From a virus, in UHGV virus genome UHGV-1362718: a stretch of 39,906 nucleotides of DNA. The stretch is one strand, 5' to 3'. Of the stretch, positions 1 through 39,906 are shown piece after piece; within the stretch, counting starts at the first letter, position 1, and every line of letters begins with the position of its first letter. Made by a program: the position numbers and the translations under genes. The notes beneath the pieces were generated by a model. That model made no database searches. It was not told where the DNA came from and was given only the letters and a program-made list of their open reading frames with translations.

Positions 1-89
1 CAGCAGTTGACGGAAAAATCGAAGTGAGTGTTTCTGATAAAAAAGCTATTGCAATTTTAGAAGAAGCTGCAGATTTAACAGAAATTTAG
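1..89 (+). CDS. C-terminal end of a head-module protein (AVDGKIEVSVSDKKAIAILEEAADLTEI*); likely the continuation of the ORF that starts at 39759 if the genome is circular
   Basis: Open frame from position 3 to TAG at 87..89. The frame is continuous with the ORF running off the window end. Confidence 0.4.
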   Translation, partial: AVDGKIEVSVSDKKAIAILEEAADLTEI

Positions 90-97
90 GTGATTAT

Positions 98-442
98 ATG
101 ACAGACGAACAAAAAAAAGTAATTATAGAAAAAGTTTCAAAAATGCTACCTAATGTTTCAAAAGAGCGTATTTCGTCTGTCTTAGACCTAGTTCTTTTGG
201 AAATCGGATCTTACAATACATGTAAGATTGAAATTGATTGGGATTTACTTACCTCGCTTGTAATTGAAATTCTATATCAGTCACTTAAAAGCGAAACGGA
301 ACAAGCTGTAACTAGCATTAAGCGCGGTGATACATCTATTAGCTATGCAACTACACAGCAAAGTATAACAGCGTTGCTAGGTAATTACAGCGACACTATT
401 AAACGTTTAATTGGCTGTGATAGTGGGGTGTTTTTCTATTGA
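98..442 (+). CDS. head-tail connector protein (gp6-like)
   Basis: 114 aa, sits after the capsid gene in the morphogenesis order. Composition typical of siphovirus head-tail connector proteins. Confidence 0.5.
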   Translation: MTDEQKKVIIEKVSKMLPNVSKERISSVLDLVLLEIGSYNTCKIEIDWDLLTSLVIEILYQSLKSETEQAVTSIKRGDTSISYATTQQSITALLGNYSDTIKRLIGCDSGVFFY

Positions 443-816
443 ATGAAGCGGATATTTTGGCAATGACCTATCTTGACACTTGTGTCATTGAAAGAATGAA
501 CGATATTGAAAATTCTGAAACAGGCATCACTGAGCAAGGGTATTCACCAATCCACGAAGGTAAATTAAAGTGTGCTCTTTCCCAAAGTGGATTGGGTAGT
601 GCTGGAAGCTTACCAGTTGTTGAAAACAAAGGGACCTTTAATATCACTTACGAAGATCAAAAAATATTCTTAATGCCTGATGTAGATGTGAAAAAGGCCG
701 ACAGAATCACGGTCATTCAAAGTACAGGTCAAAAGCATATTTTATTTGCAAAGAAACCCTTTAACTATCCAAGCCACATCGAAGTAACATTGACAGGAAG
801 TGCAATCGATGAGTAA
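439..816 (+). CDS. head-tail joining/adaptor protein (TTG start)
   Basis: 125 aa, overlaps the upstream stop, at the position of a head closure protein. Confidence 0.45.
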   Translation: MNEADILAMTYLDTCVIERMNDIENSETGITEQGYSPIHEGKLKCALSQSGLGSAGSLPVVENKGTFNITYEDQKIFLMPDVDVKKADRITVIQSTGQKHILFAKKPFNYPSHIEVTLTGSAIDE

Positions 817-1207
817 AAGTGATTTTAGAATGACCTCGAATGCTGACAAAGTTATTGCAAACTTGAAGAAAATGACACCAATTGCTGAAAAAGAAGGTAT
901 TGCGATGGTCAATGATTCCTTAACGAAAATTTATCAGTTAATTGTACCTATTACGCCGATTAAAACAGGTGATTTAAGACGTGGATACAGAATCATTAAA
1001 GCTAGAAAAACATCAAGTGGTAGAATCGTTGGCGCCTTAATTAACAATGAAAAATATTTCAAATATGTTAATGACGGACACAGAACGAAGAATGGTGGAT
1101 TTGTAAAAGGGCGATTCATGTTGCAAAAGTCTTATAAATTAGCTCATGCAACGTATATCCCAAAACGATTTAAACAAATGGCAATTGTTATTGCTAAGAA
1201 AGGATAG
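800..1207 (+). CDS. HK97 gp10-family phage protein
   Basis: About 130 aa with the KTGDLRRGY motif typical of the HK97 gp10 family. ATG at 809 is an alternative start. Confidence 0.55.
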   Translation: MQSMSKSDFRMTSNADKVIANLKKMTPIAEKEGIAMVNDSLTKIYQLIVPITPIKTGDLRRGYRIIKARKTSSGRIVGALINNEKYFKYVNDGHRTKNGGFVKGRFMLQKSYKLAHATYIPKRFKQMAIVIAKKG

Positions 1208-1211
1208 GTGT

Positions 1212-1586
1212 ATGTACGACAAAATTTTAAAAATGCTTACTAGCACAATAAAACAGTTTTCTACTGCACCTATCTATTTAAATGACGTTATGCAGTCGTC
1301 AGAGCCGTTTTATTTTGTTTTGAGCATAGAGGAAAGTATGACTGATAACGTTGGTCAAAACGTTCAGAATAAAGCATATAACGTTGATATCGCGTTAGTT
1401 GATAGCAAGAAAAATAAACAATTAGTAACAAGCCTAACAGAAGACTGCGGGGCTTTTTTTAATGTCTTGAAATTAGATGGAAATGAATTGTTTTCGGAAG
1501 ATTATCAGACATTTAAAACAGATGGAATTCAACATGTTAATTTTAATGTTGCTTTTCCTCAATTAATCGAATGGAGTGAAGAATAG
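1212..1586 (+). CDS. tail component (tail terminator/completion-like)
   Basis: ATG at 1212 preceded by AAAGGATAGG RBS. Immediately upstream of the major tail protein. Confidence 0.4.
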   Translation: MYDKILKMLTSTIKQFSTAPIYLNDVMQSSEPFYFVLSIEESMTDNVGQNVQNKAYNVDIALVDSKKNKQLVTSLTEDCGAFFNVLKLDGNELFSEDYQTFKTDGIQHVNFNVAFPQLIEWSEE

Positions 1587-2429
1587 ATGGCAGTTAAAAA
1601 AAATGTAAGTGTCATTTCTGTGGAGAAACCAACCTGGTTCCCACTAACAGACGAAACGGGTGCTTTTCCAGTTTACGGAGCGCCAATTACAATCGGTACT
1701 GCTGTAAGTATCAAACCAGATGTTACAACAGAAACAACGCCTGACTATGGCGATAGTGTAGTTCAAGATCAGTACGTTGCATTTGGTGGTGCAGAAGTTA
1801 CTTTGGAAACAAATGGATACCAGAATGAAGTTTTAGCTGAAATTACGGGTGGTGAAAAATTGAAAGGCGGTGTTTTACGATCCGCAGATGATATTGCACC
1901 AGATGGAGCATTCGCTTATCGCCGTCGTAAATCAAATGGTAAATATCGCTACACAATTTTTTATAAAGGCAAATTTGCATTGACTTCTGATGAATCATCA
2001 ACTCTAGAAGGTAGTTCAGTATCTTACACTCATCCAGAGTGGACAGGTTCATTTGTTGATGTTCCTGGTGTCGGATACATGTATTCAGTCGATGAAGACG
2101 ATGAAGGTGTTGACTTAGATATGATCAAAAATTGGTTTACTACGGTTACTAATCCACGTGAAGAGTCTACAAATCCTGTCAGTGGTGTAACTTTAGATAA
2201 AACGGAATTAGTTCTAACGGTTGGTGAAACTGCAACTCTAACGCCAACAATTGCACCTGAAAACGCAACAAACAAAAACTATTCATTCAAATCAAATGAT
2301 ACTTCAATTGCAACAGTAACACCTGTGCAAGGAAAAGTTACAGCAGTAACAGCAGGAACCACAACTGTTGTTGTCACTACTGAAGATGGCAACCATAAAG
2401 CTGAATGCAGCGTAACAGTTAATGCATAA
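1587..2429 (+). CDS. major tail protein with C-terminal Big_2 (Ig-like) domain
   Basis: 280 aa, phi13-type major tail N-terminus. The C-terminal 80 aa (VTLDKTELVLTVGETATLTPTIAPENAT...VTTEDGNHKAECSVTV) is a classic Big_2 fold signature. Confidence 0.7.
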   Translation: MAVKKNVSVISVEKPTWFPLTDETGAFPVYGAPITIGTAVSIKPDVTTETTPDYGDSVVQDQYVAFGGAEVTLETNGYQNEVLAEITGGEKLKGGVLRSADDIAPDGAFAYRRRKSNGKYRYTIFYKGKFALTSDESSTLEGSSVSYTHPEWTGSFVDVPGVGYMYSVDEDDEGVDLDMIKNWFTTVTNPREESTNPVSGVTLDKTELVLTVGETATLTPTIAPENATNKNYSFKSNDTSIATVTPVQGKVTAVTAGTTTVVVTTEDGNHKAECSVTVNA

Positions 2430-2481
2430 TAAAATTTAAGGACGGCCAAGTGTCGTCCTATTTATATGGAGGAATAAAAAA

Positions 2482-2835
2482 ATGGCAAGCAAATTACAAA
2501 CGACAATTAAACTTTACTTGAAAGATGAAGAAGGCAATTTCACCACTAAACAATTCAAATCCGCTGAAATGTTACCAGGATCTGTTATGGAAGATGCAAC
2601 AGAATTACAAGTAGAACTAGAAGAAATCGTCAAAACAAACGACATGGAGGAAATTCGGCCTGTCTTGCGTAAGTGTTATGACTTTATCGCAAAAGTTATT
2701 TTTGAAGGTCAATTTACGGGCCAAGAATTTCTTGACGGAATGGATGCACGTGAAATCTTAAAAATTACGGGGCAACTATTAGGGTCTGTTTCTAGCGGTT
2801 ATGATGCAGTTTATTCTGATCAGAAAAAAAAGTAA
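2482..2835 (+). CDS. tail assembly chaperone (G-type product)
   Basis: 117 aa acidic protein between the major tail gene and the tape measure gene. Ends at an A_AAA_AAG slippery site. Confidence 0.6.
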   Translation: MASKLQTTIKLYLKDEEGNFTTKQFKSAEMLPGSVMEDATELQVELEEIVKTNDMEEIRPVLRKCYDFIAKVIFEGQFTGQEFLDGMDAREILKITGQLLGSVSSGYDAVYSDQKKK

Positions 2836-3038
2836 CAGATCTCCTTTATCATCCTCATTTTAAATTTAGTCCACAGTACCGAGAAGCAGAATTAAAAATT
2901 ACGTTGCTTGAAAATGGGTGGACACTAAACGAAATTGAGAATACAGACTTGAACGAACTTATGAAGCTTTATGCGTTCAGAGATGCTGTTAAAGAATTTG
3001 AAGAGCTTAAATTCCTTGATGAACACACAATGTTCTAA
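2482..3038 (+). CDS. tail assembly chaperone frameshift product (GT-type), -1 programmed frameshift at 2826..2832
   Basis: Slippery heptamer A_AAA_AAG lies 1 codon before the stop. The -1 frame is open for 68 more codons (EKKVTDLLYHPHFKF...DEHTMF*) and ends just before the tape measure RBS. Confidence 0.5.
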
Positions 3039-3056
3039 GAAGGGAGGGGGTACTTA

Positions 3057-5981
3057 TTGAACAATGAAGACTTAGTCTTAAAAATGATACTAGATGAATC
3101 AGGATTCTCCCAAGGTCTAAATTCGGCAGTAAAAAAGTTGCAAGGTTTTGATGGAGAGGTTGACAGAACAGGACAAAAAGGCGGCCGCTCTCTTGGATCT
3201 ATTTGGACGTCATTTGTTGGTAACTTTTTAGCCAGCGGAGCAACTAAAATTATTTCAAAAGGAATTGGGCTGATTACCAGCAACATCGATGGGGCCATTA
3301 ATCGCGTGGATACGTTAAATAACGCAAACCGTGTATTTGAAAATATGGGTTTTTCAGCTGGTGAAACATCAAAGACAATGGATAGCTTAAAGAAGAGCAT
3401 CCAAGGGTTACCTACACCTTTAGACAGCGCAATTAAAGGTGTTCAATTAATTGCTTCGTCTACAAATGATTTAGGAAAATCAGAACAGATTTTCGCAGCT
3501 TTAAATAATGGTATCCTCGGCTTTGGTGGGTCTGCAGAGATGGTAGACAATGCTATTATCCAGCTGTCCCAATCGTTCTCAAATGGTAAAGTAGATGCGC
3601 AAACTTGGAACTCAATGATTAACAGTGGTTTGGGTCCAGCGTTGAATGCTTTAGCGAAACAAATGGGGTTAACTGCTGGTCAGATGAAAGAAGGTCTCTC
3701 TGATGGTTCAATTTCAGTTGAAGAATTTCAAGACTCTCTAATTAAATTGAATAAAGAAGGCGGAGGAGGTCTTAAATCATTAGAACAGATTGCTAAAGAC
3801 TCTACTGCAGGTATTAAAACCGGATTGGCTAACATGAAAACTGCGATCGTTCGTGGCGTGGCCAATGTTGTAACTAAAATTGACGAAGGCTTAAAGGGTG
3901 CAGGTTTTGGAAGTATTAGTGAAATTATTGCTGACAAAGGCGCAAAGATGGAAGCGGCTTTATCTAAGTTTGCTGAGACGATTCCACCAATGATAAAAAC
4001 AGTTAAAACATTGTATGATACGTTAAAGCCTTATGCACCGCTACTTGCGGGTTTAGCGGGTAGCATCGGGACGTTAATGCTTGCTAAAAAAGTAAGTGCA
4101 GCATTTACAGCTTGGCAAAAAGCAACGGAAGGACTATCAATTGCGCAAGCGATACTTAATTCAACAATGTTAGCAAATCCTTTTGTCGCTATTCTAGCTG
4201 CGGTTGTAGGGTTAGTCACAGGATTTATTTATCTTTGGAAAACCAATGAAGGTTTTAGAGATGCTGTTAAAAACATTTGGAAAAACATCCAGGAGGTCAT
4301 TTCAAGCGCTGCTGATGTAGTTGTAAAAGCTTGGGATTCGACAATGGAATTCTTCAGCAATATGTGGGATGGCACAAAAGAAGCTTTTTCAAATGCTGGT
4401 ACATGGATGAAAGAAGCACCTGGAAATGCAGCCGACTGGGTTAAAAATAAATGGAATGGTACTAAAGAATTCTTTAGTGGACTTTGGGATTCAACAAAAG
4501 AAGGCTCAAAAAACACATGGGAAAATATCAAGCAGGGTGCTGCTGATAGTGCTAAAAGCGTTGGCGAAAGTTTTAAAAATGGCTTTGATAATGCGAAAGA
4601 TTGGTTTAAGGGTATTGGAAAATCAATATCAGATGTTTTCACAACAGCATTTGATTTTGTTTGGAAATATATTGGTCCGTATGTAACAGGAATCAAAAAT
4701 GCGTTTAAAATGGTTGTTAACGCTATGAAAGCGAACATTGAAAATGTCAAAATGATCGCTGAAAATGTCGTTACCATTCTAAAAAATGTTCTGTTAGCTC
4801 CAATACTTTTCATCACATCAATGATTACAGGTGGGTGGGAAGAAGCAAAAGAGAACATGATTGCCGTTTGGGATAATATTGCTGAAGCAGCCCAAACAAT
4901 TTGGTTTGGTATTAAAAATATCTTTTATAACACTGTCACAGCTATTTCCTATTCAGTCACTTCTATTTTTAATGGATTGATGTTGACAATTAAAAAGATT
5001 TGGATTGATGTGAAGTTATTTTTCACCTTACTTTGGATTGACATCAAATATGGAGCAATCAACGTTTGGATTGAAATTAAATATTCTATCATCGAAACGT
5101 GGATAAATATTAAATTTGAAGCAATTAGAATATGGGAAAGTTTGAAAACTTGGTTCTTTGAAACAGTAGAAAACATTAAAAATGGTGTGATTGATGGCTG
5201 GAACAACCTAAAACAAGGAACCATTGATACATTTAATGCAACTGTTCAATGGTCAAAAGATACATGGTCCAATTTCAAACAGTGGATTGTTGATACGGCG
5301 GTTGGAATAAAAGATGGTGTTGTTCAAACCTGGTATAGAATTAGAAATGGCACAATAGAAACCTTCAACAACATGGTACAAGGTGCTAAAAACGCATGGG
5401 ATAATCTCACAAGAAGTGTTAGTGATACCGTTTCTAATGTACAACAAACTTTTGAAGATTTAAAACATGTTGATTTATTTGAAATTGGCAAAAATATTAT
5501 TCAAGGTTTGGTCGATGGTATCGGGTCCATGATTGGTGCTGTTGGTGAAAAAATTAAAGAAGTTGCAGGGAATATTAAAGATGGGATCAAAGGGGCCTTA
5601 AAAATTCATTCTCCTTCACGTTGGATGCGTGACATGATTGGTAAAAACATTGTGTTGGGTGTCGTGGATGGTATTGATCAAGAGAAAGGAACTTTGGATA
5701 AATCGGTTAAAAATATGGCTGATTTACCTACAGAATTACCGGATTTTTCTGTCACAGGTAGATATGCTAATCAACAGGAATCACAAAGATCTAAATCAGA
5801 TAAGAACAACAGCAATGCAACGACTACCTTTGGTGGTGATACCTTTAACATTAATTTACAAGCAATGGGTGAATTAGATGATAAGCAATTAATGAGCATG
5901 GCTCAAAAATTAGTTAAATACATTCAAGTTGTCAAAAATAGAGATAGCGATGCAGTAGGAGGTGCTTTTGGTGGAATTTAA
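3057..5981 (+). CDS. tail tape measure protein
   Basis: 974 aa, TTG start after AGGGAGGGGG RBS. TP901-like N-terminus, hydrophobic segment, and long 11-residue periodic Trp/Asn repeats. Confidence 0.9.
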   Translation: MNNEDLVLKMILDESGFSQGLNSAVKKLQGFDGEVDRTGQKGGRSLGSIWTSFVGNFLASGATKIISKGIGLITSNIDGAINRVDTLNNANRVFENMGFSAGETSKTMDSLKKSIQGLPTPLDSAIKGVQLIASSTNDLGKSEQIFAALNNGILGFGGSAEMVDNAIIQLSQSFSNGKVDAQTWNSMINSGLGPALNALAKQMGLTAGQMKEGLSDGSISVEEFQDSLIKLNKEGGGGLKSLEQIAKDSTAGIKTGLANMKTAIVRGVANVVTKIDEGLKGAGFGSISEIIADKGAKMEAALSKFAETIPPMIKTVKTLYDTLKPYAPLLAGLAGSIGTLMLAKKVSAAFTAWQKATEGLSIAQAILNSTMLANPFVAILAAVVGLVTGFIYLWKTNEGFRDAVKNIWKNIQEVISSAADVVVKAWDSTMEFFSNMWDGTKEAFSNAGTWMKEAPGNAADWVKNKWNGTKEFFSGLWDSTKEGSKNTWENIKQGAADSAKSVGESFKNGFDNAKDWFKGIGKSISDVFTTAFDFVWKYIGPYVTGIKNAFKMVVNAMKANIENVKMIAENVVTILKNVLLAPILFITSMITGGWEEAKENMIAVWDNIAEAAQTIWFGIKNIFYNTVTAISYSVTSIFNGLMLTIKKIWIDVKLFFTLLWIDIKYGAINVWIEIKYSIIETWINIKFEAIRIWESLKTWFFETVENIKNGVIDGWNNLKQGTIDTFNATVQWSKDTWSNFKQWIVDTAVGIKDGVVQTWYRIRNGTIETFNNMVQGAKNAWDNLTRSVSDTVSNVQQTFEDLKHVDLFEIGKNIIQGLVDGIGSMIGAVGEKIKEVAGNIKDGIKGALKIHSPSRWMRDMIGKNIVLGVVDGIDQEKGTLDKSVKNMADLPTELPDFSVTGRYANQQESQRSKSDKNNSNATTTFGGDTFNINLQAMGELDDKQLMSMAQKLVKYIQVVKNRDSDAVGGAFGGI
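4230..5440 (+). repeat. 33-nt (11-aa) periodic tryptophan repeats inside the tape measure gene
   Basis: Recurrent W..N..K/W.DT motifs such as FFSNMWDGTKEAFSNAGTWMKE, WVKNKWNGTKEFFSGLWDSTKEG and IWIDVKLFFTLLWIDIKYG. Confidence 0.6.
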
Positions 5982-6705
5982 AAGAGGTCAGTTTTTTCTT
6001 AATGGAAAACATAGCTCTGAATTCAATGTGTTTATGAGAGAAAGACCTGAACGACTTTCTGCGGGACGTGTAGTAGAGCTGAGGGAGCGAATGGGTAATG
6101 ATTCAATAGCTGTTGATTTTGAGTATTATAAAAATGTAGAACGCACCATTACATGCTATGCGAAAGCAAGAAATTTACAAGAAGTATCTTTCTTAGAAGA
6201 TGAAATCTCGTTTTGGCTCGATATGGGAAACTACTCAGACTTTATCGCCTATTTTGATGAACATTACATCTATCAAGCCATCGTAACAAGTCCACCAAAG
6301 TTTACAGGAACAAGAAAAACAGGGGTTTTAATTCCTTTTGAGTTTACTGTAAGTATCCGACCTTTCAAAAAAAATCGTATTGGCCAATATTGGACAAGTA
6401 ATCCTAAACAATTAATAAACACAGAAAAATATCCTTCAGAACCTGCTATTCAGATTTTTGGTTCTGGGGATATTTCTTTTTTCATCAATAATCAGGAATA
6501 CAGATTAAAAGCGATTGCTGGAGATATCATTATCGATTCAGAAAAACAAGAAGCTTATCGAAACTCAGGTGGAGCTTTTGAAATTTTGGATCATAAAACA
6601 CTTTTCAAAGATTACCCAATTTTAAAAAGTGGAGAAAATAATTTTCGCTGGACTGGAAAAGTAACAGAGTTTAAGGTTCAGCCTAATTGGAGGCGGAAAG
6701 TTTGA
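5962..6705 (+). CDS. distal tail protein (Dit, siphovirus tail family)
   Basis: About 245 aa directly after the tape measure gene. Start ambiguous (GTG 5962, TTG 5968 or GTG 5971) after AGGAGG. Confidence 0.65.
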   Translation: MLLVEFKRGQFFLNGKHSSEFNVFMRERPERLSAGRVVELRERMGNDSIAVDFEYYKNVERTITCYAKARNLQEVSFLEDEISFWLDMGNYSDFIAYFDEHYIYQAIVTSPPKFTGTRKTGVLIPFEFTVSIRPFKKNRIGQYWTSNPKQLINTEKYPSEPAIQIFGSGDISFFINNQEYRLKAIAGDIIIDSEKQEAYRNSGGAFEILDHKTLFKDYPILKSGENNFRWTGKVTEFKVQPNWRRKV

Positions 6706-9494
6706 TTCCAGTTATTTTTAAACCTGGGGAAAAAGATTTTACAACAAACGGCTTAGGACGTCTTGTTGATGCGACACGTTGCGAAATCACTGAAGAAGCA
6801 AACGGAAAATATGAACTAGAAATGGACTACCCAGCGATTAGCAGATTTAGTGATTATTTCGAAAATGGCTATCAAATTAAAGCAAAGCCAAATGACTTAG
6901 AAGAATACCACATTTTCGAGATCAAACAAACGTTTAAAGATACGTTTACTAATAGCATTGTCATTTATGCCCAATCTCGTACTTATAAGCTAGGAAACAG
7001 ACAAGTGAGGCTAGTAACAGTTGATAATCGTAATGGTGCAGAAGCAATGAAATTAATCGAACAGAACATGGACGAACCTTGTGATATCAAACTATATTCT
7101 GATATAAATACAGCTTCTAGCACTACATTTGAAGCTAGAAATGCACTGAATTGTATTGCAGGTGAACAAGGTTCTCTGCTTCAATATTGGGGCGGAGAAA
7201 TAAAACGAGAGCCTTTTAAATTGTCTTTGCTAAGGCGTAGAGGACGAGATAACGTTGGAACTGTTCGTTATGGTAAAGATTTAAAAGGATTAACCATTAA
7301 ATTTGATTGGCAATCAATTGTTACTAAAGTTTTGCCATTTGCAGAGCTTCAAAGTGGAGCAGACGGAACTTCTCAACGGATTTATGGAAATGCAGTTAAA
7401 AGCGAATATATCAGTAAGTATCCTGATGTTTACGCTCAATACATCCAGTTTACTGAAGATCAAGGAGTAAAAGATTTATCCAGCTTAAATAAAGTGGCAG
7501 GTAAATACTTCACTACATTATATCCAGGAAGTGATAAGCCTAAAGTTTCTATTGAATTAGAAATTGAGAAACTCACAGATTCAGAAGAAGCAAAAGAATT
7601 TGCGAAAATGAGAAACTATAATTTATTCGATACGTTCACTGTGTATCACAAGCTTTATGATATTGACATTCAAACGAAGGTTACAGGAATTGTCTATGAT
7701 GCTTTAGCAGAAAAAACAATAAAGATTACTGCTGGAGATATTCAAGTTGCTTTTTATAAACAGCAAAGTCAAGATTTTCAAGAATTTATTAAAACGTTGA
7801 CTAAGAAAGATTATATGAGTGATTTCATTGATTACGTTACCGATTTAATTAATGGTGTAAAAGGTGGTAGTATTCTTCAATATCCTAAAAATAGGCCGCA
7901 TACGCTTTATTTTATGGATACAGATTCCACAGATACTGCAAAGAATGTTATCGCTATTAATAATCAGGGCATCGGATTTTCAACTACCGGATGGAAAGGT
8001 CCATTTAGAAACGCCTGGACCATTGATGGTATTTTAAATGCCGATTTTATCAGAGCTGGTAAAATTAGATCTGATATTTTTGAAACGTCATTTAACTCTT
8101 ACGGAGATATATTACGTTTAGTCAATGGTGCTTTACAAGCATGGAATGGAAAAACTAAAATAATGGAATTGACCAAAAAAGGTACGGAGTTCTGGAATGG
8201 CAATAGTCATGTTGGTACGATGGGAACAAAAGGAAATCCTTTTCCTGAATTAAACGATGTTAACGGAAATCCAGTCGTTACAGATGGCAAAGCATTGTTA
8301 CTAGTAGGCGATAGTTCTTATAACACAATTGGATTATCTAACGAAAAAAATACAGGACTTGTCTTATCTGGTAAAAATCAGTTTCATTTGGGAAATCATT
8401 TTTATTTTATCGGTAAAGATGGTACTCCTTCAACGATATATGCAGATAAAATGTTTTTACAAGGTAAAGAAGTAATACCTGGTCAAAATGGTGGTGGTGG
8501 TTCTGGAGCTGGTACAGGTGGTTATCCACCAGAAGTTACAAGCGATGCAGATAAATTTGCTTGGGACTTATGGAGTTACCTTTTAGCTAACGGATATAGC
8601 AAAGCAGCTGCTGCAGGTATTCTCGGAAATGTTCAAGGAGAAGTTGGTTCAAGTATGAACCCAGATACCGAACAAGTAGGTGGACCAGCTTACGGATGGG
8701 TTCAATGGGATGGTTCAGCGTATCCATTGGTAGGCGCACCAACTTGGAATGGCCGAGAATACGTACAACGCTTAATTGCTGCTGCTGGTATCAAACAAGA
8801 CTATAGGACTTCATTAGCCCAAGCCCAATTAATTAATTGGTGTATGTTTAATGGGCAATGGTTAGGGCAAGTAAGTCCACTAACGGTAGACGAATTTAAA
8901 GTTGTTAGCTCGCCAAAAACAGCGGCTTATGCGTTTGAATTAAACTTTGAACGACCAGCTGTAGCACATCCAGAAAGACAAGCTTACGCGCAAACATGGT
9001 ATGACAAATTTAAAGATTTGAAAGCTTCTACTGAGACAGGAAAAGCTGGGATAGAACATTTGGAGACCATAATGGGGAAATGGCTTGGTAATGGGCAATG
9101 TTATGCCGTTCCAGCCGAATATTCTGGTTTTATGGGCGGCTGTGGTTTAGGTGCAGGAACAATTTATGGCTTTTCGCATGTAATTGGTGATACATCATCT
9201 GCTGCAGATATTGGCGAAGCATACGATTGGAATGCGGTTGGTTGGAAAGTGATTTCAAATCCTACGTATAAAGATTTAGTCGTAGGAGCGATCGTCAATA
9301 TTAGACGAGGTGGCCAATGGGGATCAGGTTGGACAGTAGACCCAACATATGGCCACACAGGCGTGATTTATGGATTAGATAACGGACGTATCCAAACCAT
9401 AGAACAGAATGCCGAGCAAGGTCAAATTGTTGCAAAATATGACCGATTATATTTTGCTAATTCGATTCAATCGATTGTTATCCCACCAAAATAA
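6687..9494 (+). CDS. tail-associated lysin (Tal) with prophage tail endopeptidase N-terminus, lysozyme-like domain and C-terminal CHAP domain
   Basis: 935 aa. Gly-rich linker (GGGGSGAGTGG), then a GILGNVQGEVGSSMNPD lysozyme-like segment, then a CHAP-like Cys/His pair (NGQCYAVPAEY ... YGHTGVIYG). Confidence 0.8.
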   Translation: MEAESLIPVIFKPGEKDFTTNGLGRLVDATRCEITEEANGKYELEMDYPAISRFSDYFENGYQIKAKPNDLEEYHIFEIKQTFKDTFTNSIVIYAQSRTYKLGNRQVRLVTVDNRNGAEAMKLIEQNMDEPCDIKLYSDINTASSTTFEARNALNCIAGEQGSLLQYWGGEIKREPFKLSLLRRRGRDNVGTVRYGKDLKGLTIKFDWQSIVTKVLPFAELQSGADGTSQRIYGNAVKSEYISKYPDVYAQYIQFTEDQGVKDLSSLNKVAGKYFTTLYPGSDKPKVSIELEIEKLTDSEEAKEFAKMRNYNLFDTFTVYHKLYDIDIQTKVTGIVYDALAEKTIKITAGDIQVAFYKQQSQDFQEFIKTLTKKDYMSDFIDYVTDLINGVKGGSILQYPKNRPHTLYFMDTDSTDTAKNVIAINNQGIGFSTTGWKGPFRNAWTIDGILNADFIRAGKIRSDIFETSFNSYGDILRLVNGALQAWNGKTKIMELTKKGTEFWNGNSHVGTMGTKGNPFPELNDVNGNPVVTDGKALLLVGDSSYNTIGLSNEKNTGLVLSGKNQFHLGNHFYFIGKDGTPSTIYADKMFLQGKEVIPGQNGGGGSGAGTGGYPPEVTSDADKFAWDLWSYLLANGYSKAAAAGILGNVQGEVGSSMNPDTEQVGGPAYGWVQWDGSAYPLVGAPTWNGREYVQRLIAAAGIKQDYRTSLAQAQLINWCMFNGQWLGQVSPLTVDEFKVVSSPKTAAYAFELNFERPAVAHPERQAYAQTWYDKFKDLKASTETGKAGIEHLETIMGKWLGNGQCYAVPAEYSGFMGGCGLGAGTIYGFSHVIGDTSSAADIGEAYDWNAVGWKVISNPTYKDLVVGAIVNIRRGGQWGSGWTVDPTYGHTGVIYGLDNGRIQTIEQNAEQGQIVAKYDRLYFANSIQSIVIPPK

Positions 9495-9510
9495 CGAAAG
9501 GAGCGAGCAA

Positions 9511-10527
9511 ATGACAACGTATGATATAACATTAAGTACAACAGAGCCGAACAACTGGGTAGGTCTTATTAAAGTTCGCCAAGGTGACACAGAAAGTCAA
9601 ACATTTAATGCAACTATTGTTGAGAATAATGTTCCAAAAGACTTTACAGGCTTAACGCCTTTTTTTTGTGTCAAAAGTAGCCCGTATACAGGATTAGGAA
9701 TTTCAGAACAAAAAGTGACTGATGGTATTTCCGCAAAAGAAGGAAAATTAAGCTATACCCTGACCGATCATGATATGCAAGCTATCCAAACCAATCATGC
9801 TTATTTTAGCTTTAGAAAGATTGGTAAAGATGGAACATGGCGCCAACAATTTTCCACAAAAGACTTTGCTTATACTGTTACGCCATCAATTTTTAGCGAC
9901 GGAATCTGCGACAGTAATTACATTTGGACCTTTGACGAAATTCTTCGTTATTTTAACGAGTGGGTTCAAGAATCAATGAAAACTTATGATGATTGGTATC
10001 TCAATGCACAAAAGGAATTGCAACGAATTATTGAAGAGTTCAAAAAATGGATTACTGAGAGTCAAGGTTCTTATGAGGCTTGGCTCAAAGCGAATAAGGA
10101 CGCTTTTCTAGCTTGGCAAACTGCTAATAAAGATGGGTTTAATGATTGGTTTCAGCAAATCAAAGACCAACTAGGCACTGATGCTGCAGGAAGTTTGCAA
10201 TTGCAATTAGATGAAGTGAAACCATCGTTTGCATTACCAGCATTAAAACACATGGGGTCTTGGTATCCAGAGTGTTCGGTTCTGTATTGGGAAAATGGGC
10301 TTGATTCGAGAGGTCTAGACACAATTCCAATTGGGGGCAGTGCTGCAAAGACGATACCCTATACTATTGAATACACTGACGTAGATAAAGTAACAATTTA
10401 TGTTCCAGCGAAATACAAACTACTAAACATTCAAGTCCAACTAATTAGTAAAAGTGTTATTCGATACACAGGAGACAACAAAACAATTGAATTGAAATTT
10501 AAAGAAGAGGTGATCCCAATTGCATAA
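9511..10527 (+). CDS. baseplate upper protein / tail fiber (BppU-like N-terminus)
   Basis: ATG 9511 after AAAGGAGCGAGC RBS. N-terminus resembles BppU_N, followed by a coiled-coil region. Confidence 0.45.
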   Translation: MTTYDITLSTTEPNNWVGLIKVRQGDTESQTFNATIVENNVPKDFTGLTPFFCVKSSPYTGLGISEQKVTDGISAKEGKLSYTLTDHDMQAIQTNHAYFSFRKIGKDGTWRQQFSTKDFAYTVTPSIFSDGICDSNYIWTFDEILRYFNEWVQESMKTYDDWYLNAQKELQRIIEEFKKWITESQGSYEAWLKANKDAFLAWQTANKDGFNDWFQQIKDQLGTDAAGSLQLQLDEVKPSFALPALKHMGSWYPECSVLYWENGLDSRGLDTIPIGGSAAKTIPYTIEYTDVDKVTIYVPAKYKLLNIQVQLISKSVIRYTGDNKTIELKFKEEVIPIA

Positions 10528-11218
10528 ATTTAATAAGAATGATGTAGATGCTAGTGCTAAGTTAAATGAAAATTTTAATGAAATTACGAGTTCTTTAGAA
10601 AATGGTGCGCTAGTTGCCAAAAAAACTGTAATTAAGGCACAGGATTGGAATGAAATTTTAGATGAAGGCATTTATACCGTCTTTGGTGCGTCTGGCGCAA
10701 ACAGACCGTATTCAGGTGCAGTTTACGGAGCTTTAGTTGTTTATGCTGACAATACATTTATTTGCCAAAACTATATGTACAAAGGTGAAACTTATACTCG
10801 TAGCAGACAAGGAAGTCCTGCAGCTTGGACCGCTTGGAATCGGTTAGTTATTGAACCACAACGTACACCACTATGGACGGGTGCATGGTATGGAGCATCG
10901 GCAGGCAATGGGCAAGTACCTTCTAAGCCGCTTTCGCAGTGTCAAAATGGTTGGATTTTGCAATGGCAAGAATATACAAAAGAAGGAACTTTGAACGGAG
11001 CATGTTATCACTTTTTCGTTATTCCTAAACAGCATGCACAGAACCCAGGATCTAAAGGCGTTATTTTTCTTTTGCATGGATACTATACTAATTTAGTACG
11101 GAAATATTTGTATATTACTGATACAAAAATCACTGGGAACGATATGAATGCATTAGATAGTGATACAGCAGGATCTGGTAGTAAAATGTTTGCCTTAAGC
11201 GCAATATATGAATGGTAG
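10520..11218 (+). CDS. putative receptor-binding / tail fiber tip protein
   Basis: 232 aa, TTG start overlapping the upstream stop. Gly/Trp-rich C-terminus, located at the end of the tail module. Confidence 0.35.
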   Translation: MHKFNKNDVDASAKLNENFNEITSSLENGALVAKKTVIKAQDWNEILDEGIYTVFGASGANRPYSGAVYGALVVYADNTFICQNYMYKGETYTRSRQGSPAAWTAWNRLVIEPQRTPLWTGAWYGASAGNGQVPSKPLSQCQNGWILQWQEYTKEGTLNGACYHFFVIPKQHAQNPGSKGVIFLLHGYYTNLVRKYLYITDTKITGNDMNALDSDTAGSGSKMFALSAIYEW

Positions 11219-11231
11219 GAGGAAAGAGAAC

Positions 11232-11552
11232 ATGAAAATTTGGATTGATGATATTGAAGGGTACTTGCAAGGCTATTCAATGATGGAACAACCAGAGGCG
11301 ATTGAACTCGAAGTTGATGAAGATTTTTCTGACTTCTTCAATTATCGATGGAATGGGACAAGCTTAATTTATGATCCTGACAACGTCCCAGAACCAGAGC
11401 CAACGCCACCAACGGACATTGAGGTATTACAAAAACAGAATGCTGAACTAATGAAGCAAGTTTCTCAGCAAAATCAAGTTATTCAACAAACTCAAAGAAT
11501 GACTGGTGAATTGATGAAACAAGTAGCTGAACTTACGAAAGGGGCGGAATAA
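11232..11552 (+). CDS. hypothetical phage protein (XkdW-like position, coiled-coil C-terminus)
   Basis: ATG 11232 after GGAGGAAAGAGAAC RBS. 106 aa. Confidence 0.35.
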   Translation: MKIWIDDIEGYLQGYSMMEQPEAIELEVDEDFSDFFNYRWNGTSLIYDPDNVPEPEPTPPTDIEVLQKQNAELMKQVSQQNQVIQQTQRMTGELMKQVAELTKGAE

Positions 11553-11553
11553 G

Positions 11554-11709
11554 ATGAAAACGAATGTTTTTCCAGGTTTCGATAATATTAAACAGTTGTA
11601 TGATTGGAATTGTTATACAAAACAGGATTTAGTTGATTACGTGAATATGAATTGTTTAACCGAAGAAGAATACACAAAAATTTGTGGGGAACCGTTTAGC
11701 GAAAGCTAG
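11554..11709 (+). CDS. XkdX-family small phage protein (51 aa)
   Basis: Not in the ORF track because it is under 60 aa. MKTNVFPGFDNIKQLYDWNCYTKQDLVDYVNMNCLTEEEYTKICGEPFSES matches the XkdX pattern (LYD...T.E.YV..G.IT.EEY..I.G). Followed by a terminator hairpin. Confidence 0.45.
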   Translation: MKTNVFPGFDNIKQLYDWNCYTKQDLVDYVNMNCLTEEEYTKICGEPFSES

Positions 11710-11718
11710 ACGGTTTTT
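11686..11718 (+). terminator. intrinsic terminator after the XkdX-like gene
   Basis: CCGTTTAGC-GAAA-GCTAGACGG stem followed by TTTTTTG. Confidence 0.45.
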
Positions 11719-11742
11719 TGTTACAGGAATGGAGACGATAAC

Positions 11743-11976
11743 TTGAAAGATGAGCCTTTAATTGAAATCGTCGATCGTTTGGCACGGATTGAAACAAAGT
11801 TGGATAATCATGAACAATTAAGAGAGAAAGCAGACATAGCGCTCTCAATGGCCAAAAACAATGAAGGCGATATTGCGGAAATAAAAGAAAATCAAAAGTG
11901 GACGTGGCGGACAATTGCAGGAATTGGTGTTTCTGTTGCTGTTTATTTAATCACGAAATACTTAGGAGGAATTTAG
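11743..11976 (+). CDS. XhlA-like hemolysin / holin-associated protein
   Basis: 77 aa, N-terminal coiled coil plus C-terminal TM segment (WRTIAGIGVSVAVYLITKYLGGI). Immediately upstream of the holin. Confidence 0.5.
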   Translation: MKDEPLIEIVDRLARIETKLDNHEQLREKADIALSMAKNNEGDIAEIKENQKWTWRTIAGIGVSVAVYLITKYLGGI

Positions 11977-11978
11977 AA

Positions 11979-12185
11979 ATGATATTACCAGACAAGTATT
12001 ACAAAATCATCAAATGGGGAGTACTTACGGTGCTTCCTGCGGGATCTGTTTTAGTAGCCACGTTAGGTAAAGCTTATGGGTGGCAACAAACAGATACGGC
12101 AGTGTTGACTATTAACGCTGTATCAGCATTTTTAGGAGTTGTAACAGGCGTGTCAGCATATAACTTAAAAGACAAGGAGAAATAA
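11979..12185 (+). CDS. holin (phi LC3 / Phage_holin_1-like)
   Basis: ATG 11979 nine nt after AGGAGG. 68 aa with two TM segments and a charged C-terminus (KDKEK). Confidence 0.6.
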   Translation: MILPDKYYKIIKWGVLTVLPAGSVLVATLGKAYGWQQTDTAVLTINAVSAFLGVVTGVSAYNLKDKEK

Positions 12186-12187
12186 AA

Positions 12188-13273
12188 ATGAAAAAGAAAA
12201 TTTTAGCAGGAGCGCTTGTCGCTCTATTTTTTATGCCCGCAATCAATGTAGATGCTTACCAAGTAGAAACCCGCGGAAATATTAACGCAGGTTGGCCATC
12301 AACAGTTAATCGATACATCATTGCGCACGATACTGCAAATATGGATGCTGGTGTAGAAAATGAAGCCAATAACATGCTTAACAACTGGCAACGACAAGAA
12401 GCGTTTACGCAATATGTTGTAGGTGGTGGCGGTCGTGTTATTCAGGTAGCGGAAAATGGTCGTATAGCATGGGGAGCAGGAGATGCAAACCCTTATGCTT
12501 ATGCACAAGTCGAATTAGCCAATACTTCAAATAAAGCTATGTTTAAGAAAGACTATGCAGCTTACGTTAACTTATTACGTGATTTAGCACGTCAAATTAA
12601 TGTGACGTTTGATTTAGACGATCCGACAGGTTACGGCATAAAAACTCATTTGTGGGTGACAAACAATTTAGGTGGAAATCACACAGATCCTTACGGCTAT
12701 TTGGCATCTTGGGGGATTAGCAAGGCACAGTTTGCACAAGATTTACAAACGGGCGTTTCTGAAACAGGTGAGACTGTCATTATTCAGCCAGGTAAACCTA
12801 ATGCGCCAAAATATCAAGTAGGACAAGCAATTCGTTTCACTTCAATCTATCCAACACCAGATGCTTTAATCAATGAACATCTATCAGCAGAGGCACTTTG
12901 GACACAAGTCGGAACAATTACACAAAAATTAGATGGTCGTAAAAACTTATATCGCATTGAAAATAGCGGGAAACTTTTAGGTTATGCAAACGATGGTGAT
13001 ATTGCGGAGCTATGGGAAAACAGCAAACCAACACCAGCTAAAACTTTTACTATCGGTGTTAGTGAAGGCATTGTTCTTCGAAATGGTGCGCCGAGCTTAT
13101 CAGCACCAGTTTATGGTGTGTGGCCGAAAGGTTCACAATTTAAATATGATTCGGTTCGTGTGTCAGACGGCTATGTTTGGCTAGGTGGTTCTGATTCAAA
13201 CGGAACTCGGATTTATATCCCAGTTGGTCCAAACGACGGCAACCCAACCAACACGTGGGGTACTGGGTATTAA
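12188..13273 (+). CDS. endolysin with N-terminal Sec-type signal peptide, amidase-type catalytic domain and C-terminal SH3b-like cell-wall binding repeats
   Basis: 361 aa. MKKKILAGALVALFFMPAINVDA looks like a cleavable signal peptide. Two SH3_5-like repeats at the C-terminus. Sits in the lysis-cassette position after the holin. Confidence 0.8.
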   Translation: MKKKILAGALVALFFMPAINVDAYQVETRGNINAGWPSTVNRYIIAHDTANMDAGVENEANNMLNNWQRQEAFTQYVVGGGGRVIQVAENGRIAWGAGDANPYAYAQVELANTSNKAMFKKDYAAYVNLLRDLARQINVTFDLDDPTGYGIKTHLWVTNNLGGNHTDPYGYLASWGISKAQFAQDLQTGVSETGETVIIQPGKPNAPKYQVGQAIRFTSIYPTPDALINEHLSAEALWTQVGTITQKLDGRKNLYRIENSGKLLGYANDGDIAELWENSKPTPAKTFTIGVSEGIVLRNGAPSLSAPVYGVWPKGSQFKYDSVRVSDGYVWLGGSDSNGTRIYIPVGPNDGNPTNTWGTGY

Positions 13274-13333
13274 AAGACTTGTCTTTCTTTAGTCCTTAGT
13301 TTAGAATAAACTTACACTTATTAAATTTCTCTT

Positions 13334-13366
13334 GAGTCGCCTTCCCCAAGGTGGCTCTTTTTTTTG
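13334..13366 (+). terminator. intrinsic terminator after the lysis cassette
   Basis: 8-bp stem GAGTCGCC/GGTGGCTC (2 GU pairs), loop TTCCCCAA, then T9. Confidence 0.6.
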
Positions 13367-13495
13367 TTATTTAATTAAACTTAACAAATATGATAACCAG
13401 CTTATGATTAGGCATATTTACGTGTTTGTAAGTAAAAAAAACTTCTTAAACTTGTTTTAATGCCGTTTTCCAAAGGGGTGTATGCTATATTTTTA

Positions 13496-13524
13496 TTGCA
13501 TATAATGTAGCTAAATGTTATATT
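13496..13524 (+). promoter_or_regulatory. putative sigma-A promoter of the toxin-antitoxin pair
   Basis: TTGCAT, 17 nt, TATATT. AAGGAGG RBS 5 nt before ATG 13548. Confidence 0.35.
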
Positions 13525-13547
13525 ATAAGTGTTAAGGAGGGGCTAGT

Positions 13548-14003
13548 ATGAATAAAAAATATAGTATTTTTGAAATAGCTGATTGGTTTTTGAATAAAGA
13601 GTCAATGACTCCTAAAAAGTTACAAAAACTTTGTTACTATGCACAAGCGTGGAACAATGCACTTTTAGATGACAGCATAATAGATGATTCTGAATTTCAG
13701 GCTTGGGCGCATGGACCTGTTTCTCCAGAATTGTATAATAAATATAGAGAATATAGATGGAATTCTATTCCTAAATGTACTTCACCTGCTGCAATAGATA
13801 ATCAAACTGTGGATGTTCTAGAATCAGTTTGGATTACTTATGGTGATAAGTCAGCAAATGAGCTTGAAGCATTGACTCATACAGAATTACCTTGGAAACA
13901 AGCAAGATTAAGAGCTGGAGTTTCAGAAGGAGATAGTTGTAGGGAAAAAATATCTACAGAAGACATGGCTAATTATTATAAAAGTGTGTATGTAGGTGAC
14001 TAA
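13548..14003 (+). CDS. Panacea-domain (DUF4065, SocA/GepA-like) antitoxin
   Basis: 151 aa. IADWFL...MTPKKLQKLCYYAQAWNNALLDD...FQAWAHGPVSPELY matches the Panacea/DUF4065 core. Confidence 0.75.
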   Translation: MNKKYSIFEIADWFLNKESMTPKKLQKLCYYAQAWNNALLDDSIIDDSEFQAWAHGPVSPELYNKYREYRWNSIPKCTSPAAIDNQTVDVLESVWITYGDKSANELEALTHTELPWKQARLRAGVSEGDSCREKISTEDMANYYKSVYVGD

Positions 14004-14006
14004 TAG

Positions 14007-14396
14007 TTGGCGAAGAAATTAACAAGAGATGTAGTTGTAGAAAATGGTTCTTTTTTAGATAGAAAATCAATGAAATTTCGATTTTGTATTCAAGAGTGTT
14101 TGGACAATAAATACTGCTTCAAAAAAATGGATAAAGGTTCTTTGAAAGAATTAGATAAATTTATAGCTGAAACAGCAGGAAAAAATTTATCAATTACAGA
14201 GGTCGATAAATTATTTTTGCGGACAAAAGGCCGAGGAAGTAATTATGAAGAAGTTGAAATTAATGGGATCAAAAGAGAAGTTTATCATTATGGCAAAGAC
14301 CAAAATCCATTTAGGGTATTTGGTTATTATAATGAAGACGGGTATTTAGTGATATACAGGATTGATCCAAAACATAAGTCTCATAAATGCAAATAG
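14007..14396 (+). CDS. candidate toxin partner, RelE/ParE-superfamily-like C-terminus
   Basis: TTG start 4 nt after the antitoxin stop (ATG 14070 is an alternative). C-terminus PFRVFGYYNEDGYLVIYRIDPKHK resembles the RelE/ParE R..Y....vvIlrIghR motif. Confidence 0.4.
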   Translation: MAKKLTRDVVVENGSFLDRKSMKFRFCIQECLDNKYCFKKMDKGSLKELDKFIAETAGKNLSITEVDKLFLRTKGRGSNYEEVEINGIKREVYHYGKDQNPFRVFGYYNEDGYLVIYRIDPKHKSHKCK

Positions 14397-14438
14397 TAAT
14401 TTATTAATACCTCTTATTATTTAAGAGGTATTTTTTCA

Positions 14439-14512
14439 GGACCATTAGCTCAGTTGGTTAGAGCAAACGGCTCATAACCGTTCGGTCACAGGTTCGAGTC
14501 CTGTATGATCCA
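14439..14512 (+). tRNA. tRNA-Met (anticodon CAT; could be the lysidine-modified Ile2 type)
   Basis: Cloverleaf: acceptor GGACCAT/ATGATCC with one C4:A69 mismatch, D arm GCTC/GAGC, anticodon stem AACGG/CCGTT with loop CTCATAA, T arm ACAGG-TTCGAGT-CCTGT, discriminator A. No encoded CCA. Confidence 0.8.
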
Positions 14513-14518
14513 TAGTTA

Positions 14519-14558
14519 AACACCTACCTCTTTTTCTTATGAGAGATAGGTGTTTTTT
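14519..14558 (+). terminator. intrinsic terminator after the tRNA
   Basis: 12-bp stem AACACCTACCTC/GAGATAGGTGTT (1 mismatch) followed by TTTTTTG. Confidence 0.55.
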
Positions 14559-14607
14559 GTTTATTCGGTATAATTTATATATCTATTCGCTTGCCTTTTT
14601 TTATTTT

Positions 14608-14836
14608 TTGATGTAGATTTTATCTTGTTGTTATAGTCTATTTTGCTAATTTGAATTAAAGTGATATTACGCAAACCCTTGTGAGTTCTAGTCTGTCTAA
14701 ATATGGTGTTGCAGAAAAATTACACCGTGAAACTAAATAATTTATTTGAATATAGCCTAGAATCCTTGCTTTATAAGGGTTCTAGGCTCTTTTTTTGTTG
14801 TTAGGAATTTACTGATTTAGTTATTGATGTAGATTT
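14608..14836. repeat. two 13-bp direct repeats TTGATGTAGATTT (14608..14620 and 14824..14836) in the tRNA-int intergenic region; candidate integrase arm-type sites in attP
   Basis: Exact 13-mer found twice about 215 bp apart, just downstream of the int stop. Confidence 0.45.
14752..14794 (+). terminator. intrinsic terminator (stem AGCCTAGAATCC/GGGTTCTAGGCT, then T7)
   Basis: Perfect 9-bp core inverted repeat plus T-run, between the repeats and the int stop. Confidence 0.55.
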
Positions 14837-14842
14837 GCTATT

Positions 14843-16024
14843 TTAAAAATTTACATAGCTACTGAAAGCATCTGTTGCTTCTTTAGTAACTTCATCAGAA
14901 ACATGAGTGTAAGTATCCATAGTTATTTGTAAAGAAGAATGTCCTAAACGTTCTTGGATTATTTTAGACCTAACATTATCTGATTCGAATAATAATGTTG
15001 CGTGTGTATGCCGAAAACCATGACAACCAATAGAATGTAAGTTAGCTTTTTCTGCCAATCTTTTGGAACGTTGGTAAATGTCTTGACTTCGGAACATGGT
15101 ACCATCAATTTTTGTAAAAATAAGTTGTGTTTTAAACCCACCTTTTTTCATTAAAGCCTCACGCTGTCTAAGTTTCCATTTTTTTAAGATATAAGCAGTC
15201 TTGTTATCAAAAGAAATTTTACGAATAGAATTGGGAGTTTTAGGATCGTTTATAGTCAATCCATTTGTACTGATAGCAGTAGTTTTATTTATATTAACTA
15301 CCTGCTCTTTAATATCAATATCATTCCAATTCAATGCTAAAGCTTCACCAACACGTATACCAGTAAAAGAAAGTAAGCGAAAAATAGCACAGTCTAAGTC
15401 AGCATAGTATTTTAGAACTAAACTTTCTTCTTTGGCTTGATTGGCAATGCTATCAGCTGTATTTAAGAAATGTTCCAGTTCGTCTTTTGTATAGAACTTT
15501 CTTTTTGTATTCTTTTCTACTTTCTTTAGCGAACTAGGCTTAGTTATTTTCTTAAATGGGTTTGAGTCTATTATTTCTAAACCAACAGCATAGTCACAAA
15601 CACGAGAAGCATAACTCAAAAGTACTTTTCCCATTTCATTCTTTTTATACCATTCATTAACAGATTTTTGCACGATCTTTACTGTTAAACGCTCAAGTCT
15701 CATTTTCCCGAATGTGGGTAAAATGTGTTTTTTCATACGTCGTTCAGTAGCTATGAATGTGGATTCCCTAACTGTTTTTTTGTATTCGTCCAACCACATA
15801 TAATAAACTTCTTCAAAAGTGGTTAAATGAGTATGCTCGTTAGCTAGATTTCCATTATCAAAATCTAATTTTTTTTGATTAAGCTTGAGCTGTGCTTCTT
15901 TTTTTGTATTACAGTTTCTGATAGTGACATTAATTTGTTTACCAGTTAAATAATCTACGCCTAAATAGGCAGTTACTTTCCAGTATTTTTGTCCTTTTTT
16001 TGTGTATTGTTTAAAAGTTGCCAT
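14843..16024 (-). CDS. int: tyrosine site-specific integrase
   Basis: 393 aa. C-terminal catalytic signature R...HGFRHTHATLL...LGHSSLQITMDTYTHV (R-H-R-Y). Adjacent to the tRNA. Confidence 0.9.
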   Translation of the reverse strand: MATFKQYTKKGQKYWKVTAYLGVDYLTGKQINVTIRNCNTKKEAQLKLNQKKLDFDNGNLANEHTHLTTFEEVYYMWLDEYKKTVRESTFIATERRMKKHILPTFGKMRLERLTVKIVQKSVNEWYKKNEMGKVLLSYASRVCDYAVGLEIIDSNPFKKITKPSSLKKVEKNTKRKFYTKDELEHFLNTADSIANQAKEESLVLKYYADLDCAIFRLLSFTGIRVGEALALNWNDIDIKEQVVNINKTTAISTNGLTINDPKTPNSIRKISFDNKTAYILKKWKLRQREALMKKGGFKTQLIFTKIDGTMFRSQDIYQRSKRLAEKANLHSIGCHGFRHTHATLLFESDNVRSKIIQERLGHSSLQITMDTYTHVSDEVTKEATDAFSSYVNF

Positions 16025-16146
16025 TTTTTATCCTTTCCACTTGGGCAAGCGAACAGAGGGAATGACAAATTTCTAGCACCTCCTTATTTGATTTTAAAGC
16101 CCCTATCGTGAATCGAACACGATAGAACTCGCCAGAGAAGGGTAAT

Positions 16147-16476
16147 TTATTTTTTATCGAAAGTAATAACCCAAGACCCCATAAGGTTCTCAACTTTCTT
16201 TATTTCTGCAATAACTGTATCACCTTTTTTTACATTTGGATTTTCAGAAGAAATAAAATTTAAGTGTTCTCCAGTTTGAATCGTATATCCTAATGATCCA
16301 TCAGGTACATATTTATCAACTGTGAATTGAACAGTTTTTCCTGTTAAATCCTCTCCCTTATTTAGCGCTGTTTCGGCTTCATTAGTTGTATAATCAGGCT
16401 TTACTTCTTTAGTTCCACAAGCAGCAAAAGTAACAATTAATAGCAACATTGAAATAAAATATTTAATCTTTTTCAT
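16147..16476 (-). CDS. small lipoprotein (lipobox FAAC); candidate superinfection-exclusion moron
   Basis: 109 aa with signal peptide plus Cys lipobox. Sits between int and the repressor, where Sie/Ltp-type genes are usually found. Confidence 0.45.
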   Translation of the reverse strand: MKKIKYFISMLLLIVTFAACGTKEVKPDYTTNEAETALNKGEDLTGKTVQFTVDKYVPDGSLGYTIQTGEHLNFISSENPNVKKGDTVIAEIKKVENLMGSWVITFDKK

Positions 16477-16488
16477 AAAAAATCTCCT

Positions 16489-17223
16489 CTATTTAACTCG
16501 TAATGATTGTCCAGGCATATATCCACTGATACCTGGATTTAGTTCTTGTAATTTTTCAAGTGTTATTCCGTTTCTTTCAGCTACTTGACGGCCGCCTTCG
16601 CCATCTCTAACTTGGTCATAAACTTCTGTGTCTGGCTCGGGAGATTGTTGACTAATTTCGGGAGTAGAAGGTTGTATAATATTTTCTGACTCTTGCACTT
16701 CCTGTTGGGCAGTATTTTGTTGACCTTGATTGTTTCTTTCTATTAATTGTTCCATCGTAATATTGCCAAGATAACTATAGACCTGTCCGCCAGCAGCCAA
16801 AGTACCATCTGCATTTTTCACTAATGTTCCTGGAGTGTTATTCAAAACATATGACATTGTTTGATTACCATTTGCATCAACAGAAAAATTTAAATTTTGG
16901 AGCGGAACATTTGATTGAGTAGTGCTAGAGAAAGTTCCGTCAGCATTTATAAAAAATAAATTATCACTTTGAGGTATACCCCAACCTCCGACAAAATCAT
17001 TTAGGCTTGCTTGAACTGTTCGTTTTTCAATAGTGGATGAACTTACAACACTAGATGCTGTTGACGTAGAACTTTGACTTTTTTCTTTCGTGCCACTTGA
17101 TGGTTCTTTAACGCTTGATGAGATGTTTGTAGATGAACTATTAACATTTGTATCTTTTTTTGCGTTATTCGAACAAGCAGATAGTAATAATAATGATAAA
17201 CCTAGAAAAACAATTTTTTTCAT
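16489..17223 (-). CDS. LysM-domain lipoprotein
   Basis: ATG at 17223 with GAGGAAGG RBS. Lipobox LLSAC. Ser-rich linker and C-terminal LysM (GITLEKLQELNPGISGYMPGQSLRV). Confidence 0.55.
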   Translation of the reverse strand: MKKIVFLGLSLLLLSACSNNAKKDTNVNSSSTNISSSVKEPSSGTKEKSQSSTSTASSVVSSSTIEKRTVQASLNDFVGGWGIPQSDNLFFINADGTFSSTTQSNVPLQNLNFSVDANGNQTMSYVLNNTPGTLVKNADGTLAAGGQVYSYLGNITMEQLIERNNQGQQNTAQQEVQESENIIQPSTPEISQQSPEPDTEVYDQVRDGEGGRQVAERNGITLEKLQELNPGISGYMPGQSLRVK

Positions 17224-17313
17224 TTTTAAAACCTTCCTCACTTCTGATATAATATTTTTATGAGTAAATCTCGAAACGAGGTTTTGAGTCCGTGTTGTCG
17301 CACGGGCTTTTTT

Positions 17314-17733
17314 TTATGCAAAGTTTATTCTTTGCAACTTATTAAACAGTAGAGTCTTTACCCAATCTTCGTAGCGCGCATCTATTTTGGCATCTTCTAT
17401 AAATTTCATGTAGTTGATTCTTTCTGGAGCAATACCCGTACTGTTTAAATATTCATCTAATAATTTTTCTACCATAAAACAATCCGCTTCATATTCCATT
17501 TTAGAACGAAGAGCATATGCTGTTTTGTACAGGGGATAATTCTCTTGGTGCTCACAAGCATGACCGAGCTCGTGCAGTAAAGCTTTTTTTTGTTCAAATT
17601 CTGAAAGCTTTACATTTACCACTATTAAATTAAAGCGTGTCATGTAATAAGCATTATTTTCAATTTCATCGTAAATCACAGTAGTTCCTAAAATCTTAAC
17701 TATTTCTTCAATCTGTTTATCCAAGCAACGCAC
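17314..17733 (-). CDS. ImmA/IrrE-family metallopeptidase (DUF955)
   Basis: 139 aa with HELGHACEH zinc motif. Directly downstream of the XRE repressor. Confidence 0.8.
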   Translation of the reverse strand: MRCLDKQIEEIVKILGTTVIYDEIENNAYYMTRFNLIVVNVKLSEFEQKKALLHELGHACEHQENYPLYKTAYALRSKMEYEADCFMVEKLLDEYLNSTGIAPERINYMKFIEDAKIDARYEDWVKTLLFNKLQRINFA

Positions 17734-17752
17734 CTTCTCAAAAATTCTTTTT

Positions 17753-18103
17753 TTATTCGTATTTACCTTCCAAATACGCCTCTGCTATTCTTTTTAAGAC
17801 TTCTCTGTCATTATCAGTTACTTCTTTGCCGCCGTGACTCATAACAGAGTTTATTGCTTCTTCAATAGTCATTTCTCGTTGCTCTTTAGTTAAACCGCCA
17901 TGTGGTAGATCAGTACGGCCTAATAGGTAATCCGTCGATACGTCAAAATAATCAGCTACTTTAGAAAGTGGCTCTGAGTTGGGTTTAGATTTACTCCATT
18001 TAGAAATCATTCCATTTGATAGATTTAGAACTCTTTCCAATTCAGCTATGCTCATTTTTCTTGCAGCAGCAAGCTTTTTAACACGTTCGTATGTGCTCAT
18101 CAA
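17753..18103 (-). CDS. XRE-family HTH repressor (CI-like)
   Basis: 116 aa. N-terminal HTH (RKMSIAELERVLNLSNGMISKWSK), divergent from cro. Confidence 0.8.
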   Translation of the reverse strand: MMSTYERVKKLAAARKMSIAELERVLNLSNGMISKWSKSKPNSEPLSKVADYFDVSTDYLLGRTDLPHGGLTKEQREMTIEEAINSVMSHGGKEVTDNDREVLKRIAEAYLEGKYE

Positions 18104-18118
18104 AATACCTCCGAATTT

Positions 18119-18294
18119 TTTCTATTAAAGTTATTGACATTAGAAATAATTCTATGATATTATACACATGTACTCAGGAAGTACAAGAAACTCTCACATT
18201 TCTGGATGGTATAACATAGAATAAAAAGACTAAGGACAATATTGTTTTTAGATTATTTTCTATGCACTTATAATAGAATATTTTCTATTATAAG
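18119..18294. promoter_or_regulatory. genetic-switch region: TTGACA..TATTAT promoter (18133..18160), multiple TTCTAT(G/T) half-sites and a 28-bp palindromic operator CTTATAATAGAA-tatt-TTCTATTATAAG (18267..18294)
   Basis: Half-site TTCTAT at 18119, 18149, 18257 and 18283, its reverse complement ATAGAA at 18215 and 18273. Perfect 12-bp inverted arms. Confidence 0.5.
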
Positions 18295-18344
18295 TCAATA
18301 CCCCAGAAACAAAAAATATTATTCATTTCTAGGAGGTGTGAAAA

Positions 18345-18539
18345 TTGCTTTATGAACGCATCAAATGTATTTCTGAAGAAAAAGCTTTATCTATCTACAA
18401 AATCGAACGTGATTTAGAGTTTTCTAATGGAACTATTTCTAAATGGAACAAGTCGATGCCATCTGCAAAAAATTTAAAAAAAGTTGCGGATTACTTAGGT
18501 GTTGGCATGGACGAACTTTTAAAAACAAAAGGAGATTAG
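18345..18539 (+). CDS. Cro-like XRE HTH protein (TTG start)
   Basis: 64 aa HTH (ALSIYKIERDLEFSNGTISKWNK). AGGAGG RBS. Confidence 0.65.
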   Translation: MLYERIKCISEEKALSIYKIERDLEFSNGTISKWNKSMPSAKNLKKVADYLGVGMDELLKTKGD

Positions 18540-18553
18540 AAGGGGGTATAAAA

Positions 18554-18823
18554 ATGGAAGTGATTTTAACTCCAGAAAATGAAGCTTCTCTAAGGGATTT
18601 TGTACATGGAATTATTGTTGATGAAATAGAAAAAGCACGAAGAGATACCTCGATTGATAAGCGAGTTTTAAATCAAACAGAGATTGCAAAATATTTCGAT
18701 GTATCCACTACAACAATAAGGGAATGGGAGAAGCTAGGTCTTCCGCATGGATCAGTAAGTAAACAAGGGAAGTTCTACGACAAAGAAGAGTGTCGAAGAT
18801 GGCTTCTATCACAAAAAAGATAA
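18554..18823 (+). CDS. small DNA-binding protein (excisionase/MerR-like HTH candidate)
   Basis: ATG 18554 after AAGGGGGTATAAAA. HTH-like segment LNQTEIAKYFDVSTTTIREWEKLGLPH. Confidence 0.4.
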   Translation: MEVILTPENEASLRDFVHGIIVDEIEKARRDTSIDKRVLNQTEIAKYFDVSTTTIREWEKLGLPHGSVSKQGKFYDKEECRRWLLSQKR

Positions 18824-18904
18824 ATCTTGGGCAAGCGGAAATTTAAGTAAGAAGACAGATAAAAAAATAATTGAAGGAATTGAGTAAGAAAGGAAGTAAA
18901 CCAA

Positions 18905-19660
18905 ATGAACAATTTAGTAATAATGAAAGACCAACAAGCGGTCACAAGTAGTTTACAAGTTGCAGAAGTATTTGAAAAACAACATAAGCATGTTTTGGAA
19001 GCTATTGACGAATTGAAACAAGGGGTAGCCGAAAATTCGGCACACCTATTTTACGAAGATTCCTACATTCATCCACAAAACAAACAATCATATCGCCAAG
19101 TAATTATGAACCGTGACGGATTCACACTACTAGCAATGGGATTCACAGGTCAAAAGGCATTGCAGTTCAAACTGAAATATATTGAAGCTTTTAATCAAAT
19201 GGAAAATCACATCAAGGAACAATTAGATACGTCAACTCTAAGTCCAGAATTACAATTCATGAATAGCGTAGTCCAATCACTCGCAAAACAAGAAATAGCG
19301 AACAAACGTCTTGAAAACAAGGTAGATAACATCACAGATATTATCGCTTTAAATACAACTGATTGGCGTAAAGAATGCCGTAGCTTAGTTAATAAGATGG
19401 CAAAAACACAAGGTGAGTTTGGTGCTTACCAAGAAATACAAACAGCGATTTATGACGAAGTAGACCGTCGAGCTGGATCATCATTGAAAATACGACTAAC
19501 AAATTTAAAAAATCGGATGGCATACGAAGGTGCTTCGAAAACCAAAATCAGAAATACAAATAAATTAGATGTCATAGACAATGACAAACGACTAAAAGAA
19601 ATCTATTTAGCAGTTGTTAAAGATTTTGCTATTAAATACGGAATCTGGAAGGAGAATTAG
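18905..19660 (+). CDS. antirepressor, phage regulatory protein Rha N-domain plus ORF6C-like C-domain
   Basis: N-terminus AVTSSLQVAEVFEKQHKHVLEAIDEL matches the Rha family signature. Confidence 0.7.
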   Translation: MNNLVIMKDQQAVTSSLQVAEVFEKQHKHVLEAIDELKQGVAENSAHLFYEDSYIHPQNKQSYRQVIMNRDGFTLLAMGFTGQKALQFKLKYIEAFNQMENHIKEQLDTSTLSPELQFMNSVVQSLAKQEIANKRLENKVDNITDIIALNTTDWRKECRSLVNKMAKTQGEFGAYQEIQTAIYDEVDRRAGSSLKIRLTNLKNRMAYEGASKTKIRNTNKLDVIDNDKRLKEIYLAVVKDFAIKYGIWKEN

Positions 19661-19661
19661 G

Positions 19662-19958
19662 ATGGATATTGAAGAAAAACGAGCATTAGGGAACTTTTTA
19701 AGTACTATCATTTCTGAAGGATCAGCTAACCAATTGGTAAATCTGGAAGGGCAAAAATTAAAAGATGTGTACTACACGTTGCAGGAACAAATGGAATACG
19801 AAGGTCTTGCTCCTGAAGAACCGACAGTAAAAAGTGTTATTAATGAAATTCGGGAGTTACTAGAAATTATCCCAAGTGCTGATTTTGGGATTGAAGATTA
19901 TCAAGACCTTATTTATCAAAAAGTAGATATGTTAAGTAGCATATTAGGTATCGAATAG
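19662..19958 (+). CDS. hypothetical protein
   Basis: ATG 19662 after GGAAGGAGAATTAGG. 98 aa, acidic. Confidence 0.4.
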   Translation: MDIEEKRALGNFLSTIISEGSANQLVNLEGQKLKDVYYTLQEQMEYEGLAPEEPTVKSVINEIRELLEIIPSADFGIEDYQDLIYQKVDMLSSILGIE

Positions 19959-19971
19959 GAGGGGATTTTAA

Positions 19972-20130
19972 ATGAATGAAGAAGGAAAAGAAAAAATACG
20001 CGAATTAGCGTTGGAAATTGTAGAGATATTAAAAGAACAAAGTAACCCTAATACAAAAATTGAAATCAGCATAGACAGAATCGAACAGACAAGTGTTGAC
20101 TGGTCAGAGCCAACACCTGAATGGAATTAA
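19972..20130 (+). CDS. hypothetical small protein (52 aa)
   Basis: GGAGGGG RBS, open frame checked by hand, below the ORF-track length cutoff. Confidence 0.3.
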   Translation: MNEEGKEKIRELALEIVEILKEQSNPNTKIEISIDRIEQTSVDWSEPTPEWN

Positions 20131-20346
20131 TTAGTATCCATGTCTGTAAGGGTATCTTTTGATGTTTTGATGGTAGTAGCTACCCTTTGAAGGGGACGAC
20201 ATTAGACCATCGTAGACATATTGAGGTACACCTAAATGCGTGTATGCTCCGTTTTGGAATTGGACCGTCAGCTCTTGACTAGAAGAGTCATATCCGGCAG
20301 CAACCATATTGCTAGAAGAAACAGGAATCATATCCATGCTATTCAC
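20131..20346 (-). CDS. KTSC-domain protein (opposite-strand moron)
   Basis: 71 aa. GVPQYVYDGLMSSPSKGSYYHQNIK matches the KTSC domain core. Confidence 0.55.
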   Translation of the reverse strand: MNSMDMIPVSSSNMVAAGYDSSSQELTVQFQNGAYTHLGVPQYVYDGLMSSPSKGSYYHQNIKRYPYRHGY

Positions 20347-20542
20347 CGCCTTAATTTATTTTAGCACAAACATGCTAATAACTAATTATATCAAAATTTG
20401 GTAATCAGAGGAGAATTTTAAATGTCTAAAGAAAATATCCAAGATAAATATCATGAATCTTTAAAGGAACGGATTATCACAGACCCATACAAAGAACTAG
20501 CTGAACGTCTCAACGGAGTCAAACAAAGTTAGGGGTGTCAAC

Positions 20543-20728
20543 ATGGCTTATACAACTGAACAAGAAAGTTGGATACTTAACCAAATCAGAAAAGAGCGTA
20601 AACAACTACAAGACGATAGAGCAGCACTGAGACAGTCAGAACAACTGACCGAAGGTAAGGCCTATCAAATTGAAAGAGAACTTGAATTTTTAAGATACTT
20701 AGAGATTCAAAATAGAATCCATGTATAA
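20543..20728 (+). CDS. hypothetical protein
   Basis: 61 aa with a GGGGTG RBS-like sequence upstream. Confidence 0.3.
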   Translation: MAYTTEQESWILNQIRKERKQLQDDRAALRQSEQLTEGKAYQIERELEFLRYLEIQNRIHV

Positions 20729-20739
20729 GGAGAAATGAA

Positions 20740-20913
20740 ATGAGAAAAATTTATAACTTAAGAAGAATTGCAGTATTGCTAATCGTTTTCGGATTGGGGT
20801 TGATAGTAGGCGGAAAATTTAATCCGATTATCCAAAATATATATATCGGCTTATTCATCATTTGGACACTATTTTATGATTTGGCACTTGAAGATAGAGA
20901 GGTTAAGAAATGA
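20740..20913 (+). CDS. small membrane protein (57 aa)
   Basis: AAGGAGAAATGAA RBS. Two predicted TM helices. Confidence 0.3.
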   Translation: MRKIYNLRRIAVLLIVFGLGLIVGGKFNPIIQNIYIGLFIIWTLFYDLALEDREVKK

Positions 20914-21231
20914 CAAGAAAAGATAAACTAGAGCAAACGAAAAAACTTGCTGATTTATGGTACCAGCAACAAAAAAATCAAATATACATTATGCAACAAA
21001 AAGAGAGAAGGGAATTTAGATGTTTAAAGCAGTAGGAAAAGATAGTTTGAAAATTTACGTGGTTGAGGATACTAAAGCCCTGGTATTTCAAAAGCTTAAA
21101 GAAAAATATCCAGACACTGCGATAAATAAGGCAGTATTTCCAGAAGCGTTATTTATCCAAGAAACAAAAAAGTGACTTCCGCCGGCAAGCAAAAAGTCAC
21201 AAACAAAATTAATTGATAGGAGAATTATAGC

Positions 21232-21468
21232 ATGAGAGTGGAAGTGGATTCAATGCAAAGAATTGTCTTAATTGATAATCATTCACCTTTTGGATCACTG
21301 ATTTTTGAAAAGGATGCTATTAATAATCATGTTGCTGTTTACCAAGATAGCGAAGATGAAGAAGTTAGAACAGTATTCGAGAGTTTAGATGAAAGTGCTT
21401 ATTTTAATCAAGTTGAATTGATCGAAGGACTTCAAAAAGTTATTTCATTACTGAAAGAAGGGGAATAA
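21232..21468 (+). CDS. hypothetical protein
   Basis: 78 aa with TAGGAGAATTATAGC RBS. Confidence 0.4.
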   Translation: MRVEVDSMQRIVLIDNHSPFGSLIFEKDAINNHVAVYQDSEDEEVRTVFESLDESAYFNQVELIEGLQKVISLLKEGE

Positions 21469-22146
21469 ATGAACGAGAACAGCGAAAATTTAAAAGAATT
21501 GTTTGATGGGATGTATAAGCTAAAAAGCAAATTAATTCAACCAAGATTTGACGCAGAAGTTGCCTATACAACGAAAAAAGGTCCAATGAATTTCCAATAT
21601 GCAACTCTAAAAGCGATTGAAGAAGCAATTAGAAAAGCTGCACAAGAATCAGAAAGCGGAATTGATTTCCAACAAAATGTCGTCAATGAGAATAATGCTT
21701 TAAAAGTCACAACAATTATTACTCATGTTAGTGGTCAATATATAGTTCATGGACCTTTTGAATTTCCAAACAGCGGGACAAATCCTCAAGGATTAGGAAG
21801 TTTAACGACATATGCAAGACGTTACTCGCTTTCGGCAGCGTTTGGAATTGCAGCAGATAAAGACGACGATGGCCAAACGGCAGCTGAAAAGAACAATGAT
21901 ACATCGAAAGTTAATTTGATTAGCGGTAAACAGTTAGCCACGTTAAACGATCATATCAGACAACTTTCTGAGTTATCGAATTCTGAACTTGACTATGTGC
22001 GGAATGAACTAAGTAAAGAATTGAATGTTGATGTCAATGAAAACATGCCGTCTAGTATGTTCAATAAAGCTGTTGAAGTTCTGAAACAATGGATACAACA
22101 ATTCCAGCCACAACCAGAAGAAAACATTACATGGGGGCAAAGCTAA
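21469..22146 (+). CDS. erf: ERF-family single-strand annealing (recombination) protein
   Basis: C-terminal LGSLTTYARRYSLSAAFGIAADKDDDG closely parallels P22 Erf (TGATSSYARKYCLNGLFGIDDAKDADT). N-terminal FQYATLKAIEEAIRKA matches FGKYKYRSCEDILEGVKPL. Confidence 0.7.
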   Translation: MNENSENLKELFDGMYKLKSKLIQPRFDAEVAYTTKKGPMNFQYATLKAIEEAIRKAAQESESGIDFQQNVVNENNALKVTTIITHVSGQYIVHGPFEFPNSGTNPQGLGSLTTYARRYSLSAAFGIAADKDDDGQTAAEKNNDTSKVNLISGKQLATLNDHIRQLSELSNSELDYVRNELSKELNVDVNENMPSSMFNKAVEVLKQWIQQFQPQPEENITWGQS

Positions 22147-23069
22147 TGACAAACGAATTAACAACAGAATTGCAGTTTAATGTTGATTTTAAAGCTAGTA
22201 AAATCACTATCCAAAATGAAGCACAGTTGGCTGAGATGGTTGAGAGCGCAGTTAAGCACTATTCAACAATGATTTTCACAGATGAAAACATTCCTGAAGC
22301 TAAAAAAGCAAGAGCAGACTTAAATAAAGTTGTAACGTTGCTAGATGATCAACGTAAAGAAGTTAAAAATCAATATGATAAGCCGTTAAAAGATTTTGAG
22401 GAAAAAATAAAAAAATATACTGAAAAAATAAGTGAAGTTAGTTCAGAAATTAACGAAAGCATCAAATCATACGAAGAAGCAGAGAAGCAGAAACGAAGCA
22501 AAAAGCTTCAAAAAATGATTGCTGAAATGTCTGAAAACTACAATGTATCCATTGACGAAATTGAAATTCCTAGTTCGTGGACTAATAAAACAGCTTTCAC
22601 AGTTAAAGGTGAACCAAATAAGAAAACTATTGAGGAAATAGCGGCATCGATGGTAGCAGTTGCATCTGAAAAAGAACGTATAAAAAACGATAAGCTCATT
22701 GTTGAAAATTATGCTAAGGCAGTTGGCCTTGACTCGTTTTCTTGGGTCGCATTAATTGATAAAGGGTCTACTGCACCAGAGCTGATAAAAGAAATTGATT
22801 CCGCCGTTGCTTTAAAAAAAGAACAAGAAGAACGTGAAAGAGCAAAAAAAGAACACGACGAAGCCATTGCTGCTTTGAAAACTGAAACAATCAACAATAA
22901 AACAGTTGACACTGCTACAGGCGAAATCATCACAGAAGAAGCGCCAAAAACCTGCAAAAAACAACAAGAGAAAACAGTTACGTTAAGACTAACAGCAGAA
23001 CATCAAAAGTTAGTTGCTCTAAACAATTTTATTATTAATAACGGGATTCAAGTGGAAGTGATTGAATGA
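22146..23069 (+). CDS. DUF1351-like phage protein
   Basis: ATG 22146 overlapping the erf stop (TAATG). Lys/Glu-rich coiled coil, usual partner position to the annealing protein. Confidence 0.45.
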   Translation: MTNELTTELQFNVDFKASKITIQNEAQLAEMVESAVKHYSTMIFTDENIPEAKKARADLNKVVTLLDDQRKEVKNQYDKPLKDFEEKIKKYTEKISEVSSEINESIKSYEEAEKQKRSKKLQKMIAEMSENYNVSIDEIEIPSSWTNKTAFTVKGEPNKKTIEEIAASMVAVASEKERIKNDKLIVENYAKAVGLDSFSWVALIDKGSTAPELIKEIDSAVALKKEQEERERAKKEHDEAIAALKTETINNKTVDTATGEIITEEAPKTCKKQQEKTVTLRLTAEHQKLVALNNFIINNGIQVEVIE

Positions 23070-23746
23070 ACCTAAACAATGTTTATTCTGCTGTTATTAA
23101 GAGCTTGAAAAACAACTCAATAACAGCAGTAATAAACGAAGCAATAAATATTGAACGATTAAAAACCATGTATTTTGATTATACAGGGCCAAGAGAAGTT
23201 GAAATAAGATTTATTGATCCGAGAAAATTTAGTGTTGCCCAACGTCGATTTATCTTTGCAATGCTAGAAGATATATTCTCTTTCACAGGGCAAGAAACGG
23301 AAGTGTTAAAGGAAATGTTCTATCTCCGTTTTGAAGCGCTCCAGGGCTATGAAATTAGCCTCAGGAACGATTCAGAAAACACAATGGACGACGCAACAAT
23401 TTTAGCGAACATTATTTTAAATTTCATCTTTGAAAATAACATTCCATTTCGCAATGGGTACGATATTTTACCTGCTAATCAGGAATATTACTTTTACAAA
23501 TGCATCACTAACAGAGTTTGCTGCATATGTGGCAAAACTGGTGCAGACATTGACCATTTTGATAAAGCTCTAGGTCGGCGGAAAAGAAAAAGTGTGGACC
23601 ACACAGAATACACTTACGCTGGTTTGTGCCGATGCCATCACACAGAAAAACACAACATTGGTATTACAGCATTTAAGAAAAAATACCATGTTAAAGGAAT
23701 TAAATTAAATCAAGAAACAATAAAGAAATTGAATATCGGCGGTTAA
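23066..23746 (+). CDS. Cys/His-cluster protein, putative HNH-like nuclease
   Basis: CCICGKTGADIDHF....GLCRCHHTEKHN Cys/His cluster in the C-terminal half. Confidence 0.4.
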   Translation: MNLNNVYSAVIKSLKNNSITAVINEAINIERLKTMYFDYTGPREVEIRFIDPRKFSVAQRRFIFAMLEDIFSFTGQETEVLKEMFYLRFEALQGYEISLRNDSENTMDDATILANIILNFIFENNIPFRNGYDILPANQEYYFYKCITNRVCCICGKTGADIDHFDKALGRRKRKSVDHTEYTYAGLCRCHHTEKHNIGITAFKKKYHVKGIKLNQETIKKLNIGG

Positions 23747-23758
23747 AGAAAGAGTGGG

Positions 23759-23959
23759 TTAATCCCACTCTACCAATTCATCATCGCCTTTTAAAACGAC
23801 TTTATTCTCACCGAATTCAATAGTTTCAATTCCTGAATAAGTTGGAGCTTCTTCATCGGAAGTTGAATCTAATTTAGTTTTGATTCGCAATTTAACAGTT
23901 GCATTTTCATCCATTTTTTCTAAATGTTTTATTAACTCTTTAACTAACATAAAGTGCAC
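23759..23959 (-). CDS. hypothetical protein (opposite strand)
   Basis: 66 aa ORF between convergent genes. Weak support. Confidence 0.25.
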   Translation of the reverse strand: MHFMLVKELIKHLEKMDENATVKLRIKTKLDSTSDEEAPTYSGIETIEFGENKVVLKGDDELVEWD

Positions 23960-24020
23960 CTCACTTGATTTTTAATATAAATATACAGATTTCCAGACTA
24001 AAAAGAAAGGGGAACGTACG

Positions 24021-24953
24021 TTGTCAGATAAACAGAAAAAGCGTTATTACTGGCTTAAATTGAAAGAAAATTTTTTTGAAGAAGACACAATCGAGTGGTT
24101 AGAAGAACAACCCAACGGAAAAGAGTACTGCTTAATATACCTAAAATTATGTTTGAAATCTTTAAAAACTGATGGGGTGTTAGTAAGGAACGTCGGTAGC
24201 ATGTTAATCCCTTACGATGCTGAAACACTCGCTAGAGTCACAAATTCCACCGTTGACACTGTAAAAGTTGCGATGGATTTATTTAAGAAAATAGGATTAA
24301 TCCAGTTGCTCGATACTGGTGAAATATATATCAATCAACTCAATGAACTAGTTGGATCAGAGACAGAAGCAGCCAAACAAAAACGCTTGCAAAGGTCGAA
24401 GGTGGACAATGTCCCTAAGTTGTCCTCTGAATGTCCTGAAAATGTCGCCCAGAGTATAGAGTTAGAGTATAGAGATAAGAGTATAGAGAAAGAGAATAAA
24501 GAAGAGCCAAAGAAACCTCCTTGTAAATATTCTGACGAACATTTACGTCTTGCTGAAAAGTTAAAAAATAATTTAATCAATGATTTTCCAAGTGAAATGA
24601 AAAAAGTGAAGATTGAAAAATGGGCTGACACGTTTAGGTTAATCGAAGAACGAGATCAACAAACTATTGCAGCAATTGACTATGTTCTTGATTGGTTACC
24701 GACAAATTCATTCTGGTTTGGAAACATTAGAAGTGCTTCTAAGCTAAGAACGCAGTTTGAAAAACTAAAATTTGAAATCAAGAATGAAAAAGAACGGGGC
24801 CAACAACGAACGACTTACCAACGTCAAAATGTTAGAACTGAAAGTTTACCAGAATGGGCAAAAGAATCAAATAACCAGCAAGAAGAAAAGTTATCGCCAG
24901 AAGAGCAAGCGGAACTTGATAGACAAATAAAAGAATTCATGGAGGGAAAATAA
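24021..24953 (+). CDS. phage replisome organizer (Phage_rep_org_N) with DnaD-like C-terminal region
   Basis: TTG start. N-terminus YYWLKLKENFFEEDTIEWLEEQPNGKEYCLIYLKLCL matches replisome-organizer proteins of lactic-acid-bacteria phages. Confidence 0.7.
   Translation: MSDKQKKRYYWLKLKENFFEEDTIEWLEEQPNGKEYCLIYLKLCLKSLKTDGVLVRNVGSMLIPYDAETLARVTNSTVDTVKVAMDLFKKIGLIQLLDTGEIYINQLNELVGSETEAAKQKRLQRSKVDNVPKLSSECPENVAQSIELEYRDKSIEKENKEEPKKPPCKYSDEHLRLAEKLKNNLINDFPSEMKKVKIEKWADTFRLIEERDQQTIAAIDYVLDWLPTNSFWFGNIRSASKLRTQFEKLKFEIKNEKERGQQRTTYQRQNVRTESLPEWAKESNNQQEEKLSPEEQAELDRQIKEFMEGK
24406..24488. repeat. putative origin of replication inside the replisome organizer gene: AATGTCC x3 (24408, 24430, 24442) followed by AGAGTATAGAG x3 (24451, 24464, 24478)
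   Basis: Exact direct repeats in register at 13-14 bp spacing. Intragenic ori iterons are typical for this gene family. Confidence 0.55.
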
Positions 24954-25252
24954 TGAACGAATTAGTTAAATTAGTAGAAGAATGGGCGAAAGAAAAGCAT
25001 TTAGATAAAGCAGAGCCTGAAAAACAAATGCTAAAAGTGATTGAGGAAGTCGGAGAAGTTGGCGCTGCATTGGCAAGAAACAACGAAAACGACCTAAGAG
25101 ATGGTATTGGAGATGTGGCTGTGACATTAATTATTCTCGCTATGCAAAATAACATGGACTTATACGAATGCTTAAATCAAGCATATAGCGAAATCAAAAA
25201 CCGCCAAGGAAAAATGGTAAACGGAGTATTCGTCAAAGAAGCCGATTTGTAA
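24953..25252 (+). CDS. MazG-like nucleotide pyrophosphohydrolase
   Basis: 99 aa with EEVGEVGAAL...GDVAVTLIILA motifs. Confidence 0.75.
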   Translation: MNELVKLVEEWAKEKHLDKAEPEKQMLKVIEEVGEVGAALARNNENDLRDGIGDVAVTLIILAMQNNMDLYECLNQAYSEIKNRQGKMVNGVFVKEADL

Positions 25253-25273
25253 GGTTTGGGGTGGAAAGAAATA

Positions 25274-25798
25274 ATGACAAAGTACCCAACACAAGAATTA
25301 AAAAACAAAAGAAAATCTCATGTGCAATTCATGAGTACAGAGGCAATGAAGAATATTTATGAGCTAGGCTATCCCTTTGAATACTTCGAAGATAGTTGCC
25401 AATTTGCGATTGAAACGCCTATAGGTGTCATTGATTACTTTGGAATAAATGGCACTTGGGTTGTCCGCAAAGGACAAGACCGAGGGAAAGGTATACGAAA
25501 ATTGAAGCAGTACATTAAAAACAGAGTAGGTGATCACGTGGAAAAAGTAAAAGTAGTGAAATGCGCTGGGTATTTGGATAAAGACGGGAACATCACTAAT
25601 CAAATTAAGCAGGCGATGCATTTTACAGACGATGAATTAGCAAATCTTGCTGCAGAAGTGGCAGGTGGAAAGGTCGTAAACGTTGTAATTCCACCAGAAA
25701 AACCAAAACAATTACTTGAAAAAGTGAGAGAAGAATCATTTCAAGAAAAACCTAAAAAGAAAACCAAGAGCAATCAGTCTTGGATGAATAAGAAATAA
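25274..25798 (+). CDS. hypothetical protein with basic C-terminal tail
   Basis: ATG 25274 after GGGGTGGAAAG. 174 aa. Confidence 0.4.
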   Translation: MTKYPTQELKNKRKSHVQFMSTEAMKNIYELGYPFEYFEDSCQFAIETPIGVIDYFGINGTWVVRKGQDRGKGIRKLKQYIKNRVGDHVEKVKVVKCAGYLDKDGNITNQIKQAMHFTDDELANLAAEVAGGKVVNVVIPPEKPKQLLEKVREESFQEKPKKKTKSNQSWMNKK

Positions 25799-25912
25799 TT
25801 TGTTGGTTTTTGTAGCGTGATTCAACCGTAGCTAGATTTTAAAACTAGTTTAGGGTAATTAATCATAAATGATTTAAAACGCCTTAAAACGAAAAATAAA
25901 GAGGTAAAAAAG

Positions 25913-26140
25913 ATGAAATTAACTAGTGTGACATTTAAGCCGTCGGCTGAACGGTTTCCGCCAATTGTGGCAATAGATTTAGACCAATTAACACCAGATG
26001 AATACGTGACACTTAGAAATTTGGGTTATGATACGCAACTTTCTAAAATTACAAAAAGGACCTTTGAAGAGTTGGAAGGCCATTTGGGAATTCGAGGAGA
26101 CGTTGCAAAGAAAAATGGATTTTACGTATTAATTAAATAA
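25913..26140 (+). CDS. hypothetical protein
   Basis: AAGAGGTAAAAAAG RBS. 75 aa. Confidence 0.35.
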   Translation: MKLTSVTFKPSAERFPPIVAIDLDQLTPDEYVTLRNLGYDTQLSKITKRTFEELEGHLGIRGDVAKKNGFYVLIK

Positions 26141-26160
26141 TCAGAAGGTAGTGAAAAATT

Positions 26161-26388
26161 GTGACTTATCCGAATTTTGAAAAAGATAGCTCTACCTGTG
26201 CCAATTGTGGTAACGCATTGTTTAATGATGGAGCTTTTACTAATCAATCATATTTAACAATTAGAGACAATTTTATGATAGTTAATTTTTTCCAGTTTGA
26301 AGATGGAACTGACAATATGTTTTGTGATGCAAATTGTCTTGCTAGTTTTCTTTCAGCAGAAGAAGTGGAAATATTAGAAAGTGAGTGA
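26161..26388 (+). CDS. hypothetical Cys-rich protein (GTG start)
   Basis: CANCGN...FCDANC spacing suggests a zinc-ribbon. Confidence 0.3.
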   Translation: MTYPNFEKDSSTCANCGNALFNDGAFTNQSYLTIRDNFMIVNFFQFEDGTDNMFCDANCLASFLSAEEVEILESE

Positions 26389-26768
26389 AGAAGATGATTC
26401 CAAAATTTAGAGCGTGGGATAAGCGAGAAAACACAATGAGAGATGTAGCTGTCTTACATTTTACTAAAGGTGGTAAGGTCAACAGTATCGAATATTGGAA
26501 GACACCTTCCGAATTGAAATCATATCATGTACGAAATTTAGTCCTCATGCAATCAACAGGCTTGAAAGACAAGAACGGCGTTGAAATTTTTGAGGGGGAT
26601 ATTGGCTGGGATGACCATCAAGAAGTGCACGGACAAGTAATTTTTGAAAATGGTGCATTTAAATACGAGTGGGAAAATATATCTGAGGATTTATTTGAAG
26701 CTACCGACGATATTGAGATTGTTGGGAATATCTATGAGAATAGTGAGTTATTGGAGGGAACAGAATGA
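26385..26768 (+). CDS. YopX-family protein
   Basis: MIPKFRAWDKRENTM... N-terminus typical of YopX. Confidence 0.6.
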   Translation: MKKMIPKFRAWDKRENTMRDVAVLHFTKGGKVNSIEYWKTPSELKSYHVRNLVLMQSTGLKDKNGVEIFEGDIGWDDHQEVHGQVIFENGAFKYEWENISEDLFEATDDIEIVGNIYENSELLEGTE

Positions 26769-27121
26769 GTGAATTGAATCAATTAATTGGTTTTCTTGAA
26801 GAACAATTAACAGTAAGCGAACCAACACCTGATTATACTAGGCATAATCAGGAAATTATAACATATATTGAATATCTAAAATTAATGAAGCAACCGCAGC
26901 TCAACGAAAATCAGCAGATTGTGCTAGATTGGTTGAAAGAATCATGCAAATTAAATGGATTACGTGAAGTTATTGAAATCATGGGATTTTTGCCAACTAC
27001 TGGTGGAAAAATGAAGTATAAGCAAATAGCTTATGCATATGCTGATTTAAATGAGGTTGAATTAGCTCAAGTATTACAGGCGTTTGGCCAGTGGGCTTTG
27101 GAACAGGAGGAAGCGGAATGA
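26765..27121 (+). CDS. hypothetical protein
   Basis: 118 aa, overlapping stop/start with its neighbours. Confidence 0.4.
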   Translation: MSELNQLIGFLEEQLTVSEPTPDYTRHNQEIITYIEYLKLMKQPQLNENQQIVLDWLKESCKLNGLREVIEIMGFLPTTGGKMKYKQIAYAYADLNEVELAQVLQAFGQWALEQEEAE

Positions 27122-27366
27122 GCTACGAAATAACATATGACGAGAACGTCAGCAATAATGTGCAACAAAAAAATATTGTTGTCAATAGTAGGCATTTATA
27201 CAAAGTTTATCTTGAAAAAGAAGCCTATCGTAAAAATGAGGAGACGGGTATTGATTACACATTAGACATTAAATGTGATGAAACTGGCGTCAATGTACAA
27301 GCGGTGTTACCACACGAGGTCCTTTATGAATTAAATAAAATGATAGGCGACAGTCTGAAATTTTAG
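27118..27366 (+). CDS. hypothetical protein
   Basis: ATG 27118 after AGGAGGAAGCGGA. 82 aa. Confidence 0.35.
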   Translation: MSYEITYDENVSNNVQQKNIVVNSRHLYKVYLEKEAYRKNEETGIDYTLDIKCDETGVNVQAVLPHEVLYELNKMIGDSLKF

Positions 27367-27377
27367 GAGGAACAGCG

Positions 27378-27962
27378 ATGAATAAACAAGAATTGATTGA
27401 AGAATTAGAATGCATAGAAGTTTCTACAGACAGCCTTGATTATTTGAAAGGTGCTGACTATGCCAACGAAAGAGCAATTAATTTAACAAAACAACTAGAT
27501 GAACCGATAAAAGTTGTTGTTCCGAAGTTTGTTGCGGAATGGCTTGATAAACATAAGTATTCCACTGATATAATTGATCTCTTTTTAAGCGTTGAGTACG
27601 CAACTGATTCAGATGGGTTTGTTGCTGAAAAATGGGATTACAGCGGAAAATTTTATGATTGGTTGAGTAATAGTGCAGATATACAGTTTACGTTGTGCGA
27701 CGCTATGAGGTATGGCTACGAAGTCGAGAAAGAGCCAACCATTCACGAGTTTAAAATTTTACCAGAATACTTTGAAGCAGTTGTTTCAGGTAACAAACGT
27801 TTTGAAATCCGTAAAAATGACCGTAACTATCAAAAAGGTGATATCTTACGCTTAAACGAATATCAAGACGGACAATATACAGGTGATGTCCATGTCGCAG
27901 AAATAACGTACATTACAGATTATGCCCAACAAGATGGTTATGTCGTCTTAGGAATTAAATGA
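27378..27962 (+). CDS. DUF1642-like N-domain fused to an ASCH/PUA-like (DUF3850-like) C-domain
   Basis: C-terminus FKILPEYFEAVVSGNKRFEIRKNDRNYQKGDIL matches ASCH-like folds. Confidence 0.4.
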   Translation: MNKQELIEELECIEVSTDSLDYLKGADYANERAINLTKQLDEPIKVVVPKFVAEWLDKHKYSTDIIDLFLSVEYATDSDGFVAEKWDYSGKFYDWLSNSADIQFTLCDAMRYGYEVEKEPTIHEFKILPEYFEAVVSGNKRFEIRKNDRNYQKGDILRLNEYQDGQYTGDVHVAEITYITDYAQQDGYVVLGIK

Positions 27963-27974
27963 AGTAGGTGACTA

Positions 27975-28460
27975 ATGAAAACTGATTTAACCAGACAAGC
28001 TGAGAAATGCTTGTGGCACTATACCAACAAAATGGGAGTATTCGGCTGTTTTGAGGTAACCATTGGCTGGTTTGGCAAGGAAAGAGTCGACTTTGTGACT
28101 TATTCTACTGACAACACTATTAGATGTTATGAAATAAAAGTAACGTTGGCAGACTTAAAAAGTTCTGCAAAACAAACGTTTTTAGGTGATTATAACTATT
28201 TAGTGGTCACTAACGAATTATGGGAAAAGATTCAAGCTAATCCAGATTTAAAATGGAAATATAGCAATCAGGGAATACTAATTTTTTCTGAATTAAAACA
28301 CAATTTAGGCATTACAAGTGTCAAAAAAGCGAAAAAGCAAAATGTCACATTAGGAACACGAGCAACAGTTTTAGAAAGTATGGTGCGATCTTTGAATCGA
28401 GAAGTTGAGAAATTTTACAAGGTAAATCCTTTTTGGGGATTAAGTGAGGAGGTCAAATAA
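27975..28460 (+). CDS. PD-(D/E)xK nuclease-like protein (MmcB-like)
   Basis: RVDFVTY...RCYEIKVTLADLK resembles a D...E.K nuclease core. Confidence 0.4.
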   Translation: MKTDLTRQAEKCLWHYTNKMGVFGCFEVTIGWFGKERVDFVTYSTDNTIRCYEIKVTLADLKSSAKQTFLGDYNYLVVTNELWEKIQANPDLKWKYSNQGILIFSELKHNLGITSVKKAKKQNVTLGTRATVLESMVRSLNREVEKFYKVNPFWGLSEEVK

Positions 28461-28643
28461 ATGGAACAACTCTTATTAACAAAAACTGGTGAAAACGAAA
28501 TCGGTATAAATGCTACAGGAATGGATGATAATGAAATTGTCTTCACGTTAGCTGCTGCTTTAATTGGATACAGCAAGGAATTGGGACTAACAGAAGCAAT
28601 ACTAAACGAAAGTATGTCCGTGCTGTGGAAAGATGGTGAATAA
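28461..28643 (+). CDS. hypothetical protein
   Basis: 60 aa, coupled to the upstream stop. Confidence 0.3.
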   Translation: MEQLLLTKTGENEIGINATGMDDNEIVFTLAAALIGYSKELGLTEAILNESMSVLWKDGE

Positions 28644-28829
28644 ATGAAACGCAATTGGAAAAGATTAATAAATAAAGTTAGTGGCATTGCAATAATGATT
28701 CTTGTAGCAAAAGCAGCCGTGAGCTATTTCGTGTATAGCAATGACATAACAAGCAGTGACCTCGTTTATTTCCTTTCATGCTCGTTTATTTTGGGGTTAG
28801 GGCTATATTTAGGAGGTTCAAGTGTATGA
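28644..28829 (+). CDS. small membrane protein
   Basis: 61 aa, two hydrophobic helices. Confidence 0.3.
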   Translation: MKRNWKRLINKVSGIAIMILVAKAAVSYFVYSNDITSSDLVYFLSCSFILGLGLYLGGSSV

Positions 28830-29026
28830 GTTATCCAGAAGTTTATATCTTAGGAAGGCAAGTCGATGGCGTTTATGTTGAGTATTCAGAACCATATCTT
28901 TCAAAAAAAGAAGCTGAATTTGATAAGCATCACTATGAAATGGGCCAATCAATGTCACATGATGCTGGCTCTTGGAAAATTTTAAAGTATGGCAGACCAA
29001 TTACACTGGAGGTGCAACATGGGTAA
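28826..29026 (+). CDS. hypothetical protein
   Basis: ATG 28826 after AGGAGGTTCAAGTGT. Confidence 0.3.
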   Translation: MSYPEVYILGRQVDGVYVEYSEPYLSKKEAEFDKHHYEMGQSMSHDAGSWKILKYGRPITLEVQHG

Positions 29027-29170
29027 GAAAAAATCAAAAATTAAAAAGAAAAAGCGTCGCTTGCAAGAAAAAGCAATTGCAAACGGCACTCAAAATTCTA
29101 AAAAATAAAAAAAGTCGGAATCGCTCCGACCAACCACATTGATATTATAACATAAAAGGAGCGATTTAAC

Positions 29171-29587
29171 TTGATTCAATTGTTAAAAGAAGTTGATTTC
29201 AGTCAGACTAGAGCCAATGCGAGAGCCGTGTTGAAAAATTTTAGACGTTTGGACCGAATAGCTGGTCGTTCCTTAGTAGATGTTCGGTCGCCAATCATTA
29301 CAGACATGCCCAAAGGTATAAAGCATGGTAACAAAGCAGAAGATGCGTTGATCCAGATGATTGATGTCGAAGTAGAGCGTGATGCAATTCTAACGGCTTT
29401 GATGTCATTAAGCATAATAAGTCGTCAAATTCTTCACTACAGTTTTTGCGTGCAGGACCATTACTCTAATTACAAAATCGCCAGAGAAATTGGATATTCT
29501 GAAAGAAGTATTCAAAGAATGAAATCAGAAGCTTTGATTGAATTTGCTGAAGCTTATCGAAATGGCAAAATAATTGCATATAAATAA
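29171..29587 (+). CDS. ArpU-family late-gene transcriptional activator
   Basis: 138 aa, TTG start after AAAGGAGCG. Last early gene before the packaging module. C-terminal sigma region-4-like HTH (IAREIGYSERSIQRMKSEAL). Confidence 0.7.
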   Translation: MIQLLKEVDFSQTRANARAVLKNFRRLDRIAGRSLVDVRSPIITDMPKGIKHGNKAEDALIQMIDVEVERDAILTALMSLSIISRQILHYSFCVQDHYSNYKIAREIGYSERSIQRMKSEALIEFAEAYRNGKIIAYK

Positions 29588-29591
29588 TTTT

Positions 29592-29619
29592 TGGCGGTTT
29601 TTTGGCGGAAAGTTGGCGG
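29592..29619 (+). repeat. three phased TGGCGG direct repeats (29592, 29604, 29614) just after the arpU stop
   Basis: TTTTGGCGGTTTTTTGGCGGAAAGTTGGCGGTTTTT with about 11-bp periodicity. GC-rich hexamers in an AT-rich context. Confidence 0.5.
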
Positions 29620-29652
29620 TTTTTATACGAATTTGAGTGCTAATATAGTAAT

Positions 29653-29804
29653 ATCGAAAGTCAAAGAAATGGACACATTACACAACGCTTTCTGGTTTAG
29701 TCACCGTTTGATTTGACTTTCGATGGTCACTTGCAGACTTACGTTCTCAATAAAATGAAGTGAGGTGAATAACCTCCTCTTTTTTCTACAGGTTTGCAAG
29801 TGAC
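29653..29804. repeat. nested inverted repeats: 13-bp ATCGAAAGTCAAA / TTTGACTTTCGAT (29653..29665 and 29712..29724) and 10-bp GTCACTTGCA / TGCAAGTGAC (29726..29735 and 29795..29804)
   Basis: Perfect inverted repeats read directly. The second pair encloses a short terminator hairpin. Confidence 0.5.
29762..29785 (+). terminator. short intrinsic terminator GAGGT-GAATA-ACCTC followed by CTCTTTTTT
   Basis: 5-bp stem plus T-run. Confidence 0.4.
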
Positions 29805-30190
29805 ACAAATAGTTGCTAGGGATGCAGTAGTAACTACCTGATTCATACTAGTCGAGGTTAGGTATATTTCTCTATCCCAGCATATGACGATAAGAACATT
29901 AACCAGATCTCTGCGGCAGCTGCTTACGCACGAGAGCAATTCCTAGACTCATAGAGTAGCAGCTAGGTACGTTTAGGATAAACTTAATCAATTGTTTTTG
30001 CTGGTGTTTGATTGATTGGTCACTGTGGTGGAATATAGACCATACAAGGTGCAAATCCTTGCCAGTGACATAATCATTTTAGCCGTGAAAGTCTGCGAAA
30101 GCTACGTCCTGATGGGAAAACATTCTGACGAGAGTGTGTAAAGGTTAATTTGATTTATTAGCAATTGCTAGAAGGTAGCTCCTTCTGGTT

Positions 30191-30264
30191 TGGCGTGTAG
30201 CATTGTGGTAATGCAACTTACTTCGTGTGAGATAAGATGCGGGTTCGAATCCTGTCACGCCAAT
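30191..30264 (+). tRNA. tRNA-like element (possible degenerate tRNA, anticodon-loop reading TCG, atypical pyrimidine at position 37)
   Basis: Acceptor TGGCGTG/CACGCCA (7 bp), U8, D arm GCAT-TGTGGTA-ATGC, anticodon stem 4/5 bp with loop CTTCGTG, 6-nt variable loop, canonical T arm GCGGG-TTCGAAT-CCTGT, discriminator A. Confidence 0.35.
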
Positions 30265-30358
30265 AGGTAGCATAGCTACTTAAATAAAAAAATCGTCAAT
30301 AAGTCAAATATAACTACCTTTACGATCAGATGACGGTTAAGATTTTCCCTCCTATCTA

Positions 30359-30389
30359 AGGCTGCACTTTCACCGTGCAGTCTTTTTTT
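30359..30389 (+). terminator. intrinsic terminator GGCTGCAC-tttcacc-GTGCAGTC followed by T7
   Basis: Lies downstream of the tRNA-like element. Confidence 0.55.
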
Positions 30390-30393
30390 ATAC

Positions 30394-30523
30394 GTAAAAA
30401 AACCACTAGATTATGGAATCTAGTGGATAGGTAGCAGACTATATTACAAAAAGATGGGCTTTCTAGGTGTAAATAACTGTTTCAGCATTTAAGGAGTTGC
30501 TACCCAAAAGCATTATAGCAAAT
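30394..30523 (-). ncRNA. repeat unit A of a four-member sRNA-like family (minus strand)
   Basis: Reverse complement reads TGcTATAAT (extended -10 at 30512..30520), GGGTAGCAACTCCTT at the 5' end, ...CTGCTACCTATCC, hairpin CCACTAGAT/ATCTAGTGG (30403..30426), then T7. Confidence 0.35.
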
Positions 30524-30608
30524 TAATAGTGATAGACATTATCCAATTTATGTAAGAAATGACATATTTAGTACATAAAATTAATTAAGAATGTCTCTTT
30601 TAGTATGT

Positions 30609-30733
30609 AAAAAACCGCTAATATCGGAAAATTAGCGGATAGGCAGTTATAGTAAGACTTGTTGATAGAATTTTAAATCGCAAAATCTAAATTCATCAAG
30701 AAGGAATTCCTGCCTGTAAAAATTCTAACAAAT
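30609..30733 (-). ncRNA. repeat unit B (most diverged copy)
   Basis: Reverse complement reads TGtTAGAAT -10-like box (30722..30730), CAGGCAGGAATTCCTT 5' end, hairpin CCGCTAAT/ATTAGCGG (30615..30638), then T6. Confidence 0.3.
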
Positions 30734-30830
30734 ATTAAAAAAATTGTAAAACATTTATGTGTTTGTTTTTTTTACATTAATTGCAATCGAGCTTCAGATG
30801 ATGAGTTAGTAACTATGTTTACTGAACAAC

Positions 30831-30949
30831 AAAAAAACCACCAGTGAAATTAATCATGGGTGGTTAGGTAGCTAGTACGATATGAGGAATTTCATGTGCA
30901 AGAAATTTTCTAAGGTATGTCGCTACCCGTAAATAAATTATAGCAAATC
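30831..30949 (-). ncRNA. repeat unit C
   Basis: Reverse complement reads TGcTATAAT (30938..30946), GGGTAGCGACATACCTT, ...AGCTACCTAACC, hairpin ACCACC../..GGTGGT (30837..30868), then T7. Confidence 0.35.
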
Positions 30950-30977
30950 ATTCATTAATTGTCTTGTCTGATGCATA

Positions 30978-31106
30978 TAAAAACCGCTAGTGGTGACATA
31001 CTAGCGGTTAGGTAGCTAATTGTGTGTCTTTTCATGGAATCATGAATTACATAAGGTGTTGATTTAAAAATAAAAGGAGTTGCTACCTAATAAAATTATA
31101 ACAAAT
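30978..31106 (-). ncRNA. repeat unit D
   Basis: Reverse complement reads TGtTATAAT (31095..31103), GGTAGCAACTCCTTTT, ...AGCTACCTAACC, hairpin ACCGCTAGT/ACTAGCGGT (30983..31008), then T5. Confidence 0.35.
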
Positions 31107-31168
31107 AAGAATGATGAATAAAAGAGATTGCCTTGATGGCTGCTTTTTTTGTTTGGAGGGAATGAAGG

Positions 31169-31393
31169 ATGGATAATTATTGGTACATATCCCTGAACCA
31201 CCATTATCCGAAACCCATGAAAAACCAACATAAACGGGTAGTAATGTCGGTGCAGATTAAGAAAGAATATTCCATCATTGAGATGACACGAGAAGCTACA
31301 CCACAAGAAATTGACTATTGCAAGTTGGTATATTGCGGTCATGGGTGTTGGAGTGACAAACATGTACAAGAGAATGTAGAGAAGTATATTTGA
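31169..31393 (+). CDS. hypothetical small protein (74 aa)
   Basis: GGAGGGAATGAAGG RBS. The only plausible ORF in the 1.85 kb gap. Confidence 0.3.
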   Translation: MDNYWYISLNHHYPKPMKNQHKRVVMSVQIKKEYSIIEMTREATPQEIDYCKLVYCGHGCWSDKHVQENVEKYI

Positions 31394-31445
31394 TTTACGA
31401 AAACAAACTCAACTATTGAAGCGAAAAGTGAGGTGGTGTTAATGG

Positions 31446-32240
31446 ATGGCTAGAAAAAGAGACCCTCGTCGTGATGAAGCTAAAAAAATATGGCTAGATT
31501 CAGGTGGGAAAAAGGTTCTTAAAGAATTAGCTAGTGAACTAAATGTTTCTGATTCTCAAATCAGGAAATGGAAATCTGTTGATAAATGGGCGGAAGAATT
31601 AAAAGGTAACGTTACTAAATCGAATAGTAACGTTACCAATAAAAGTGGAGCGCCGCCAGGTAATAAAAATGCTAAGGGGAACAAAGGAGGTTCTCCTCCT
31701 AAAGGTAATAAGAACGCTATTAAAACTGGCGAATACGAAACAATATTTGCCGATATGTTATCTGACGAAGAAAAGGACATCTATTCTAATCTGAATGATG
31801 ATCCTTTTTTTATTTTGAATGATGAAATTCGCCTGCTTAAAATTCGCCAGTTTAGAATGATGAAACGTATTAAAGAGGCTGAGAAAGGCTTAAACGATGA
31901 AGAAGTTGAACGACTGCAACAGTTGCGAAAAGTCAAAGAACCATCTTCGATTGGCGGAAAAGTTGTCACTGTCAAGAGAGAAGTTTTAAAAGATGTGCAA
32001 ATAACTCGTAAGACATTTAGAAAACTAGATGACATTCTGGCTATTGAAGATGCGTTGACAAGAATTAGCAATCAGTTAACAAAGGCTATTAAGCAACAGA
32101 ATGCCTTGCTAGCAAATGATGCCAAATTACAACTATTGAAGGTTCAAACTGAAAAAGTTAAAGCTAGTTTAGATGCTACAAGTGGAGACATGGATATGCC
32201 AGTTTTCATCGATGATATATCAGGTGATGAATATGAGTAA
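31446..32240 (+). CDS. terS: terminase small subunit
   Basis: 264 aa. N-terminal HTH (KELASELNVSDSQIRKWK), Gly/Lys-rich linker, coiled-coil C-terminus. Stop overlaps the terL start. Confidence 0.7.
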   Translation: MARKRDPRRDEAKKIWLDSGGKKVLKELASELNVSDSQIRKWKSVDKWAEELKGNVTKSNSNVTNKSGAPPGNKNAKGNKGGSPPKGNKNAIKTGEYETIFADMLSDEEKDIYSNLNDDPFFILNDEIRLLKIRQFRMMKRIKEAEKGLNDEEVERLQQLRKVKEPSSIGGKVVTVKREVLKDVQITRKTFRKLDDILAIEDALTRISNQLTKAIKQQNALLANDAKLQLLKVQTEKVKASLDATSGDMDMPVFIDDISGDEYE

Positions 32241-33501
32241 AAAATTATCTGAATTTCTTCCTAAAGCATTTCATACTACTTGGAGGGTAGCATTAAACTC
32301 AAATATATTACATGTTGTTGAAAAAGGTGGCCGTGGGTCAGGTAAATCATCTGGCATAGCACACATAATCGTTCAATTGATTATGAGATATCCTGTAAAT
32401 GCTGTGGCCATTAGATATGTTGATAATACGATTGAGCTATCTATTTTTGAACAAATTAAGTGGGCTATTGAAGAACAAGGTGTGTCTAAGTATTTTAAAG
32501 TAAATAAAAGTCCTATGAAAATCACCTATAAACCCAGGGGGAATTATATTGTTTTTCGTGGTGCACAGAATCCAGAAAGGATTAAGTCATTAAAAGATTC
32601 AAGATTTCCATTTGCTATAGCTTGGATTGAGGAATTAGCCGAGTTTAAAACTGAAGATGATGTAAAAACCATAACTAACTCATTGCTACGTGGTGAATTA
32701 GCAGATGGTCTTTTTTATAAATTTTTTTATTCGTACAATCCTCCTAAGCGACGACAATCATGGGTTAATAAGAAATATGAATCTAGCTTCCAACCTGAGA
32801 ATACTTTTGTTCATCATTCAACATATAAGGATAATCCATTCATAGCTCAAGCATTTATTGAAGAAGTTAATGCCACGAGAGCTAAGAATCCGAAACGTGC
32901 TGAGTGGGAGTATGACGGCAAAGCTATTGGTTCAGGAGTTGTTCCGTTTGATAATTTACGAGTAATAAAAGGTTGTATTACTGATGAGATGGTAGCTAAC
33001 TTTGATAATATCAGAAACGGTCTTGACTTCGGTTATGCTACTGATCCGCTAGCATTTGTTAGATGGCACTACGATAAGAAAAAGAATGGCATCTATGCTG
33101 TTGATGAAATTTATGGAGTGAAAATCAGTAATCGTGAGTTTGCCCAAAAGGCGAAAGCAAAAGGTTATCAGTCTGATCGTATTGCATCGGATTCAGCAGA
33201 ACCTAAATCCATAGCAGAATTGAATAATGAACACGGAATGAGCCGCGTATTTGGGGTTAAAAAAGGCCCCGACTCTGTGCAGTATGGCGAGGAATGGTTG
33301 GATGATTTGGATTTTATTTGTATCGACCCACTAAGAACTCCAAATATAGCCAAAGAGTTTGAAAACATTGATTATCAGACGGATAAAGATGGCAATCCTA
33401 AGCCAAGGCTTGAAGATAAAGATAACCATACAATCGATGCAACAAGATACGCTTTTAGCGAAGACATGGAGAAAAATAACGTAAGTTTCATTAAATTTTA
33501 G
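32233..33501 (+). CDS. terL: terminase large subunit, PBSX family
   Basis: Walker A (VEKGGRGSGKSSGIAHII), ATPase then nuclease domains. ATG 32233 overlaps the terS stop. Confidence 0.9.
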   Translation: MSKKLSEFLPKAFHTTWRVALNSNILHVVEKGGRGSGKSSGIAHIIVQLIMRYPVNAVAIRYVDNTIELSIFEQIKWAIEEQGVSKYFKVNKSPMKITYKPRGNYIVFRGAQNPERIKSLKDSRFPFAIAWIEELAEFKTEDDVKTITNSLLRGELADGLFYKFFYSYNPPKRRQSWVNKKYESSFQPENTFVHHSTYKDNPFIAQAFIEEVNATRAKNPKRAEWEYDGKAIGSGVVPFDNLRVIKGCITDEMVANFDNIRNGLDFGYATDPLAFVRWHYDKKKNGIYAVDEIYGVKISNREFAQKAKAKGYQSDRIASDSAEPKSIAELNNEHGMSRVFGVKKGPDSVQYGEEWLDDLDFICIDPLRTPNIAKEFENIDYQTDKDGNPKPRLEDKDNHTIDATRYAFSEDMEKNNVSFIKF

Positions 33502-33513
33502 GAGGTGGAATGA

Positions 33514-34989
33514 TTGTTCCAAAGTGATTTAACGTTGAGTCGATATAAAAGATTACGAACGAAATATTCTACGCAAATAAACGAAGAGCTGTTTGATCCA
33601 AATGACTTTATAACAGAGATGAAGCCATTTTTTGATGACAGAGAGCGTAAATACAAAGCTTATACAAGTGAAGAAAATGAGATTGATAGCAGACCTAAAC
33701 CAAACACAAAAATTATAAAAGTGAATAATAAACTTCACGCTGGCTTATACAACACCATTGTTGATCAAGCAGCTGATCATTTCACAGGTATCCCAGTTAA
33801 ATGGGATTATGATATTACTGAACAACGGAAGTCCTTAATTCAAAAAACAAAGGATTTATTTTTAGGTAACGTCAGCGCGAAGATAAAAACACCTAAAGAA
33901 TTCGATAGACTAGCAGAATTAGTTAAAGAAATGCGATTCGCAATGTTGGATTCAGACACGGCACGATATCAAGGCGCTTGTGGGGTTGCTTTTCGTTTGT
34001 TAGAACCCGTTGAAACTGCGGGAGAGTGGCAATTGTGGGCATGTAATGTTGAGCCATGGAGAGCCGAAAAATATGAAAATGCAGATATTTTCATTCGAGA
34101 GAAATATGACACACACCAAAAGAAGTTTTTCGAAGAAATGAAAGTTGTTACTAAGAAAAAAATCTTAACGTATAACAGATACGTGGAAACAAATTTAATG
34201 AATGCGGCTGAAACATTTAAATTGACAGCAGAAACTGATAACCCTTTAGAAACCTTCTACCTATCAGAATTTAAAAACAACACGAATCGTTATTGCGATT
34301 TTGAAGTAGCAGAGGAACTTTCTGATGCATTTGATAGAAGCCTGTCAGACCAGCAAAACGAGGTAGAGCAATTTAAATTAGCGTATATGATGATTAGCGG
34401 GTCTCGTTTAGGCGAAGAAGAAGCACAGAGGATGATGGAGCAATTAGGTATTATTAACTTGCCAGATCCACAAGCTAAGGTTGGCTATGTAACGAAAGAT
34501 ATTAACAAAGATTTCAACGAGTATCATCTTAATCAGCTGAAAAAGCTTTACTACACAGTCACTAAGTCAATCGACTTCAACGATGAAGTATTTAAATCCA
34601 ATAGCTCTGGTGAAGCTCGCAAGTGGCAAATAATAGCACTAGAAGCCAAAACAAACACGAAAGAACAGTACTTCAAAGAAGGATTAAAAGAAGTTGCAGA
34701 GACGATGGCAGCTTTTATAAAATTTAACGATAAATTAGAAGTAGATGTTTCTAAAATTGTGTTTACATTTAGTCGTAGTTTACCAACCGATATTGGATAT
34801 CTTGCTGAGGCGTTGCCTAAATTAGCACCTTATGTATCAAAACGTACTATCATTAATCAAATTCCATTCGTTAAAGATCCAGATTACGAGGCGGACATGA
34901 TGAATTTAGAACAAGGGCAAAACTATCCAAGCGGGGAATACGGCAAGCTAGGCGGTGCGGATAATGACGAAGAAGAAAATAACGGCTAG
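33514..34989 (+). CDS. portal protein (SPP1 gp6-like)
   Basis: 491 aa directly after terL, TTG start after TAGGAGGTGG. Acidic C-terminus. Confidence 0.85.
   Translation: MFQSDLTLSRYKRLRTKYSTQINEELFDPNDFITEMKPFFDDRERKYKAYTSEENEIDSRPKPNTKIIKVNNKLHAGLYNTIVDQAADHFTGIPVKWDYDITEQRKSLIQKTKDLFLGNVSAKIKTPKEFDRLAELVKEMRFAMLDSDTARYQGACGVAFRLLEPVETAGEWQLWACNVEPWRAEKYENADIFIREKYDTHQKKFFEEMKVVTKKKILTYNRYVETNLMNAAETFKLTAETDNPLETFYLSEFKNNTNRYCDFEVAEELSDAFDRSLSDQQNEVEQFKLAYMMISGSRLGEEEAQRMMEQLGIINLPDPQAKVGYVTKDINKDFNEYHLNQLKKLYYTVTKSIDFNDEVFKSNSSGEARKWQIIALEAKTNTKEQYFKEGLKEVAETMAAFIKFNDKLEVDVSKIVFTFSRSLPTDIGYLAEALPKLAPYVSKRTIINQIPFVKDPDYEADMMNLEQGQNYPSGEYGKLGGADNDEEENNG

Positions 34990-39906: not shown

Follow-up and report, generated by a model that had tools for sequence, protein, structure and literature searches.

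A probable late-operon control region and modular 5′ leader downstream of arpU in an Enterococcus faecalis temperate phage

In phage lambda, the Q regulator has its site at the late promoter (pR'), a terminator (tR') lies downstream, and further terminators precede the late genes. The tRNA cluster of phage T4 combines tRNAs with the small stable "species 1 and 2" RNAs of unknown function in one transcript. ROOL and GOLLD of Lactobacillales phages are non-coding and phage-borne, and are often found beside tRNA genes. In phage phiFL2A, replacing the three repeats that follow arpU abolishes ArpU-dependent terS::blaZ expression, DNA carrying the repeats is shifted by purified ArpU in EMSA, and 5' RACE yielded a single end, a G located 118 bp upstream of the ATG of terS (PMC3753634). 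The Alt activator of lactococcal phage TP901-1, as summarized in PMC3152322, binds a set of helically phased direct repeats that span about -76 to -32 and lie immediately upstream of the late start. For the related regulator RinA of staphylococcal phage 80alpha, a start was mapped in 5'-monophosphate-depleted RNA at a distance of over 155 bp from the site that is bound (PMC3152322).

The window analyzed here, the whole 39,906-nucleotide stretch of UHGV virus genome UHGV-1362718, belongs to an Enterococcus faecalis temperate phage and is 99% identical to phiFL2A over positions 29589-30190. Both phages carry the same three TTGGCGG repeats right after arpU and a tRNA in the same position. They differ in the packaging module, in the length of the leader (1.85 kb in the window versus 0.79 kb in phiFL2A) and in the anticodon of the tRNA-Arg (UCG versus ACG). 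In all 24 phage records that contain the region, it is left unannotated. We read the segment 29588-30190 as the control region of the late operon together with its 5' leader, made of several elements rather than a single one, with a probability of roughly two in three. The part at its start is the previously studied ArpU switch for the late packaging and lysis genes.

An earlier note on this segment had described it as non-coding, and indeed the + strand holds no open reading frame (ORF) of 60 aa or more. A protein-coding reading was dropped, as only short ORFs occur within 29588-30190, none of them with a ribosome-binding site, and alleles of the segment differ by 7-nt and 3-nt indels, which were counted against coding. 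The non-coding gap extends past 30190, to 31168 or 31445. This continuation, a tRNA-Arg(UCG) gene and a 52-nt tRNA-like element had been missed by the earlier reader. In the window, four antisense sRNA genes lie downstream in the same gap, on the minus strand at 30396-31110; none of the candidate small RNAs among these new leads is in Rfam. That the repeats farther downstream form a type I toxin-antitoxin system was rejected for want of a consistent small ORF and of a RatA or rli28 Rfam match in the window.

The ArpU operator and the predicted late promoter

The late-gene activator gene arpU (29171..29587, + strand) matches NCBIfam TIGR01637, phage_arpU, with 130 bits (E = 4.8e-38), and its product has a second, weak match to sigma-70 ECF region-4 (E = 0.002); a PDB sequence search with ArpU returned no homologue. 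The arpU stop codon occupies 29585-29587, and the boxes begin 4 nt after it. Three copies of the 7-nt direct repeat TTGGCGG make up the operator (29591..29619, + strand), and the helical phasing noted earlier is exact, with TGGCGG at 29592, 29603 and 29614, 11 bp apart. The triple box is found once in the window and in none of 100 shuffles. Since the boxes are identical to those of phiFL2A, in which binding and requirement were established by experiment, 29591-29619 is taken by identity as the putative ArpU binding site here. The boxes are invariant in most of 80 related contigs, and an E. gallinarum prophage carries TGTAGGG three times at the same spacing, next to a 70%-identical arpU. The locus thereby presents what is expected of an operator: three repeats after arpU, a cognate ArpU-family gene upstream, and boxes that change with the regulator.

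Short direct repeats with helical phasing and an adjoining A/T-rich stretch could also be replication iterons, which would make the region an origin of replication. We give this next to no credence. The boxes are only 7 nt long and number just three, their place is next to arpU, where the early genes give way to the late ones, and their sequence changes along with ArpU in the E. gallinarum prophage. In phiFL2A, moreover, the boxes bind ArpU and control transcription, and deletion of arpU left replication unimpaired (PMC3753634). The suggestion that the segment is a late promoter or ArpU target stands for the first ~65 bp, to which the phiFL2A experiments apply (PMC3753634), whereas the remainder consists of other elements.

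Downstream of the operator lies an extended -10 sequence, TGcTAATAT (29638..29646, + strand), in a conserved position 18 nt after box 3. The motif TGNTA(A/T)TAT occurs at exactly this distance in two divergent E. faecalis types and in the E. gallinarum prophage, so that a sigma-70 extended -10 (TGn plus a TATAAT-like hexamer) is found at a conserved position in three sequence types. In the arpU-terS gap of phiFL2A, the sole promoter-like + strand site returned by the promoter scan overlaps this extended -10. Between 29588 and 31460, TGnTAnn(A/T)T motifs number three on the + strand, the other two lying more than 1 kb from the boxes. One other extended -10-like motif, at 31326-31334 and about 115 nt before terS, counts against the model.

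Because the conserved extended -10 sits 18 nt downstream of the boxes, we place the ArpU-dependent late transcription start near 29653, equivalent to about position 14093 of phiFL2A (GQ478084), as predicted from sequence. ArpU, the product of the end of the early operon, would bind the three helically phased TTGGCGG boxes at about -62 to -34 and recruit the host's RNA polymerase to a promoter with the extended -10 but no -35 element, and late transcripts would then begin near 29653, as with Alt of TP901-1. The geometry predicted here resembles that of Alt in the position of the repeats and in having no recognizable -35 element; Alt and ArpU belong to different protein families, and the start in the window is a prediction. 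In 65 relatives, the boxes and the first large ORF are separated by anything from 121 to 2034 nt, a spread more in keeping with a leader than with a fixed activator-promoter distance. Transcripts from 29653 must cross both the terminator of the second leader hairpin, described below, and a stronger terminator at 30358-30392, which counts against the model. The sequences compared were all drawn from a single, recombining pool of Enterococcus phages and therefore represent few independent evolutionary events.

Hairpins, spacers and module exchange in the leader

The late transcript is predicted to begin with a 72-nt hairpin that has a perfect 13-bp lower stem (hairpin 1; 29653..29724, + strand), followed by a long outer stem that surrounds a short terminator-like hairpin (hairpin 2; 29726..29804, + strand). 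Both inverted repeats had been claimed from the letters, and both were recovered: the arms of the first (29653-29665 and 29712-29724) pair at 13 of 13 positions with 46 nt between them, and those of the second (29726-29738 and 29792-29804) enclose the terminator-like hairpin 29762-29776 and its T-run, which was detected in a terminator scan of both strands. Hairpin 1 has a minimum free energy (MFE) of -22.3 kcal/mol (z = -5.2). In type-1 and type-2 relatives the hairpins differ in sequence yet begin at the same predicted +1, and in the E. gallinarum prophage a similar pairing at this position was judged by eye only.

For hairpin 2 (z = -5.05), 97% of cells in the outer stem are paired across the three sequence types, compared with 37 to 50% in slid controls, and 4 of the 11 pairs are compensatory. 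Its tip, 29762-29776, is followed by CUCUUUUUUC; the G+C-rich hairpin and U-tract of an intrinsic terminator are thus both present (29762-29776 plus CTCTTTTTTC). This terminator is weak, as its stem has just 5 bp with three G-C pairs. Its sequence is conserved, and the inner stem pairs poorly in relatives (84% of cells). The 72-nt hairpin that would open the late RNA probably protects the 5' end, while the weak terminator in hairpin 2 most likely stops read-through from arpU and would let late transcripts partly pass. The stabilizing role proposed for the hairpins draws on general Firmicute RNA biology.

This arrangement resembles that of lambda Q, with a terminator about 110-130 nt downstream and more terminators before the late genes. 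The likeness extends to phiFL2A expression, in which ArpU-dependent transcripts reach terS and transcripts from the vector promoter do not. However, higher promoter flux combined with leaky terminators explains the phiFL2A data equally well.

The description of the whole segment as highly structured applies to the two hairpins but not to what follows, since pieces of 29807-30189 fold no better than shuffles (z = -1.8, +0.09, -0.8 and -1.9). The first two values belong to the spacer between hairpin 2 and the tRNA-like element (mid1; 29807..30018, + strand), a leader module with no demonstrable structure or coding capacity. Its alleles are separated by a 7-nt indel, and among relatives the block is either kept whole or missing. 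In a 7-sequence alignment, none of the 48 predicted pairs in 29807-30018 is compensatory, so that the alignment check for covariation proposed earlier was positive for the outer stem of hairpin 2 and negative here.

A second spacer (mid2; 30071..30189, + strand) ends in a hairpin at 30167-30189 that adjoins the 5' end of the tRNA and contains the palindrome reported before, AGAAGG-TAGCT-CCTTCT at 30170-30186. This hairpin is found again, its stem covarying (AGGAGG/CCTCC, AGAGGG/CCCTC), about 2-7 nt upstream of further tRNAs in this family, and in many contigs mid2 co-travels with the tRNA-like element's 3' half and the tRNA that follows. Hammerhead-like strings, CUGAUGG and CUGACGAG, and a group II domain-V-like string in 30080-30135 had been seen by eye and were dropped, having no Rfam support. 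The "unusually GC-rich" character attributed to 29800-30150 was overstated: its GC content of 0.413, compared with a mean of 0.355 for the window, ranks in the top 4.3% among 351-nt windows and is not the maximum. This mild enrichment reflects tRNA-derived sequence.

An ORF-free, mildly GC-enriched stretch beside a tRNA might instead be one large structured non-coding RNA spanning 29650-30190, like ROOL or GOLLD, and the 631 nt from 29640 to 30270 do fold with z = -3.8. That length includes both hairpins and the tRNA, however, and it is these two hairpins that give the strongest folding signals, as opposed to middle pieces at z = -1.8 to +0.09 with 0 of 48 predicted pairs covarying. The stretch also splits into blocks that occur separately in relatives, and differs from ROOL and GOLLD in being modular and devoid of covariation. 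A search of Rfam 15, which includes ROOL, GOLLD, riboswitches and ribozymes, matched only the tRNA, all other matches having E values of at least 0.14, far below the gathering score; none was to ROOL or GOLLD at an E of 10 or below. Except for a chance FMN match (E = 6.4), the sub-threshold matches fall outside 29588-30190. A single large RNA is accordingly very improbable. The earlier idea of a structured non-coding RNA, for which the Rfam check found nothing in the region but the tRNA, survives only in smaller units, namely the pair of conserved hairpins, the tRNA-like relic and the sequence flanking the tRNA on its 5' side, and is not borne out in the middle, which lacks any fold or covariation signal.

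The same modularity bears on whether the segment could be the packaging site (pac/cos) for the Terminase_3/PBSX-type terminase encoded 1.3-2.6 kb downstream. The position upstream of terS and the many repeats and inverted repeats would suit such a site. Nevertheless, phiFL2A and IME197 have the same 600 bp (99% identity) before unrelated TerS and TerL; between the window and phiFL2A, the common stretch of TerL is the P-loop only (E = 0.006), and TerS shows no similarity. Phages phiEf11 and phiFL1 share only 29588-29806 with the window and continue with other genes, and among the 80 related contigs the sub-modules are shuffled and assort independently of terS. The segment is thus not inherited together with a cognate terminase, and its repeats are already explained as ArpU sites. 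We hold the pac/cos reading, one of the candidates put forward earlier, to be highly unlikely, and a false lead is removed: the segment is very probably not the packaging site.

The tRNA-Arg gene and the published start in phiFL2A

A tRNA-Arg gene with anticodon UCG (30190..30264, + strand) sits exactly at the right edge of the segment, just outside it. It is called as a tRNA gene both by ARAGORN and by Rfam (46 bits; gathering score, 29). The copy in phiFL2A differs in its anticodon loop (ACG), and most relatives have one + strand tRNA within the leader. Directly 3' of the tRNA, folding predicts a small hairpin (30265..30281, + strand), in which G30266 is the counterpart of the RACE-mapped 5' end of phiFL2A. 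In phiFL2A itself, the published G lies at position 3677 of the locus (L001), 3 nt after the discriminator base A3674 of the tRNA-Arg, and is the first base of the flanking hairpin. The phiFL2A paper never mentions the tRNA (PMC3753634). Because of this 3-nt distance, the published phiFL2A transcription start is probably a processing end on the 3' side of the tRNA.

In the model published for phiFL2A, repeat-bound ArpU activates a distant promoter that starts just after the tRNA, and the intervening 600 bp would be an upstream spacer with, mainly, the arpU terminator in it. The single RACE end at -118 speaks for this model (PMC3753634), and in the absence of ArpU, Pcad read-through in phiFL2A stops before the reporter, which implies a terminator in the gap. 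As the distal RinA start of 80alpha came from 5'-monophosphate-depleted RNA (PMC3152322), a distal promoter keeps some probability for this regulator superfamily. In contrast, the RACE kit used for phiFL2A does not tell primary from processed ends, and the 40 bp upstream of the -118 G are the T arm and acceptor stem of the tRNA, in which no promoter-like site was found. Moreover, relatives with identical boxes have the tRNA end or the first gene anywhere between about 120 and about 2000 bp away from them, whereas the extended -10 is conserved at a fixed spacing from the boxes. On balance, we consider a distal promoter rather unlikely for this locus and favor the box-proximal start near 29653.

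From that proximal start, the leader would continue through a spacer, the 52-nt tRNA-like relic, a second spacer and the tRNA-Arg(UCG). RNase P and RNase Z would excise the tRNA-shaped pieces, and the downstream late mRNA would keep its 5' end at the small hairpin, at G30266. This proposed processing is again based on general Firmicute RNA biology. If the published start is a processing end, the puzzle of an activator located 680 bp from its promoter vanishes for phiFL2A.

A tRNA-like relic and its scaffold family

Between the two spacers lies a 52-nt tRNA-like relic (30019..30070, + strand) with an acceptor stem (GTCACTG/CAGTGAC), a D arm, a T arm and a discriminator A, but no anticodon arm. 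It does not qualify as a tRNA gene, being called by neither Rfam nor ARAGORN in the window. A 34-nt stretch of the relic matches Schiekvirus phages, in which the full element abuts tmRNA. A pattern scan found members in 67 viral contigs and at 10 loci in Enterococcus genomes, which together amount to 38 distinct elements of 52 to 277 nt with about 14 insert classes. One 76-nt relative, in locus L160, is called tRNA-Asn by ARAGORN and is not called by Rfam.

As a tentative proposal, which we think has a minority chance of being correct, the element at 30019-30070 may represent, in empty form, a so far undescribed Enterococcus-phage RNA class with a tRNA-Leu-like scaffold. The scaffold (acceptor stem, D and T arms, discriminator A, no encoded CCA) may be constant, with the anticodon arm swapped for one of about 14 exchangeable, structured inserts of up to about 225 nt. 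Leucyl-tRNA synthetase (LeuRS) does not read the anticodon, and scaffold RNAs might therefore even be charged; alternatively, they might act as decoys against tRNA-targeting defenses. A tmRNA or group I intron reading of the family was rejected, as there is no ARAGORN or Rfam call for either and no G3:U70 pair; removal of the insert as an intron would, in addition, leave no canonical tRNA. Across the window region and 14 related loci, Rfam searches at the gathering score and at E = 10 matched only tRNA, tmRNA, rli28 and RatA, with nothing for the hairpins, the spacers or the tRNA-like family. Literature searches yielded no relevant earlier account of the tRNA-like elements, nor of antitermination by RinA or ArpU.

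The locus recalls the tRNA cluster of T4, and tRNA-punctuated transcript processing more broadly, in having a tRNA-like scaffold and a tRNA embedded in the late leader, from which tRNA-processing enzymes would release them. It differs in that the Enterococcus elements belong to temperate phages, where they occupy the stretch from the late promoter to terS, and combine a constant scaffold with exchangeable inserts. Such a natural "tRNA scaffold" may allow a variety of small RNAs to be expressed and processed by the phage, either from the late leader or out of tRNA arrays. A linked reading is that polymerase started by ArpU may be terminator-resistant, as with lambda Q, and so able to cross this cargo region.

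For the phages that carry it, the region can now be given a concrete annotation, consisting of an ArpU operator, a predicted late promoter, leader hairpins, a tRNA-like relic and a tRNA. In temperate phages of Enterococcus, the late leader emerges as a hotspot at which tRNA genes of diverse specificity are recombined, and its tRNAs, the scaffold with swappable inserts and the antisense sRNAs are candidates for translation support or anti-defense. The placement of the late start bears on how the Ltr/RinA/ArpU superfamily controls packaging and lysis, as well as gene transfer mediated by phages, in Gram-positive pathogens.

The ArpU operator and the segment behind it

The window is the genome of a temperate Enterococcus faecalis phage of the Phifelvirus/phiEf11 group. 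The gene ending at 29587 encodes ArpU (TIGR01637, 130 bits), and the segment that follows it (29589-30190) shares 99% identity with phiFL2A and IME197; the phiFL3 match ends at about 30072, and those of phiEf11 and phiFL1 end at 29806. No matching phage record carries an annotation within this segment. The non-coding gap extends past 30190, up to a small ORF at 31169 or terS at 31446. This 74-aa ORF (31169-31393, + strand) lies directly 5' of terS, has 73-100% nucleotide identity in many relatives and lacks a Pfam or NCBIfam match; an extended -10-like motif, TGGTATATT, occurs within it at 31326-31334, about 115 nt before terS.

All sequence features named in the earlier note are present. TGGCGG occurs at 29592, 29603 and 29614 with 11-bp spacing, and the triple box is unique in the 39.9 kb (0/100 shuffles). 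The 13/13 inverted repeat, the second inverted repeat with a terminator-like hairpin inside it, and AGAAGG-TAGCT-CCTTCT at 30170-30186 were likewise recovered. Calling 29800-30150 unusually GC-rich was an overstatement, as its GC content is 0.413 versus a mean of 0.355 (top 4.3% of windows). The description "highly structured" applies to two hairpins only, at 29653-29724 and 29726-29804 (z = -5.2 and -5.05 versus shuffles); four pieces of 29807-30189 gave z values of -1.8, +0.09, -0.8 and -1.9, and an alignment of seven alleles held compensatory changes in 0 of 48 predicted pairs in 29807-30018. A tRNA-Arg(UCG) gene at 30190-30264 (ARAGORN; Rfam, 46 bits) had been overlooked.

The three TTGGCGG boxes (29591-29619) are almost certainly the ArpU operator, which is already known. 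Quiles-Puchalt et al. (2013; PMC3753634) studied the same sequence in phiFL2A, where three 7-nt direct repeats lie immediately distal to arpU. When these were swapped for adenines, ArpU-dependent expression of terS::blaZ was lost. Purified ArpU bound the repeat DNA in gel shifts unless at least two repeats were mutated, and deletion of arpU abolished late-gene expression and phage production (PMC3753634). The window boxes are identical to this experimentally tested operator, in line with the ArpU target proposed earlier, and most of the 80 IMG/VR contigs encoding ArpU at 83-99% identity keep them unchanged. They read TGTAGGG three times, at the same position and 11-bp spacing, in an E. gallinarum prophage whose arpU is 70% identical. 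ArpU itself (29171-29584) weakly matches region 4 of the ECF sigma-70 model (E = 0.002), and the PDB yielded no homologue by sequence.

A further proposal, a packaging site (pac/cos), is not supported: the 600 bp is 99% identical in phiFL2A, yet phiFL2A gp34 and gp35 have no relationship to the TerS (PF10668) and TerL (Terminase_3) of the window. Among relatives, the modules also assort independently of terS.

A predicted promoter and the published start site

Downstream of the boxes, relatives fall into two divergent sequence types, with the E. gallinarum prophage as a third. In all three, TGNTA(A/T)TAT lies precisely 18 nt downstream of box 3 and precedes (A/G)TCGAAAG. The window form is TGcTAATAT (29638-29646, + strand); 29588-31460 has only two further extended -10 motifs on that strand, and the sole promoter-like + strand site of the entire phiFL2A arpU-terS gap overlaps this element. 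Because the conserved motif at fixed spacing and the sole promoter-like site coincide here, an ArpU-dependent start is predicted near 29653. The boxes would then lie at about -62 to -34, a geometry in agreement with that of TP901-1 Alt, for which PMC3152322 cites binding at -76 to -32.

For phiFL2A, a single start was reported at "a G located 118 bp upstream of the ATG of terS" (PMC3753634). It was mapped with the Roche 5'/3' RACE kit, which cannot separate processed from primary ends. In the phiFL2A sequence (L001), the terS ATG is at 3795, placing the reported G at 3677. The tRNA-Arg occupies L001 3601-3675 (ARAGORN) with its discriminator A at 3674; the RACE end therefore lies 3 nt beyond the tRNA and coincides with the first G of GGTAGC-ATA-GCTAC, a small hairpin that follows tRNAs of this family with covarying stems; the window counterpart of this end is G30266. 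The T arm and acceptor stem of the tRNA make up the 40 bp before the RACE G, which yielded no promoter-like site. The word "tRNA" is absent from the text of PMC3753634. In the simplest reading, RNase Z cleavage followed by trimming back to the hairpin would yield the RACE end.

The rival explanation is a distal start, with the activator site far upstream of its promoter. It has a precedent from the same group in RinA of 80alpha: there, RNA depleted of 5'-monophosphate ends supported a start over 155 bp away from the binding site (PMC3152322). Across 65 relatives, between 121 and 2034 nt separate the boxes from the first large ORF, and chimeras carrying staphylococcal repeat blocks in place of those of phiFL2A kept activation by their own regulators; both observations are more readily explained by a leader than by an upstream activating spacer. 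Confidence in a promoter adjacent to the boxes and in processing at the tRNA end is moderate (roughly 0.6 to 0.65).

Hairpins of the proposed leader and candidate terminators

The first hairpin (29653-29724) starts at the predicted +1. Relatives of the second type have a hairpin of other sequence in the same place, and the E. gallinarum leader shows comparable pairing there, judged by eye only. This suggests a conserved 5'-terminal stem-loop, which probably protects against 5' decay. The second hairpin (29726-29804) is found in three sequence types; 97% of the cells of its outer stem are paired, with 4 of 11 pairs changed on both sides, whereas pairing in slid controls is 37-50%. At its tip, CUCUUUUUUC comes after a 5-bp hairpin. 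The authors of PMC3753634 deduced a terminator in the arpU-terS gap because vector-promoter transcripts failed to reach the reporter without ArpU, and this hairpin is the first candidate.

Late transcripts must pass it, and must also read through a stronger terminator-like hairpin between tRNA-Arg and terS (30358-30392, + strand; 10-bp stem and T-run), or restart downstream. The latter belongs to a trailer module (30265-30395), which relatives also carry behind other tRNAs. In phiFL2A, inspection by eye shows a terminator-like hairpin past the RACE end and ahead of terS, unflagged by the terminator scan tool; if it terminates, RACE-detected RNA reaching terS has read through. Passage could be explained by leaky terminators combined with a strong promoter or, alternatively, by active antitermination, and ArpU may be a classical activator, a sigma-like factor or an antiterminator.

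tRNA-derived cargo and its neighbors

The "GC-rich" part is mosaic tRNA-derived cargo. Its blocks (29807-30018, 30019-30070, 30071-30189 and the tRNA) occur in differing combinations among 80 relatives. Most loci have one + strand tRNA in the leader, of varying identity (Arg-UCG, Arg-ACG, Asn, Trp, Glu, Lys, Gln or Asp); in phiEf11, tRNA-Asn directly follows the second hairpin. The palindrome named in the earlier note is the hairpin 30167-30189; it adjoins the tRNA 5' end, and versions of it with covarying stems stand before other tRNAs of this family. The window has a second tRNA gene, for tRNA-Met (CAU) (14439-14512; Rfam, 68.6 bits), distant from the late leader.

The 52-nt element at 30019-30070, GTCACTG TG GTGG-AATATAGA-CCAT A CAAGG-TGCAAAT-CCTTG C CAGTGAC A, has an acceptor stem, D arm, T arm and discriminator but lacks an anticodon arm. 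The 3' half has matches in Schiekvirus phages of 150 kb, in which a 130-nt version begins 2 nt after the tmRNA. Pattern scans of IMG/VR contigs and 185,579 species genomes located the element in 67 IMG/VR contigs and, among the species genomes, in 9 Enterococcus species only. The 38 distinct elements (52-277 nt; L011 4849-5096, L126 5255-5531, L021 4777-4936, L003 1401-1530, L157 2603-2498 on the minus strand, and others) share a constant tRNA-Leu-like scaffold of acceptor, D and T arms, in which exchangeable inserts of about 14 classes stand in for the anticodon arm. Insert classes are conserved across host species, with a few compensatory pairs. Temperate phages carry the elements in their late leaders, the 150-kb Schiekvirus phages in their tRNA/tmRNA arrays. 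No member is in Rfam, ARAGORN calls just the 76-nt form (as tRNA-Asn), and we found no description of tRNA-Leu-like scaffold RNAs in the literature. The window element is the empty form and, in addition, has lost the D-loop GG; as a possible deletion relic, it may still present an acceptor/T-arm minihelix to processing enzymes.

The tRNAs that follow the scaffold element (window 30190-30264; L001, L008, L011, L093, L115, L117 and L143) have the same flanking hairpins and a near-identical acceptor stem, UGGCGUG/CACGCCA or UGACGUG/CACGUCA, with Arg-UCG, Arg-ACG, Glu, Lys, Ile or UUA suppressor-like anticodons. The window and phiFL2A tRNA-Arg differ mainly in the anticodon loop, and position 37 is U, not a purine, in both. 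From these sequences, the anticodon arm looks like the subject of cassette exchange or diversification.

Four tandem paralogous small-RNA genes (30396-31110, minus strand) lie antisense to the late leader, at about 30396-30505, 30608-30715, 30831-30930 and 30977-31088. Each has an extended -10 TGyTAKAAT (30520, 30730, 30945 and 31103), a closing stem GGTAGC/GCTACC that covaries to GGCAG/CTGCC in unit B, and a terminator at its end with covarying stems and a U-run; three of the four carry, close to their 5' end, an anti-Shine-Dalgarno-like UCCUU. The two units tested for folding, A and B, gave z of about -4.6, and the set has neither a consistent ORF nor an Rfam family. In the sRNAs, GCUACCUAU could pair with AUAGGUAGC after the tRNA in the late transcript. 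The E. gallinarum prophage (L157) has Rfam rli28 (98.9 bits) and RatA (49.2 bits) matches after its late leader (2089-2271, minus strand; 1958-2044, + strand), which suggests a TxpA/RatA-type type I toxin-antitoxin locus where the window has the four sRNA genes.

In three relatives (L024 4856-4930, L046 and L053), the scaffold 5' acceptor strand GTCACTG TGGCG is joined to the downstream tRNA body at the shared TGGCG. Deletion through recombination across a 5-nt microhomology seems to have produced this chimeric tRNA, which shows how leader modules are reshuffled. Apart from the operator, the whole is an ordinary late-operon leader bearing a tRNA, with some details not previously reported: the likely promoter position, the tRNA-end explanation for the published start site, the tRNA-like scaffold family and the four antisense sRNA genes just downstream.

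Follow-up and report, generated by a model that had tools for sequence, protein, structure and literature searches.

A tRNA-Arg-like element upstream of terS in an Enterococcus faecalis phage may be a non-decoding processing module in a swappable tRNA slot

We found that the tRNA-like element at 30191-30263 of the window (the whole 39,906-nt stretch of UHGV-1362718, whose numbering is used throughout) has a tRNA-class fold, is homologous to the tRNAs that occupy the same slot in related phages, and is followed on the plus strand by a tail hairpin and a terminator, with an obligatory linkage between tRNA and trailer. As judged from sequence comparison, there is about an even chance that the element is a non-decoding tRNA relic retained as an RNase P/RNase Z processing module in a swappable phage tRNA slot. 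In its lineage (Family A), the decoding half (i.e. the anticodon arm and core tertiary positions) is decayed on these alignments, while the shape of the acceptor, T and D arms is kept. The features of the locus are given in Table 1.

Table 1. RNA features and promoter-like sequences of the arpU-terS leader
Feature	Position	Strand	Basis
Three TTGGCGG boxes with 11-nt spacing, plus promoter-like TTTATA-16-TATAGT	29592..29649	+	Sequence, promoter scan
Second tRNA remnant, no anticodon arm	30022..30070	+	Sequence; relative L017
5' leader hairpin AGAAGG-TAGCT-CCTTCT	30170..30186	+	Conserved upstream of Family A elements
tRNA-like element, Family A1 allele, nominal anticodon TCG	30191..30263	+	ARAGORN, Rfam RF00005, segment parse
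Tail hairpin UAGGUAGC-AUA-GCUACUUA, 8 bp	30264..30282	+	RNAalifold consensus of 14 trailers
Trailer body	30283..30357	+	14-trailer alignment
Intrinsic terminator T2 of the tRNA-trailer unit, 10-bp stem and T run	30358..30389	+	Terminator scan
sRNA unit 1: extended -10 TGCTATAAT (30512-30520), 5' GGGUAGC, 3' GCUACCUAU, terminator and U run	30394..30520	-	
sRNA unit 2: extended -10 TGTTAGAAT (30722-30730), closing stem GGCAG/CUGCC, terminator	30607..30730	-	
sRNA unit 3: extended -10 TGCTATAAT (30937-30945), closing stem GGUAGC/GCUACC, terminator	30829..30945	-	
sRNA unit 4: extended -10 TGTTATAAT (31095-31103), AGGUAGC/GCUACCU, unpaired ACUCCUU, terminator	30975..31103	-	

The element parses into a 7-bp acceptor stem (TGGCGTG/CACGCCA) followed by T8 and A9, a D arm (GCAT-TGTGGTA-ATGC) that holds G18 and G19 and is followed by A26, an anticodon arm (ACTTA-CTTCGTG-TGAGA), a 6-nt variable loop (TAAGAT), a T arm (GCGGG-TTCGAAT-CCTGT) and a discriminator A at 30263, with no CCA encoded. 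The anticodon stem forms four of its five pairs (A27.A43 is mismatched and U30.G40 is a wobble), and its 7-nt loop has U33, the anticodon TCG, U37 and G38. This parse confirms the cloverleaf of the first-pass annotation, including its acceptor stem, D and T arms, discriminator A, A27.A43 mismatch and CUUCGUG loop with U37. ARAGORN, which that annotation had proposed running on the region 30150..30300, called a tRNA-Arg(tcg) at 30190-30264, and RF00005 matched 30191-30263 with 46.0 bits versus a gathering score of 29 (E=8e-7). Both programs accept the element, so the rejection by ARAGORN that the first-pass annotation had named as counting against a tRNA did not occur. The minimum-free-energy fold of the window allele is a rod (-24.0 kcal/mol), and the canonical tRNAs of the slot and the tRNA-Met of the window also gave no cloverleaf.

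Relative to a canonical decoder, the element has the 7-bp acceptor stem, a T loop of the GTTCRANYC type, G18 G19, U8 and U33, but departs from it by U14 instead of A14, by A27.A43, by U37 (plus G38), and by a 6-nt rather than a 4-5-nt variable loop. A14 pairs with U8 in essentially all tRNAs. For arginine identity, C35, G36 and A73 are present, and a U lies between G19 and A21 where A20 is expected. E. coli ArgRS recognizes A20 in the D loop, C35, G/U36 and A/G73, and A20 is the major ArgRS determinant in bacteria.

We compared these features with 500 unique ARAGORN-called tRNAs from the other viral loci retrieved and found a purine at position 37 in 97.2%, U37 in 2.8% and G38 in 1.4%; anticodon stems have no mismatch in 85%, one in 14% and two in 0.8%. 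Some of the U37-bearing phage tRNAs are otherwise canonical. Hence, at these background frequencies, no single odd feature of the window allele, which is the best-paired of the A1 alleles, disqualifies decoding. Instead, loss of decoding is indicated by several features taken together: U14, U20, the 6-nt variable loop, an anticodon that varies from allele to allele and a sister lineage that has no anticodon stem.

The sequence 3' of the element (GTAGC, a loop, GCTRC and TTAAATAAA) is present in >119 IMG/VR contigs, and directly 5' of this conserved tail is a slot holding a tRNA or tRNA-like element of varying identity, with at least eight anticodons. For 124 matches, ARAGORN called Trp-CCA (40), Glu-TTC (15), Arg-TCG (12), Asn-GTT (11), Arg-TCT (6), Arg-ACG (5), Lys-TTT (4) and a few others; about 20 slot sequences are tRNA-like yet rejected by ARAGORN. 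These slot tRNAs fall on two scaffolds. Family B, whose members include Trp, Asn and Arg-UCU, is canonical: its acceptor is TGGAATA or TGGGATA, its discriminator is G, its anticodon stems are clean and its loops are canonical. Acceptor changes in Family B are compensatory (GGGAUA/UGUUCC to GGGGCA/UGCCCC), the Arg(TCT) allele has A14 and A20, and RF00005 scores are 62.6-70.5 bits. The scores of Family A, the scaffold of the window, are 56.6-58.8 bits for A2, 42.7-46.0 bits for A1 (the window type) and 29.8 bits for A3, which aligns to RF00005 in the acceptor and T arm only.

Family A comprises 20 unique sequences with the acceptor TGGCGTG/CACGYCA, the discriminator A and the T arm GCRGG-TTCGAWT-CCTGY. 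The acceptor and T stems are fully paired in 20/20 and every change in them preserves the pair (G:C to G.U, G.U to A:U); the D stem is also paired except in L117 and L119, with one broken pair each. In contrast, every anticodon stem has 1-3 mismatches and stem changes break pairs, with 27:43 mismatched in all sequences except the aberrant single-contig variants L062 and L119. The sequence of the anticodon arm differs among subtypes: between-subtype identity is 31-32/34 for the top half versus 4-9/17 for the anticodon arm (Fisher p=1e-3 to 4e-7). The A3 lineage (at least 18 contigs) has no anticodon stem and an intact top half. Close A1 alleles have the anticodon TCG, ACG or TTG and C or T at position 32, and about half of them have G30.G40 as a second stem mismatch without compensation; the anticodon is not conserved among near-identical A1 alleles, contrary to purifying selection on it. 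A scan of genome contigs for the Family A 3' signature gave one match, in a metagenome-assembled genome. We also compared the element with the tRNA-Arg of Schiekvirus phage 113 and found the two to be unrelated.

The element could instead be a working, if atypical, phage tRNA-Arg(UCG) that decodes CGA/CGG late and whose U37/G38 loop could resist a host anticodon nuclease, an account that we consider tenable but unlikely. The ARAGORN call and the score above the Rfam cut-off agree with it, as do U33, the 7-nt loop, C35, G36, A73 and the presence of U37 in otherwise canonical phage tRNAs. The same allele is unchanged in 7 other viral contigs, and CGA makes up 17.9% of the arginine codons of the late genes, a moderate use that was counted in the phage alone. 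However, U14 and U20 stand in place of A14 and of the ArgRS determinant A20, the A27.A43 mismatch and the 6-nt variable loop weigh against decoding, near-identical alleles switch to ACG or TTG and add the uncompensated G30.G40, the sister lineage A3 keeps the same top half with no anticodon stem, and the score is 46 bits versus 63-70 for the canonical tRNAs of the slot.

To our knowledge, no cognate anticodon nuclease is known in the host. Enterococcus phage VEsP-1 (MZ333456) has an element of identical type under the label tRNA-Arg-TCG, and the window element shares with phage tRNA genes of this kind the fold class, the locus, the detecting programs and the late-gene orientation; its CCA is unencoded, as in many Firmicutes tRNAs. 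It differs from them by having neither A14 nor A20 and by U37, G38 and the mismatched stem, and, unlike a tRNA of fixed identity, the Family A scaffold carries interchangeable and often broken anticodon arms. Hence, of the functional tRNA-Arg(TCG) offered by the first-pass annotation, the tRNA class and the VEsP-1 label stand, whereas the core positions, the loop, the stem and the allele switches count against it.

In other phages, the slot holds canonical tRNAs whose identity turns over, a pattern that fits an arms race and favors a decoding tRNA. Since Trp, which has a single codon, is among the slot identities, codon supplementation cannot explain the turnover; the replacement of Trp, Asn, Arg, Lys and Glu fits a conflict with tRNA-targeting defense better than codon supply. 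According to one hypothesis (van den Berg et al. 2023, PMC10264068), mutations in the anticodon loop shield phage tRNAs against nucleases, among them the tRNA-Arg-targeting colicin D, and phage tRNAs evade defense in the case of T5 tRNA-Lys versus PARIS (PMC11464382) and in retron evasion (PMC11555353). The window element resembles such tRNAs in its unusual anticodon loop; however, nuclease-resistant phage tRNAs are otherwise functional decoders, whereas the window element is also damaged in its stem and core positions.

It is doubtful that the element is a neutral, functionless tRNA pseudogene whose conservation comes from recent ancestry and from recombination at conserved tRNA boxes. These phages are mosaic, with trailer types and tRNA types shuffled among them and breakpoints near the tail, and the leader contains other tRNA debris. 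A hand count within A1 alone gives no significant surplus of variable sites in the anticodon arm (4/17 sites variable versus 8/56 elsewhere), which favors a pseudogene and counts against a processing module. Against neutrality, Family A keeps its pairs through changes in the acceptor and T stems and loses them through changes in the anticodon stem, A3 retains its top half although it is the most decayed lineage, and all of the independently retrieved trailers have a tRNA in front (61/61). Hence, the pseudogene suggested in the first-pass annotation captures the decay of the anticodon arm but not the pair-preserving conservation of the acceptor, D and T arms.

The partner of the element on the plus strand is the trailer. 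The tail hairpin begins at the first nucleotide past the discriminator and has TAGGTAGC as its 5' strand; TAGGTAGC-ATA-GCTAC is located at 30264-30279, so the tail that had been described directly 3' of the element, TAGGTAGC with GTAGC/GCTAC pairing, is correct and is part of the 8-bp hairpin. All 8 pairs are kept across 14 trailers, and the A/G3:U and U5:A/G wobbles can form only if the RNA is the plus strand. Unbiased retrieval gave the stem variants GUAGC/GCUAC, GUAGC/GCUGC, GUGGC/GCUGC, GUGGC/GCUAC and GUGG/CCAC; a looser scan with GGTTCGANTCC...TTAAATAAA, which returned mostly unrelated loci, yielded the handful of unbiased tail variants. Hence, the tail hairpin acts as plus-strand RNA, because its variants stay paired only on the plus strand. 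In phiFL3A, a 38-nt palindrome is inserted in the tail loop.

The trailer is about 125 nt (30264-30389) and ends at T2, which adjoins the unit 1 minus-strand terminator back to back and is conserved with compensatory changes. Its body has a stem, ATCGTCA (30292-30298) with TGACGGT (30331-30337), followed by UUUUCCCUCCUAUC (30343-30356), which is unpaired and invariant, holds a CCCUCC stretch and resembles an anti-Shine-Dalgarno sequence. A trailer-anchored scan, independent of the tRNA, found that the 61 trailers are all preceded by slot tRNAs, with six different anticodons. Hence, the linkage of trailer and tRNA shape is obligatory and that of trailer and anticodon is not. In phages of the phiFL2A type, about 25 nt separate the trailer terminator from the terS ribosome-binding site downstream, so late transcription must read through the terminator.

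The window is a temperate phage of Enterococcus faecalis and is of the phiFL2/phiFL3/IME197 type; the element sits between arpU (29171-29587), which encodes an ArpU-family late regulator (TIGR01637 match, 130 bits), and terS/terL (31446-33501). No plus-strand ORF of at least 50 aa is present across 29588-31168, an island of about 1.58 kb, and related annotated genomes have no CDS between arpU and the tRNA. The array of TTGGCGG boxes and promoter-like sequence begins directly past the arpU stop codon and is kept in 45/80 related loci, 180-860 nt 5' of the slot tRNA. From its position and sequence, this array is probably an ArpU-dependent late promoter that would drive the tRNA. The leader hairpin stops 4 nt ahead of tRNA position 1.

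The second tRNA remnant, at 30022-30070, has an acceptor-like TCACTG/CAGTGA, a small D-like hairpin and a T-like arm, CAAGG-TGCAAAT-CCTTG. Its counterpart in the relative L017 shares its ends, with TTGCTG/CAGCGA as a compensatory change, and has a tRNA-Leu-like D arm and an insert of about 290 nt, and its 34-nt 3' part also occurs in Schiekvirus phages. An armless remnant whose acceptor helix is kept by compensatory change would fit the processing-module reading. An Rfam scan of 29550-31460 with E up to 10 found the tRNA alone. Matches to Ref84, RsaH and ncr1175 were terminator-driven and far under the cut-offs. Although the strings CUGAUGG and CUGACGAG occur at 30110-30132, we found neither a hammerhead nor any other ribozyme. 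In relatives, the island also holds rli28/RatA type I toxin-antitoxin RNAs. These features show that the 'empty' region of about 1.5 kb is packed with RNA genes.

If the element is a processing module, it would no longer be charged or decode CGA/CGG, and it would persist because RNase P and RNase Z still recognize its shape. Plus-strand transcription would probably start about 540 nt upstream, at the late promoter with the TTGGCGG boxes, and would be followed by an RNase P cut at 30191 and an RNase Z cut after A30263. The latter is proposed because no CCA is encoded; in Firmicutes, CCA-less precursors are matured by RNase Z cutting after the discriminator. The RNase Z cut would free the trailer RNA (30264-30389) with its unpaired CCCUCC and its own terminator, and the first 19 nt of this RNA, the 8-bp hairpin, might cap its 5' end against a 5'-exonuclease. 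A role for the freed trailer RNA may be supposed.

Several observations count against the processing-module reading. The stretch from the proposed promoter to the tRNA contains a weak terminator-like hairpin (29762-29790), and two-sided covariation in the trailer occurs in only 1/28 pairs. Recombination at tRNA boxes that are universally conserved, and not selection, could account for the identity of the top half among subtypes, and the 8-bp hairpin that abuts the discriminator might be a hindrance and not a help to RNase Z.

Other tRNA-like shapes serve as processing signals: MALAT1 mascRNA, the MHV68 miRNAs linked to tRNA-like elements and cut by tRNase Z, and the E. coli 3'ETS-leuZ trailer sRNA. 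Plant mitochondrial t-elements are tRNA-like processing signals too (PMC1920247). As in t-elements and mascRNA, the tRNA shape of the window element need not decode, and it lies directly 5' of an RNA whose end RNase Z would make. Two features expected of such elements are found here: the subtype identities and A3 give a conserved top half with a dispensable anticodon domain, conservation being confined to the part read by RNase P and RNase Z, and a second conserved RNA, the trailer, directly abuts the element in 61/61 cases. Unlike t-elements and mascRNA, the window element lies in a bacteriophage late leader and its cleavage is predicted; its partner is a terminator-ended trailer with an anti-Shine-Dalgarno-like stretch, and sister phages hold apparently real tRNAs at the same place. 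Phage tRNA islands adjoining ROOL/GOLLD RNAs (PMC5737381, PMC12286853) are a similar non-coding setting, and in L017 a ROOL RNA (RF03087, 263 bits) precedes the slot element by about 350 nt; however, the window has no ROOL/GOLLD match at the gathering threshold or with E up to 10.

Beyond T2, we found four minus-strand sRNA units by an architecture search, and 97 complete minus-strand units of the same architecture are present in related loci; a phage-database search with the repeat region 30380-31180 gave short partial matches only. Each unit is laid out as a TGNTAKAAT extended -10, 6-9 nt, (G)GGUAGC, a body of about 60 nt, GCUACCUA and a terminator. The closing stem of unit 2 is a compensatory variant of GGUAGC/GCUACC, and six of the 97 units have GGUAGU/GCUACC, whose U.G pair can form only in minus-strand RNA. 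In the four hairpins downstream of the element, the runs of A seen on the plus strand are runs of U on the minus strand, and the scan called three of these hairpins as minus-strand terminators. Hence, with their own minus-strand promoters and terminators and their strand-specific pairing, the units are separate, convergently transcribed sibling sRNA genes, and because the hairpins are minus-strand terminators, the units are not co-transcribed with the tRNA.

There are 18 copies of GGTAGC or its complement in the window versus 6.2 expected, and eight of them lie within 30174-31087 (914 bp) versus 0.14 expected (Poisson P=3e-12). The excess reported in the first-pass annotation is therefore real, at 8 copies in 914 bp rather than about 9 in 1 kb. 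The copy at 30174 lies in the loop of the leader hairpin, where relatives have GGTCGC. Likewise, TAGGTAGC, said to follow all four downstream hairpins, follows three; the second has ATAGGCAG with a compensating CTGCC. TAGGTAGC serves as RNA on opposite strands, plus at the tail and minus in the units.

The 8-nt word that the tail has in common with three of the four units could be a shared protein-binding site, and the locus could act as DNA, as a module junction for recombination or as an attachment or packaging site. Its position just upstream of terS, the recombination of the modules that flank the tail and the phiFL3A palindrome would suit such a role. We consider it very improbable, as the wobble patterns reflect constraint on RNA, from the plus strand at the tail and from the minus strand in the units (GGUAGU/GCUACC, GGCAG/CUGCC), the units possess complete promoters and terminators, and duplicated tRNA 3' halves typical of integration sites were not seen. 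Hardly credible is the polycistron of the first-pass annotation, in which the tRNA mimic is the 5' processing signal of a plus-strand RNA through the four units, which lie downstream on the same DNA and share TAGGTAGC: the strong plus-strand terminator at 30358-30389 intervenes, each unit has a well-spaced extended -10 and a hairpin with a U run on the minus strand only, and the related loci have complete minus-strand units. Of the processing signal as first suggested, a modified form survives, with the trailer of about 125 nt to 30358-30389 as the partner instead of the four units, which are minus-strand genes beyond the terminator.

A wider scheme, which we regard as speculative and improbable, would join the canonical and decayed elements. 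The slot would be a hot-swappable single-tRNA cassette in which a conserved top-half chassis and a hairpin at the RNase Z site receive recombined anticodon domains. Some lineages would carry real tRNAs (Trp, Asn, Lys, Arg) that counter host tRNA-targeting defense, and the window lineage would be the chassis alone, a non-decoding mimic that matures and hairpin-caps a phage anti-Shine-Dalgarno small RNA. If true, this cassette with its mimic would be the bacterial-virus counterpart of the herpesvirus small RNAs that are linked to tRNA-like elements.

The element type is already known as a tRNA-Arg-TCG annotation in one related GenBank record, and phage tRNAs and tRNA-like processing signals are established kinds. 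In the literature searched, we found no description of the slot or of the sRNA units in Enterococcus. Three features appear undescribed there: a slot for one tRNA whose two scaffolds are fixed and whose anticodon domains change rapidly or are decayed, the obligatory coupling of this slot to a trailer RNA that is headed by a hairpin, and the island of RNA genes around it.

For annotation, these results advise caution, as 'tRNA-Arg-TCG' labels in these phage genomes probably overstate function. Phage tRNAs are now being reinterpreted as counter-defense tools, and this locus is a compact natural experiment: in a single tRNA slot of temperate phages of a clinical pathogen, anticodon identity changes on two fixed scaffolds and the elements grade from canonical tRNAs down to relics that consist of the top half only. 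If processing by RNase P and RNase Z is what keeps the relic, phages would reuse the tRNA shape as RNA punctuation that sets off small regulatory RNAs where the late operon begins.

The arrangement of TTGGCGG boxes and TATAGT that follows arpU is kept in 45 of 80 related loci and is probably an ArpU-dependent late promoter. We found that the leader hairpin is retained in relatives with compensatory changes (GATAAG/CTTATC). Because two terminators precede terS, this hairpin might serve in read-through or antitermination.

The arpU-terS island also holds known RNA families in related phages. ROOL RNA (RF03087, 263 bits) lies upstream of the slot element, the tRNA-like element that occupies the single-tRNA position of the island, in L017, and the type I toxin-antitoxin RNAs rli28 and RatA lie shortly downstream of it in other related phages. 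The four sRNA genes of the window matched no Rfam family. In each of them, the 5' and 3' ends are closed by a 7-9-bp stem, which is GGUAGC/GCUACC except in unit 2, where it is GGCAG/CUGCC, and they carry CU-rich unpaired stretches such as ACUCCUU. Complete units with this architecture number 97 in related viral loci.

Features of the window and of related loci, with coordinates
Feature	Location	Strand	Remarks
Three TTGGCGG boxes and -10-like TATAGT (putative late promoter)	window 29592-29649		exactly 11-nt box spacing; right after arpU stop codon
12-bp leader hairpin	window 29654-29665 / 29712-29723		arms TCGAAAGTCAAA / TTTGACTTTCGA; shortly 3' of putative late promoter
Four divergent sibling sRNA genes	window 30394-31103	minus	extended -10 promoter and intrinsic terminator in each
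Second tRNA-derived remnant	window 30022-30070; L017 7230-7560; L126 1501-1534
Canonical tRNA-Met(CAT)	window 14439-14512		68.6 bits; between lysis genes and integrase
Integrase	window 14843-16024	minus
arpU-terS island RNAs in relatives	L017 6641-7219; L011 10643-10957; L119 4320-4629
38-nt palindrome CATTCCATTCATTAATTAATTAATGAATGAATG	L005 (phiFL3A) 2334-2400		insertion in tail-hairpin loop
Family A2 slot allele	L003 1792-1865

The second tRNA-derived remnant has, in the window, a helix resembling an acceptor stem and an arm resembling a T arm, with loop UGCAAAU, and is without an anticodon arm. In L017, a tRNA-Leu-like D arm and an insert of ~290 nt lie between the same ends. The 34-nt 3' part of the remnant recurs with 97% identity in 150-kb Schiekvirus phages, where the copy adjoins a group I intron endonuclease gene. 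Outside the island, the tRNA-Met(CAT) sits where the attP region of the phage is expected.

Behind the slot tRNA, the GGTAGC/GCTAC stem of the tail hairpin is retained in phiFL3A, which has the palindrome in the loop. Trailer type III (L007, L014, L022, L026 and other loci) includes UUCACCUCCUUUCAGA, which we take to share a 12-nt identity with the anti-Shine-Dalgarno end of 16S rRNA.

In the slot alleles of Family A2, a subtype of the window's tRNA scaffold (L003, L012, L016, L032, L072 and L240), the anticodon loop lies within a T run that differs among alleles in length and composition, and the loop reads TTTTCAA (Glu), TTTTTAA (Lys) or, with 8 nt, TTTTTTAA. G3.U70 and A73, together the classical identity set for AlaRS, are both present in most of these alleles. 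We also found U37 in phage tRNAs from unrelated viral contigs (L176, L183, L205 and L215), where several calls for tRNA-Asp and tRNA-Glu that are canonical in other respects have the loops CUGUCUA and CUUUCUA. Hence, pyrimidine-37 tRNAs recur in phages.
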